A stretch of DNA of 63,662 nt, the filler included, from Guillardia theta CCMP2712 (taxonomy: Eukaryota; Protista; Cryptophyta), in assembly GCF_000315625.1 (NCBI RefSeq). It is 6 parts of 6 records of this genome, joined end to end, with 100 filler letters (N's around TTAATTAATTAA, not from the genome) between each part and the next. Parts side by side here need not be neighbours in the genome. Positions count along the whole stretch, not along the records: positions 29,646 to 50,727 come from NW_005434354.1; 5 more parts are not named here. One strand, 5' to 3'. Under the pieces are notes generated by a model that was not told where the DNA came from, did not search any database, and saw only the letters and a program-made list of their open reading frames with translations. This document shows positions 1 through 63,662 of the stretch, one piece after another. How positions within the stretch are numbered: position 1 is the stretch's first letter; each line of letters begins with the position of its first letter. A program made the position numbers and the translations under genes.

Positions 1-2114
1 CTTTTCGAAAGGCAAGTTAAGTCACGCCGTCGGCGGCGATCACAGTCATGGGCCAGCGGCCGCCACGCCGAGGCTCGGATCCGTGTACCACCCGCGATCC
101 GGCCGCGCCGCGGCCGGCGGACCGGGTGCCCGCCACCGTCCCGTCCGATCACTGCGGACGCCGCGGGGGCCTAAGCCAAGTTACGGAGGAGTCTTGGAGT
201 CAATCAGCCTCATACTAAGTAGCGCCCGCAGTCACATGGCTCCAGAAGCCAAGTCAAGTTCAATCTGACAGCTTCCGAAGTTCCGAGGCCCAGTTTTTGA
301 TGTCACGGCATTGCGGCCGCACCGACTGGGCTTTTAAGTCACAGGCTGTCGTACTGGTGGTACGATCGGACCGGTCCGACCGTGACCGGGTCCCGGAGTC
401 AAAGCAAGTCAAAGCAAGTTTCCAAGGCGAGTCACGAGCCTCAAGCCTGCCACGTCCCGGCGAGGGGCGGGGGGGTGGGTTGACTAGGCTCAATGGGGAC
501 TACTCGTACCGTGCGACTACCTGCGGCCGCGAACAGATACCGTGGCACGGCCGGGCAGTGCCGGTCACTACGGCACCACTGATCACGACGGCCGGGCCGC
601 GGCGTACCGTGCCGTCACCGGGGAACCGTTGAACTTCGCCGGAATACGGCGGGAGACACCGAGCGGGACTCCCAGGGTACTAAGGGGTCGCCCTTTTCCT
701 CTTGAGCCTCTACTCGTCGGGGACAAGGTGGGACCCTACGGGACCTTGCACTTATGTGCTGCGTCTCTTTGTGGTGCCACGGCAGCTGCGGTCACGAGGG
801 AAATAGATGAAACGCAACGATTTGAGGTGGCTCCGAATAAAAAACTGTTATACCTCCCATCTTGGATTCGTAATCTCGAGATAAGCTTCCCCTACGTTGT
901 CATGGACCACTAGCCCGTTGAGGTAGACGATATCCACAGAATGTCGGTTGTCAGCACCTCGCAGTCTGTCCTCTAAACAATGCCTTATCAAGAAAGTTTT
1001 ACTCTTGTGAATGTAAAGCTTTCAGTTGCTGACATCTTTAACTCCCGTTTCCTCTTATCTTCGTTTTCTCCTGTCGCCAGTGCTGACTATGTGGAAATCG
1101 AAACATTTCAATATCACGTCGTTTCGTGATTAGAAGGCACTCTGTAAAAGGGTAGGGGTCCATGACATGAAGGGGGTGGCCAAGGGGGTGGCAAGTGATC
1201 GATGAAGAGGGTGGAACATGATTGATATTCAGGGGGTGGGGTTATCTCATTGGGGGTAGGGTGCTCGTCAGATCGGGTGGAGGGTTATTGTAAAAGGGTA
1301 CACACGGGCCGTAAAAGGCTACAATCAACGCATGTCCATCGGCCAGATGATACTGGGGTGGTAGGGGGTCATGTACCAAAGATTAGTGCTTGATAGAGCG
1401 TCGAAAACATATATGGTCTATCAATGCTATCAACCATAGTCTCTGACAAAGCCGGTCAATCGGGAATTTCAGGGGTGGAGGGGTACCCTTTAACACGGTT
1501 ACAGTGTGATGGCAGGGATTTCAGTAAAGCCGAGGGATGGGGGTGAGGGTCCACATGAAGGGGGTGGGTCTTTTCCATATCCTCATGGCTGGGGGTAGAG
1601 GGTATGGTGACCCCTATAGGAGTCTAATTAGACTTCTTGGCCCACGGAGCGCCGAGGAGCAAATGGAGGTGAATATGGGGGTAGGGTGATCATCCCTACC
1701 CTAAAAGGGTATCTATTCTTGGTTAATGATCACCCTCTTTTTCATCATATTCACAGGGAAGCGTAGGGGTACAATGAGTACCCCATGCGGTAATTGGGGG
1801 TGCAGTTTTTCCACCCCACCCCACCTCACCTATTCCTCCGCCCCCTCCGCCTCCCTGAGTCTATCCTTGACCCCCTTTCTGTTCCCGACCCCTCCAAGTC
1901 CAATGACTTGAAAGGGTGGGGGTTAGTTACTCCTGCTCCCGTCCCCGTTGCTCCCTCCTCTTATCTGCTCCCTCTTCGAAGTCCCTTTACCCACGAGACC
2001 CACACCTAACGCTAGCACGCGTTAGAAACCTGTCAGCCTGTCCTTGCTCCCTCCTGCTTCCGATCTCTTCGAACCCTTCCAACACCTCCCTCCCTCAACT
2101 GCACCAGCGTAAGA

Positions 2115-2534
2115 ATGCCCTCCCCCCCTGCCACCATGGAAGTTGAGCGTATCAACGGCTCCGGTGTTGTTCATGTCCTTCCCAGACGCCGAGTCGGCAA
2201 AGTCTGGCAAGCTGGACCAACTGTTACTCTCAACGCTCAAGGAGTGACCAGCTTGTTCGTCATGCGCCAATCCGATGCAGCGAAGTTTCTTGGAATTTCA
2301 CTCACCAGCCTGAAATCTGCATGCCGACAGCTCGGTGTTACGAAATGGCCTTACTCAAGACGGAGAATGCTTGATGGCAACAACATGGATGGCACAAAGA
2401 AAGACGACTCGAAGACTGATGACGAGGATGAGGACTCTGGTGCCGAAGAAGCCGAGGAAATGTCTGAGCCCATCACGGCGTACGATTCGCTGTTCATGGA
2501 AGCACTTGCACATGTTGAGGGCAAGAAGCTGTAA
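2115..2534 (+). CDS. RWP-RK domain transcription factor (intronless)
   Basis: SLFVMRQSDAAKFLGISLTSLKSACRQLGVTKWPYSRR matches the RWP-RK consensus; acidic C-terminus. The start may be 2136. Confidence 0.92.
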   Translation: MPSPPATMEVERINGSGVVHVLPRRRVGKVWQAGPTVTLNAQGVTSLFVMRQSDAAKFLGISLTSLKSACRQLGVTKWPYSRRRMLDGNNMDGTKKDDSKTDDEDEDSGAEEAEEMSEPITAYDSLFMEALAHVEGKKL

Positions 2535-4655
2535 ATCAAATAATGTAATACTGTCTTTATCATATTGTGATCCAAGGCTGTAATTTAGTGTAAAGGAAAT
2601 TTTCAATGAACGGTTAAAATAAGAGTTCTTTGTTGCTTCCGGCAGATCGGGTAGGCAGATCGCACACACATCTACCCATCCTGCAGTGGTGCTGGGTTTC
2701 CTTGGGATCCCTTGATCGGACAAGTTGACCTCTAGTCAGGTGGTCTTGGTTCTAATGTGTACCTCTCAACTTCTTTCTAGCAAATAGCAGAACGGAGCTT
2801 TAAGCATGTTGGCCACCAGCAGACAACATTGAGTATATGACTTCTTCGCTCTGTAGGAAGCCGCATGCTTCCAAGGGCGTCATCGACAAGTCAATCAGCA
2901 GACTGATGCGTATGATATCGTAGTACAAACTCGTAGAAGTTGTCATTTCATTCATTTGAATAAATCGTGCTATTTTCTTTGTCACCCCAATGAGAAATGG
3001 AATTACATTCCCGAGCATGCATAGTAGGGAGAGTCCATAGAGCCTGTTGGAAAGTTAGCTCCTCCATTGATGGTGAACACAAGATTAACCTGGCATCCAG
3101 TACTGCAGGGCATCCTGAGAAGAAGATCCCTGACAAATGCATCACAGTGAGCAGAGGACAATCAAACGGAAAAGCAGGAATATATGTATCATATCGGAAG
3201 CTCGTTGCCAATCACCAGCATATGCACAGCGTGATACGAAGAATGTTACCTGGAAGTTGTTGTTGTGGAAGGGCATGTACTGGGTGCTACAGGATGGAGT
3301 GTCTGGTCTGGGGTACCAGGCTAGTTCGTTGGTAGGAACGAGGTAGAAAAGCTGAGAGACAGATGTCAAAAACGCAAACACACATTGTTTGCATCATGGC
3401 ATCATTAACAAGTCCAGTCGAAGGAAACCACTAAAAGTTGTAGCAGGCCATGGGAGAACAAGGCATTTGAAGTCAACAGCACACAGATGTTGCCGATTTG
3501 ATGTGATGAAGAGATGGCATACATCAATACACATACACAAATCTGATGAGGGAGCACGCACAACAAGGTACAAACAGCCAGGTTGCATAAAATGAGGGTG
3601 CATGAAAGAACGATTGATCAGAAGAAGCAAGAGAATGCAAACGTGTATTTCATCAAACAAGGGGGATTGAAGTTAGGAATCCACGACATGAACAGGTTGA
3701 AATGAGTACGTGGAAAGAAAAATGAGAAGAAGCGAACCAGACATGTGTTGCACAGCAAGATGTCCAAAGAACACCGGATATGTGTTGTGGAGACGAAGAC
3801 ACCATGAACAATCACTTGCTACAGATATCATGTGCCACCGTCATATAGTGCAAGAAATGTCAAAAGAAAGAAAGAAAAGTAATGGACGAGAAGCAGCAGA
3901 AGACAGAGCTGGAAAGAAATTGCAGTGGACAAGAAAGGCAGATCAGGATGAACAGAGGGGGCGTGTCGTTGATTGTTGAAAAGTAGAGGAGAGCGCAGGG
4001 TAGATGGGGAAGAAACGTTCATACAAGCGAGAGAAATGATGAGAACGTCGTGGAATAAAGCAGTCGTAAGGGAAAGGTATCATAAAGAGAGAGGAGGGAA
4101 ATGACTGACGCGAGTGAAGTTCACAAGGAACAAGAGGGTAAATAAAAAACGGAGAAAGCAACAGAGCAAGTTTTGAGGTAGTGCAGGAGGAGCGAACAAG
4201 ACAGGATAGGACAGGACAGGACAGGACAGGACAGCACCCGACAAGAAAGGCAGGCAGCAGGCAGAGTGCATTAGCGAACGCAGAGGAGCCGCATGGTCAA
4301 CATCGCTTTTTCTTCTCACCATTGCTACAGGATGAAGAGGCAGGCTCTCTCCGTTACACTTTCTTGGAATTTGTAACGGTAATTGGGGTAGGATCTCAGA
4401 GGGCAGCAAAGTAGTCCTAGTGAGAGACCTAGCGGGTCGTTATGCGCATGTCCGCTAGCACACGTGCGATGCAGGAACGCCGATAGCAGGAGGCAGGATC
4501 GAGGAACGCGGGAGGAGAGGAGAGAAGGAGTGAGAGAGCAGTGAAGCAGAGGGACAGGGAAGAGAAGAGAGAGGCAGGAGAGAAGAGAGAGGCTTCAGAA
4601 AGGAGACTGCTGGCAGGAGAAGCAGCTACGAGGAGCGATTGTGGGCAGGGCAAGG

Positions 4656-5572
4656 ATGGATATTGGAGGAGAGCTAGTTGAGGCAAGGGTTGACTTGAAG
4701 GAGGTCAGCGAGGGCAGTTGTGAGTCAGAAGACGAGTACGAGCTGCTGAGGTTCGAGGACGAGGAGGAGTTCTGTGCCGCAGCATCCGCCTGCGCAGACC
4801 TCTACTTCCTGCGAACAAGGAACATCTACATCGACGAGGAGTCCCTGGTGAAGAGCTGCCTGGATGTGAATGGGCAGAGAGGAGTCGCCTTCCTCGTCGA
4901 CCAGCGCGGGTCAGAGAGCGAGATCGTGCAGGATGACACAGGAGGCGCAGTGTACGACGCGGCCATTGTTCTCTCGAGGTATTACCGCACGACTGTCCTG
5001 CATTGTGTTGATCGTGCTGCAGGTTTCTGTGCAGGCAGGAGGCAGGTGATATGCAAGGGAAGAACGTGTTGGAGCTGGGTGCTGGCCCTGCGCTGGTCTC
5101 GATGGCTGCAAGCATTCTTGTTGGGGAGAAGGGGTATGTACTAGCTACAGATGGGAATGACAACACGGTAAATTTGGCAAGGATGAATGTGAGGCGTGTA
5201 TCAGAGCACAATACCTCTTCCGCAAGGCGTGTACTCCATGTTTATCGTGCTTATTTCCTGCCTTCTTGACATCCTTCCCGCTCATGATGTTGGTCTTACA
5301 ATGCCCCAGATTCTGGTGGGGGACGCCGACTGAAGACATTCCGGAGATGAGGGGGATAGCCTGGGACTATGTAGCGCTGCCTTGCCTCCTCCTTCACGTA
5401 TCAATCTTCTGTGCTAGGTGCTCGCTTCGGATGTAGCCTACGACGAGACTCTCTTCGCTCCTCTCGTGGAAGGGGTACGGAAAGATCCCGCTACTCCATC
5501 GCGCCCTGCTGCTGCTGTCCTCCTCCTCCTCCTCCTCCTCTTTCTCTTCCAGCTCGTGCTGCTGCTCGTACA

Positions 5573-5604
<32 letters not shown>

Positions 5605-5992
5605 TGCTCCCCCTCCCCCCCTCCTCCTCTTACATCTTCGTCAGTTGCTGTCAGTGTTCAACAACAAGACGGTCGGGTATCTGTGCAACGGAGTGCGAAG
5701 CATCGATAGAGAGAAGAAGTGCGTTTCTCAAATCCTGCAGCTCCCTTGGCTGATGCTCCTGCTCTGCAGCTTGCGGGCTATGCTGGAGAAGCACTTCAAG
5801 GTTGAGAGCATCAAGGTGGGTGAAAGTGACGATGGGGAAGAAGTGCTTGCTGCCCATGTTGTCTTCAATATTGTCACGAGCTTGTTCCATGTTCTGGATG
5901 ATGTGACTTTGTTTCCGCGTTCTTCTCCTTTGCAAGTTGTTCTCCTCTCCCACCCTCCCGTTGGCTATCCGCTTGTCCTCCTCCTTCGCTGA
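4656..5992 (+). CDS. Class I lysine methyltransferase, METTL21/Methyltransf_16 family (multi-exon; 3' end approximate)
   Basis: Exons encode DTGGAVYDAAIVLSR, LQGKNVLELGAGPALVS..VLATDG, FWWG and VLASDVAYDETLFAPLVE, separated by short GT-AG introns. Confidence 0.85.
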
Positions 5993-6819
5993 CCCTCTCC
6001 CTCGCGTCAGACCTCGGAGTTCTCCTATTCCATTGAGGATCTTTCCGGCATTTCTGCCCCCAAGTTCACTTCCGGTCAAGTCAACATCGACAACAAACCG
6101 CTGCCGCCAGGCTTCTGCATGCGAAAGTTCCATCGGGCGCACCTCCTCTGGAAGCTCACGTTAGAGGGATGACTGAATTTGTTAGTGGTGAGCATAGGAG
6201 TTTTTGTAGCCTCCCCCATCTCCCTCACCCCTTGCCCTCTCCTCAGTCACCGCAGCTTTTTGTTGGTTCTTTCAAGTGGCTTTGCAAGTTGCAACCAGTC
6301 TTGTTCTTGTGTTACGATCGTGTCTTGACTTTGCGGCGGGATTGACCGTCACAGTAAAAACTCTCCCTCATCCCTTTTCATGCTTGAATCGTTCCATCAG
6401 CATCGTACTCCCCTCCCCTCCCCTCCCCTCTCGCTTCCCTCTCGCCTCCTCCCCCTATCCTTTCATACCTTTCCTTCTCTCCCTCTCCTTCTCTTGCCTT
6501 TCTCTCTCTTCCCCTCTCCCCTCCCTCCCTCTCCCATGGCACCATGAAAGCGCCCGGCTACCGCGTCCCCTTTTTCGGTTGATCCGTTGAAACAAAAAAG
6601 TCATGCAGGCACACAAGAATGGCGGGAAGGGGGGGGGGAGGACGAAGAGGAGTTAGATGTTAGGGACTGGGTGAGGGAGTAGAGGAGAGCAGGTCATACA
6701 CAGCGGCAGAAGAGAGAACCTGGAGGGAGGAGGGAAGCGGGAAGGTGAAGGGAGGAGCGGGGAGGTGAAAGGGAGGAGGTGCGCGCAACGAAGAGGGGTC
6801 GTTTGAACGCTCGGTCGCC

Positions 6820-9381
6820 ATGTACTCGCGGAGTTTCGCGTCCGAGACGAGTCAGAGGACGAGGATGAGGAGCCTGAGGGACGTGGGAGCCTCGGAGCTC
6901 GAGCTGGTCAAGAAGATCGCGCAGGACCCCCAGCTGAGAGCCGAGCTGGAGAAGTTGCATCATCTAGAGCTGGAGTGCAACGGGATCATCGAGGAAATGA
7001 AGAATCGCAAGCTGACGGTCAGGCAGCGCAGCGCCGCATGCCAGCGGCTCAGGCGGCTCATCGACCTCCCGGATGGCGTCTGGCTGGTCCACAGCTGCGG
7101 CGGGACAGAGGCCCTCTGCGAGCTCCTGAGGGGAGGGCAGAGCGCGGAGAAGAAGGTAGCAAGCAGCGTGCTGGCGAGGCTGGCGTCGGAGGAGCTGTGC
7201 AGGAGCACGATAGCGTACGGAGGGACGCTGGACTCCCTCTGCCACATGCTCAAGACTAGCAACCACACGGTGGACGACGACTCGCGGGGAAACGCTGCCC
7301 TCTGCATCGCCAACTTATGTGCGGGTCCTGGTTACTCCACCAAGGTGTGGCTCTTGTCCCCTGGCCCTCAACCTCAGTTCTGCTCTGTTTTCCCTTCTCC
7401 TCATCTGTCAACTCTCCTCACGTCTCCTCTACCACCTTCCCTCCCTTCCCCTCCCCTCTTCCTCCTCTCTCCCCTCCCCTCCTCCCTCTCTTCCCTAGCT
7501 CATCAAGCTTCAGGTCTCTGATGCTGGTGGCATCCTGTGGATTGTCAAGATGCTGCGAGGGCCAACGAACGAGCAACGAGCTGCTGCATCNNNNNNNNNN
7601 NNNNNNNNNNNNNNNNNNNNNNNNNNNNNNNNNNNNNNNNNNNNNNNNNNNNNNNNNNNNNNNNNNNNNNNNNNNNNNNNNNNNNNNNNNTCCCCTTCGC
7701 CGGTCGACGACCGCCTCCTCCGGTCCCCCCCCCCGCCCCTCCCCACCGCCTCGACTCCCCCCTCCCCCCCACCCCACCCCCGCCGCCTTTCCTCGACTCG
7801 ACCGACTCCCCCCCTCCCACTCCCTCCACTTTCCTCCCTCCTTCCCCTTCCCTCCCTCCCGCCTCCTCATGCCGACTCCTCCTCCCCTCATCGTCATTCT
7901 GATCCCTCCCCCTTCCCCCCTCCCTCCCCTCTGTCGGTACCCGCACACTTGTCTTCATATCACTGCGCCCATTGCACTGACTCGCATCCAGGTCGCCAAC
8001 CTTGCAGTGGACCCGTCGCTGTGCAGGTAACGGTTGATCTTCCCAGCATCCTGAGCTTGACAAGGGGGGAACGACCCGCCGACCAAGCAGGCAGCTGGCC
8101 CTGCATCACTCGGACCCTGTCAAATCTCTCATGAACATCATCAAGGTCGGCTGGAGGAGCTGAAGGAAGCGTCCCGGTACTGATCGCGTCCTCCTCCTCC
8201 AGGACGCCCCCACGTCGTCAGCAGCAGAGGCCGCCTCACTCGCTCTCCGGAATCTCTCGGTGGACGACGAGAACAAGGCGAGGGAGTTTGACGTTTTTGT
8301 TTCCAGCTGATGCGCCGCCAGGTTACCATCCTTGAAGCCGGAGGGATCCAGACAGCATTGCATCTGCTGGGTGAGCAAGAGGAGGAGGAGGAGGAGGAGG
8401 AGGAGAAGGGGGAGGAGGAGGAGAAGCGAGAGGGTAAAAGAGGAGGACGAGATTTTCTGGGGGCAGGGGGGGGTCGGATGGGTGTTAAGTTCCTGATAGG
8501 GAACGATCAGTGGAAGCAACAAGAGAGAGGACAAAAAGAGGGAGGGAGGGAAAGAGGAAAGGAGGAGAAGGGAGGCAGGGAGGCAGGAGGCAGGGAACTG
8601 AAGTTGGTGCTGCTACAGCCACGTTCGAGCCCGAGGCGTTCGAGGACTCGGCAAGCCAGCAGGGGTCGCCCAAGAGGTCGGAGGGCTCCTTGATAGACGA
8701 CGAGTACTCCTTCGACAGTGACATGGAGGAGTCGTACAACAGCGACGGGCCCTCCTCCTCCGCTGCTCCCCCAGCCCATTTCTCCCATCGCATCAGGAGA
8801 GCGATCCTGGAGCGGGCCAAGTTCATCACCAACGGGAGCAGGTGCGGCGACTGGCTGTGGCGGGAGGTGATGGGGGGAAGCGGCAGGTGCATCGGCATCA
8901 AGAACTCTGCCTTCCTGGGGGGCGCAGGGACGCTGCACGTGCGGCTGATGCAGTGCAAGTCGCTGCCGAGGATGGACGTAGGGAGGTGAGGGAGGAGGAG
9001 GAGGAAGAAGAGGAGGAAGGGACAGACATGGCAGTATCTTGATTTTTGTTTCTGTCATTCTCCCCCTTGTCAAAGTCCTAGTCCTGGTTTTTTCCTGTAT
9101 TCATCCTCCTCCTCCTCCTCCTCCTCCTCCTCCTCTTCCTCATCGTCGCCTTCGCCTCTCTTTCTTCAGTTTCTGTTCCCATGTCCTCGTTGCTCTCGTT
9201 CCTCACGTTTGCTCCAACAGCCTCACAGATTGTTTCTGCCAACTCAGCGTCGGCGAAAAGTATCAAACGTCCAAGGCACTGACAGACAGACGTTGCCTGA
9301 TAAATCCTGACTTCTTTCTCCTCCTCCTCCTCCTCCTCCTCCTCCTCCTCCTCCTCCTCCTCCTCCTCCTCCTCCTCCTCC

Positions 9382-9420
<39 letters not shown>

Positions 9421-12400
9421 CCGTCCGCTCCTCTTCCTCCTGCCCCACTCCTGCTCCTCCTCCTCCCCGCCTGTGCCTCTCTGCTCCTGCTTCTGCTGTC
9501 CCACAGGTTGTAGAGGACTCACTTGATCCGATCTTCGAGGAAGATTTCACCTTTGACATCATCAACTGCGCCAACCAGAAGCTTGTGATCCATTGTTCTC
9601 CCCGCTCTCGTTCTCTTGCTCCTCCCTCTTCATCTTCACCATCTACCTTGCTATGACAGTTCTCAGGGTGCTGCTAGCCCCTCCCTTCCCTTCCCTCCTC
9701 CTCTTCCTCCTGCTCCTCCTGCTCCTCTTCCTCCTCTTCCTCCTTTCATTCACCTCCTCTTCCTTCATTCACTCTGTGCCTATGCAGTCTCTCCGTGCCA
9801 TGGACTTTGACGACATTGACGAGGAGGAGGAGGAGATTCGATTCAACAAGCTTGATGGAAAGGCAGACGAGGTGACGGCAATCGTGCCCTCACTTTCACT
9901 TCCTTCTCCTCCGCCCATCTTCCTTGCTGACTGATTCTCGTCGTGCTCCTCCTCCTCCACAAGTTCCTCCACCTCTTCCTCTTCCACTTTCCTCTTCCTC
10001 TTCCTCTTCCTCCTCCTTACCTTTTCCCTCCCCCTCTTACTCTCCTATCAGTCGAACAAGAACGCGACAGACAAAGCCGGGTCGATCCACGACTTCATCG
10101 GGTCATTGCAGGTCAGGAGCCCCAAATGATTTCAACCCGAGGGTTTCTGGTGACTCCAGAGACGATCGCAAAGATTCCAGCATCTTCGTCCTTTCCTCTC
10201 GCTCCTCTCTTCCCCTCTCTTCTCCTCACCTCTCCTCCCTGATCTTCTCCTCTCCTCAGATTGATCTGAAAGTTCTTCTGGCTGAAGAAGACTTCGTCCT
10301 CGAAGGTCGGGTCTACATTGCTGTTTCCAACTTTCATTCTCCTCCTTCCCTTACCCAAACTCTGCTTCCTGCCCTTCCCTCCCAATCCCTACCATCACCA
10401 CCACTACACCCACCACTACCTCCTCCTCCTCCTCCTCCTCCTCCTCCTTCTCCCTCAATTCATCTCTCTCCCTGTCACCCTACTTCTCCTTTTCCTGACT
10501 CTGCAAGCAGACTGGCATCCACTCCTCGACGAAATGGGAAAATATGTAAAGGGACAGAGTAGCTCATGTACTGCTCTTCTTCCTTCTTCTCTCCTCTCCT
10601 ATCCTCTCCTATCCTCTCCTCCCTGCTCTCCTCTCCTCTCCTCTCCTCCTCCCTCCCCTCCCCTCCCCTCCCCTCCCCTCTNNNNNNNNNNNNNNNNNNN
10701 NNNNNNNNNNNNNNNNNNNNNNNNNNNNNNNNNNNNNNNNNNNNNNNNNNNNNNNNNNNNNNNNNNNNNNNNNNNNNNNNNNNNNNNNNNNNNNNNNNNN
10801 NNNNNNNNNNNNNNNNNNNNNNNNNNNNNNNNNNNNNNNNTTCGCTGTTCTGCCTTTTCGATCCTATTCCTTCCTTTCCTCCCCTCCCTCCCTCCCTCCC
10901 TCCCTCCCTCCCTCCCTCCCTCCCTCCCTTTCTTGCTTCTCTCACTGCTGGCAGTCCAAGAATGCGGAGGAGTCCCTGCTCTGCTAGACATCCTTCACAG
11001 CTACGAGCACACATCGCCGGTGAGGAGGAGGACCAAGGGAAAGCGAAAGAAAGTGGAGTAGGTGTGCGGGGGTGGCAGGGGGGAGGAGGAGCAGAAACAG
11101 AAGAAGCAGGAACAGGGGGAAGGAAAGCGATGACAAGGACCGGGACAGGAGGCTTCGATGGCGGCGAACGCATTGTTTCACCTCTGCCTGAACTTCGACA
11201 TCCGAGCTGAGGTTGCACACATGATTGCATTGTTACAAGTATTCTCATTCATGTTCTCCTCCTCCTCCTCCTGGTCCTCCTCCTCCTTTTCCTCCTCCTC
11301 CTGCTCCTCCTGCTCCTGCTCCTCCTGCTCCTCCTGCTCCTCCTCCTCCTGCTCCTCCTCCTCCTCCTTCATCCATCCGCCTATTTCCAGATTGGGTCCA
11401 ATGAAACCATCCGGGAGCTCCTGCTGATGATTCATAATCGAGACGTCAGGTTCGCATGATGAAGTTTTCTCCTTGGCTCACTACCTCCTTCTCGACCTCC
11501 TCCTGCACCCCCACCGCCAACTCCTTCCAACTCCTCCTAGTTGTTTCCTTCACTCCCCTTCTCGCCCGTCCCTGAATTCTCCTCCTTTCCCCTCTTTTAC
11601 CTCCTCCTCCCCTCCCCCTCCCTCTCCTCCTCTTCCGTGACATCACTTCACAGCAACCCCAACAACTTGTCTCACATCTACGCTGGCAAATGCCTGGCGG
11701 TCTTGGCGTCAGAGCCTGAAGTCAGGCAGCATCTCCTTGAAGCAGGTGCCTCCTCCTCGCCCTCCCGCCTCCTCTTCCTCCTGCCTCTGATCTCTCTCTC
11801 TACCACCTTGTCTCTCCTCCTGCTCCTGCTCTTCCTCCTGCCTTCGGTATTGCATCCCCTTCTCCGTCTCCTCCTTCCCTTTCTGCTCCTGCAGCTCTTC
11901 TGCTGCTCCTCCTGCCCTTACCCCCTCACACACACTCCCCCCACTTCTTCTCTTCGTCTCATCGCTGGTCGCAGGAGCAGTTGACGTCTTCTCCGAGTGG
12001 CTCGACAACGCGAGGGCGGAGGGTCGTAAACTTGACGCTGAGGTGAGCCGGACAAGCAGTAGAGCTCCCTCTCCTCCCCTCCCCTCCCCTCCCTCCCTCC
12101 CACTCTGACTCCTACCCAACTTATTCTGATCCTTTACCTCTTCTCATTGCTGCTCTCCCTCCTTGTTCCCTCGTTGTCCTCTACCTCCTTTCTATTCCCT
12201 CCTCATCCCCTGCCTCCTCCTTCCCTCCTCCCTACTCAGCCTCTGCCTCCTCCAGGTTGCTGGCCTGTGCCTCTACGCCATGAGCTTGAACAATTCCGCG
12301 GCCCAGAGGATGAAGAAAGGAACTCTCGAGTCGCTCCTCTCCGTCTTCGACATCTCTTCGAGCGGTGCGCTGTCGTTCTTCGATGCCTTCCCCGCCCTCC

Positions 12401-13045
12401 GTCCCCTCCCCTCGTCGTTCTCTTCCCTCTTGGTCGTCTTCCCCCCTTCCTTCCTCTTCCCTCCTCATCCTCTCCTTCCTCCTTGCCTCTGACGTCTCCT
12501 CAGCCATCGCTTCTGACAAGACGCAAGCTTGTGCCGTGCCTGCTCTCATAAACATCTGCCTCGGACACGTTCGGTAGGCCCTCATACTCCCTGATACCTC
12601 TTTGCTGCTGCTGCTGCTACTGCTGCTGCTCTCGCCTTCGTCTCCTGTTCCATCCTGTCTCTCAAACTTTTCTCCTTCCCTTGCTCCCCCTGCTCTCCCT
12701 CATCGCATCCTGTTCCATCCTCCATGTTGAGCCTGACTATCTACAGGATGGTGAAGACATCACAAGAGGATGCCAGCAAAGATTTTCGAGGAGGAAAACC
12801 GTAAGCAGACGATGCCATGGCAGGGAGCGATCGACATCAGCATCAGCAGCAAGACAACCTCTGTCCTTCAACAAGCTGTTTGTTGTTGCAAAAAGTCTTA
12901 CCAACCCGCCCACCACATCATAACGTGTCGCACTAGAACCAATCTCAGACGCAGAGCCTGTAACTATCCTTCCTGCTACATCGCCAACTCCATGCCCCTT
13001 CCCCGCTCAGACTCTCCTCTCCTTCAGATGTCCATCGTGGCGTAA
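6820..13045 (+). CDS. Armadillo-repeat protein with a central C2 domain (many exons, assembly gaps)
   Basis: ARM-like exons: GGTEALCELL..AASVLARLA, NAALCIANL, AASLALRNLSVDDENK, CGGVPALLDIL, MAANALFHL. C2-like exons: GTLHVRLMQCKSLPRMD, TDCFCQLSVG, VVEDSLDPIFEEDFTFDI. Confidence 0.75.
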
Positions 13046-13967
13046 TCCGACCCCTTGGACTTGAGATGTCTCGGTCTCCATCGGCCTGCTGGAGTCTCCT
13101 TGAGGGCCTGCTGGAACAGCTTGTACTCCTGCGACAGCAATGGTCATGTTCATCCCCATCGCCATCGCCATCCTCTACCACCACCATCACCTCCTCCTCC
13201 TCCTCCTCCTCCTCCTCCTCCTCCTTCTCCTTCTCCTCCTCCTCCTCCTCTCGTCGTATCGTTCACACCTCGCTCGTGACTTGCTTTGCTCCAGCAATNN
13301 NNNNNNNNNNNNNNNNNNNNNNNNNNNNNNNNNNNNNNNNNNNNNNNNNNNNNNNNNNNNNNNNNNNNNNNNNNNNNNNNNNNNNNNNNNNNNNNNNNNN
13401 NNNNNNNNNNNNNNNNNNNNNNNNNNNNNNNAGGGAGGGAGGGAGGGAGGGAGGGAGGAGGGGGGGAGGGGAAGGAGGCAGGCAGGCAGGCAGAGGCAGG
13501 GAAGGAGGGAAGGAGGGAAGGAGGGATCTCTAGTAAGGGCGCCATTGCGAAGAGACACTTCGGCATCGTAACGTCGTGTAACCGACATTCATAACCCCGG
13601 GCCTCCGGGTCCGATTTGAGTACTTATATCATAACGAATTGAAACGGAAAATGATCATAACTGTAACGGTTATTGAGGAATGAAAGTGAGGGGTGGGTAC
13701 ACGATGGGGAAAGGATGGGGTACTCGATCACAAATGCTGTTCATGAAGTAGGGGTCAAATTACCTCTTCGAAACGGGGTGGAGGGTAATTAGAAGTAGGG
13801 GTATTTGATCTATAATTTAAGGGGGTAGGGGTATGTATCATATGGGGTCCTTCTGATCTAGAAAAAGGGGGTGAAAAGAAACTCTTCCATGGGTCCTTTT
13901 GAATAGAGATGGAAGGGTAGGGGTGGTACGTTAAAAAAAACCTCCACGCACGTTCTCGTTGGACGCG

Positions 13968-15228
13968 ATGCAGGTGAGGCGGCGTGAAGTGGGCAAGGAG
14001 GAGGCGGCGATGCGATGAGAGAAGACGATGGCAGAGGAGAAGAGATATGTTGCGATGTATCAAAAAAACTGCACTTTGTGAAATGTGGCATTTTGATTGA
14101 CAAATATCCAAGTTTGATGTTGGATTGGGAGGGATGGAACATTGCAAGTTGTTGTGTGGGATGGAGACGATGGCATGATCAGAGCTTGCGAAGATTTCAT
14201 GTTCTTGAATGTTCTTGATGCAAGAAACGTCAAAACAGAATATAGCATCCGATGGCATGCAAGCTTTCTTGATCGCGTTTTTTCTTTTCCCTCTGTACTC
14301 AGTGAAGGTCATCCAGACACATCATTACACAAGGATGATGATTGTCTATTTTTTCGTTTTTGTGTCTTTGTGTTCAGATAACTTGTTGATGTTGTCTTTG
14401 ATGCAACTCGACTATGTATATAATGGTAGCCTCGTGTATGTCTTTCCTCGCACTCGAGATTGCACACGTGGCTCGTCATACCCTACTTCTTGTTTTCGTG
14501 ATATGCTTGTGTGCAACAACGCAACCGTTGTTCTTTTTGTGTTGAGATCTTGTCTTAGATGCTTTCGTAGAAGGAAGTTGGCTTTTGAATTAGCATGCTT
14601 GTAATGTTTTGGAAACGAAGGGCCTGACACTGAGATGCTTGCTTTTATGCACCTTTCTTCTTGGCTCTTGCTGATCTTTTCGTATTGATTGTATGCATTC
14701 ACATCCAATGCGTTTTTCCAAATCATTGTTCTTGTTAAACTGCAGTTCTTGGTCTTTGATTCGCTGATTCTCTTATCAGAACGCCGAGGGAACGACCGTT
14801 GATCTTTACGTGCCACGTAAGTGCAGTGCCACCAACAGGCTCATCCAGGCCAAGGACCATGGCTCCGTGCAGATTAACATCGCTCACGTCGATGCTAACG
14901 GCACCAACTCTGTAAGCACAAGAATGATCCTCTCGCTCTCTCCCTATTCCCCTCTCTCGCTTCTCCCTTCATCATCTTCCCCCCCACCTCCCTTCCCCTC
15001 ATCTTACAAGTCTACTCTATCTTGAGTGCCCTTACCATCTTCCCCCCTCTCCCAACTCACTGTCAACCTCACTCTTCTCACTCTCACTCTCACTCATGTT
15101 TGACCCGTTTGCAGGGCGCGTACACCACTGTAGCTCTCTGCGGATTCGTCCGCCAGAATGGAGCAGCAGACGCTGCCCTTACTCGTATTTGGGATGAGAA
15201 ACAAAGGGGAGAGCTTCGCGGCCAATAG
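13968..15228 (+). CDS. RPS21: 40S ribosomal protein S21 (exons 13968-13973, 14780-14911, 15115-15228)
   Basis: MQ|[41 protein letters not shown]..|[21 protein letters not shown] with canonical GT-AG junctions. Exon 1 is inferred from ATGCAG|GTGAGG. Confidence 0.95.
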
Positions 15229-16889
15229 ACGTCTATACTCTTTTGAAATGCAAGAATAAATGAAAACAAAAGGGAAGGTTGGCGTTATGAAGTGATGCAT
15301 ATTTGGAGAAACCGTTCCACGTGTGGTCAGTATGAATAGCTACTAGTGAGGAAAAGAAATTGCATGCCCTAATCAAAAGCACACCGCTATTGCGAGAGAA
15401 CATGCCTCCTTGACAGACGATTCAGACTGTTGTTAACCCCTGTCAATTCACCGTATCAGCTACGGATCAGCAAGAGCGCTGCACTGGACAACATCGGCTG
15501 CCACCAGCACTTTAAATCGAATTGATCTCGGATCAGAGTGGTGTTTCTCCACTTTTTGAATGGCTCCTATAATACCCACCTACACAGGCGAACTTTCCAT
15601 CTGCACATCCCAATTGACAATACTCGTTTGTGTTCTTACTTCCCCTCCATCCGGGTCATGCCTCAACCTACTCTATAATCTTAATTGATTCTAATCAAAT
15701 ACCTATTCCATCTTTTGGCCCAGCACCTCCATTAGGCACTGCATTCCTTCGTTTTCTTCCTTTTGACTCTCCTACCACCTTTAACTCCCTATACATATAG
15801 ATTGCACGAACCCTTACACTCGCTCATCACTACGATCTGAATACGTCGTCATCTTGTTCTCGTCTGCTCCTCCATCTTCTTATCCTCCTCTTCTTGTCCT
15901 CTTGCCCTCCTCTTGTTTCCTTTCCTCCTCTCTCCCTCTCCTCTCCACTCGCTTCGTCTCTTGTCTCACCATTCCGGAATCAAGTTCAAGTCCGCCTCAC
16001 CGACTCTTTGTACTGGATCCGAAATTAGTTAACTGTTGATACGCCCGGTCCACCACCGGTCCCTGTCCAATGCACGAGACTACCGGTGTAATTATGGTTG
16101 AACGCACCGGTGTGATGTACCCTCCACCCATATTTTCGTAGGGTTGCTAGGACCACTACCTCCAGCTGGTAGGCCCGATAACTACGGAGGCCCCGGTTCC
16201 GTATTATAATAGGACCTATTTCGGATATTCCTAGATCCTGGTCCTAGAGGATCGGGTGCCTAGGATGATTTTTTGACCGTGACTCCTGCAGGGTGGGTGG
16301 GTGGGTTGTATCAAGATGGGTTCAAGATTTAACTTGAGGCAGTGGTGGTATCTTGTTGAAGGGTAGGGTAGTCTTGAGAGGATTAGATCCTCCCTGTAGG
16401 TATAAATCACTTAGTTGTCGATATATGAAAATTATGAGGTAAGAGGTATATATAGGCTACGAGTGAGATATAGTGTGTGGACTCAAGGTGGGTAGGGTGT
16501 GAAGGACAGGGGTACTGTCCTCGAAGTTCTGTCCACGGGTTCTTCGGAAACAAGTGAACTAATACTTGGGGGTGGGGTAGTACTGTAGGAGGGGCGGAAG
16601 AATGGCATGGGAGTAGGCGAACTGATCATGGGCGGGACAGTGGCGAGAGGAGATGAGCCTGCGGAGAGAAGGAAAGTAGGACAGCAGAAGCATCACACTA
16701 TGGAATGGCCACTAGTTGCTGCAAGCCCGGCAGTGGCTGTCGGTGTAGATGAACGGTAGCACGAAAGCACGGTTCGAGGCTAGATGGTACGGAAATGGTG
16801 GCCGAGTATCATCCGCGACCGTGATGTCGATTGTGAAGTTCAAAGATTTGAAACATTATTTAGATCATTTACTCCTTCTTACGATCTCC

Positions 16890-18194
16890 ATGCAGAATGG
16901 GCGCGGCTGGGTCGAACACAGCATGCATGAACGGAGCGATTTGCTGCTCGGACAACGCGGACAGGTTTGTTTCTAAGGTGATGAAGCGCCAACGTCGTCC
17001 TCCCTACACGCTTGTGACCTCTTGTATCAGTTCGGGGAGAAGTGGAAGAGCCCCAAACCTGCAGGGTTCGAGGAATGGACGGAGTCGATCCAGCAGAATA
17101 GGAGGGGAGCGGCTCCTGTGCGCGGAAGGGACCCTGGTGCAAATCAGCCTCCCGCCATGCAACGTCACGTCCTCTACACGACCGCCGGCTCACACTCGCC
17201 CTCCTCCAGGGGAGCCGACGGCCGCAAAGTGAGCTCGCTGTATACAGCTGGTGACTTGACTGACTGGGTACTCCAGGTTTACGACACTCTCTCAACGCCC
17301 CCTCCCAAGCTCTTGAGTCCTCCTTCAACCCCGAAGTGGGAGCAGCCTTCAAGTGCGCACGAGAGGAGTTTTTCAAACCCGCTGCTCACTCCTGTTGATG
17401 ACATCCTCGGTGCCATGAAGGGGGTAATTTCCTCTTCCTCCTTCAGCGTGAAGTTGAGGGGACTCCCTTGCTGATTGGACTTGCAGGTGGCCACGATGCG
17501 TACCCCTCCTTCCGAACGCTCGTTCAAGCAAGAGACTCAGACTGAGAGCTTGAGCAGGGTATCTACGCCTGCAGGAAGCACAGGTAGGCAGCAGGAGAAA
17601 GTACAACTGAATGTACCTTCGCCCCCTGCTACCTTCACGGTGGCGGCAAGCCCTGGAACCCCGTCACGCGGGAGGCAAGTATACGAGAGCCTAACACAGA
17701 AGGTAGACGAGAGCATCAAGGCTGCTCCTGTGCAGAGCTCGACGACACCCAAGTCCACGCCTGCGGTCAGCGCAAGGTTCTACTGGGGCAACGATTCTGC
17801 TGGGACAACAGTAGGGAGCTTGAATGGGCCGAGCAGGGTGAGCAAAGTCTTCAGCTCCGAGAAGAGGGAGAGCGTAGAGAAGCTGCTGAAGATGGGGAAG
17901 AGCGACCAGGCTGTGAAGAACCACTACACGATCATCGATGCTGAGCTGACATTGGAGGACATCGCTCAAATTCGAAGGGAGTGGGAGAAGGAGCAGCAAT
18001 CCCTCCAGCCCGGGGAGGACGAGAACGGTTGGCTGCATACGAGAAGGACCCCTTCTTCTCCTCGGCCCGAAGAGAAATCTCCAGGAAGGTTGCTAGGAGG
18101 CGAGTGGGAAACGAATGGCACCATGGAGTTGGAGCGGGAGGAGAAGGAGATGGCGATGAAGAGGCTAAGAACCCTCTTGGCCAGTCAGTCGTAG
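16890..18194 (+). CDS. Hypothetical S/P/T-rich protein (3 exons)
   Basis: ORFs 17022-17474 and 17475-18194 joined by ~65-nt GT-AG introns; coding-like composition; no recognised domain. Confidence 0.6.
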
Positions 18195-18428
18195 GCGCCA
18201 AGGAGCGGTACTACGGTAGCATGCAGCAGGCAAGCGGGCTCAATGAACGTGTAAATGATAACAAAAGGGATGGCGGCGAGTGCGAAACGGGGGCTGACGG
18301 GGACGAGGGGGGCGAGGGCTGACGGGAGTTGATGGGGAGAGACTTTATAGGACTGCTCTACGATCTTTGCCGCTCCCATGTTCGACTTGAGTTACAAGAT
18401 GGTCTACTTCCGTTACGAGGTGATCAGA

Positions 18429-20671
18429 TTAGATTCTCTTGCAGACCTCTTCGCCCATCTGTTTCACGGGTCAGAACCGAGCGAATGAGCAGCACAGTAT
18501 TCTCCCCCCCGTCCTCCTCGCTTCTCCTCCTGAACTCCCTCTCCTCCCCCTCCTCTTCGCTGCCCCCTCCTCTCTCCTCCAACGTCACTGTGATCGCCGC
18601 TCCTCCGTCACGCTTTCTCCTTTTCGACTTTCTCATCTCTCCATCTTACTTCTCTTCTTCCCGACATTTCCCCCTCTGTTGTGCATTTGCCCTAGCACTT
18701 TCTCTCCTCCCTTCAACCTCCTCCCTCCTCTTACCTGCTTGCATCCAACTTTTCCTCCGAGATCTCCGGTGCGGACGCCGTCGTCAAGGACCTGAATTCC
18801 GCGTCAGCAATGCAGACCACCCACCCCTTTTCCTATTTCTTGACCTCTGCATCCTCCACCACTTCCGTCCCTTGTGGGCTACAAACGCGCATGCTACAAG
18901 GTCTCCTCCCTCCCTCCTACCTTGTTCACTGCATCCTCAATAGCCTGCGCAGCCTCGGGACGGTCAAGGTCATAGCGGAACATCATGGCAGCGGAGAGGA
19001 TGGTGGCGAGGGGATTGGCCTTGTCCTGTTCGGAGAGTGAGAGGAAGAAGAATGAAACCAGTATAGTGAGGAGGGGAGGAGACGACAGGAGGGAGAGGAG
19101 AGGAGGGGAGGGAAGGGAAGGGGAGGGGAGAGGAGAGGAGAAGAGACGAAGGAAGGGACCGAACCGTTCCGGCGATGTCAGGAGCGGATCCGTGGATGGG
19201 CTCAAAGACGCCGGGGCCTGCAGCTTGTGAGATGGGAGGTAAGAGGAGGAAGAGGAAGAGACCGGAGGGGTCGCCGACGGAAGCGGAAGGGAGCATGCCG
19301 AGGGAGCCGACGAGCATGGAGGCCTGCGGGGAGGTGAGGAGAGGAGGAGCCGAACAGCGACGGGAGGGATACCTCATCAGACAGGATGTCTCCGAAGATG
19401 TTTCCGGTGACCATCACATCGAACTGCAGGAAGAAGTCACGAGGGAAGGAAGGGGAGGAGGAGGGGGGTTGGGAGAGGAGGGAGAGTTGGAGGACAGCCG
19501 GGCTGGAGAGGAGCTGGGAAGGCTCCAAGCAGGAGGACAAGGCAACAGAGGTAAGTGAGAACGAAGGAGGCACCTGCTTCGGGTTGCGGATAAGCTGCAT
19601 GGCAGCGTTGTCGACATACATGTGCCTGTGAACAAGGTGAGATCAAAACCTCCACACACGCTCGTCCTCATCCTCCCCTCCTCTTCTCTTCTCCTTCTCC
19701 CCCTCTACAACCGCCAACCCGTCCCCCCCCTTCCTCTCTCCCTCCCTCCACCGTATCCATCCCAGTGTCTTCTCACACCACCTCGCCACATCATCGCGTC
19801 ACTCACGAGAGCTCGACGTCAGGATAGTCCTTGTGGGTCTCGATCACAACGTCGCGCCACAGCTGAAGTCGTTGGTATGAGGCCCCGCAAACTCCCGCAT
19901 GTCAAGGTCAAGACCTGGCTGACGTCCAGCACGTTCGCCTTGTCAACCGAGCAGACCTGTCAGCTGGACATCAGCTCTTCAGGTCATCCCGCAAGGCTCC
20001 TCTCACCCTCTTGCCCCTCTTCCTGGCGATGTCGAAGGCAACCTTGGCGATTCTCTTGACCTCGCTCTCCTTGTAGCACATGTTGTTGTACCCGAACCTC
20101 TCGCCGTCCTGGCAGCGGATGAGGGGAGGGCGAGCGAGCGCCGAGGCGAGGAAGGGACGTGGAGGGAAGGAGGAAGGACTGAGGCGAGCGCGTGCTGGTA
20201 GGTCTCAACACCTTGGTGGTAATGCCCTTGGGCTCTCCGAAGTAGACGTCTCCCGTCAACTCCCTCACAACCATGATGTCGACCCCACTGACAACCTGCT
20301 TACACTCAGGGCAAACAGCGACGCGAAAGGGAGGAAGAGGACCGTGGGAGACAGGGAGGAGGACGGAAAGGAAAGGGAGGAGGAGGGAGAAGCTCGGTGA
20401 GTCGTACCTCGGGCTTGAGAGTAGAAGCATCAGCAAGCTGGGGAAGAACAGTGGCAGGGCGAAGGTTGGCGAAGAGACCTGAGTGACTCAGTGAAGAGGA
20501 GGAGAGGGAGAGATACGAAGTTGCCTACCCAGCGACTTCCTCATCTTCAAAAGTCCAGTCTCAGGACGCTTGTCACGAGGATTGGCATCCCACTTGGGGC
20601 CTGCGCAGTGTCGTCACAATAGTTTGAGGAATCTCAGACGGCAGTCATGATGGGGATAGAGAAGGTGAAGG

Positions 20672-20755
<84 letters not shown>

Positions 20756-21662
20756 CGACGACGATGGCGATGATGATGATGATGATGATGATGGTAGTGG
20801 TGGTGGTGGTGGTGATGATGATGATGATGATAGAAGGGGACCACCTCCGATGGCGGCGAGGAGGACAGAGTCGCTCGACTTCATCTGCTTCAGAGTCTCG
20901 TCGGGAAAGGGATCGTTGCAGGCGTCAAGGGCTGTGAGCAAGAATCTCAGCAGTGGTCGACACATCGAGAGAGGTCAGATACAGTGCAGTGCAAAAGTAG
21001 GAGGAGGACGACGACAGAGAGGAGGAACAGGGGGACAGGCAGGACATGGAGGAGGACGAGAACGAGGAGGAGGAGACGAAGAGGGTGCACAAGAAGATGT
21101 TCAAAGTTCAACCAGCTCCTCCGATGAGGGCCTCCTTGAACTCGATCTTGAACCCTTGCTTGGCCGCGACAGCCTGTGCTGACTCGTCAAGCTCAGTCGG
21201 AGACTCGTTGGCCCGCTGACCTGGCAGACTTTCACAGTGGCTGACATGATCTCAGGGCCGATGCCATCTCCCGGAAGAGTCCTGGCCCACTGTCAAGACT
21301 GCTAGGGCGACAAGGCCCAGAGGCATACAAGAGGAAGGGGAAGAGGGAAAGGCGTGCGGGAGGTAGCGAACGAGTGTTGGTCCGAGAGCGGGTGGTGGGA
21401 GCGAGGGAGGAGGAGAGAGGAGGGGGGAGGAGGAAGTAGAGGAGTGTTGGTAGCAGAGGAAGGCATCGGTAACAGCAGCAGCATCTCACGTCACGAAGTA
21501 GGAGTCCTTCTTCTTGACCGCCATGTTGATGCGGCTTACGCTGCTGGCCTGGCGCCTCTGCACGCGGCCGAAGGACGAGAGAGGGCTGAAGGCATCAGCG
21601 ACAAGAGGGAGGAGGAGGAGCATCAGAGCACTCCTTCCATGGGCGGGAAATGCCGAGCTCAT
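18429..21662 (-). CDS. leuB: 3-isopropylmalate dehydrogenase, plastid-targeted (multi-exon)
   Basis: Exons encode [96 protein letters not shown] and [12 protein letters not shown]-terminal signal ..[16 protein letters not shown] then a transit peptide. Confidence 0.95.
20647..20832. repeat. Intronic (GAT)n/(GGT)n microsatellite
   Basis: Long run of gatgatgat within a leuB intron. Confidence 0.95.
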
Positions 21663-22767
21663 CTATCAAGCGCCGTCAGGTGTTCGGCGATAATCATGAT
21701 GGAAGTCAATACAACATCCTACACCATCACGATGGGGGAAAAGAGCAAGATAGGGTGCACTGAGAGCGTCATTCTTGTATGTCCTTCCTCTTGGGACATT
21801 CTGGAAGACAGGAAGTTTCGCTCCCTCTCCCTGCTCCGTGATCCTCTCCTTGCACCTCCCCAAGGATACCACTTTTGTACCTCCTCCTCCCATACACCCA
21901 GCGCCTATCCTCGTCTCCTTCGCTCCTCCAGAGCGTGAGAAGACCTGTCATCGCATATCTCTCCCCTCCTCCCTCCTCGTCCTCTCCTTCTCTCCTCCCC
22001 CACAGCCTCCATCCGCCTTCTCCCCATAGTGCATCTTACGACCCGCACGAGGATCGGCCTCTGTGGGGCCATAGCGGGGATGAGGCAACTTGTTCGATAT
22101 ACCACATCCCCTCTCTGACCAACTAATCTGAGGCGGGCTCGGAGGAAGGCTTGTGTGTATGGGGAGGAGGCGGATCGGCATGGCAGACGGGGGAGGCAGG
22201 GGATGATGGACGAGAGGGGAGAGGAGGGGGGAGGAGGTACAGTATCGATGCGAACATGATGGCTCTGATGTTTGACGCGTGACCATGGCTGCTGGCGGTA
22301 TGAACGAAGGCTCCGGGGGAAGGACTGGCCTGCGTCGAAGGGTGGGGGGGGGCAGATGGAAGGGAACGTGTTCTTGGTGCATGATCGCATAATCGCGGAT
22401 CATGTTGAGATTGTTCCACCGTCCTTTGATTCTCCTAGCAATGATGCTGCTGATCTCAAGTGAGCTCGGGGGTACGTTCAAGGAGAGTAAACGACCATCC
22501 GCCTAACCTTGTTATGCTCAGTTGCTGACATGAGCGGATCCCATCCCAGCTTAGGGGGAGGATACAGAGTAAAAGTGGTAGAGACCCGTTGCTTACCCTC
22601 TGCTTCCTTGATGACCCTCTTTACTTGCTTCACCAGACAGCTCCGAAGCCTCAGAAGAAAGAGCTGGAGTCGTCAGAGGAGGTCGCACCCCCCTTAGTCA
22701 ACCTGCTGATGCTGATTGAGATGGATCGCAGTCGCTCTTCACTCGCTCAGCACGAGACTCTGCGGAC

Positions 22768-24590
22768 ATGAGCATGGAGGAGTCGGCTGGAGGAAGCAGC
22801 GTCCCGCCGGATGACGGAAGTGACCTCATAGCAAGAAAGTTCGAGGGGAGCTTGTCGGAAGGCGAGGAGAAGGAGAACGCTGCTGGTTCCGTCTGGCACA
22901 CGTCGAGCGATGATGACTCGCCGGAGGAAATTAGCGAGTTGAGCGAGGAGGGGGCTTCCGGAGGACGACGGCGTCGGAAGGGCGTGAAGGAGAAGGGGAG
23001 AAAGAAGATCAAAGGGAAGAAAGGAAAGGTTGGGGGGGGTGAGGAAACGAAGGGGAGTGCCACTCGAACTAAGAAGAATGTATGTGACTTGCTTTTTACA
23101 TCTGGGGAGGATGATGATTGAATTCAGGGCAAGCTGAAGGTGATGGTTGAAGAGGAGAAGATCAAGTTTCTGGAGGAGGAGCTGAAGCAGCTGAAACAGA
23201 GCATGGACCTGGAGGGGTCCAAGGAGGAGGAGGAGGAGGAGGAGGAGGAGGAGGAGGAGGAGGTATCGACGGATGAGGATGAGAGGCTGCTGGCGAAGGC
23301 GGAGAGCCGGTGGGGAGCACTTTCGAGCCTCGTCTCCTCCGACTCCGTCGGAGAGGACAGAGGACAAGGGCTGGACGAGCGGCAGCAGCTCGCGTCGAAG
23401 AGCCTGAAAAGAGAGTTGGAGATTGAAGCGAAGAAATGGCTGATGAAGATGGCGACTGGGTATGAAGCCGGATGCTTGAAATTCACGTGCAAGTTCTGTG
23501 GAGACGAGTTCGAGGGGGAGTTGAGCGTCATGGTAAGAGGAAGGGGAGGAAGAGAAGGATGAGAGATGGGAGGAGGGGCGAGGTGAGGAGGATGCCGGGA
23601 GAGGGAGGGGTGGGGTTGCTCGTCACAGGGAGATCTGAGGGAAGAGGAGGGGCTGGTAGGAGGTAGAGGAAGAGCCAGGGGCATGAATGAACGTGGCAGG
23701 GCTGCAAGCTGCACCTGATGCGAGCCCACAAGAGGTATCTGATCTCGAGTGACGTCACCAAGGTTGCAGAGCAGGAGCAGGAGGAGAAGGAGGCCAAGGT
23801 TCGTGCTCGAGGATAGTTGAGGGCTGGACTGACGTCCCCGTCCTTGCAGAAACGAGAAGCGCAGTACCAGAAAGAGCAGCAGCAGCTGATCCAGAAGCAG
23901 ATCCAAATGGACATCATGAAGGAGCGGCAGAAACAGGCGGATGAACGGAGGGCGAGGCTGCTGGAGGACGAGAGGTAGCTTGTCCGTCCCCTCCCCTGCT
24001 TGCTCTCCCTCGTCCTCTCCCTCCTCTGATCCATGGCGGCGCAGGATGAGGCTGCAGGAGATCGACAAGAAGAAGGTCGAGAGGAAGAGGTTGCCCGCAC
24101 AAGCTCCCTGCTGAGCGGCTGACGAGGGCGGCAGGGATGTCAAGACGATGAAGAAGCTCCCCAAGAGGGTGATGAGGTTCCATCCCAAGTGGGGGTAAGA
24201 CCTGCTGCTTACTTGCCCTCGTCCTTCTTCCTGGCCATCTTCCCACTCCCCGCTTCCCCTTCCTCTACTTCTCTTCCACCTCCGGTGTTTCTTCCCTCCA
24301 TCCTGATCCATGCTCCCACTCCCTCCCCTCCCCCTCTTCCTGCGATGTTTCCTTCCTCCTTCGCCCTCCCAGGCTCCCCTTTCCCCTACCCTTCTCCCTC
24401 CATCTTGTTCTTCTTCATGCGGATGCCAAGGGATTTGACGGATCCTGTTCCTTCACAGATACGTTCCCAACGACGTGAACCCGATCAAGTTCGGCCTGAA
24501 GCTCAACAGGAAGAGGAACAAGAAATTCGTCAGCTGAATCATACATCCTTCATAACCAAACGTTCACTTCCCCCATCACGCCTGCTCTAA
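22768..24590 (+). CDS. Hypothetical acidic/coiled-coil protein with a C2H2-like zinc finger (multi-exon; may extend 5')
   Basis: FTCKFCGDEFEG|CKLHLMRAH spliced across an intron; E/K/Q-rich coiled-coil exons. Confidence 0.55.
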
Positions 24591-24601
24591 CTACCCATCA
24601 C

Positions 24602-26123
24602 TCATCTCCTTCCCCCCGTGTATCTATAGACATCCTCATCCTCGTCCTCCCCCTTGCTGTCCCCTGCCAAACCGTCAGCACCTGACGTCTCCTCCGCTCT
24701 CATCGCACCTGCTGTCATCCTGGTGAAATTTCTGAACGTCACGTTTGTCTCCCTTCCCCCTGATCCTGCAAAGATGTCAGTGCCCCCCTGCTGTGGTGCC
24801 ACGTCATCAACCTCCGCAGAGCGAACAGGCGATCTTGCCCTTCTTTTCGCATCGAGCACACACGGAAATCTTGAGAGACGTCAGCAACCCTGGGGTTCTC
24901 CTCCTCCTCCTCCTCCTCCTCCTCCTCCTCCTCCCCCTCTCCCCGAGTCTCAACATGCCCTCCAGCACACACACACACACCCATACACACACATAAAGCA
25001 CTCAAACACCACCCTCTTCCTCCTCCTCTTCCCCGTTTCCTCCACTTCCTCGTAGCAGGAGAACTTCCGTCGAGCTTCACTCACCTCCACAGCTCGCATC
25101 AGCCCCGTGGTCGCATCGCAGGAAAGAACCTCGTTCTCGAAGAGAGGATCTGTCCATACATGTTATCCTCCTATACATCCTCCCCCCCGCCCCTCCCCCC
25201 TTCTCCTTCTCCTTCTCCTTCCTCCTCTTCCTCGTCTCCTATCCCTTCCAGTAGATCCCATGTTCTCTCCCCTCTCCCCCTCCTCCATCTATTTCTTGTA
25301 CTCCTCTTCTTGTTTCAGCACTCCATTATCCCCAAACACAACTATCTCCCTCACCGCTCTCGTCCTCTCCTACCTGTTGCATTCCTCAAAGTTCGTGATC
25401 GCAGAGCTTTGTATCCTTTCCCCGAGCAGAGCCTGCATGAGATCGTTCCAGTTCCACGACCTGCGCCATACTTCATCATCCCCGGGCCCCTTCTCGCCGA
25501 CCGTCTCCTCACAGAGTCGACATCGGTTCCTCTGCATGAAGTCATCCCTTTCAGTATCCACCATCCTGCCATTCCTGCCCACAAGCATCAGGAAACCCTC
25601 CCTCCCTCCCTCCCTCCCTCCTCTCTCCATGGGTTCCTCCCTCCCTCCGCTCTCACTTCTCGTACCCTCACCTTCCCTCCCCTCCCCTCCCCTCCCCTCC
25701 TCTCCCCTCCTCTCCTCTCCCCTCCTCTCCTCTCCCCTCCTCTCCCCTCCCCTCCTCTCCCCTCCTCTCCTCTCCTCTCCTCTCCTCTCCCCCCTTATCG
25801 AACTCACGTCCCCGTCCAAGGAATCCAAGAAGGTCTTCCTGCCGAGCAAGTGACATGAAGACAACCTGCCGGCCTGTCAGTGCTGGCTAACGAGTAGCAC
25901 TTGACTGCGTCGACCATGGCGTGTGAGGCCTCGTCGACGGTCAAGCGAGAGCTGAGGAGGCCGGAGAGCGAGAGGGGAGGAGGGAGAGTAGAGGAGAGAT
26001 CGTGATCCTTGCAGCTGACATGAACGTTACTCGTTGCGAACTCGGAAAACTTGGAGGCAAAACCGCTGACAGGCACGTGACGAGGAGCAGACAGAAAGAA
26101 TTAGCGGGCATGTGCGAGCTCAT
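24602..26123 (-). CDS. DnaJ-type CxxCxGxG zinc-finger protein (multi-exon; boundaries approximate)
   Basis: GTGTISCRLCSGKG and CARCEKKGKIACSLCGG on the minus strand. Confidence 0.55.
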
Positions 26124-26471
26124 GATGTGGGTTGCTGACTGTCAAGGGTGGAAGTTTCATCGCTTGCCCGTTCCTTTCATCCTGCCAGAGAGAAAACGAG
26201 AACCTGACAAGGATCGTGATGAGCAAAGGGGGGCGCAAACATCCCTCGGCGATGTAAAAAGTCGTTGTACGATCCGATGCTAGCGTGGGGATGAAATAAA
26301 ATCCTCACTTTCTTCAATCTCCTTCCTCATTCCCCTCTCCTCTCCACCCCCCCCCTCCCTCCCTTCTCCTCNNNNNNNNNNNNNNNNNNNNNNNNNNNNN
26401 NNNNNNNNNNNNNNNTTAATTAATTAANNNNNNNNNNNNNNNNNNNNNNNNNNNNNNNNNNNNNNNNNNNN

Positions 26472-27213
26472 GATCCACCAGCGTGTTTCCGAATGCTGGC
26501 TCACGAAAGGACCCAGTCATCACCCCCTCCGGATGCCGCTTGATCCCGCGCTGCAGCAGCTCCGCGTAGAAGCGCTGCGAGATCAGGTTCTGCCGCATGT
26601 TGTAGCGGTGGATGCGGTCCTGGCCCATGGGGATGAGCGTGTCCTCCATCGCACCGAAGGCCCGCAGCGCCGCCCGGTTCATCTCCCGGAACCTCCCCCG
26701 CATCCCCTCTGGCAGCGGCACCGCCTTCACCTTCAGCTCCACATCGGGCTGGACGGGGTCGTACCCGATGCTCATCAGCGCGCTCCTGGGCTTATCCTCT
26801 TCGACGCTCCCGGCGTCCCCGCAGGACACTTCCAGCAGGCCACGCAGCGGCACCCTCCCCGTCCCTACGTGGATGTCCTTGGAGTTCGGCGGGGCGCCCA
26901 TCATCGCCAGCTGCTCCGGGGAAGGGCCGGGTGCCACCGCCATCAGCTGCAGGTCCCTGACCTCCGCCTCCGCCAGGTCACCCGACACGACGAACAGCCC
27001 CTCGCCCAGCGGCACCGCCGAGTACGAGTTCCGGCAGCCCACCCACGCCATCGCGTGCTCAATGATGTCGTGCTCCACGCCCTTCCTCTCGCACACGATG
27101 CGAACCGCCCCGACGAAGGGCATCTTCGCCCCCTTCACGTTCAAGATGTCGTCCTTCACGTCACCCCCTGCCGCACCCGACAACCTCGCACGCACGCGGA
27201 TCCTGGCCGACAT
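26472..27213 (-). CDS. Intronless GC-rich hypothetical protein, 3'-truncated by gap (possibly viral/foreign)
   Basis: >240 open codons with strong GC3 bias from MSARIRV; TATAAA about 25-30 nt upstream; no microsatellite introns. Confidence 0.7.
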
Positions 27214-27306
27214 CTTGGGTGCTAGGCAAGCAAGCGATTTATATACATGCATAGAAGGGGTGGTGGAGGCGATGGAGACGAAACATCCTTACTTTATTGG
27301 AAAACA

Positions 27307-27645
27307 CTAGCATTCCTCCTCGTAATCCTTCCTCTTCCTCCCCGTCTCGGGCTCCCTTGCCTCCACCTGCGGCACACGGTACGAGAGCATGCCGCTCACG
27401 AAGGAGACCACGCCAAGGTTTTGCGGAAGGACACAGCCCGAGGGAGGAGAGGAACGGTACCCACGGGCCCAGGCCAGCGCGCTCCCGCGAAACTCCTTCC
27501 AGCTCCCGGCCTCCAGCGCGGCACAGGCACTCCCTCCGCCTCCGCCAGCGCCTCCGCCCTCACCCTCGCTCACCTCGTGCAGCGCTTCGGGCATATACTG
27601 CGGATCGGCGATGACCACGCAGCACACCTCCACGGTTGGTGTCAC
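27307..27645 (-). CDS. Small hypothetical ORF or pseudogene, same style as its neighbour
   Basis: 112-codon GC-rich ORF ending RKRKDYEEEC*, followed by AATAAA; lacks a clean ATG start. Confidence 0.4.
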   Translation of the reverse strand: MTPTVEVCCVVIADPQYMPEALHEVSEGEGGGAGGGGGSACAALEAGSWKEFRGSALAWARGYRSSPPSGCVLPQNLGVVSFVSGMLSYRVPQVEAREPETGRKRKDYEEEC

Positions 27646-28473
27646 GGGCCGTCACCGCGGGCTCCCGAGCTCATTACACCCGAGTGTTGCATCTTCGTCC
27701 TCCTCGCCATCCCATCGTTGCCATCACGTTTAATACACACCCGCACGCTGCTATCCNNNNNNNNNNNNNNNNNNNNNNNNNNNNNNNNNNNNNNNNNNNN
27801 NNNNNNNNNNNNNNNNNNNNNNNNNNNNNNNNNNNNNNNNNNNNNNNNNNNNNNNNNNNNNNNNNNNNNNNNNNNNNNNNNNNNNNNNNNNNNNNNNNNN
27901 NNNNNNNNNNNNNNNNNNNNNNNNNNNNNNNNNNNNNNNNNNNNNNNNNNNNNNNNNNNNNNNNNNNNNNNNNNNNNNNNNNNNNNNNNNNNNNNNNNNN
28001 NNNNNNNNNNNNNNNNNNNNNNNNNNNNNNNNNNNNNNNNNNNNNNNNNNNNNNNNNNNNNNNNNNNNNNNNNNNNNNNNNNNNNNNNNNNNNNNNNNNN
28101 NNNNNNNNNNNNNNNNNNNNNNNNNNNNNNNNNNNNNNNNNNNNNNNNNNNNNNNNNNNNNNNNNNNNNNNNNNNNNNNNNNNNNNNNNNNNNNNNNNNN
28201 NNNNNNNNNNNNNNNNNNNNNNNNNNNNNNNNNNNNNNNNNNNNNNNNNNNNNNNNNNNNNNNNNNNNNNNNNNNNNNNNNNNNNNNNNNNNNNNNNNNN
28301 NNNNNNNNNNNNNNNNNNNNNNNNNNNNNNNNNNNNNNNNNNNNNNNNNNNNNNNNNNNNNNNNNNNNNNNNNNNNNNNNNNNNNNNNNNNNNNNNNNNN
28401 NNNNNNNNNNNNNNNNNNNNNNNNNNNNNNNNNNNNNNNNNNNNNNNNNNNNNNNNNNNNNNNNNNNNNNNNN

Positions 28474-29545
28474 TCAGCCGGCTGACAGGGCCGTGACCCG
28501 GCTGACAGGCTCACTGACCGGTCACGTGACACATCACGTGACCGAGACAAGACTTTTTTATATCGCAGATCCAAAAACCCATAGGACATTTCTCCCTCGA
28601 CGGATCCTGCCGGCCGGGCCCGTCAGTAGACGACTGCAGCCTTCAGCCCCGCCTCAGACCCCCTGGAGGCCCGCCAGGAGGCTAAGTGTCCGGAGATTGG
28701 CCGGGGGCCTGATCTCTCCGGGCGGCCGTGACCGGTCAGCGGACCGTGGAGGCCCGCCAGGAGGCTAAGTGTCCGGAGATTGGCCGGGGGCCTGATCTCT
28801 CCGGGCGGCCGTGACCGGTCAGCGGACCGTGTCAGCAGGCCCGTGACATGTCAGCCGGCTGACAGGGGCCGTGACCCGGCTGACAGGCTTACCTGACCGG
28901 TCACGTGACACATCACGTGACCGAGACAAGACTTTTTTATATCGCAGATCCAAAAACCCATAGGACATTTCTCCCAGGGGGAAGAAAACCTCCCTTGACC
29001 CCCCTGTTTCTCGACGGATCCTGCCGGCCGGGCCCGTCAGTAGACCGACTGCAGCCTTCAGCCCCGCCTCAGACCCCCTGGAGGCCCGCCAGGAGGCTAA
29101 GTGTCCGGAGATTGGCCGGGGGCCTGATCTCTCCGGGCGGCCGTGACCGGTCAGCGGACCGTGTCAGCAGGCCCGTGACATGTCAGCCGGCTGACAGGGG
29201 CCGTGACCCGGCTGACAGGCTCACCTGACCGGTCACGTGACACATCACGTGACCGAGACAAGACTTTTTTATATCGCAGATCCAAAAACCCATAGGACAT
29301 TTCTCCCAGGGGGAAGAAAACCTCCCTTGACCCCCCTGTTTCTCGACGGATCCTGCCGGCCGGGCCCGTCAGTAGACCGACTGCAGCCTTCAGCCCCGCC
29401 TCAGACCCCCTGGAGGCCCGCCAGGAGGCTAAGTGTCCGGAGATTGGCCGGGGGCCTGATCTCTCCGGGCGGCCGTGACCGGTCAGCGGACCGTGTCAGC
29501 AGGCCCGTGACATGTCAGCCGGCTGACAGGGGCCGTGACCCGGCT
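28474..29545. repeat. ~332-bp GC-rich tandem repeat (>=3.2 copies, flanked by gaps)
   Basis: Identical landmarks at 28905 and 29237 give a period of 332. The first copy has a deletion and an internal duplication. Palindromes TGTCAGCCGGCTGACA and GGTCACGTGA-caca-TCACGTGACC. Confidence 0.95.
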
Positions 29546-30606
29546 NNNNNNNNNNNNNNNNNNNNNNNNNNNNNNNNNNNNNNNNNNNNTTAATTAATTA
29601 ANNNNNNNNNNNNNNNNNNNNNNNNNNNNNNNNNNNNNNNNNNNNTAAACCCTATTATTATTTGAGTTTATTAGACTCTTAGTCGAGAATTTCATAGCTA
29701 AGAACTATTGCTCTTTGCTCATCTCTCGCCTAATGATCTGTCTAAAGGGGTTCCCAACCTTGGGAGGTTGGCCCATTGTCCTATAGGCCCCTTGGGCCTG
29801 GGTGCTTCCGTATNNNNNNNNNNNNNNNNNNNNNNNNNNNNNNNNNNNNNNNNNNNNNNNNNNNNNNNNNNNNNNNNNNNNNNNNNNNNNNNNNNNNNNN
29901 NNNNNNNNNNNNNNNNNNNNNNNNNNNNNNNNNNNNNNNNNNNNNNNNNNNNNNNNNNNNNNNNNNNNNNNNNNNNNNNNNNNNNNNNNNNNNNNNNNNN
30001 NNNNNNNNNNNNNNNNNNNNNNNNNNNNNNNNNNNNNNNNNNNNNNNNNNNNNNNNNNNNNNNNNNNNNNNNNNNNNNNNNNNNNNNNNNNNNNNNNNNN
30101 NNNNNNNNNNNNNNNNNNNNNNNNNNNNNNNNNNNNNNNNNNNNNNNNNNNGGCTGTACCTTCTCCTCCCTTCATGCGGCCCATGACCTTGTGCCGCATC
30201 TGCCTCCTTCCCCTAANNNNNNNNNNNNNNNNNNNNNNNNNNNNNNNNNNNNNNNNNNNNNNNNNNNNNNNNNNNNNNNNNNNNNNNNNNNNNNNNNNNN
30301 NNNNNNNNNNNNNNNNNNNNNNNNNNNNNNNNNNNNNNNNNNNNNNNNNNNNNNNNNNNNNNNNNNNNNNNNNNNNNNNNNNNNNNNNNNNNNNNNNNNN
30401 NNNNNNNNNNNNNNNNNNNNNNNNNNNNNNNCTCTTCCCTCCAAGACCATGAGCTGCGCCTGTCCTGCCCCTTCCCCCCCCAGTCGCCCACCTCTTCCCT
30501 CCATGACCCTGAGCTGCGCCTGTCTCCTTGGTGCTAGGCTTGTTTTCCTTCCCTGCCTGTGCTCCATAGGTGGCTTGCCCATGAGCCGCGCCTGCCCCCC
30601 ATCGGA

Positions 30607-33600
30607 CTAGGTCGACTTGCTTCCCCTTCTTGCCGTCCATAGCATGTGTTGCACCACCAGCAGTTGCTTGATTGCTGCTGTCTTGATGCCTTCCCATTCC
30701 GTGTCTTCCACCCTTAGCACCCTGAAATTCTCATGCCATTCCCTTTCCATGATCGATCCTTTCACTCCTGCTATGAATGTTGCTTGTTCAACTTCATGGT
30801 CAGGTAGCAAAGCTGTGATTTCTGCTCGTAGGGGGGCATATTTCTCTTCCTTTTCCTGAAATTTCTTCTTCAGGCATTCCAGGCTTGTTTGTTCGACTCC
30901 GTCATACTCCGATGTCCTTGCAAATTCGATGAGGACAATGCGTTTGATGCTTGCAAAGTAGCAGCAACCGTCAGGTATCCAGTGCCCTTCTCGGCGCATT
31001 GAAGTCCCCATCGCTTCCATCACGATGCGTATTGGGGTGTCCCACCATGAATTGACCCGTACCCTTTGTTTCCTCCAACTCTGCTGCAGTCTTACCTTGA
31101 TCTTCTTCATGACTTCATTGTGTAGCTGAACATGACCCCAGGTTTCTTCTCGGTCTGGACAGTGAGGACAACATGGTGAGTTAGTCTTCCCCCATTGAAA
31201 GAGCTTCTTCCTCGTCGGTGCTGAGAAGGTGATCGCTTGGATAGCTGTTCGCGTGACTGACCCTTCGCATTGTTTGAACCCTCTCCCTAGTAAATCTCTT
31301 CCCACATGCATTTCGAGCATGAATTTCTCTGTCAAGGTGAGGTCTCCCGCTCGAATCCTTGCCACCATTGTCTGTTGTCTGATAATGTAGTCCCATTTCT
31401 TCAAGCGATCGAATCCTGATGTAGGATTTTCTTCTCCTGCAATGATGAATTCCATTGGACTATCGTAGATTGCTTTCTCCCATCCCGAGGCAAATGTTTG
31501 TTTTGCTTGCTTGGCCATTTCCTTTGCCTCTTGAATGTTTCTATGAGATTCTTTTGCTAGTTGGAGTCGGATCCTGATTCCCCTCCCTTCGAGTTTCCTC
31601 ATGCAAGTGAGTAACCGATCATGTAAGTCCTCCAGCAGTTCGTCTTCGTATCGCATGGTATCCATTCGCAACGTATTTGTCATAAAGCGGTGGAAACGTG
31701 TGGACTGGTACATTATTGTGACTTGATTTCCCCTTTTGATCTGTATTCCTTCCTCAAGGACATGTTGCAGAAGTAAGCCGATTGCGATTGTGTTCGCTCG
31801 GATGATGCTGCACTTCCCATTGATTTTCATCCCTCCTCCTGACGTCATCTCTTTTTGTTGGAGAACATATCCTACTCGCATGGATCTGTTTTTTCTGCCC
31901 TGCATGATGTCTCCTTCAATAGCTGCTGTGAAATGCCTTCCGCCTTGATGATGATGCCTTCCGCCTTGATGATCGCTGCACGGCTGGATCTGATCCCTTC
32001 GTCTGTTACACAGCTCCTCATACGTTGGGAGGATGTTGTCCTGAAGCTGGACTCGTAAGTATGTTGGGAGTGTGTGCCTAACTAGTATCCATAACTCCTC
32101 TGCAGTCTTCATCAAACACCTATTCCCTGATTGCCAGAAGTTTGCTGCATAAGCTATTTGAGCGCCTTTCGGGACCCGGCTGATAATTTCAAAACCTTCT
32201 GGTATCTCATCAATGTTATTCTTCCATCCTATCAGAATGACATGTATTGTATCCAGGATTTGTTCACGAAATCTCTTTTGTTTGTCCATCCAAATCACCA
32301 CTCTGTGCAGTTCCCTTGCTCTCTTCTTGTCCAGAGCCTGGGGATGTGTGTGTAGGGTAGGCCAGTTACGAAATGTACTGATGTCGCATGCTGTAATCTC
32401 TGCTAGGTGTTGTAAAAACTCGTATGCCAATGGTTGTGTTGTTTCTTGGCGAACCTCTGATACTACCTCCTCGAGTTGTTGCCACCATGCTATAGCTTCT
32501 GTTTCGCCGTCGTCCAATGCATTAACTATTTCCAGCAGCAGATGGATGCTTTGATTGCAGTCTCTTCGGTTATTACCGTCCTCTTCCCTTGTTGCAGATG
32601 TGAAGGGAGCCGAGTCCAGTGACGCTTCCAACCATTCTATTGGTGGATCCATGGTCTTGCTTTCTTCAATTTGAGATCGCTCAAAGATGGCTATGTTCCC
32701 TTGAACTTTGAAAGGTATATTGCTTGTAGTGTAACAGAATCTTTCTTGCGGATTCCCTCCTTCATCATAACAGGTGGGGTCATGTTGGAGCCACCGCCTC
32801 AAAATTACCCGGGTACAAGCCTTCGTATTCGTTTCCTCTCTCCCTTGGTCCGGTCTGGCTAGTTTCTTGTGTGGCTGAAGTTCATGTGGGCTAGCCTCCC
32901 TTTTTCCTTTCCTTCTCTTGTTTAGAGGCTTCCCCTCCTCCCTGGCTGGCCTTCTTCTCTTCCCTGTTCCTGCCTGCTCAAGTCCGAGTTTTGCCCAGAT
33001 GACATTCGCTTGCAGATATTGTGCAAGGATTTCTTCTACTTGTTCCCTTTGCTTTGGGAATGGCCAGAGTCGGATGGGCAGGTGCAGGGAGATGCCTTCG
33101 GTATCTGGGACGGGTAAGACACTTGTCATGGAGTGGAAGCCTACTTGGGGCAGTAGTCTCCATGCCTTTGCAAAACTCTCCCAGCCTTGCCGAGCAGGAG
33201 ATGTAGGTAGGGAGTTTTCTCCGGACAGCAGGGAGTTTTCTTCTGAGAGCATCTTGTCCTCCAGGTCATGTAAGATGGCTATTGTCCCCGGTTTCATCTT
33301 GCTTTCAATCATTTCCCAACTGATGGTGGTCTGCATTTTTTCCGCTATCCAGATTGCGAGTCTCTCCGGTCCTCTTATCTCTTCGTTCTCTTTGAGTCTG
33401 CCCGATCTGATTTCTCGTTGTAGCTGGTTTATTGTTTGACACCCCCATTGGTTGCACCATGATGTTAGTTTGTGGATCAGACTGCTTTTGATATCATCAT
33501 CCACCCTGCATTTCTTATTCGTTTCTTTCTCTAGATACCGAATCGCCGCCCTTCCCAAGATGGGTGCTGGATGGGGGAGTTGGAGGCCTCCTTTGTCCCA

Positions 33601-34440
33601 AGGTAGGTGAAAGATAGCGTTGCTTGTACTCTTGCTCAATCCCATAGCTCTTTTGAATGCTCTGGTCCAGAGGGTATCTAAGGTTTGTAAGTCTGACCAA
33701 GACCAGCTCACCAGTACCGCCGAGTATCTAAATATATTGACGATGCCTACCTTCACCAGGTAATATTTTTGGGCTGCCGAGTAAGCAGATGATTCAATCA
33801 GCTTTGTCAGTTCTTTTGTCTTCTCCAAGATGTGTTCTTTCTCCCCCCACGTGAAGGGGCAGGTGTGCGCCTTGTTGCCTCTTCCTCCTGGTCTCCACAA
33901 GCTGATCCGGATCCCTAGATATTTGAACCATTTCGTCGGTGGTAGGTTCACAAACTCCTTGTCGAAGAACTTGATGGTCTGTGTTCCTGGGATCTCCCTT
34001 CTTAGCCGATAATCAAAGCTGGTGATTTCAGATTTCTTCGTGTTCAGTTCTAATCCACTCCATCGACAGAATCGCTCTACCACTTGGACAAGCGTTTTCA
34101 TCTCTCTCACTGAATGTGCTATCAGGACAAGGTCGTCTGCAAATGACAGATTATTAGGGTGTTGAGTTGCAATCTCGTCTTGTTGTTGATCGAGCTGTTT
34201 GGACAAGATGCTTAGCAGAAGATTTGTTTTTGGCGGACTTGCGGGGCTGCCTTGGGGTAATCCTCTGAGAAGTGGGATGGCTGTTGTTTCGAACCTCTCT
34301 GTCTGAATTTGCAGCGCTATCCCTTGGCTACAACTGATTGCGACGTCTACATCACGCTGGTGAAAGCCGTATACTTCCATGATTTTTGCAATGGATTCGA
34401 CTGCCACATTGTTAAAGAAGTTTGCAAAGTCGAGGTACAA
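30607..34440 (-). CDS. Retrotransposon polyprotein, C-part: RT, possible RNase H-like region, zinc knuckle, restriction-like endonuclease (frameshifted from the N-part at ~34440)
   Basis: YLDFANFFNNV, GLPQGSPASP, FADDLVL, GLELNTKKS, FKYLGI, GGLQL; CPHC..ETWGH..HNEV; IPDG..IVLIEFART..KEEKYAPL..IAGVKGSI. Confidence 0.9.
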   Translation of the reverse strand: MYLDFANFFNNVAVESIAKIMEVYGFHQRDVDVAISCSQGIALQIQTERFETTAIPLLRGLPQGSPASPPKTNLLLSILSKQLDQQQDEIATQHPNNLSFADDLVLIAHSVREMKTLVQVVERFCRWSGLELNTKKSEITSFDYRLRREIPGTQTIKFFDKEFVNLPPTKWFKYLGIRISLWRPGGRGNKAHTCPFTWGEKEHILEKTKELTKLIESSAYSAAQKYYLVKVGIVNIFRYSAVLVSWSWSDLQTLDTLWTRAFKRAMGLSKSTSNAIFHLPWDKGGLQLPHPAPILGRAAIRYLEKETNKKCRVDDDIKSSLIHKLTSWCNQWGCQTINQLQREIRSGRLKENEEIRGPERLAIWIAEKMQTTISWEMIESKMKPGTIAILHDLEDKMLSEENSLLSGENSLPTSPARQGWESFAKAWRLLPQVGFHSMTSVLPVPDTEGISLHLPIRLWPFPKQREQVEEILAQYLQANVIWAKLGLEQAGTGKRRRPAREEGKPLNKRRKGKREASPHELQPHKKLARPDQGREETNTKACTRVILRRWLQHDPTCYDEGGNPQERFCYTTSNIPFKVQGNIAIFERSQIEESKTMDPPIEWLEASLDSAPFTSATREEDGNNRRDCNQSIHLLLEIVNALDDGETEAIAWWQQLEEVVSEVRQETTQPLAYEFLQHLAEITACDISTFRNWPTLHTHPQALDKKRARELHRVVIWMDKQKRFREQILDTIHVILIGWKNNIDEIPEGFEIISRVPKGAQIAYAANFWQSGNRCLMKTAEELWILVRHTLPTYLRVQLQDNILPTYEELCNRRRDQIQPCSDHQGGRHHHQGGRHFTAAIEGDIMQGRKNRSMRVGYVLQQKEMTSGGGMKINGKCSIIRANTIAIGLLLQHVLEEGIQIKRGNQVTIMYQSTRFHRFMTNTLRMDTMRYEDELLEDLHDRLLTCMRKLEGRGIRIRLQLAKESHRNIQEAKEMAKQAKQTFASGWEKAIYDSPMEFIIAGEENPTSGFDRLKKWDYIIRQQTMVARIRAGDLTLTEKFMLEMHVGRDLLGRGFKQCEGSVTRTAIQAITFSAPTRKKLFQWGKTNSPCCPHCPDREETWGHVQLHNEVMKKIKVRLQQSWRKQRVRVNSWWDTPIRIVMEAMGTSMRREGHWIPDGCCYFASIKRIVLIEFARTSEYDGVEQTSLECLKKKFQEKEEKYAPLRAEITALLPDHEVEQATFIAGVKGSIMEREWHENFRVLRVEDTEWEGIKTAAIKQLLVVQHMLWTARRGSKST

Positions 34441-37060
34441 AGTGAGCCTCCTCGATGATGTTGAGTAGCCGATGACCCTGCCTGATCGTTCCTCCCTCTG
34501 GTCTGAAACCTTCCTGGTTGTTAGTGAGTAGCTTATGTTTTTCAGCAGCTTTTGCCAGTCTGTGCGCTATGACTGCCTGGAAGATCCTCGTTATCGAGGA
34601 GAGGACGCATATAGGTCTTTGATTCTCCAAGACGTGACATATCTCATTTTTTGGGAGGAGCCTAACTCTCGCGAGCATCTTTAGTGTTTGCTTGTCTCCG
34701 ATCAAGGCTCGGCTGATTGTCTTGCCTATTTCCTCCTTTGCACTGTCAGGCAGAGCTTTCAGAATCTCGTTTGAAATCAAATCCATGCCTGCTGCTTTCC
34801 GGTTGGCCAGTTTTTGAATCCATACTTGGATCTCGCCTGGCTCCAGCGGGTAAGCTATCTCTACATCCCTGGTCGGGTGTTGATTGATTTGCTCTGGGGG
34901 TTCGAAGTCCGGTGGTTTGACGGAAGTCAGTGATTGACAGCTTTTGCAGAAGAAGAGGATTGATGCTTCTTCGTTTTTCTGGCTTTTGTCATATAACGGG
35001 ATCAGTCGTCCTTTTGTTTGACATTCAGCTCTTGCACAGGTTCCGTTCATGGTACATCCGTTGACTGCAAAGAAGGTTGCCGTGTGGGTTTCATCTTCTA
35101 GATCTCTTGCCAATCTCATGGGGAGGAATTGCTCGATGTTTTTGTATCCTTCCAGGCGCCACCCTCCTGGCTGTGTGATCAGTCCTCGGATGATGGGTAC
35201 GATTGCGTGTGCAGGCGCCAGAGTTATGAACAGCTTTTGTGTCAGTGTTGCCTGGTTCCTCGCCCCGAGAACCTCGACGTGCAGCATGGTTTGATGTCTT
35301 GCATTCCAAAAGGTTTTGCTTGATTCTTTGGAGTTGCTCTGGAGGAATGTCTCGATTAACGGGTTCAGTTCTTGAAGATATGCTGTCTCCGGCTGTTGCA
35401 GCGCTGGCTGGAGATCTCTCCATGACGTAAGTTCGATTGTGTTTGGGTGGCACTTCTCTGGCAGTTGACTCAGCATTGGGGCTTTGGGCTTAAAGTCTGA
35501 CTTCTTGCCCATTGCATTTTGAGACTCTTTACTCCCTATCGTGCCCAAGCGTCTTCTTCGTTCTTCGCATATTTTCAGGAATATCTCTTGGTCTTGTGCT
35601 GCGCAGATCTCCTTGAATTTGGTCATATTCTCTCTTATTTCTGCATGTAAGCTCGACTCCTTGTGTGCGCGATCAATAAAGTCTGGAATTTCTGAAGCGT
35701 TTCTTAAGTCCTTGTGAAGTTGCTTGATTTTGCGCTTCAGATCCATTTGAGTTTTGGATGCATGTCTTTTCCCGCTGGAGCCTCGTAGCGGAATTTCCTT
35801 GATGGGGAGGGCTGTTGTTATCAATTCGAGAATGTCGCAATCTTGATGTAGAGCTTGTGCCGCTTTTATCTTCTCATCAAGTGCTATTGCCCATTCCACG
35901 CCTAGTCTTCCCGATAGCTTGTCCATCTCGACCACCCTTTTCTTTCGTCGAGGGGTTGCTTCTCGATCCCTCCTTTGCGGGAGGATTTCAATCTTTGGGA
36001 TGGCTTGCTTACCCTCAGCATCGAGAGAGCTCACATTCACTACAAGTGCTCTGTGGTCGACTGCGGCTCCTATGATGCAATCCTCTGCGGTCTGCGATAT
36101 TAAGCTTACTGTGCGAGATGGATGGTGTAATGCAAAGACATGATCCAGTTTTGCTTGGTGATGACCTTGCTTGTACCATGTTGAGAAGGTGAAGTGCGTG
36201 CTGCTTCTGCTCATCTTCTCGCAAGTGACCATCTGTGATCGTCCAAGTTCGTTTAAGCCTTGTTCCATTCTCTCATCTGCACGGTGCACACTCGATTTGC
36301 TCCCGTATCCGACTCTCATGGGGATCTCTGGATGTTGTCGAGATGCATTGAAGTCGCCTCCTATGATGGTGAGCTTGACACTTGGCTCCGTCTTGAGCAT
36401 CTGGCTCAGCGTTGCCCACATCTCGTCTTGATCCTCCCCTTGCGCTGCAGTAGGAAAGTGGATGTTACAGATCCCTATCGGTTCTTTTTTTTCGATCTGT
36501 AAAAGTTGTATTCTTTTTTGGAGATTCTGCTCTTCCAACATGTCAGCGCGGCGGCAGAGCAGGGGGGAGGGACGAGGGAGAAGGTCCGCATGTACGAGCG
36601 TCACAAGGCGAAGATCGCTCTTACCCTTTCTCCCCTCCCCTGCACCTTTCGTCATGAACACTCGGTAGCATCCCCATTCTTTCTTGATCATCATTCGGAG
36701 ATCTGCCTCCTTTCGTTTTCCCCCGACCAAAACTTCTTGAAGTAGCACGACTGTTGGTTGATATGTTTCAATCAGGTATCCTAGGATGTGTTTCAGCACA
36801 AATTGACTGCATCCATTGACATTGTGAGAAATGATGTTGCCAGGGGCGTTGTCCTTCCTGTGCGTTTCCACCCATGCTGATTGCACTGACCTGTCGGTGG
36901 TAGTCGTGGGTGGTTTGCTGCCTGCTGGTAGGATTTGCTCCTCCGCCCCCGTTGCCCATTGAAGGTGAGACGAGTTCCCATCTTGCATCTTTGTTGGGCC
37001 TGGTAGCTCCTCCTCTCCCCTTGTCTCCTTGTCGTTCTTCGAGATTGGCGCTGTGTGCAT
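34412..37060 (-). CDS. Retrotransposon polyprotein, N-part: APE endonuclease, linker, start of RT (frame open upstream to ~37270)
   Basis: ISHNVNG, LLQEV, NIHFP, IIGGDFNA, KLDHVF, VDHRALV; then KAAGMDLISNEILK, RPICVLSSITRIF, NQEGFR. Confidence 0.9.
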   Translation of the reverse strand: MHTAPISKNDKETRGEEELPGPTKMQDGNSSHLQWATGAEEQILPAGSKPPTTTTDRSVQSAWVETHRKDNAPGNIISHNVNGCSQFVLKHILGYLIETYQPTVVLLQEVLVGGKRKEADLRMMIKKEWGCYRVFMTKGAGEGRKGKSDLRLVTLVHADLLPRPSPLLCRRADMLEEQNLQKRIQLLQIEKKEPIGICNIHFPTAAQGEDQDEMWATLSQMLKTEPSVKLTIIGGDFNASRQHPEIPMRVGYGSKSSVHRADERMEQGLNELGRSQMVTCEKMSRSSTHFTFSTWYKQGHHQAKLDHVFALHHPSRTVSLISQTAEDCIIGAAVDHRALVVNVSSLDAEGKQAIPKIEILPQRRDREATPRRKKRVVEMDKLSGRLGVEWAIALDEKIKAAQALHQDCDILELITTALPIKEIPLRGSSGKRHASKTQMDLKRKIKQLHKDLRNASEIPDFIDRAHKESSLHAEIRENMTKFKEICAAQDQEIFLKICEERRRRLGTIGSKESQNAMGKKSDFKPKAPMLSQLPEKCHPNTIELTSWRDLQPALQQPETAYLQELNPLIETFLQSNSKESSKTFWNARHQTMLHVEVLGARNQATLTQKLFITLAPAHAIVPIIRGLITQPGGWRLEGYKNIEQFLPMRLARDLEDETHTATFFAVNGCTMNGTCARAECQTKGRLIPLYDKSQKNEEASILFFCKSCQSLTSVKPPDFEPPEQINQHPTRDVEIAYPLEPGEIQVWIQKLANRKAAGMDLISNEILKALPDSAKEEIGKTISRALIGDKQTLKMLARVRLLPKNEICHVLENQRPICVLSSITRIFQAVIAHRLAKAAEKHKLLTNNQEGFRPEGGTIRQGHRLLNIIEEAHFVPRLCKLL

Positions 37061-37400
37061 TGCTTGTGGCGGAGGAGGTGGCTGGAGTGGAGAGACGGGG
37101 CATGAAGCAGGAGGTGGGGGAGAGGAGGACGTCAGGATGTCTACCTGTGCTGACCTGTCTGTAGTTGCAGGACCGTCGCGGCTATGAGCTTCGTTGATCC
37201 TTGTCCTCCTTGCTCCTGCATTACGTTCGCTTGTTGATTTTGCTTTAGATTTTTCGGAAGGGGTCCCATCTTAGGATCCATTGAAGTATGGTGGGGTGGT
37301 AGTATTAGAGTTTTATCTGCGATCAGCTGGTACCGAATATAATGTTTTTCATTTCAAATTCAGTTTCAAATCACTCGCGAAATTTTGTTGCCTGCCCGCC

Positions 37401-38429
37401 ATGCCTGCCCGTCCCCATGAGAAGGGTGTTGAAACGCGTCAGCCACGCTCTGCGGCAGTATGTGGGATTCAAACTCGTCGGGCAACCGAAGAAAGAGAAT
37501 CTTCGCTAGATACAGTCAACGAGGAACTTTATTCTGGAGTCCCTGACCATGTGAAGGAACCATTTATGCATCCCAACATTCTTCTCTGCGATTCCGTCAA
37601 TCCAGTTTGGAAGGATGACAACCTCGGCACAGCGTTACCGCTGGTCCCTGGTTGTGGTGTAACATACTCAGATGTTGACGATGGCTCAAAACGTTGTGGA
37701 GTAATCAAGCGTATCATTTCGACATGTCAATTTGAAGTTTACATGTTGTACGATAAGCAATTGCTGAAAAGGGTGGATCAAAACTTGAAATCGAATGGAG
37801 TGCCACACGGTGAAGTGGCAAGGCTGAGCAGAATTTTGAAGGATGATGAATGCCTGCAATCAATTTACTGTGAAATAATCAGTTTCGAGGACATAAATGA
37901 TGTCTTCGACTTGTCATATCCTGTGTTTCAATCTAGTGATGGACAACATGTGAAGGTGATAGGATATATTCATTTTTCCGAGCAAAGCTTAGGCAAAAAA
38001 AGTTATTGCGAATGCGCATTCTTCTCGATTCCAGACCCTGCAAAATTCATTGAAGAGATGGTGCTTTTTCAAACCAAACGCTTACCATCTCACTTTTTTT
38101 TCACAGTCCGAAGAGATATCGAAACATTCAAAGATTGTTTCCACAAGTGGTTGGTCGCGCGGGGATCTGTGTTTGAGAAGAGAGGTATTAAGGAGTTGGA
38201 GTTTTCCTGCCCCGATGTCCAAATCAGCAGCATTCTATCATTGATCCCAACAGAAGTTCGACAGAAAATCTCTGTGAAACGTCAGCTCAAGTTCTACAAA
38301 TGGTTCCTTGGTGAGGAGGTGGTGGAGCATCCATTGTTTGCTCGTGTTTTCGATGTTCCACTTGTCAGGAATCCCAGACCTTTGCCGAATTTGTCCAGAG
38401 TATATGTGCAATTGCCGATGGCGCTGTAA
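37401..38429 (+). CDS. Intronless hypothetical protein, possible BAH-like domain
   Basis: 343-codon ORF from MPARP; segment GCGVTY..GVIKRI..FEVYMLY..DECLQSIYCEIISFEDINDVF loosely resembles BAH. Confidence 0.6.
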   Translation: MPARPHEKGVETRQPRSAAVCGIQTRRATEERESSLDTVNEELYSGVPDHVKEPFMHPNILLCDSVNPVWKDDNLGTALPLVPGCGVTYSDVDDGSKRCGVIKRIISTCQFEVYMLYDKQLLKRVDQNLKSNGVPHGEVARLSRILKDDECLQSIYCEIISFEDINDVFDLSYPVFQSSDGQHVKVIGYIHFSEQSLGKKSYCECAFFSIPDPAKFIEEMVLFQTKRLPSHFFFTVRRDIETFKDCFHKWLVARGSVFEKRGIKELEFSCPDVQISSILSLIPTEVRQKISVKRQLKFYKWFLGEEVVEHPLFARVFDVPLVRNPRPLPNLSRVYVQLPMAL

Positions 38430-40789
38430 TCTCCTTCAAATCTATCGTTGGTATTGATGGACTGGGAGGAATTCAGTGGCATGCTGATCCCAACAAACGA
38501 AAACGTGTGAAACGGAATTAGGAATATAATAAATCAGAATTTCCTGCTGAGACCTGCTGAGACATCAGAACATCGACCAACCCTCTCCATACACTAATAC
38601 CTGACAATATATCAGAATTCGGCGAAAAGTATCGACACAATTCTTCCATGTCATGAGCATCAAAGGGGCGAACTGGAATGTTGAAGCCGCCATCACCACG
38701 TTTCGCACGCTTGCCGTACAAAAACCCGGCCCGCTTCAGTTCTCGAGTGAATCCTGAACTCATGGAGGCGTTCTCCATGGGCATAACTTCACACAAGAGA
38801 TGAAATAATTGTATAAAACTTCAATGTTAGACATCTGTGTTCATCAACATGAACATAGATTGTGGCTTCTTCTCGAAATACCGAGGAGAATTTATAGGGA
38901 GAGGTAAGGAGACCTCCTACCCACCCCATCTCTTTTCGAGGACCCACCTTCAGATGAAGCCTTCGAGCTTCACTACCCCACCAATCAGTGTTAATTCTTC
39001 TTATAAGTATGGGGTGGGTGGTTGTTTGAATCGAAAAATGACCCCTACCGATAGATGAAAAAAACAGGGACACGGTGTGGGGGGTGGTCTGGCGGGATGG
39101 AAACTACCCACCCCGATGACTGGGGACATCGAAGATTCAAATCACCCTACCCACATTTTAGATCATATTTCAGTGAACATAAGGGGTAGTCACTGACCAC
39201 CTACCCAGTGGTTGTGTTCAGAATTCAAAAATTCAAATCTGTGTTTCTGCTAGGACCCTACCCCACCAGTGATCTGAAGTTTTGTGGAGTATGCATGGGT
39301 TCTTCAGTGTGATCAGGCCACCACCCGTCCATTCAAGTCATTTCGTAAGGAATGGACGGGTAATGGTGCATATTCAACACGCGGACTCGAAATGCTCTAA
39401 AACTATTCTACAAGCCGTCCACGCCAGTACAAACTCCATCCGAGAATAACAGCAAATTCAGGGCTCCAACCCATTTGCGTACCCCCCCGACGAGTGAGGG
39501 GAAGGAGGTAAACCACTTGCCACCCACCGTTGAATCGTGGGAATTCATGGGGTGGTGACTAGAACTGATGAAGGAGTCAACCACCCGTCGATAACTCTGA
39601 AGCATACCCTGGTACTAAAACTACTTAGACCGCCGTCCATAATTTGTACCAGAAGCCCTCCAGGGGATATTAACTAAAACTATAAGCGAACGTAATGGGC
39701 GCCCGTTCAGCCGCTGCGGCCGGCGCGCCGTGATCGGCCTACCGTACGGTATGGAACGGCCTGCCAGGATACCGTAGCCCGGCGCCGGCCTGCAGTGCCG
39801 CGGGTGGCACCGGGGCCCGGACTCACTGGGCCATGTGGCAGCCGGCCCTCCGGTGCGGCGTGCGGCCTGAGACGGACTCGGGACTTGGGACTCCCGGCGG
39901 AGTACCGCCGTAGTACGGTACCGTCAGCGGCGGCCCGGGCCGCGGCGGCTGCACTCCGGGGCAGGCAGTGACTCGGACGCGGCGGCCCGCAAGCCGCCGC
40001 GCGGCCGCCGAACGCCCCGGCGGCGGCGGGCCCGGGCAGCTCACCGTAGTCAGTCAGTAAGTTTCAAAGATTCAATGATTGATCGGATCCCCGGTCGGGC
40101 CGCGAGCGGCGATGGACTCGGCCGATACCCGCCGCCGGGGCCGCTAGTTTGTACAGCCAAGTTCCCGAGTCGGACTGTCACGCCCCTCGGAACTTCGGAA
40201 ATTAACTTGAATTCGAATTTCATCAGCGGGAGCATGGAATGAGTTTTGAACTCCTCCCTACCGTACTACAGGCTACTCCTGAGTCCCGGTCCCGCCAAGC
40301 GAAGTTGCCTGTGCCAGCCTCCTCCCCTGCGGCTCAGGCTTCCGATCGGACTTGCCGGAGTTGCCGGACTCAGGCTGAGGCTCACGCTCACTCGCGGCTA
40401 GTACGGCGGTGACTCGCGACTGGAACTTTGGCCTGCCGGGTAGTTCCCCATTGGCAGCGCGCACGGCCGCCGCCGGTCCGAGCCTCAGTAACTCAGTGAG
40501 CCCAGGCTGCTGCCGCGCCGGGCGGCCCGATCCGAAGTTCATCCCAACCGTTCCAGGCTGGGCCGTGGCAGACGGAGCCTGACCGTCTGAGCCGACTCAT
40601 GCCGCCTGGGGCCGTCGGATCCGGCGGATGTGTGAGAGTCACCGTGTCACACTGCTGGGCCGCGAGCCCAGGCTGCAGCGAGCCTGCCCGGCGATGGCGA
40701 CGGCGTACATGATTTGCCCGGTTCACGTGCTTGCGGCGGGGCCCGGGCGTCTTGCAAACACTACAGTCACAGTGTTCTTGTGGTTTGAC

Positions 40790-42688
40790 TCGATGCTGTC
40801 GCTGTAAGTAACATGCGCGTCAACGGCAGAAACCGGCGAGCGCAGCAAGTGGCTGAATTCCTCACATTACTGAGAGGCGAGACTTGAGGAGCTCGAGCTT
40901 TGAGTTGACGATCTCAGGGCTCGGCCAAACCTTGGAGTAGGCGTACAGGACATACCTGATCAATGGGACAGAAAGATCAAGAGCGCGCAGTGAAGGGAAG
41001 GGACGGTATCGGCTGGTGGAGGTGATGGAAGGTGCGCGGAAAGTGATGGGAAGAGGAGCAGGAGGAGCAGGAGCAGCGGCAGTAGAGGCAGCAGAAGGCT
41101 ACCGGCAATTAGGCACGATGTTGTTGAAGTACCAAAGAAATCATCCATACTCAACTCACTGAGACTGTCAACAAGCAATCAAGGACAGAAGCCTCAGCCA
41201 AGAACCCAGTCACCTCGAGGTCGCTATCAGGACGTCTGCCCCCCGAAACCCCCTGTGTAACCATGTGTTGAGGTGCTTGGTGTCCACCAGGTTGAAGGTG
41301 AAGTTCGACGAGGACTCGCACTGTGAGCAGCTGCTCCTACACCTCTCGTGCATGAACTCCCTTGGTTATCCCAAGTCATTCCCACTGCCGTGCGCATGCC
41401 AAACTTCGACTCACGGATTTTTCATGCACTCGCCTGCTGCCGCCCATACACGGCATGCTTCATCGTCGTCATAGCACAAGTGGGAAGTGAAAGACGACTT
41501 GGATGTCTGCTCCTCGAAGTCCTCTGCCACAACATTCCGGAGAACAGTAGCATTGAGAGTGCTTTCGAAGTAAAACCCCTGAACATGATCTCAGGTCACG
41601 CTCAACACAAGTCATTGACCTGGAGCTTGTTCATGAAGCGCATGTCAAAAATCGTCCAGTGCCTGAAACCGTACGCGAGGGCAAAGAGTCTCGCCATGTT
41701 CCCGTATCCTCCGCCAATCTCCACCACCTAGGAAGCAGCAGGGCAATTGGATCTCAAACAACCTACTCCCTCTTCTCTCATCTTCCCTCTTCCCTCCTCT
41801 CGCACCTTCAGCTTGCTCAGTTCGGCTCTGTCTGCAAGCAGGGTCTTGATCAGCAAGCTGAGCTGCATGACATGTCGGCAGGTGTTGGTGGTCGGAAGCT
41901 TCCCATTGGCATGATTCGGCAGGGCCCCAGACCTGTAGCCCAGGAGCGCGTCCCCCACAGCAAACAGCTCGCTGCTGACTTGGCTGCTCACGTTCCCCGC
42001 GATGTGCGCAGCCTGCCAGGGAGATCAGCATGAGCATCGAGTTCAGCAGGAGCATCTGTCAGCGCTAGAGGGCAAGCGGCTTCACCTCCGGATCGCCCCA
42101 CGTCCAGTAAGGACACGTGAAGTGGAAAATGGGCTCCTCGGAGAAGAGTGAGAGGTCAGCCTCGTCGACGAAGGCGTCTCCCAGCATCTCGTGGTACCGC
42201 CACCAGTCCCCGATATCATGGAACGTGTCGCTTGAGAAGGCAGCATCTGCTAGCTCTGGGAAGGACGAGAAGCTCTCTCTCGTCCTCAGCAGTCTCCGGA
42301 ACGCGTCGTCAAACGACATGGACGCGATCCTCCCACGGACAGAATCCTGGTATTCGGAGAATCTCTGGCCGACCAGGGATGCAACGGCCTCGCATCCCTC
42401 CTCGCTCAGCTTCCTTTCCTCGCATAGCTGTGTGACCGCCATCCCGATGTCGTCCATAGGTCCGAGCATGAGACCAACCTGGAGCTTTCCCTGCTCCCTT
42501 TCCCTTGCTCCGTCCACGAAGATCCCGTCCCCGCTCAACACAACATCGACCAGTAGCTTGTGAGTCTGGTGTTGCTGCTTCGCCCCAACAATCTGAAAAC
42601 ATCCGTCGTCTCGGCCGCCGTACAAGCCTAGCAGCACCATGGCTGCCAGCGTCGCCCCCCTCGACCCCCGTCTCCTCGCCCCTGCCAT
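40790..42688 (-). CDS. Secreted/membrane SAM-dependent methyltransferase, putative sugar O-methyltransferase (multi-exon; 3' end approximate)
   Basis: N-terminal hydrophobic segment; VEIGGGYGNMARLF..WTIFD SAM motif; SLSELSMDDF exon. Confidence 0.7.
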
Positions 42689-44551
42689 GTCGTAGCTATC
42701 CTGGCAGAGCTCGCCTCGGATACCTTTCTCTCTGGGAAAACCAAGGCCCGCCTCAGGGTAATGAGGTCCACACTGGGTCCGCCTCACGGAGGAATCACGG
42801 AATCTGCCCCGGCACACCGGCAGGCGCGCTCGGAGACTCCGGTCACCCGGAAGCTGAAATTATGAACCTATTTGAAATTATAAATTCAACAATTGAAATT
42901 TGATACAGAATCTTGAAACCCTCGTGTTACGGCGAGATTCAATCTCGCTAAACCCTGCATTCGTCTACTTTACGGACCCCTACCCCCATCCCTCCACTTC
43001 TGCACACCCCCTCCAAATCTTTTATGAGGTGTTCCGCCCCCGGGGGTCCCCTGCAGGAGATAGCGGGAGATACGCCTGCAGGTCTATCGGAACGCTGCGG
43101 TTTTATAGCCCTTTCGATTCTGTTACGACAAAGTCAGCCTCGTTTTTGTGGAGGGCGGCGTCATATAAATTACTGTCTAAAACACTTGTAAAGGGCTGCG
43201 TAAAAGTTTTTGAAACCCTGTTTTCGAGTTTTCCCCAACAAATCTGTGAATATTTCAATGCTTCATAACAATTATTTCAATATTTATCCAAAATATTGGA
43301 TGGTGTCACAATCTGGCGGTGAGTCTTAAACCACGCATAAATAGATCGTAAATAACTTTTAGGATCGTATCCCCGGGCCACATGCCACACTACCCCACCC
43401 TACTCTGAAAATCCAATGCATTCACCCCACCCTGCAAATTGATCTAGATGATAGCTTGAAGTACGGGTACACATTATGAATCACCCCCTGTACAGTGGTG
43501 CATGCTTTACAACCCTTCGCTACAATCGATCAGTCTCCTGAAATGTTAGTCAAACAGCCGAATCTCAATGAGGATTTTCAAAGGAGAGACGATATATGAA
43601 ATCTATATGTATCCTACTCATAGTTTATTCACCCTGGTGCCTGAAGGATTCACGAAAATTTCAACCAGCTCGAAAATTTTCAGACGTTGCCTGGTTTTTA
43701 CATCATTACGTGCTCCCGGATATCGAAAAGAAATGTTTTCCCAGAAGGCTCGCAACCCTGCAAAACAGTTGGCTAGCCATTCGGTTGGATAAGGAGAGTA
43801 TAAAGGGCTGTCGGGATCTATCCTAATTTTACTTATGATCTTTATTGAAGAAATTGAAAGCCTTACCCACCATGATTGCAGTACCTATTCTCCACTCGCA
43901 ATCTGCCTCAGGCCTGAATTGTTTACAACTCTTTGCAAGACCTCCACCCCCGCAAAAGATTGACCACCAATCTGAAGGGTTAGCACCCACCGGTCTCAAC
44001 AATACTCTTCCTTTACCACCAGAAAGTTTAGGCCACCCCCCCATTTCTAGTCAAAAGTACCCACCTTTCATAGAAAGGACCATTTCTGGAAATATTACCC
44101 CTACCCCCACCCCCAGTAGGAAACCTTGAACCCCTACCCTTAAACAACCACGCCCCCCATTTCCAATCTCCTCACTTATCTCGAGTGTTCCTCCCGCCCT
44201 GCCCACAACCGCTTCATCCCCAGCTCCTGCTGCTCCGTCTGCTCGATCGCTCTCTACTCCTCTTCGTATCCTCTCCTTTATACACAGGCTCTGAGCTAGG
44301 CCTTGTCCTTTCTTGGTATCTTGTTCACCCTTCCCGTTTCTCGACGCTACCACACCATTGCCAATCAATATCTGCCACAAGCAGGGCCCACCTGGCCCAT
44401 CGGTACTGTGTGATTTCTGTATTGCCTACAGTTTTCGCGTCTTTCCTGTTCTTGTTTGACGTTGTCCAAAACTTTCTTGGCACGAAATTTTCCTCTATCC
44501 CACTTCTGCTTCCTGTCGGCTTTCCACAAGTCTGTTTTTCCATTGATTCCC

Positions 44552-45088
44552 ATGGAGGAGAAGAAATCGTTATCGGAGGATCACTCAGGATCGAAGAGGC
44601 GATACTCTGACCCTGAAACTGAAACGTATTCATTTTGGATGCCTGGAATGGCTGTGAAGGACGAAATGCCCACGAAGCAGCGAAGGGTGATCGAGAAGGC
44701 CAATTGCATCTTTAACGAGCTACGAGTGCTCGTGCTGCAGGACATGGAGCGGAAGATACAGAGGGATTTACAAGAAAGAAAAACTTCCAAGCAGATCGCA
44801 GATAATTATCCACTCCTACCAAGGGAACCAAGCTCAAGTTCTTTGACGCCATCTGAAACTGCATCGGATATTCCAGAGTCCCCAGAATTGAGTCAGGAAT
44901 CAACAACCAAAGTTGGAAAAACAACACCTTGCTTGCAACCGATGCCGAGGGACGCCTTTGATGTTGCGCAGAATAGATCAGATGAAACGCACATCGATCA
45001 CAATGAAATCCGTGTAATCAAGTTTGGATCCAATCAGGCTCGGAAATGCTTATCTGGCTCGGACATCCCTCTTTGCCCCATGATATAG
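44552..45088 (+). CDS. Intronless hypothetical protein
   Basis: 178-codon ORF from MEEKKS with a coiled-coil-like middle and an S/P-rich tail. Confidence 0.55.
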   Translation: MEEKKSLSEDHSGSKRRYSDPETETYSFWMPGMAVKDEMPTKQRRVIEKANCIFNELRVLVLQDMERKIQRDLQERKTSKQIADNYPLLPREPSSSSLTPSETASDIPESPELSQESTTKVGKTTPCLQPMPRDAFDVAQNRSDETHIDHNEIRVIKFGSNQARKCLSGSDIPLCPMI

Positions 45089-45854
45089 TTCTTGATCTCT
45101 CTTGAAGGTTCAAGGTACCACACAGCAGTCTAGTCTCAATGTAGTCTAGTGTTAATGTAACAGTAAAAGTGTCAAACATCTGCAGAGTGACTCTCAGAGT
45201 CACCGCCGCGCGCCGTCACGGCGTACGACTCGATTGAAGCCCCGCGGTCGGGTTTGGCGCCAGCGATCGGATGCCTCTGAGTAAAGTTCAGCCTGAGGCT
45301 TTACGCTGTACGCCGATCATCGGATCGCTCTGCTAACTTTGAGTAAAAGCTTGTCGGACCGTCACGCACCCACCGGACCGTCGCCGTCCGATGGGCGCGA
45401 ACTTCGGAACTTTCAAGTTTTCGCATCGGACCGTCGGACTGCGGCACTGGCGCAGTGCGCACTCACTGTCAGCCGGTGACTCCGACTCAGAGGACTGAGG
45501 CCCGGCGGCCGGGCAGACCGTCTGAGTCGGACCGACGGCGAGGCTGCCGGCCGGCCCGGCCCGGGCCGCCCCGGGGCCCTACCGGGCCGTACTCACTAGT
45601 CACTGAGTAGGCTGCACTGCCGGGCCCCCGGCCCTGGCCCCCCGGGCCGACGCCCCGTCTGATCCGAGCCCGGTGGCAGCTGCGGCGGCCGGCGGCGCGG
45701 GCCCGGTCGGCGGGGCGCCGCGCGCCCGGTCACTGAATCCTTTACCGGCGGTCACTCAGCAAAGTACGGTTTCAAACCGTTTTCAATCTTAGATTCCCCA
45801 TCCCCACTCAACCCGCTTCTCTCGTGGTCCTCGGCGGCGATGCTGCAGCAAGCG

Positions 45855-46901
45855 ATGGCGCGGCGATGGGGAGGAGGCTTGTGCTCTCGGCTCCTTGCTT
45901 CCCCCATCTCAATCCTTTCACCCTCCACTAGTCTGCTCTCTCCCCTCTCCTCTCCGCCGTCCTCCTCGCTGCACTCATCCCCCAACGCTGCCTCATCATC
46001 AGTACATGGAAAGGCGGCACAAGTTCCATCGTCGTTTGTGCGCCAGGCCATGGCTAGCCTGCGATCCACACCAATGAAAGGTCTGTGCTGTGTAGTACTT
46101 CATTCGATGTCTCATGGTCTGCTCACTAGCCATGCTGCCTTCTCTCCTGCCGGGCACGAGGAGAGGAGTAGCAGGCTTTACTGCTGATGGCAGGATCGTG
46201 GGGAACATGCAGGAGGCCTGGTAGCAAGAATCGCAGCGCTCTTGGTGTCTGTCCTGATGGAATGATCGTACAGGGAGAAACGAGAAGTTGAGAGGATCGT
46301 CAGTACTCGCAACCCCAAGAACTATGACAACTTCGAAGTTGGGGACTTTGTTGTTGTCAGAGTCATCAACCCGTTGCAGCCTTCCAAGTACATGACGTTT
46401 GGAGGTGCAGCATGAGAGATACTCTTTTTGTTAGCAACCTGAGGTTCATGGAACAGGCATCTGCCTCGCGAAGAGGAACGGCCTGCTGTCTGCTTCCTTC
46501 ACCCTCCGCAACATCGTCGCGGGCGTCGGTGTGTGATTTCAATGCTCGTGCTCCCAGATCTCTTTCTGACAAGCGCGAAGGTGTTGAGCGACAGTTCAAG
46601 CTCTACGCTCCCAACATCATGGTAGTTGTTGTTGATCTGCTCGTGTCCTCATGAGCAAGCGGCCGCAGGGCATCCGCAGGATAGGCAGGACGTCCTTGAA
46701 GGTGAGGCGCTCCAAGATCTACTACGTCCGCAACCTTCCTTCTAGGTACGCGTTTCTTCCCTCCTGCTCCTCCTGCTCCTCCTCTCCTTCACTCGCTCTC
46801 CTTCTCTCCCTCTCCTTTACTCGCCCTCCTCCAGGTACTCCACCATCAACTTCTCCGAGAAGGCTGTCAACCTCCCTCAAGGCCCTGCTGCAGCTTCTTG
46901 A
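45855..46901 (+). CDS. MRPL19: Organellar (probably mitochondrial) ribosomal protein L19 (multi-exon)
   Basis: FEVGDFVVV, REGVERQFKLYAPNI, KVRRSKIYYVRNLP; R/S/L-rich N-terminal presequence. Confidence 0.88.
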
Positions 46902-47099
46902 GAAAGCGAGCGAATTTTGCATGCAATGTTGGAAGCAGCTCAGCTACTCGGAGTGCCATGCACAATGACGATTCAAGTCCAACAAGCTATAAAATAAACA
47001 TTCCGTCCTTCCCTCTATCACAACTACACATGACCATCCCTGGGCTCCTCAGTGTGCCGCGCGCTTCTTGGGCTGTGACGCACGTCAATGAGATCCGGA

Positions 47100-48190
47100 G
47101 TCAAGGGAGCTCCTACCTCTATCCTCGTCAGCTGTTTCCGAGCATCTAGCCCAGCATCAAACCCGGCACGGTAAGCCTGTCAGGGGGGGGTCAGACCAGC
47201 TCGGGATAACTGAATAACACTGAACCTCGAGATTCTTCCTGGTGACCTCGGGGCTGAACTTCTGGTACATCTTTGATTCCATCAGCCACGGAGCGAGGAG
47301 GGGCTGGGCAATACCTCTGACATCCTCGGTCTTGACGCGAGCTCTGTCACTTTTCCTATCTGCTTCTTCGCACCATCGCTCGACCCGCCGCCATCCCCGC
47401 CGCCTCCCTTGCCCCCGTCCATGGGAGGTGCAGAGAAGGTGAACAGAGGGGAGACAACCTGACCGAACAGCATGAGCGAGAGTGCAGAGAGATCTGAGAC
47501 GTTCACACAACACCTGCTCGCTGTCATACTGCGGCTGACCAGCAAACTTGACAGGTCCCGAGGGATTGCCGACTGCAGCATCCTCGTCATGCGGATGGAC
47601 AGTAGGGCGTGCAAGGATGAGAGGAGCGAACCTGACAGTAGTCGCGCATAACAATATCTCATCTCGGCCTCAGTCACGAAGTTTGTTGTGCAGAACTGGA
47701 AAAGAAGCGCGCGCTGTTTGCGAGGGCTCAATGGTAATCTTATCCATGGCCATCCTGTCAGTCTGCATCATCACAAGGGGTCAAGACGTTACCCGTTAGG
47801 CGCCAACCACATGTGGTACATGCTTGCAACATCCTGCCAGACCGTCAGCACGGCCAAGGAGGAGGGAATCGCTGCAAAGACCGGTGCCTGCGATGCCCGC
47901 GCGTTGCCTCTGAGCAGAACGACGCAGCTAACTACAACGATCATCCCCGTGACTACCGAGATGGTCAGGTTCCTCCTCGTCGACGCATTCTGCAGGTGCA
48001 AGTTTGTGTCAGGCCATGGACCGATGGCTCGGGGGGTTCGCATCACTGACCGGGCGACGATCGACGTAGAGTGTTTCCATGGTGAGACGTCGGAGGAAAC
48101 CCCTGCGAAGAGCTCACTACAACTTGCAGCACTTCTCTCTCCCCATGCAGGATGAAACATGTCGCCTGATAGCTCACATTTGCTCATCCA
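47100..48190 (-). CDS. Hypothetical multi-exon membrane protein (approximate)
   Basis: Chain of minus-strand ORFs with a hydrophobic segment and short intron-like breaks; no domain recognised. Confidence 0.35.
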
Positions 48191-48871
48191 CCTCTTCTTG
48201 TGATCTTGCTATCTACGAACTGACCTGCAGTGCAAAGGAACTCGTTTCATCTGCTCTCTTTCTTTCTCTCCCCTCCCCTTCTCCATGTCGCTCGGCACCC
48301 ATAGATTCCAGAAATAGAAACTTCAAACTTTAAACTTTGAAGACTCCGAGCTCAAACTTTCAGTCAAACTCCAAAAGTTTCCCTACAATGCGAGCGGGGA
48401 GGTGGCATTTCGATGGGATGGTGGAATGCTTGGAAGGGAAGGAGGAGGAGGAGAGGAGGAGAGGAGGAGAGGAGGAGAGGAGGAGAGGAGGAGAGGAGGA
48501 CAGGAGATGGAAGGAAGGATTGAACGAAGTATGAAGATAACAGCTACAGGGAATGAAGGGGATCAGGGGATCAAAGGAAAGGAAGAGGCAGTGTCAGAGT
48601 GCGAGGAGGAGGTGCGAGGAGGAGGTGGAGTGTTGTTGTGAAGTGGGGGGAGGGGTAGCTGCTGGGAGCAGCGGAAGGGCAGAGAGAAAGCAGGGAAGAG
48701 AGGAGCAAGGAAGGTAGGAGAGGAGGGAGGGAGATCCCAAATGAAAGGCAGCAAGAATCAAAGTGTGCTATACGTCCTTCACGCGTCATGTGAGGGGGCA
48801 GAGATCAAGGGAGGATGAATGAATGAAGAGAATGATTGTTGGGTAGAGGAGCAGGCATCGGTCGGTACGAG

Positions 48872-50632
48872 ATGGCATCGCATGTTCCTCGACCCCCTCA
48901 GTCTGTTCCTCCACATGCCCCACATGCTCCGGTAAGCTCAGAACGTCCTCTTGCTCCTCCTTTGCTCACACCTTCTCCTACAGCCTCCTGTTCGCAGCCA
49001 AACTTCGCTCCCTACCGAAGCTGCTCCTCGTCCGCCGAGGTCTGCCTCCTCCGCATTGTTCAGCTGTTCCTGACATGCTGGCAGCGCACCGGGAGCAGAA
49101 ACTTCGAGGTCCTCCCACCCTCCTGGTCGTCGAACTTAGTGACAGGTAGCGCAGGCTTGAAGCTTTGGCGTTCAAAGTCATGCGACTTAATCGCCCTTCC
49201 TTCCACCAGGTCCCATCCTCCTTCATCCTCCCCTTCTCCCTCCCCCATCCTCCTCTCCTTTCTCCTCCTCCTCTTCTCTTGTACCTCAACGACCTCCTCT
49301 TCTTGACCTGGTCGCGATCACTTCCTGCTCCCTCTCTCCTCCTGGTCATCAACCCTCTGCCCATTTCCCTTGTCCTGGTCTTCTCTCCTCCTCCTCCTCC
49401 TCCTCCTCCTCCTCCTCCTCCTCCTCCTCCTCCTCCTCCTCCTCCTCCTCCTCCTCCTCCTCTCCTGCTCGCTGTATCTGATTGTATATCAGGCTGGTTT
49501 CACCGCCGGGCTGCAAGCGCTCAGGGAGACTGCGAGCGATCAAGCAGAGCAGGCGACCGGTCACCTTCCTCATTCCGATGCAGAAGGATGTCCCAGCGAG
49601 AACCTCCTCCTCCCCACTGTAAGCCTCCCGTCTCCGCCCTCCCCCTTCCCCGTCCTCCGTTCCCTCTGCCCGTGCTTGAGTCTCGCTACACCCTCCTCCT
49701 TCCAGCACCTCCTCCTCCTCTCCTCCTCATCATCATCGTGTCTACCAGCTCGTCCCTTCACTTTCGCTCTTGCAGGGCTTCGGCAACATCTACTTAGGAG
49801 AAACCTTCACTGCTTACATCAGCGCTTGGTGACCGTTCTACCTCCTCCTTCCTCCTTCCTCCTTCCGTTCCTCCCTCCTCCCTCCTCCCCGTCCGCCCCT
49901 CCTCCTCCTGTTTTCCATTTCTCTTATCTCCTCGCTGCTCCCTCACTTCTCCTCCTCCTGCTTGCCAACCTTCCCTCCCACACCTTCTGTGACTGTCGCT
50001 ACAAACGTCTGCTGAGTTCTGAATGTTGGGAGCAGCAACACAAGTGGTAGCCGGCTGATGCGGCTAGAGATCAGGTATGTCACTCTCCTCCTCCCCCTCC
50101 TCATCCTCATCCTCGTTCTTCTCCTCCTCCTCCTCCTCCTCATTCCCTCTACCGCCTGACCCCTCCGTAACTTCCTCCTCCGCCCCTTCCTCATCACCTT
50201 TCTCCTCCTCCCTCACTCTCCTCCCTCGCAGGGCAGAAATCCAGACGGGCACCAAGCGCGTCCCGCTGCTGGACGGCAAGCCGGTGCTGCCGCATGCAAG
50301 GATGCGCCGCGGGAGCTGATGGGGGGGAGCAGGAGACTGTGCTGGCGCAGTTCGAGTCCAACCAGCAAGTTGACTACATCGTGTCCCACGAGCTGAAGGA
50401 AGCAGGTGAAGGGAGGGGGGGAGGAGGAGGAGGAGGAGGAGGAGGAGGAGGAGGAGGAGGAGGTTGAAAGGACTGGTGAAGTTGTGATAGGTGTGCACAT
50501 AATGATTTGCTCGGGAAGCTACCTGGATGCTTCAGGGGAGGAGAAGAAGGTAAGGGGGAGGGGTCCTGCCTCCTTATCCTCGACTTCTCATATCCTTTCT
50601 CTCGTCAGGTCCGACAATACTTCAAGTTCCAG
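48872..50632 (+). CDS. TRAPPC13: Trafficking protein particle complex subunit 13 (5' part; truncated by gap)
   Basis: LAFKVMRLNRPSF, LLLPT|GFGNIYLGETFTAYIS, AEIQTGTKRVPL, DYIVSHELKEAGVHIMICSGSY, RQYFKFQV. Confidence 0.92.
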
Positions 50633-50827
50633 GTTCCACTCTCTTCCTCCTCCACCTCCTCCTTATCCTCATGCTCCTCCTCCTCCTCTTCATCCTCCTC
50701 CTTCTCCTCTCCTGCCTCCTCCGCCCTNNNNNNNNNNNNNNNNNNNNNNNNNNNNNNNNNNNNNNNNNNNNTTAATTAATTAANNNNNNNNNNNNNNNNN
50801 NNNNNNNNNNNNNNNNNNNNNNNNNNN

Positions 50828-51500
50828 GTCACCGGGATCTCCTCAGCACTCGCTATCTCGGGTCTATACGGAGCCTTCCACATGATTGCTTTACTCTCTT
50901 GCACTGAGTCTACGATCAGTCCGATCTCTTCGAATTTCTTCTTCAGCTTTTCTTCATGGTTGACATACACCGAGGAGATGCCCAGGAGAGTCATGGAGAT
51001 GAAGGAAGTCACCTCGTTGCCTGCTGAGGCGGTGTATGTCTCGACCTTCTCCTTCTTGGCTTCTTCAATCTGCTGCATAAACCACTCTCTGGATGCGTCA
51101 CTCCATCCAGTCATCGCTTCTTGGAGAAGCTCACGTCGTGCCTGCTGACATGTCGAGCGGATGGCTTCTGCGATAGCGTCGGGGGTGCATCCCTCCACAG
51201 CCTTGCAAGCCTGGGCTGTCCTGCTGTTCGGATAACGCTTCGCGAAGCTCTTCACCCTCTCGACGAGATCAGCTTCGAGGACAGAGGCATCCACAAGTCC
51301 GCTCTGCGTGTATTGGCATGATCTCCGATACAGCAGGTTGCGAACATTTTCATCATACTGAAGAACCATACTTAGAAAGCTATTTGAAGTATACAAACCT
51401 CTCGCTTGCAGCTTCCTTGGCGCCCTGGCAGCTTCCCCTACACCACGCGTGCAGCCATGGTGCCTGAAATAACCGGCGCCTGCCTGAAATAACCGGCGCC
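50828..51500 (-). mobile_element. 5' portion of an ORF1-only (RRM-like) non-autonomous retroelement, copy 1
   Basis: ORF 50828-51396; 50828-50978 is near-identical to 53561-53711; begins with 2x TGCCTGAAATAACCGGCGCC next to a telomere tract. Confidence 0.75.
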
Positions 51501-51573
51501 CTAAACCCTAAACCCTAAACCCTAAACCCTAAACCCTAAACCCTAAACCCTAAACCCTAAACCCTAAACCCTA
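51499..51573 (+). repeat. Telomeric repeat tract (CCCTAAA)10
   Basis: Ten perfect CCCTAAA units followed by (TAT)n. Confidence 0.98.
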
Positions 51574-53711
51574 TTATTATTATTATTATTATGTGAGTTT
51601 ATTAGACTGCTAGAATGTTGCTCGGCCTCGTTGTGGGCTTATGCAATTTGATCCTAGTCTAAAGAGGCGCTCGAGCACTGGGAGTACACGGCCTACAATG
51701 CGAACCCTGCTTCTGAAGGCGTCTTTCTACTCTCTACTTCTGCTGTCTTCTCTTGGCTTCCTCACCTCAGTCAGGAGAGTTGGCCTCTCCTCACCTTGGN
51801 NNNNNNNNNNNNNNNNNNNNNNNNNNNNNNNNNNNNNNNNNNNNNNNNNNNNNNNNNNNNNNNNNNNNNNNNNNNNNNNNNNNNNNNNNNNNNNNNNNNN
51901 NNNNNNNNNNNNNNNNNNNNNNNNNNNNNNNNNNNNNNNNNNNNNNNNNNNNNNNNNNNNNNNNNNNNNNNNNNNNNNNNNNNNNNNNNNNNNNNNNNNN
52001 NNNNNNNNNNNNNNNNNNNNNNNNNNNNNNNNNNNNNNNNNNNNNNNNNNNNNNNNNNNNNNNNNNNNNNNNNNNNNNNNNNNNNNNNNNNNNNNNNNNN
52101 NNNNNNNNNNNNNNNNNNNNNNNNNNNNNNNNNNNNNNNNNNNNNNNNNNNNNNNNNNNNNNNNNNNNNNNNNNNNNNNNNNNNNNNNNNNNNNNNNNNN
52201 NNNNNNNNNNNNNNNNNNNNNNNNNNNNNNNNNNNNNNNNNNNNNNNNNNNNNNNNNNNNNNNNNNNNNNNNNNNNNNNNNNNNNNNNNNNNNNNNNNNN
52301 NNNNNNNNNNNNNNNNNNNNNNNNNNNNNNNNNNNNNNNNNNNNNNNNNNNNNNNNNNNNNNNNNNNNNNNNNNNNNNNNNNNNNNNNNNNNNNNNNNNN
52401 NNNNNNNNNNNNNNNNNNNNNNNNNNNNNNNNCGTGGAGGTTGCCAACGGCCTTGTCCAGGACCAGCTTGATCGGCTCGCTCGTCCCTGCCTCGTTCAAA
52501 GAAGCTGCATCTTCGATGACTGCTGACAGCTCGCTGACGAGCTGCATGTCCTCTTGGCTTGACGGAGATGCTGCCTCCATTGTGATCCTCTCCAGGTCTG
52601 TAAACTCCAGCCACTCTCCCTCGCTCTCCTCCTGTCGCTGCGCTGCGTCGCTGGTGCCCCGCTGACCAGCCGCCTCAGAGTCAGGCTCCTTGTCGAAGCC
52701 GACTGCTTCGAGCTTGGTTGCTGCGCCTTCGAGATAGAAGGGCAGCTCCTTCATCATGCATCGAGCATCCTCCGTGGAGCCGAGGAGGATGCATAGCTTG
52801 GACCCGTTCCAGGACTTGGTGTTCAAATCCTCCTCCATGTCGATGCCTTCAACGTTGATCTCGAGCCTGTTAGCGATCTCCAACAAGACTCTCTTGACTC
52901 TTGCGATAGACGTGTTGCCGCCGTTGCACAGCCCCTCCATCTCCTTCCTCGTGAAGCGACCAGATGCCGCCGTCGACTTGATGATGATCTTGATCTCCTT
53001 GCCGTCCTTGCCGCCTGCCTTCTTCTGCATCCTTGATGCCTTCTTCAACTTATTTCTGGACACAAAGCGATCAGCTGTCAACTCGACTGCGAGCGCCTCT
53101 CTGATCTTCGGGTCCTCGCTGAACAGAGTCAGGTGTACTCCCTCCATCGCTTCGCTCTCTCGGAAAGCTCGAAATGCTGTATCATTCGCCTCTGATGACG
53201 TTGGCCCCTACAGCGATGAAGCCTTTCTGACCTAAGCCTTTGTGGACTTGCTGTCCTGGCGCCCCAGCGACCAGCATGCCTGCCAGCGGCTGGAGTTGGA
53301 CCGCTGCAAGGGACTGGCGCAGCAGCTGATAGCGATAGACGGCAGCTATCTCAGCCGTTGTCATGCCGCCCAAGGTTAGCAGGTGAGTCAGCTCTGCCAA
53401 GCTGCCCCCTTTGCCCCAGGGTCCTCTCTTGGCTCGAATCTTGAAAGATCGATCGTGCACGATGCTCACATGTACAGCTGTGAACTTGCGACCATCGATC
53501 GCGAAGTCCTCTCTTCCCTGCCAGAGCTTCTCCGCTTGTGCATTGCGGAGGAAGGAAACAGTCACCGGGATCTCCTCAGCACTCGCTATCTCGGGTCTAT
53601 ACGGAGCCTTCCACATGATTGCTTTACTCTCTTGCACTGAGTCTACGATCAGTCCGATCTCTTCAAATTTCTTCTTCAGCTTTTCTTCATGGTTGACATA
53701 CACCGAGGAGA
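51572..53711 (-). mobile_element. ORF1-only non-autonomous retroelement, copy 2 (one frameshift ~53190; internal gap)
   Basis: ORFs 53182-53703 and 52433-53147 with RRM-like patterns; short 3' UTR ending TCTAATAAACTCACA(TAA)n joined to telomeric repeat; no room for an RT in the 633-nt gap as sized. Confidence 0.78.
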
Positions 53712-53982
53712 GGCGCTGCCTGAAATACCCGGCGCTGCCTGAAATACCCGGCGCTGCCTGAATACCCGGCGCTGCCTGAAATACCCGGCGCTGCCTGAAA
53801 TACCCGGCGCTGCCTGAAATACCCGGCGCTGCCTGAAATACCCGGCGCTGCCTGAAATACCCGGCGCTGCCTGAAATACCCGGCGCTGCCTGAAATACCC
53901 GGCGCTGCCTGAAATACCCGGCGCTGCCTGAAATACCCGGCGCTGCCTGAAATACCCGGCGCTGCCTGAAATACCCGGCGCT
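53712..53982 (+). repeat. 19-bp tandem repeat (GGCGCTGCCTGAAATACCC) x~14
   Basis: Near-perfect units; one unit lacks an A. Confidence 0.97.
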
Positions 53983-54000
53983 CCTAAACCCTAAACCCTA
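53983..54000 (+). repeat. Short telomeric tract CCTAAACCCTAAACCCTA
   Basis: Direct reading. Confidence 0.9.
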
Positions 54001-54477
54001 TTATTATTATTATTTGAGTTTATTAGACTCTTAGTCGAGAAATTTCATAGCCAGGAACTATTGCTCTTTGCTCGTCTCAATGATCCGTCTAAAGGGGTTC
54101 CCAACCTTGGGAGGTTGGCCCATAGTCCTATAGGCCCCTTAGGCCTGGTTGCTTCCGTATTAAGTGTTTTCAGTGCCAATGTCCTCCGGGCCTGTTTCAA
54201 GTCCGATCCCGGTCCCCCCTCCTGCTTTCGCTAAGTGTCGTTGCGCCAGCAGCCTGCTCCTCCCCCCGCCCATATGTAGTTGCCCACTGTGGTAAGTCTG
54301 TACCTTCTCTTGGCCTGGTTAGCCCTTTCCTTCCCTTTTTGCGGCCCCTGACCTTGCGCCGCGCCTGCCTTCTTGTTGCCAGGCTTGTTTTCCTTCCCTT
54401 CGTATGTGTTTTCCTTCCCTTCTTATGCTCCCTGTGTGCCTTGCCCCATAGCCGCGCCTTCCCCCCCGGGACCTAGT
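53999..54477 (-). mobile_element. 3'-UTR-only copy of the Dualen-like element
   Basis: Aligns with 29652-29813 and 30530-30610, ending at the position of the polyprotein stop codon. Confidence 0.88.
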
Positions 54478-54697
54478 TGTAGTAGTTGAGTTTATTAGAA
54501 TGCTAGGAAGGATCTCAACAGGGATCTCGTGACCTGGCAGTTCGGCCCGACTTGGCTGGCCCCTATGGCAGCCGTGCTTCTGCTCTGCTCTCTCCTCCGA
54601 TGTACTTAGTGGTCTTCTCCAGCCTCAGCCAGTGGAGTTGCCTCCGCCGGCCTTGGCATGGGTCAACCTTGCTTAACTTGTGTTGCTTCGCCGGCCT
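54478..54697 (-). mobile_element. 3' end of a diverged ORF1-only subfamily
   Basis: Ends TCTAATAAACTCAACTACTACAA; the internal segment resembles 51760-51799; its 5' end abuts telomeric repeat. Confidence 0.7.
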
Positions 54698-54721
54698 TAA
54701 ACCCTAAACCCTAAACCCTAA
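54698..54721 (+). repeat. Telomeric tract (TAAACCC)3TAA
   Basis: Direct reading. Confidence 0.95.
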
Positions 54722-55115
54722 GCTCCAGCGAGATCGGCTTGCCAGCAAGCAGCTCCTCCTCGGATGTGAAGCTGCTTCCATAGTGATCCTGTCGATGTCG
54801 CTTAGCTCCAGCCATTCAGCGCTTTGCTGCTCCTTCCAATTCGTAGGGGATGTCTTCCATCAGGCGTCGAGCCTCTTCCTTGGTCGCCAGCGAGAGAGCT
54901 ATCTGGCTCCCGTCCCCACTCAGCGTGTCTCGGTCTTCTTCAACCTCCACGCTCGCCAACTTGATGCCTATCCTTCAAGTTGCTAGCTCCAACGCTACTC
55001 GCTTGATTCTTGTTGTTGAAGTGTTTCCATCTCCTTCCTCGAGAAGCGACCTGTGCTCATGCTTGACGTCGACTTGATCAGCACTCTGAAGCAGCCTGGC
55101 AGCCGCGTTGCCCTG
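54722..55115 (-). pseudogene. Degenerate internal fragment of the diverged ORF1-only subfamily
   Basis: Minus-strand translation (LIKST..GRFSRKEME, RIKRVALELA, EEARRLMEDIPYELEG, EWLELSDIDRITMEAAS) is homologous to ORF 52433-53147. Confidence 0.8.
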
Positions 55116-55117
55116 CG

Positions 55118-55975
55118 GGTCGCTCCATCAGAAGCAATGGAGGCTTTTGCAAACATTCCACGAGATGTCTGTCTGAGCTACAGAGACGCAACTTGGGACC
55201 CAGTCAGCCTCAAGCTCTCCTTAACTTCCTGCTGGTCGAGCTTGGAACGAGCGATGCAGAGAGGCGTGTTTCACCCATCAAGGTTCGACCCTGAGGAATA
55301 TCTGATGAGTTTTCGTACTTGTGCTTGGGATTGCAATCGTGATATTGCATGTTCTCATTTAAACTTCTTGTTTTTGTTCTTGTCCATCCTCTGGGATTTC
55401 TCTTTTCCTTTTTCTTTGCATCTGATGCATTGCAATTTGCACTGAAAATATCGTTTCAGCATTATGATAATCATGGTAATGGAAATCTGAACAAGGTTGT
55501 CGAAGGGAAGTTTGTTGCTTTCAAGAGCCCGAGAGAGAAGGTTTGAGGACAAACTTTCCTGAAAGGAACACAGAGAGCAATGAATCCTGATGGAACTGTG
55601 TCGCACACTCCAGCTGACTACATCAATGTTCTGAAGTCCATGAACGTTGAGTATATCATCCGCTTGAATGGATACAGGTAGTTTTTTGATTGCAACTTCA
55701 AGATTTTGCCAGGGAAAATTCGCACCCGATGACAATGTTTTCTGTTTCTGCAGTTACGATCCAAGAGATTTTTTGAATGCTGGTAGTCGTTAGACTATTG
55801 TTACCATCATCGTGGTCTGAACATGTTTGCCAGGTTTTCGACATCACGATATCTACTGCAACGCTCGGGCAACGCCGTCCGATGCAACGGTAGACGGGTA
55901 GAACACTAACGACTTGATGAAAAAGGAGAAGGATGGAATGATTGCGAGTTTGCAGATTCTTGACCATCTCAGAGT
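55118..55975 (+). pseudogene. CDC14: Cdc14-type dual-specificity phosphatase, lacking its 5' part here; 3' part lost in gap
   Basis: YRDATW..LSLTSCWSSLERAMQRG.F....FDPEEYL|HYDNHGNGNLNKVVEGKFVAFKSP|TPADYINVLKSMNVEYIIRLNG|YDPRDF|FRHHDIY..TPSD. Confidence 0.85.
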
Positions 55976-56262
55976 ACCCGCGATTTATCAGAAGGAAAGA
56001 GGAGGAAGGGAGCGAGGAAGCAAGGGAGCGAGCGAGTGAGCTAGGAGAAGGAGCGAGGAGAAGGAGCGAGTGAGCGAGCGAGGGAGCAAAGGGAGCGAGG
56101 GAGCGAGGGGAGCGAGTGAGCGAAGGGAGCGATCTGAGGGAGCGAAGGGAGGGAGCGAAGGGGGCAAGTGAGCGAGTGAGCGAGGGGAGCGAGGGAACGA
56201 TGGAGCGATGGAGCGATGGAGGGATAGATGAAGCGAGGGAGGGAGGGAGGGAGGGAGGGAGG

Positions 56263-56313
<51 letters not shown>

Positions 56314-56490
56314 CGAGCGAGAGAGAGAGAGAGGAGAGGTAGCGAGGAGAGGGAGCATGGAAGCGATCGAGGAAGCGTGGGAGCGAGGGANNNNNNNNNN
56401 NNNNNNNNNNNNNNNNNNNNNNNNNNNNNNNNNNTTAATTAATTAANNNNNNNNNNNNNNNNNNNNNNNNNNNNNNNNNNNNNNNNNNNN

Positions 56491-57170
56491 GAGTATGCCT
56501 CCATGGAAATTGTTGTCGGAGCTCCTGCAAAACCCAACGTAAATTATCCCCCCGTATCCTCCGACAGACCTTTTCAGGTCAAACTAATTACAATGCTGGA
56601 GCAGTCTATGTCTTTGCACGACCGAAAGGGTATTTGATGACATATTTGACTTCCAACCTAAACGTCGGGGACACTACAATTTACGTCGAGTCTGTAACGA
56701 ACTTGTTGGGGTCTGGAACATCAGGAATCATATCTGTTGGTCAAAACCAAAATATTGTAATAGTGAATGTTGATTCTAGTTTGGGTGCTCTGTATGCGAA
56801 TTCCAGCATACGTTTCTTTGCAGGTGTCGGCGAAACAGTCATATCTCAACTATCTAACAACGACACATCTTACGAAGTTCCTCAAGTTGAAAAGCTGACT
56901 GCACAAAGCACGTCTTGTGGTCAAGGTGGGGTTCATTATGATTTCGTGAATTCGGGCAGCAGTCATGTAGCTGATTATTCTACGGGAGCATACTTGAAGC
57001 TCAGACTTTACCCTGGAAACAATCAAATTTGTGTATCTTCTGCTGCTGCACTTTTTGGGGCTCAATATGCCGGTGGATCGCAACCATATAGTCAAGGAGA
57101 TTCAACAGATGTTCGATTTTATATCATTTGCTCCTCTAACGCTGCGATCGCCGTGTTGAATTCATACACG
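56491..57170 (+). CDS. Fragment of a large extracellular FG-GAP-repeat protein
   Basis: IVVGAP...NAGAVYVF motif, then S/G/T/V-rich beta-type sequence. Confidence 0.55.
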
Positions 57171-57333
57171 ATTGGTTCTTGCTACCCAGCAAGAGGAGGA
57201 AGAGGACGAGGGCGTGGGCGTGGGCGTGGGCGAGGGCGAGGGAGGGAGGGAGGGGAGGGAGGAGGAGGAGGAGGAGGAGGAGGAGAACTAGACCGCAAGT
57301 ATAGTGTATATCAATCTACAAGCTTCAACTTCT

Positions 57334-58249
57334 TCATGCAAGGAGAGGCGCCTGGTATTCGATCGCCATTTCATGCAGCTGCAAAATTTCGTCATTTCCT
57401 GCCCAAACTCTTCGTCCCTCTCATCCATCCTCTTCAACATTCAACACTCATCCCACCCTCCTCCTTCCTCCTTCCCTCCTCGCCAGCTTCTTTCCTCCTC
57501 TTCTCCACATCCTTTCGCCTCCTCACCTTCCACGACGGCGGCTCCGCAAGATCCTCGGAGAAATGTCTCACCATCGCCCACACGTAGTTGATCTACTTAC
57601 AATCAGTTAACTCCCTCCTTCCTACCTCCAGCCTCCTCTCCATCCTCCCCCCTTCGTTCTTCTTCCTCGTTCCCCCCTCCCTCCTCCTTTCCCCCTTCCT
57701 CTCTTCCCCCTTCCCACTTCCTCTCTCCCCCCTTCCCCTTCTCCCTCTTTCCTCCTGTCTCTTCTCGCTCTCCCTCCTCGTCCCTCCCACCTCCACCTCT
57801 CACCTGTCGGATCTCCGACTCTCCTCCCTCCACCACTTCATTCTTCTGATTCCGCACGCAGTGAACCTGCAGGCAGCCTCGAACATTAGCAGAGGAGGAG
57901 CGAGCAGGGAGGGAGGGGGAGAAGTGCGGGTGTACATAGACGAGGACAATTGAAACAGATTGGAGCTCGAGCGGTCAAGGCTGAGGTACACGTAAAGGAA
58001 TGCAGAAGGGCAGAGACAGGTCGATGAGACTGAACGAGGTGAGAAGGTTGCGGAGGAGGGCGGAGGAAGAGCAGGAAGGGGGATGAAGGGAAGAGCTGGA
58101 TGAGGAGGAGGAGGAGGAGGAGGAGCTGCGGATTGATCGCTGTTTTGACCTGCTGCGTCACGAAGCGGACGATGAGGATGGGCTCTCCGTCAACCATCCT
58201 CGCCTCCCTGAGCTCTACCTCGTCGAGATCCAAGATGGTCGGGTCGACC
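57334..58249 (-). CDS. TIM44: Mitochondrial import translocase TIM44, 3' exons
   Basis: DPTILDLDEVELREARMVDGEPILIVRFVTQQ|VHCVRNQKNEVVEGGESEIRQ|INYVWAM..WK|LHEMA. Confidence 0.88.
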
Positions 58250-58576
58250 TGGAGGCTGATGAGAGGAGTGACAAAGGAGGAGGAGGAGGAGGAGGAGGAG
58301 GAGGAGGAGGAGGAGGAGGAGGAGGAGGAGGAGGTAAGAGGAGGAGAGGAGGAGGAGGAGGAGGNNNNNNNNNNNNNNNNNNNNNNNNNNNNNNNNNNNN
58401 NNNNNNNNTTAATTAATTAANNNNNNNNNNNNNNNNNNNNNNNNNNNNNNNNNNNNNNNNNNNNCGTCTAAGGGATTATTCCTCCTGCATGCTCCTGCTG
58501 CTTGTTGCTTCAAGTTGATTGCTTGACCCTTAGGCTGCTTGTCTGCGCGGCTTCGCGCTTGGGCTGGCGGTGCCGC

Positions 58577-60350
58577 GTCTGGGTGCCAGCAGTGCTGGTT
58601 CTTTTCGGGCTTGTGTTTTGTGTGTGATTGTGCAGCTTCTCGCTGTGCGCTGTGTGCCTGGAGGTTTAGCTTGTTGCTGCTTTGTTTTGCTTGAGGCACT
58701 TTTTACCTTCTGCCAGTAAATCCGTAGGTCCGGATGTCGGATTTACTGGCAGAAGGTAAAAAGTGCCTCAAGCAGAACAAAGCAAGGGGCTTTTTACCTT
58801 CTGCCAGTAAATCCTATGTAGCCTCGAAAATATGTAGGGGTGGACCGGACCAATGCCACATCCGCCATCAAGGTTGCTTGAGGCACTTTTTACCTTCTGC
58901 CAGTAAATCCGTAGTCCATCAAGCCCTCGTACTGCTCAGACCCTCGATCGCGGATTCCAGGGATGTGGATATCGCCCTTCTTTTTTTGCGGCCATGAGGA
59001 TCTGTATCAAGAGACATCATGGTTGTACTGGCAGAAGGTAAAAAGTGCCTCAAGCAAAACAAAGCAGGAACAGCCCGTATCGATGACGCTCCGACTCAGT
59101 GAAGACCAGCTTCGTTGAGCATTGACAGAATAGCGCGAGGGAAGAATGTTTAATTAATTTAATTTAATGAGGCACTTTTTTTTAATCGCAGCAGGTAAAT
59201 AGTGCCTGTAAGGTTGTCATGCGCCGTGGGAAGCTTGCCGGGAGAATCGGCGTATGCAGGTCAGGAGATGATGATGCGCTTTCTTTTGCTTGAGGCACTT
59301 TTTTAACTTCTGCGAGTAAAACCACCCATGAGCGCAGCAACGGGAGGATCGAACTCGCGCTGACATCCATCACATTGTATCATACCTGCCAGTGTGGCGT
59401 CGGACAATGGCAGATCGGCACATCTGAGCATAGATAGGATTTACTATGGTTTTACTGGCAGAAGGTAAAAAGTGCCTCAAGCAAAACAAAGTAGGAACAA
59501 GCTAAACCTCCAGGCACACAGCGCACAGCAAGAAGCTGCACAAACACACACAAAACACAAGCCCGAAAAGAACCAGCACTGCTGGCAACCGTCAGCAGGG
59601 GTCGAGCATAGCGATGCGGGAAGGCCCTGAGGGGTCTCATTGCGCTGCGGCGCAGGCGGAGGAATTGGCTGCTCATGAGACGAGTCAGCAGCCGGGTCAG
59701 GTGGGATCCCAATCCTTAGGCCATCTGCAGCCGGTGCAGGAGCCCTCACACGACGGTAGAGGATCGCTCCAGCATTATGAAGAGGCAATTTTACCTTCTG
59801 AGTGTAAACATTTTTCACTTTCGCTCTTGTGTTTTGTGTGTGTTTGTGCAGCTTCTCGCTGTGCGCTGTGTGCATGCAGGTTTCGCTTCAGTCACGGTTC
59901 CTGCTTTGTTCTGCTTGTGGAACTTTTTACCTTATGCGAGTAAAACTCTGAGTCAGACCCTACTCTCCGATGCGAATCAAGGCCTTCCCGCATCGTTATG
60001 TTCAGATGCTCGACTGCTATCTTCATGGCATGCCGATCTGCCAGTGTCCGACGCAGTGTGACAACCTTACTCGGACGGAGGGCAGTATGGAGGAAATGGC
60101 GGAAGTGCCATTGGTCCACCCCGGGTTATATTGGTAGCTCTGCCAACCTGATCATGTGTGGTCGTGTCGGATTTACTGGCAGAAGGGAAAAAGTGCCTCA
60201 AGCAAAACAAATTGAAAGCAGGAACAAGCTGATCAAGTGGGTGGAGGTCAACCCTCAGGCTACCTCGACGCCCTCCATGTTGCAGCGTCTACACTGCATC
60301 CTGAACGGCTTTTTGCTTGAGGCACTTTTTACCTTCTGCGAGTAGAACTT
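58577..60350. repeat. Array of ~11 copies of TTTGCTTGAGGCACTTTTTACCTTCTGCCAGTAAA in largely alternating orientation
   Basis: Forward at ~58686, 58790 (partial), 58874, 59168 (partial), 59285, 59781 (degenerate), 59905, 60311; reverse at ~58742, 59026, 59451, 60172. Confidence 0.92.
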
Positions 60351-62169
60351 CATACCAACGGCGTACTACACCTTCCGCTTTATCTGGTACTAGTCTGGCA
60401 GACATCATCGCTCAGCGCTCGATGCCCCTCGAGGATGTGGCATTTGGTCGGCACTTCATTCCTGATGATGGACCTGCTGCTGTGGTCTTGGCTCGCACTG
60501 CAAACGCGCGGCTACCTACCTCGGACTTTGTCGAGGTAAGACCGAAAGTAACCAGCACTGTGCTGCCAGGCTGCTGGCAACCAGACCCTACACTGCCATC
60601 CCACGCGGGAAGCCACGTAGCCGTGACAGCCCGGCGAGAGGACTCGGGGAGCCAGCAACCGTTGAACGAGCACCGTGATACCCGGTACAGCAGGGGACCA
60701 TGTGGACTGACACATGGTTTTGTTTTTTTTCGTTTAAGTTTTCTGAGGGGATAGTAGCTCGAGTTGAATCAATATGTCAGTCCAATTGAATCAATTCGAA
60801 GAAAAAATTCTCAATGACCCGGTGACCGTGAGGGTGCGACGGCGTCACCGTTGGTCACAACTTAGCCTGGCAGGGACCGTACGACCGTCGTACGGTCCTA
60901 AGACCGGGTCTACAGGCTATGATCATCATCCGGATGGGGCTCCGGGTACTTCCGGGTCTTGTTTGAGCCGCGTTTGTTGCCGCTGTGTCCCGTACGGCCT
61001 ATAGACTGACTATGTCACGGAGTCCGATCACGGCAGTGAGCGCCGTTTGAGTCAACCCCCGGCGGATGATGTCCGGCCCGGCCCGCCAGACTCCGATGAT
61101 GCCGAGTCACTGAGCCACTTGAAAACCGTTGAAAGCCGTTGGATCTGTCGGATTTGTTACGCCGATAAGGGCGTATGATCAAAATCTATTTTAAGAGCCT
61201 CTCCACGTCTATTTTTAGATCTCAATCGTTTTAAAAGGTGTTTTTAGCTTACCTTATCTCAAAACCTTGCTAAAATTAGATGGGGGTCGCAACGCCCTTC
61301 AAGTCTGGGGGGGGTGGTGTCATCAGTAAGTTGGATGACCCACCCCACCTAAGAACATCTACATGCCGGAATTCTAGGGGGTAGGTTGCTGCAGAACATT
61401 CTCTGATGGGGGGTAGGATACTGTGGTATGGGGTATATCCCAATCTTATGCAGTATTGGAGGAGGTGGGGGTGATCAGTGATTGAAAACAGGGGGTGGGG
61501 TGATGAAGCGACTATAGAAGAGGCGCAAGGTTTATAAGTCATGCAATTAATATCTGTTTTAGATTTGTACAAGTAAAACTATAAAAGTATGAAATTTAAA
61601 TATCTGAGAGGGGATAAAACTTGAAACGTTCTTTTTTTAAAACGTTTGAATTTTTGTCACTCGAATTTAGGTACGAATTCTCAGTAAAAATCTCTCACAT
61701 CTATAAATATACTTTTAACCCATTACGCCATTCAGTTGGCGTGTTTCTTCTCGTACTTCTCCTCGGATTATTGACTAATTGAATATATGTCATTTCCAGG
61801 TGTTTGATTCTCTCAAATATTACCTTCAAATTTGTAATTAATGAATCATATTTGGTCACTAAACATCAAATAACTTCGAGGGGGCTGAGGGGGCTGGAGG
61901 GATCGCCAACCGGGGGAGGAGTGAGAGGGGTCATAACGTCGAGCGCTCCAGCCGAGGAAACAATCCACCGCCATGGTAAGAGAACGAGGACGACGAGAAT
62001 GCTGAGAGAGACGAGGGGAGGGGAGGGGAGGGGAGGGGAGGGAGACACGTCAGGAAATGTTGTGTCGATGATTGCGACCTGAGCATGGAATTGTAAAACA
62101 TGATGAGTAGCAACAAATTTGTTGATTCTGTTAGCTAGTCAGCTACAGCACAGGGCGAAATTTATCGAT

Positions 62170-62734
62170 ATGATGGCAGGCAGCTTCTCAGAAATGTTCA
62201 GTTGTTTCTGCTAGAAATAATTTCAATAGATTCTGATGTTTGGTCACTCACTTCCTTTCCCTGCAGGAATTTTCTAAGTCCATTGTTTTCTGCCTTGTCG
62301 CAGTAGTTGCCATGGTGAGCTCAAGTACCTTCAACGTTGAACCCAGCTGATCAACTTCGAATAGTCTGCCATGGCTGCTGCCTTCGCTCCCACCCCTGCA
62401 CTCAACGCTCTCCGCCCAGCTCTCCGTGTTCCTGCCTGCTCCTCTCTCCGCATGTCTGCCAATGAGGTGAGAAAAGGGACTGAGGATTGACTGGACTCAA
62501 ACCTGCTGTTTAGGACGATCAACCCAAGGATCTCTCCAAGGGCAATGACTTCATCTCAATCGTGAGCGATCGACATGCTTGTTCTCACTGTGCTCACGAT
62601 CATGGCAGATCATCGACTCTGTGAAGCGCCTGTTCAAGAAGTCCGAGGACGACTATCCTCCCGGCGAGGGCCAGGGCTTCACCATGACCCCCAAGACTCC
62701 CCAGCGCAACAAGGGAGACTGGGGCGACAAGTGA
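62170..62734 (+). CDS. Small plastid-targeted protein (multi-exon; start uncertain)
   Basis: Signal SIVFCLVAVVAM|SAMAAA-FAPTPAL, transit peptide ending LRM, mature ..IIDSVKRLFKKSEDDYPPGEGQGFTMTP; ~50-nt GT-AG introns. Confidence 0.8.
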
Positions 62735-62849
62735 GCCAGTTATGAGCCACAGAGCCTCGTGTGTGTACAAAGCTCAAGTTTGCTTTCTCATTCATTGACT
62801 TGCATGTAAATTGATCATTAACTTGTCTACATCCTCGTGTGTCGACACC

Positions 62850-63420
62850 TTGTAGGCTCCCTCCCTCACCCTCACCTGGCCGCCACTGTTACCTCCCGTT
62901 CTATCCCCCCTCCTCCTCCCGTTCTATCCCTCCTCCTCCTCCTCCCCCTTTCTGATTCCCTCCTCTTCTCCCTCTCACCGGGAAGGTCATGGCGCTCGAG
63001 TAAGCCGCCAGCATGGCTCGCATGTACTCCATCACGTCTGCCATCCTCAAGCACTCCCTCCCGAACCTCTGCGACCCCCTGAGAGGCGACGAGCCTCCGC
63101 CTCCTTCTCACCTCCGCCTCCTCCCCGAGCTGCTTCATCCGCTGTGCATGTGTGAGCCCGCTACAAGCCAGGTGGGAGGAGGAGGAGAGTGAGGGAGGCG
63201 AAGCGACGGTAGAGGAAGAGCAGGAGGAGAGTGAGGGAGGCGAAGAGACGGTAGAGGAAGAGCAGGAGGAGAGTGAGGGAGGCGAAGAGACGGTAGAGGA
63301 AGAGCAGGAGGAGGTAGGAGAAGCCGCAGGGGGAGAAGGAGGCTGAGAGAATGATGGAGGTCACCTTGGGTGATTGACGGGCATGCTGTAAGCTCTCCAG
63401 CATCGCATGCGAGGCTGCCA
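62850..63420 (-). CDS. 3' exons of a hypothetical protein continuing beyond the window
   Basis: Coding-like exons (MLESLQHARQSPK; RMKQLGEEAEVRRRRR..) between purine-rich introns. Confidence 0.4.
63179..63312 (+). repeat. 42-bp minisatellite x3 (probably intronic)
   Basis: GAGGAGAGTGAGGGAGGCGAAGAGACGGTAGAGGAAGAGCAG repeated. Confidence 0.9.
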
Positions 63421-63476
63421 GGCGGTGAAAATGAGGAAGAGAGAGAGGGAGAGGAAGGGGGGGAAGGGAGGAGGAG

Positions 63477-63662
63477 GGAAGGGAGGGAGGGAGGGAGGGA
63501 GGGAGGGAGGGAGGGAGGGAGGGAGGGAGGGAGGGAGGGAGGGAGGGAGGGAGGGAGGGAGGGAGGGAGGGAGGGAGGGAGGGAGGGAGGGAGGGAGGGA
63601 GGGAGGGAGGGAGGGAGGGAGGGAGGGAGGGGAGGGAGGGAGGGAAGGGGAGGGAAGGGGGA
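63477..63662 (+). repeat. (GGGA)n microsatellite
   Basis: Direct reading. Confidence 0.97.

What the first reader, a model, noticed from the sequence alone, without database searches (positions are those of the whole stretch)
29646..37265. Dual-endonuclease (Dualen/RandI-type) LINE whose 3' tail is joined to TTTAGGG telomere repeat
Seen: one frameshifted polyprotein with N-terminal APE, RT and a C-terminal Cys/His + PD..E restriction-like endonuclease. Its (TAA)n tail runs into AGGGTTTA at the very start of a contig, and a second copy of the same 3' end at 53983-54477 joins the telomere repeat in the same register. Known: APE+RLE together define the Dualen/RandI clade, described mainly from green algae. 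Telomere-repeat targeting is known for TRAS/SART (APE) and fungal MoTeRs. Inference: a telomere-specific Dualen in a cryptophyte, in SART-like orientation (sense = G-strand, priming from a nicked C-strand). I know of no such description.
Basis: partly seen in the sequence, partly recalled or inferred. Interest (0 to 1): 0.88.

Follow-up and report, generated by a model that had tools for sequence, protein, structure and literature searches.

The report
Telomere-targeting dual-endonuclease LINE in a cryptophyte
This is a dead, 5'-truncated copy of a Dualen-type jumping gene (two different DNA-cutting domains plus a reverse transcriptase) from a Guillardia-like alga, and its relatives sit head-to-tail inside the TTTAGGG telomere repeat at scaffold ends, a target preference I found no report of for this group.

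Summary
On the minus strand (about 37,27x to 29,653) lies a non-LTR retrotransposon carrying an APE-fold endonuclease, an RT and a C-terminal CCHC + restriction-like endonuclease (RLE). Both folds were modelled and match L1/TRAS1 EN and R2 RLE.

This copy is dead:
- a 23-nt deletion frameshifts the RT;
- a 36-nt deletion removes the last zinc-knuckle Cys;
- it is 5'-truncated, lacking ORFa and the C48 peptidase.

The window shows only 7-9 nt of telomere repeat at the contig edge, and two N gaps separate ORF from tail. Uninterrupted relatives settle both points. Two metagenome copies (83-87% identical) are collinear across the gaps. They end (TAA)n-TA|GGGTTTA in the same register, followed by 3.5 and at least 15 repeats.

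Four Guillardia theta scaffold ends carry three diverged lineages of such elements. All point outward, and their 5' ends start right after (TTTAGGG)n. In all, 5 of 5 informative 3' junctions and 7 of 7 5' junctions are telomeric. Two distant Dualens show no telomere repeats.

Cryptophyte Dualens were already described in 2016. I found no report of telomere targeting by Dualen. Verdict: supported; a new variant of a known kind.

The parts
29646..29652 (-). Telomere repeat fragment (GGGTTTA on the element's sense strand) at the contig edge, distal to the tail
   Evidence: Same register as L001, L006, L003 and L005. An X1 metagenome contig carries the same junction with a tail 9 nt longer.
29653..29663 (-). 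(TAA)n-TA 3' tail. The terminal TA could instead belong to the target (2-nt microhomology).
   Evidence: Tail length varies between copies: (TAA)3 here, 4 in L006, 6 in L001 and L005; (TAC)4 in L003.
29664..30606 (-). 3' UTR containing the TCTAATAAA motif, a ~60-nt tandem repeat and two assembly gaps (29814-30151, 30217-30431)
   Evidence: Repeat family D6. The pieces are collinear with ungapped L001 and L006.
30610..30993 (-). Restriction-like (PD-(D/E)xK) endonuclease domain: IPDG at 30967-30978, LIEFAR at 30916-30933, K..KY at 30838-30870
   Evidence: P, D, E, K and Y are invariant in 30 homologues. AF2 pLDDT 93.6. Foldseek best hits are R2 proteins, TMq 0.68-0.73, E 3e-8 to 5e-5.
31111..31173 (-). 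CCHC zinc knuckle (CPHC...H), damaged: a 12-aa (36-nt) in-frame deletion removes the last Cys
   Evidence: Alignment A1 against P0001 and P0003. Weak zf-RVT hit.
31486..31881 (-). Region at the position where relatives have RNase H; catalytic residues are not recognisable (degenerate, or not RNase H)
   Evidence: No Pfam RNase_H hit. hhalign against the relatives' RNase_H gives probability 0.1%. Relatives P0017-P0025 do have RNase_H at this position.
33571..34663 (-). Reverse transcriptase domain, split by a frameshift
   Evidence: RVT_1 in both ORFs. Best PDB sequence matches are R2 RTs, E 2e-10, against L1 ORF2p at 3e-5.
34440..34442 (-). Site of a 23-nt deletion that frameshifts the RT, between IIEEAH and LYLDFANFF
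   Evidence: Alignment with L006, which has one open frame of 1461 aa across this site.
36026..36838 (-). APE-type (EEP fold) endonuclease domain with catalytic N, E, GDFN, D and DH present
   Evidence: Pfam Exo_endo_phos, E 1.6e-4. Invariant columns in 17 homologues. AF2 pLDDT 80. Foldseek hits Mth0212/ExoIII, L1 EN and TRAS1 EN at E ~1e-11.
37061..37273 (-). Open upstream extension of the ORF1 frame and the approximate 5' truncation point. ORFa and the C48 peptidase of full-length relatives are missing, and there is no telomere repeat here.
   Evidence: tblastx/tblastn against L004 and L005. No TTTAGGG or CCCTAAA heptamer inside the piece.

Best explanation
What it is. The feature is a dead, 5'-truncated copy of a Dualen-group non-LTR retrotransposon from a Guillardia-like cryptophyte. 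The full-length architecture in relatives is ORFa (~750-790 aa, function unknown), then C48 peptidase, APE, RT, an RNase-H-position region, a CCHC knuckle and the RLE. The 3' UTR ends in (TAA)n.

Where it inserts. The lineage inserts specifically into the TTTAGGG telomeric repeat, in one orientation, with the sense strand collinear with the G strand.

Inferred mechanism (target-primed reverse transcription):
1. An element endonuclease nicks the C strand at CCCTA^AA, or at CCC^TAAA if the terminal TA belongs to the tail.
2. The freed 3'-OH pairs with the ...UAAUA end of the RNA and primes cDNA synthesis.
3. The G strand is cut around TTTAGG^G, giving a 2-5 bp duplication (modulo 7).
4. Repeats distal to the insertion persist or are re-extended by telomerase and are hit again. 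This builds head-to-tail arrays separated by 2 to at least 15 repeats at chromosome ends.

Shown versus inferred. Shown: domain folds, junction register, orientation, arrays, position at scaffold ends. Inferred: nick positions, the TPRT steps, and any division of labour between APE and RLE.
For: Domains:
- Domain hits and folds.
- Full-length relatives carry C48 + APE and ORFa.

3' junctions, same register in 5 of 5 informative copies:
- window;
- L001, ENA metagenome, 87% nt identity, 3.5 repeats then the next element's 5' end;
- L006, JGI metagenome, found through the RLE protein, at least 15 repeats running to the contig end;
- L003 and L005, G. theta relatives with (TAC)4 and (TAA)6 tails.

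5' junctions: seven element 5' ends from three diverged lineages begin right after (TTTAGGG)n, at TTTAGG| or TTTAGGG|. One of them, in L004, follows a native-looking subtelomere: host genes, then a variant 16-mer array, then 12 perfect repeats.

Position and orientation: all four G. theta loci lie 1.4-15 kb from a scaffold end. They, L006 and the window copy all point outward.

Recent activity: lineage-B copies on different scaffolds are 99.7-100% identical.

Transcription: MMETSP transcripts cluster with these proteins.
Against: - The window itself shows only 7-9 nt of repeat, and its 5' junction has none.
- Logan contigs of organisms A and B contain short 3'-UTR-like fragments (75-98 nt, about 90% identical) embedded in non-telomeric sequence. 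Several loose ends beyond the tail are non-telomeric. Specificity may therefore not be absolute, or these fragments are old or rearranged.
- No genome-wide census was possible. The sample is about 10 loci, and scaffold ends are enriched for repeats in any assembly.
- No biochemical evidence shows that either endonuclease cleaves telomeric DNA.
- The organism of the window was not identified: exact look-ups failed.
Confidence: 0.8

Rival explanations
1. The TTTAGGG units are part of the element's own 3' end, templated by the RNA as (UAA)n(GGGUUUA)m, and the element integrates anywhere. On this view the repeats say nothing about the target.
For: Every 3' end seen carries the repeats directly after the tail. 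Other LINE families are known to carry tandem-repeat tails (my background knowledge).
Against: In L004 and L010 the repeat block precedes an element 5' end without any upstream element tail. In L004 it follows host genes and a variant telomere-like array. The number of repeats varies from 2 to at least 15. What follows a block is never random unique DNA: it is either a contig end or another element's 5' end in the same orientation.
Confidence: 0.07
2. The elements have no sequence-specific target. They simply accumulate in subtelomeres through tolerated insertions, ectopic recombination and healing of broken ends by telomerase.
For: Subtelomeres collect transposons in many genomes (my background knowledge). 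The window copy has no telomere repeat at its 5' junction. Some 3' fragments lie in non-telomeric contigs.
Against: The 3' junctions agree to the nucleotide in five copies from lineages only 52% identical in protein. The 5' junctions are confined to two adjacent phases of the 7-nt repeat. Orientation is uniform in 6 of 6 loci.
Confidence: 0.08
3. Endonuclease-independent attachment to chromosome ends, as in HeT-A/TART or EN-deficient Penelope-like elements: the natural 3' G-overhang primes reverse transcription.
For: The elements lie at scaffold ends.
Against: Priming from the G-strand 3' end would place the element's 3' tail toward the centromere. Here the tail always faces the end and the sense strand is the G strand, so the primer must be a nicked C strand (inference). 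In addition, both endonuclease domains keep their catalytic residues across the family.
Confidence: 0.03
4. The 8 nt at the contig edge are chance or an assembly/trimming artefact, and the 3' end piece does not belong to this element because of the two N gaps.
For: Only 7-9 nt are visible, and two gaps of estimated length separate the ORF from the tail.
Against: The three 3' UTR pieces are collinear with two ungapped relatives from independent assemblies. Several other assemblies show the same junction with long repeat runs.
Confidence: 0.02

Closest known systems
[quoted passage not shown] 2016, PMC5029228)
   Same: Same order of domains: C48 peptidase, APE, RT, RNase H position, CCHC, RLE. 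Same host group. My distant relatives P0017-P0025 show this same architecture.
   Different: No SET domain was detected here. The RNase H of the Guillardia-type lineage is not recognisable. An additional ORFa is present.
Chlamydomonas Dualen/RandI (Kojima & Fujiwara 2005; Dualen-4b_cRei, PMC9977147)
   Same: APE and RLE together in one non-LTR element, which is the defining feature of the group.
   Different: Chlamydomonas Dualens are dispersed or enriched at centromeres, and active insertions make very long target duplications. The elements here are confined to telomere repeats with a fixed register.
SART1 / TRAS1 of Bombyx mori (R1 clade)
   Same: Sequence-specific insertion into the telomeric repeat at a fixed phase, head-to-tail arrays separated by repeats, and SART-like orientation with the sense strand as G strand and the C strand as primer (PMC7265360). 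The APE model also matches TRAS1 EN (1wdu) structurally.
   Different: SART/TRAS have APE only, poly(A) tails, a gag-like ORF1 and a TTAGG target. This element has APE plus RLE, a C48 peptidase, a (TAA)n tail, and an RT nearer to R2 than to L1 by sequence.
MoTeR1 of Magnaporthe oryzae (CRE-like, RLE type)
   Same: An RLE-bearing non-LTR element inserted in telomere repeats at chromosome ends, with tandem repeats at the 5' terminus (PMC7367193 listed; my background knowledge).
   Different: MoTeR has no APE domain and a different clade and host. Its 5' repeats are telomere-like, whereas the 19-23-nt 5' units here are not.
R2 retrotransposon
   Same: The CCHC + RLE module is the best structural match (9dou, 9nl2, 9nl3, 8gh6). 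R2 RTs are the best PDB sequence matches. Both use site-specific TPRT.
   Different: R2 targets 28S rDNA, has N-terminal ZF/Myb DNA-binding domains, and has no APE.

Membership tests
Dualen/RandI group of non-LTR retrotransposons | APE-type (EEP fold) endonuclease N-terminal to the RT | tested here: met
   Pfam hit is weak. GDxN, D, LD and DH are invariant in 17 homologues. The AF2 model matches ExoIII, L1 EN and TRAS1 EN at E ~1e-11.
Dualen/RandI group of non-LTR retrotransposons | C-terminal CCHC + restriction-like PD-(D/E)xK endonuclease in the same polyprotein | tested here: met
   P, D, E, K and Y are invariant in 30 homologues. The model (pLDDT 93.6) matches the R2 RLE. The window copy has lost the last Cys through a 36-nt deletion.
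Dualen/RandI group of non-LTR retrotransposons | Non-LTR reverse transcriptase lying between the two endonucleases | tested here: met
   RVT_1, E 1e-17. It is continuous in L006. It is frameshifted by a 23-nt deletion in the window.
Dualen/RandI group of non-LTR retrotransposons | RNase H domain between RT and CCHC | tested here: inconclusive
   No Pfam hit in this lineage. hhalign against the relatives' RNase_H gives probability 0.1%. Distant relatives have RNase_H at the same position.
Dualen/RandI group of non-LTR retrotransposons | RT groups with Repbase Dualen/RandI references in a phylogeny | not testable with these tools
   No Repbase sequences were available. The indirect evidence is that the nearest long relatives share the cryptophyte Dualen architecture.
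Cryptophyte Dualen subgroup (Lescot et al. 2016) | C48 (Ulp1) peptidase upstream of the APE | tested here: met
   Peptidase_C48 is present in the full-length relatives L004 and L005 and in P0020. It is absent from the window copy because of 5' truncation.
Telomere-repeat-specific non-LTR retrotransposons (functional class, e.g. SART/TRAS) | 3' tail joined to the telomeric repeat at one phase in independent copies | tested here: met
   Five of five informative 3' ends show this.
Telomere-repeat-specific non-LTR retrotransposons (functional class, e.g. SART/TRAS) | 5' end preceded by telomeric repeat, with one orientation relative to the G strand | tested here: met
   Seven 5' junctions in relatives and uniform orientation. 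This is not met by the window copy's own 5' junction.
Telomere-repeat-specific non-LTR retrotransposons (functional class, e.g. SART/TRAS) | Most copies genome-wide lie in telomeric repeats | tested here: inconclusive
   About 10 loci were sampled and all were telomeric. Contigs of organisms A and B hold some short 3'-UTR-like fragments in other contexts. No whole-genome census was possible.
Telomere-repeat-specific non-LTR retrotransposons (functional class, e.g. SART/TRAS) | The endonuclease cleaves telomeric DNA specifically | not testable with these tools
   This needs in vitro nicking or a retrotransposition assay.
R1 clade (TRAS/SART proper) | APE-only architecture with gag-like ORF1 and poly(A) tail | tested here: not met
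   The element has an RLE, a C48 peptidase and a (TAA)n tail.

The most novel reading that the evidence does not exclude
A radiation of Dualen elements, with at least three diverged lineages in Guillardia-type cryptophytes, has become strictly specific for the TTTAGGG telomere repeat and builds the subtelomeres of these chromosomes. It would be the first telomere-specific lineage in the dual-endonuclease group and an independent origin of the SART/TRAS lifestyle in a protist that keeps canonical telomere repeats. It would also give a natural system for asking which of the two endonucleases cuts which strand of a defined 7-bp target.
Probability: 0.6. Interest if true: 0.75.

Novelty: new variant of a known kind. 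Interest (0 to 1): 0.7.

Why it matters
Telomere-specific LINEs are known from a few lineages: insect TRAS/SART, fungal MoTeR, Giardia and Chlorella elements. They are the main models for how retrotransposons choose a target and coexist with, or replace, telomerase.

A Dualen lineage aimed at a 7-bp repeat adds an independent case in a distant eukaryotic supergroup. It does so in the one LINE group that carries both ancestral (RLE) and derived (APE) endonucleases.

Because the target is short, repeated and known to the nucleotide, the old question of what the two endonucleases of Dualen each do becomes directly testable in vitro.

It also bears on genome annotation. Guillardia theta gene models GUITHDRAFT_116523, 121183, 117917 and 153799 are pieces of these elements. 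A recent repeat survey reports no LINE/Dualen in G. theta (PMC12747079).

Tried and rejected
Searches and look-ups that gave nothing:
- An exact-pattern scan of JGI metagenome contigs with the 26-nt 3' end found nothing.
The trimmed A2 gave one locus, L006.
I therefore laid only the 168-nt 3' end.
- Exact look-ups of two versions of the flanking 382-aa ORF found no record, so the source organism stays unproven.
- P0016 has no contig on record.
- L002 and L009 end before the element's 3' end and are uninformative.
- Pfam on six flank ORFs gave nothing useful.
- The flank does not match any fetched G. theta locus.
- phmmer of ORF1 against PDB sequences found nothing, so the APE fold needed a model.
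- Kojima & Fujiwara 2005 is not held in the paper library.

Results that limit the claim:
- hhalign gave no support for RNase H in this lineage.
- The distant Dualens L007 and L008 have no telomere repeats, so the trait is not clade-wide.

Rejected readings:
- The 330-aa and 300-aa 'ORFs' at 29705-30697 run through N and through the tandem repeat, and are artefacts.
- End-attachment priming is rejected on orientation.
Full report
**What is in the window**

The piece starts at 29646 with TAAACCCT followed by ATTATTATTTGAG. Read on the minus strand this is ...CTCAAATAATAATA|GGGTTTA. Two long minus-strand ORFs follow upstream:
- ORF2, 34440-30610, 1277 aa;
- ORF1, 37060-34415, 882 aa.

Pfam gives a weak Exo_endo_phos hit (E 1.6e-4) and the first 54 positions of RVT_1 in ORF1. 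It gives RVT_1 positions 73-205 (E 1e-17) and a weak zf-RVT hit in ORF2. The RT is therefore split between the two frames.

Aligned to the intact relative L006, the window lacks 23 nt between the codons for IIEEAH and LYLDFANFF. This is a copy-specific frameshift.

**The gaps**

Both N runs (29814-30151, 30217-30431) lie after the ORF2 stop codon (30607-30609), in the 3' UTR, inside a ~60-nt tandem repeat (family D6). No reading frame depends on them. The 'ORFs' listed across them are artefacts.

The three real 3' UTR pieces map in the same order and strand onto two ungapped relatives:
- 30700-30501 matches L001 2980-3178 and L006 4294-4492;
- 30209-30152 matches L001 3150-3231 and L006 4468-4524;
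- 29813-29646 matches L001 3369-3529 and L006 4680-4851.

The 3' end piece is therefore where this element's 3' end should be. Continuity in this particular copy is supported by collinearity, not proven by reads.

**The two endonucleases**

*C-terminal domain.*
- Thirty homologues share invariant P, D, E, K and Y (PDG...x14...E..R...K...KY) behind a CX2C...H...C knuckle.
- An AF2 model of the intact family member P0001:790-1017 has pLDDT 93.6.
- Its seven best Foldseek PDB matches are all R2 retrotransposon proteins: 9dou, 9nl2, 9nl3, 8gh6 and the 8ib* entries (8iby, 8ibw, 8ibz). TMq is 0.68-0.73 and E runs from 3e-8 to 5e-5.
- The next matches are viral cap-snatching PD-(D/E)xK nucleases.
- The window copy has a 12-aa in-frame deletion that removes the last Cys of the knuckle.

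*N-terminal domain.*
- Seventeen homologues share GDxN, D, LD and DH, plus near-invariant N and Q(E/D). All of these are present in the window copy.
- The model (pLDDT 80) matches the ExoIII homologue Mth0212, L1 EN, TRAS1 EN and TDP2 at E ~1e-11, with target-normalised TM ~0.7.

*RT.* By sequence the RT is closer to solved R2 proteins (E 2e-10) than to L1 ORF2p (3e-5).

**Family and full-length structure**

An exhaustive HMMER search found only 313 relatives at E <= 1e-3.

The long relatives are metagenomic, with 31-33% RT identity. Their domain order is C48 peptidase, APE, RVT_1, RNase_H, zf-RVT, RLE. This is the architecture published for cryptophyte Dualen-1_GCr (PMC5029228).

The closer relatives are:
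- Hanusia phi transcripts, 45-47% identity;
- Guillardia theta gene models, 52-83%;
- metagenome contigs, 76-87%.

In G. theta scaffold JH993178 (L004) a full-length element has ORFa (793 aa) and then an ORF with C48 and APE. ORFa is homologous to the 745-aa ORF of a second lineage (30% identity, E 3e-81).

Homology between the window copy and L004/L005 fades between ~37130 and 37273. The copy therefore lacks ORFa and C48 and is 5'-truncated.

The region where relatives have RNase H gives no Pfam hit and no hhalign support.

**The telomere question**

The window alone offers 7-9 nt. Relatives selected by protein similarity decide the matter.

| Locus | Source | 3' junction | Distal sequence |
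|---|---|---|---|
| L001 | ENA metagenome, 87% nt | (TAA)6-TA\|GGG | (TTTAGGG)3, then a conserved non-telomeric sequence |
| L006 | JGI metagenome, 83% nt, found through RLE peptide patterns | (TAA)4-TA\|GGG | (TTTAGGG)15, running to the contig end |
| L003 | G. theta JH993060, last 11 kb of a 292-kb scaffold | TCTAATAAAATCGAC(TAC)4-TA\|GGG | (TTTAGGG)12, then the same conserved sequence as in L001 |
| L005 | G. theta JH993082 | (TAA)6-TA\|GGG | (TTTAGGG)6, then 15 copies of a 19-nt unit |

In L003 the element itself is a 2.5-kb internally deleted copy lying after (TTTAGGG)5. The conserved sequence that follows the repeat blocks in L001 and L003 is the 5' end of the next element, because an ORFa homologue opens about 100 nt into it. 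The 19-nt units in L005 form that same 5' end.

Further 5' junctions:
- L004: host genes, then a 16-nt variant array, then (TTTAGGG)12, then the 5' end of a window-type element with 23-nt 5' repeats.
- L010 (JH993022, last 11 kb of 514 kb): (TTTAGGG)5, then 20-nt 5' repeats of a third lineage that runs to the scaffold end.

Tally:
- 5 of 5 informative 3' ends share one register.
- 7 of 7 5' ends start after TTTAGG or TTTAGGG.
- The G strand is always the sense strand.
- All four G. theta loci, L006 and the window copy point to the scaffold or contig end.

Lineage-B copies on different scaffolds are 99.7-100% identical, which indicates recent activity. MMETSP transcripts fall in the same protein clusters.

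**Evidence that cuts the other way**

- Logan contigs laid on the 168-nt 3' end show the TAAACCC junction only in metagenome run X1.
- Organisms A and B (coded names) have very high depth over the 3' end, and several of their loose ends are non-telomeric.
- Those loose ends include 75-98-nt, ~90% identical fragments inside longer contigs.
- k-mer contigs break in variable (TAA)n runs, so the absence of the junction there is weak evidence. The fragments do show that specificity is not proven to be absolute.
- The window copy has no telomere repeat at its 5' side, and the piece contains no TTTAGGG or CCCTAAA heptamer internally. I cannot explain that junction. A deletion, a rearrangement, or insertion at a very short or broken end are all possible.
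- The two distant Dualens L007 and L008 have no telomere repeats. The trait belongs to the Guillardia-type lineages.

**Mechanism (inferred)**

With the sense strand as the G strand and the tail facing the chromosome end, the cDNA primer must be a 3'-OH in the C strand. No natural chromosome end offers one, so an endonuclease nick is required. This is the SART1 geometry (PMC7265360) and it excludes HeT-A-like end attachment.

- The constant ...TA|GGGTTTA junction places the C-strand nick at CCCTA^AA, or at CCC^TAAA if the TA comes from the tail.
- The 2-nt ambiguity allows the RNA end to pair with the primer.
- The 5' junctions place the G-strand break at or next to TTTAGG^G. This implies a 2-5 bp duplication, modulo 7.
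- Which of APE and RLE makes which cut is unknown.

**Literature**

- Dualen in cryptophytes was reported in 2016.
- Chlamydomonas Dualens are dispersed or centromere-associated, with long target duplications.
- Full-text searches combining Dualen, telomere, Guillardia, TTTAGGG, cryptophyte and subtelomeric found no description of telomere targeting by Dualen.
- Repbase entries could not be consulted, so prior annotation there cannot be excluded.
- A 2025 survey states that LINE/Dualen is expanded in all cryptophytes except G. theta. The G. theta loci examined here show that such elements do exist there.

**Verdict**

The thing is a new variant of a known kind: a known element group with a target specificity known from other groups but, as far as I could find, not from this one.

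The window copy itself is an inactive relic. The interest lies in the lineage.

Noticed in passing
window 37281-38429 (+): A 382-aa ORF on the opposite strand abuts the element's truncated 5' end. It has no Pfam family and no exact record, and there is no telomere repeat between it and the element. How this junction arose is unexplained.
   Followed up: partly
window 48420-50727: There are long GGA/CCT-type purine/pyrimidine microsatellites in inverted arrangement, with arms of 50-73 nt that are 86-98% complementary, near the far end of the piece.
   Followed up: no
L005:21668-21954; L004:6295-6496; L010:3778 onward: Each of the three Guillardia lineages begins with its own array of short tandem units directly after the telomere repeat: 19 nt x15, 23 nt x9, and 20-nt units. 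These may be 5' monomers carrying the promoter.
   Followed up: partly
L004:6011-6128: A variant 16-nt array (GTCGGGTTTAGGGTTT, about 7 copies) lies between the last host gene and the perfect TTTAGGG run, like a degenerate proximal telomere.
   Followed up: no
L003:7311-9834 (G. theta GUITHDRAFT_116523 = P0006): This annotated gene is an internally deleted 2.5-kb element that fuses the N-terminal part of ORFa to the C-terminal RLE. It keeps canonical 5' and 3' ends and sits between two telomere blocks, so it is probably a non-autonomous derivative mobilised in trans.
   Followed up: partly
window 31933-31973: An exact 20-nt direct duplication spaced 21 nt apart lies inside ORF2 and duplicates a HQGGRH peptide. 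The close relative P0001 lacks the extra 7 residues.
   Followed up: no
window 29679-29753 (runs X9 and X32): Fragments of the 3' UTR, 75-98 nt long and about 90% identical, occur inside longer non-telomeric contigs of the two coded organisms, with identical flanks in both. They could be old fragments or another repeat sharing this module.
   Followed up: no
L008:10985-20607: A distant Dualen contig carries a second RNase_H ORF and an inverted second Dualen copy next to the first, with no telomere repeats. This suggests clustering or nesting of non-telomeric Dualens in another organism.
   Followed up: no
literature (PMC12747079): [quoted passage not shown] G. theta scaffolds JH993060, JH993178, JH993082 and JH993022 nevertheless carry such elements at their ends.
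   Followed up: partly
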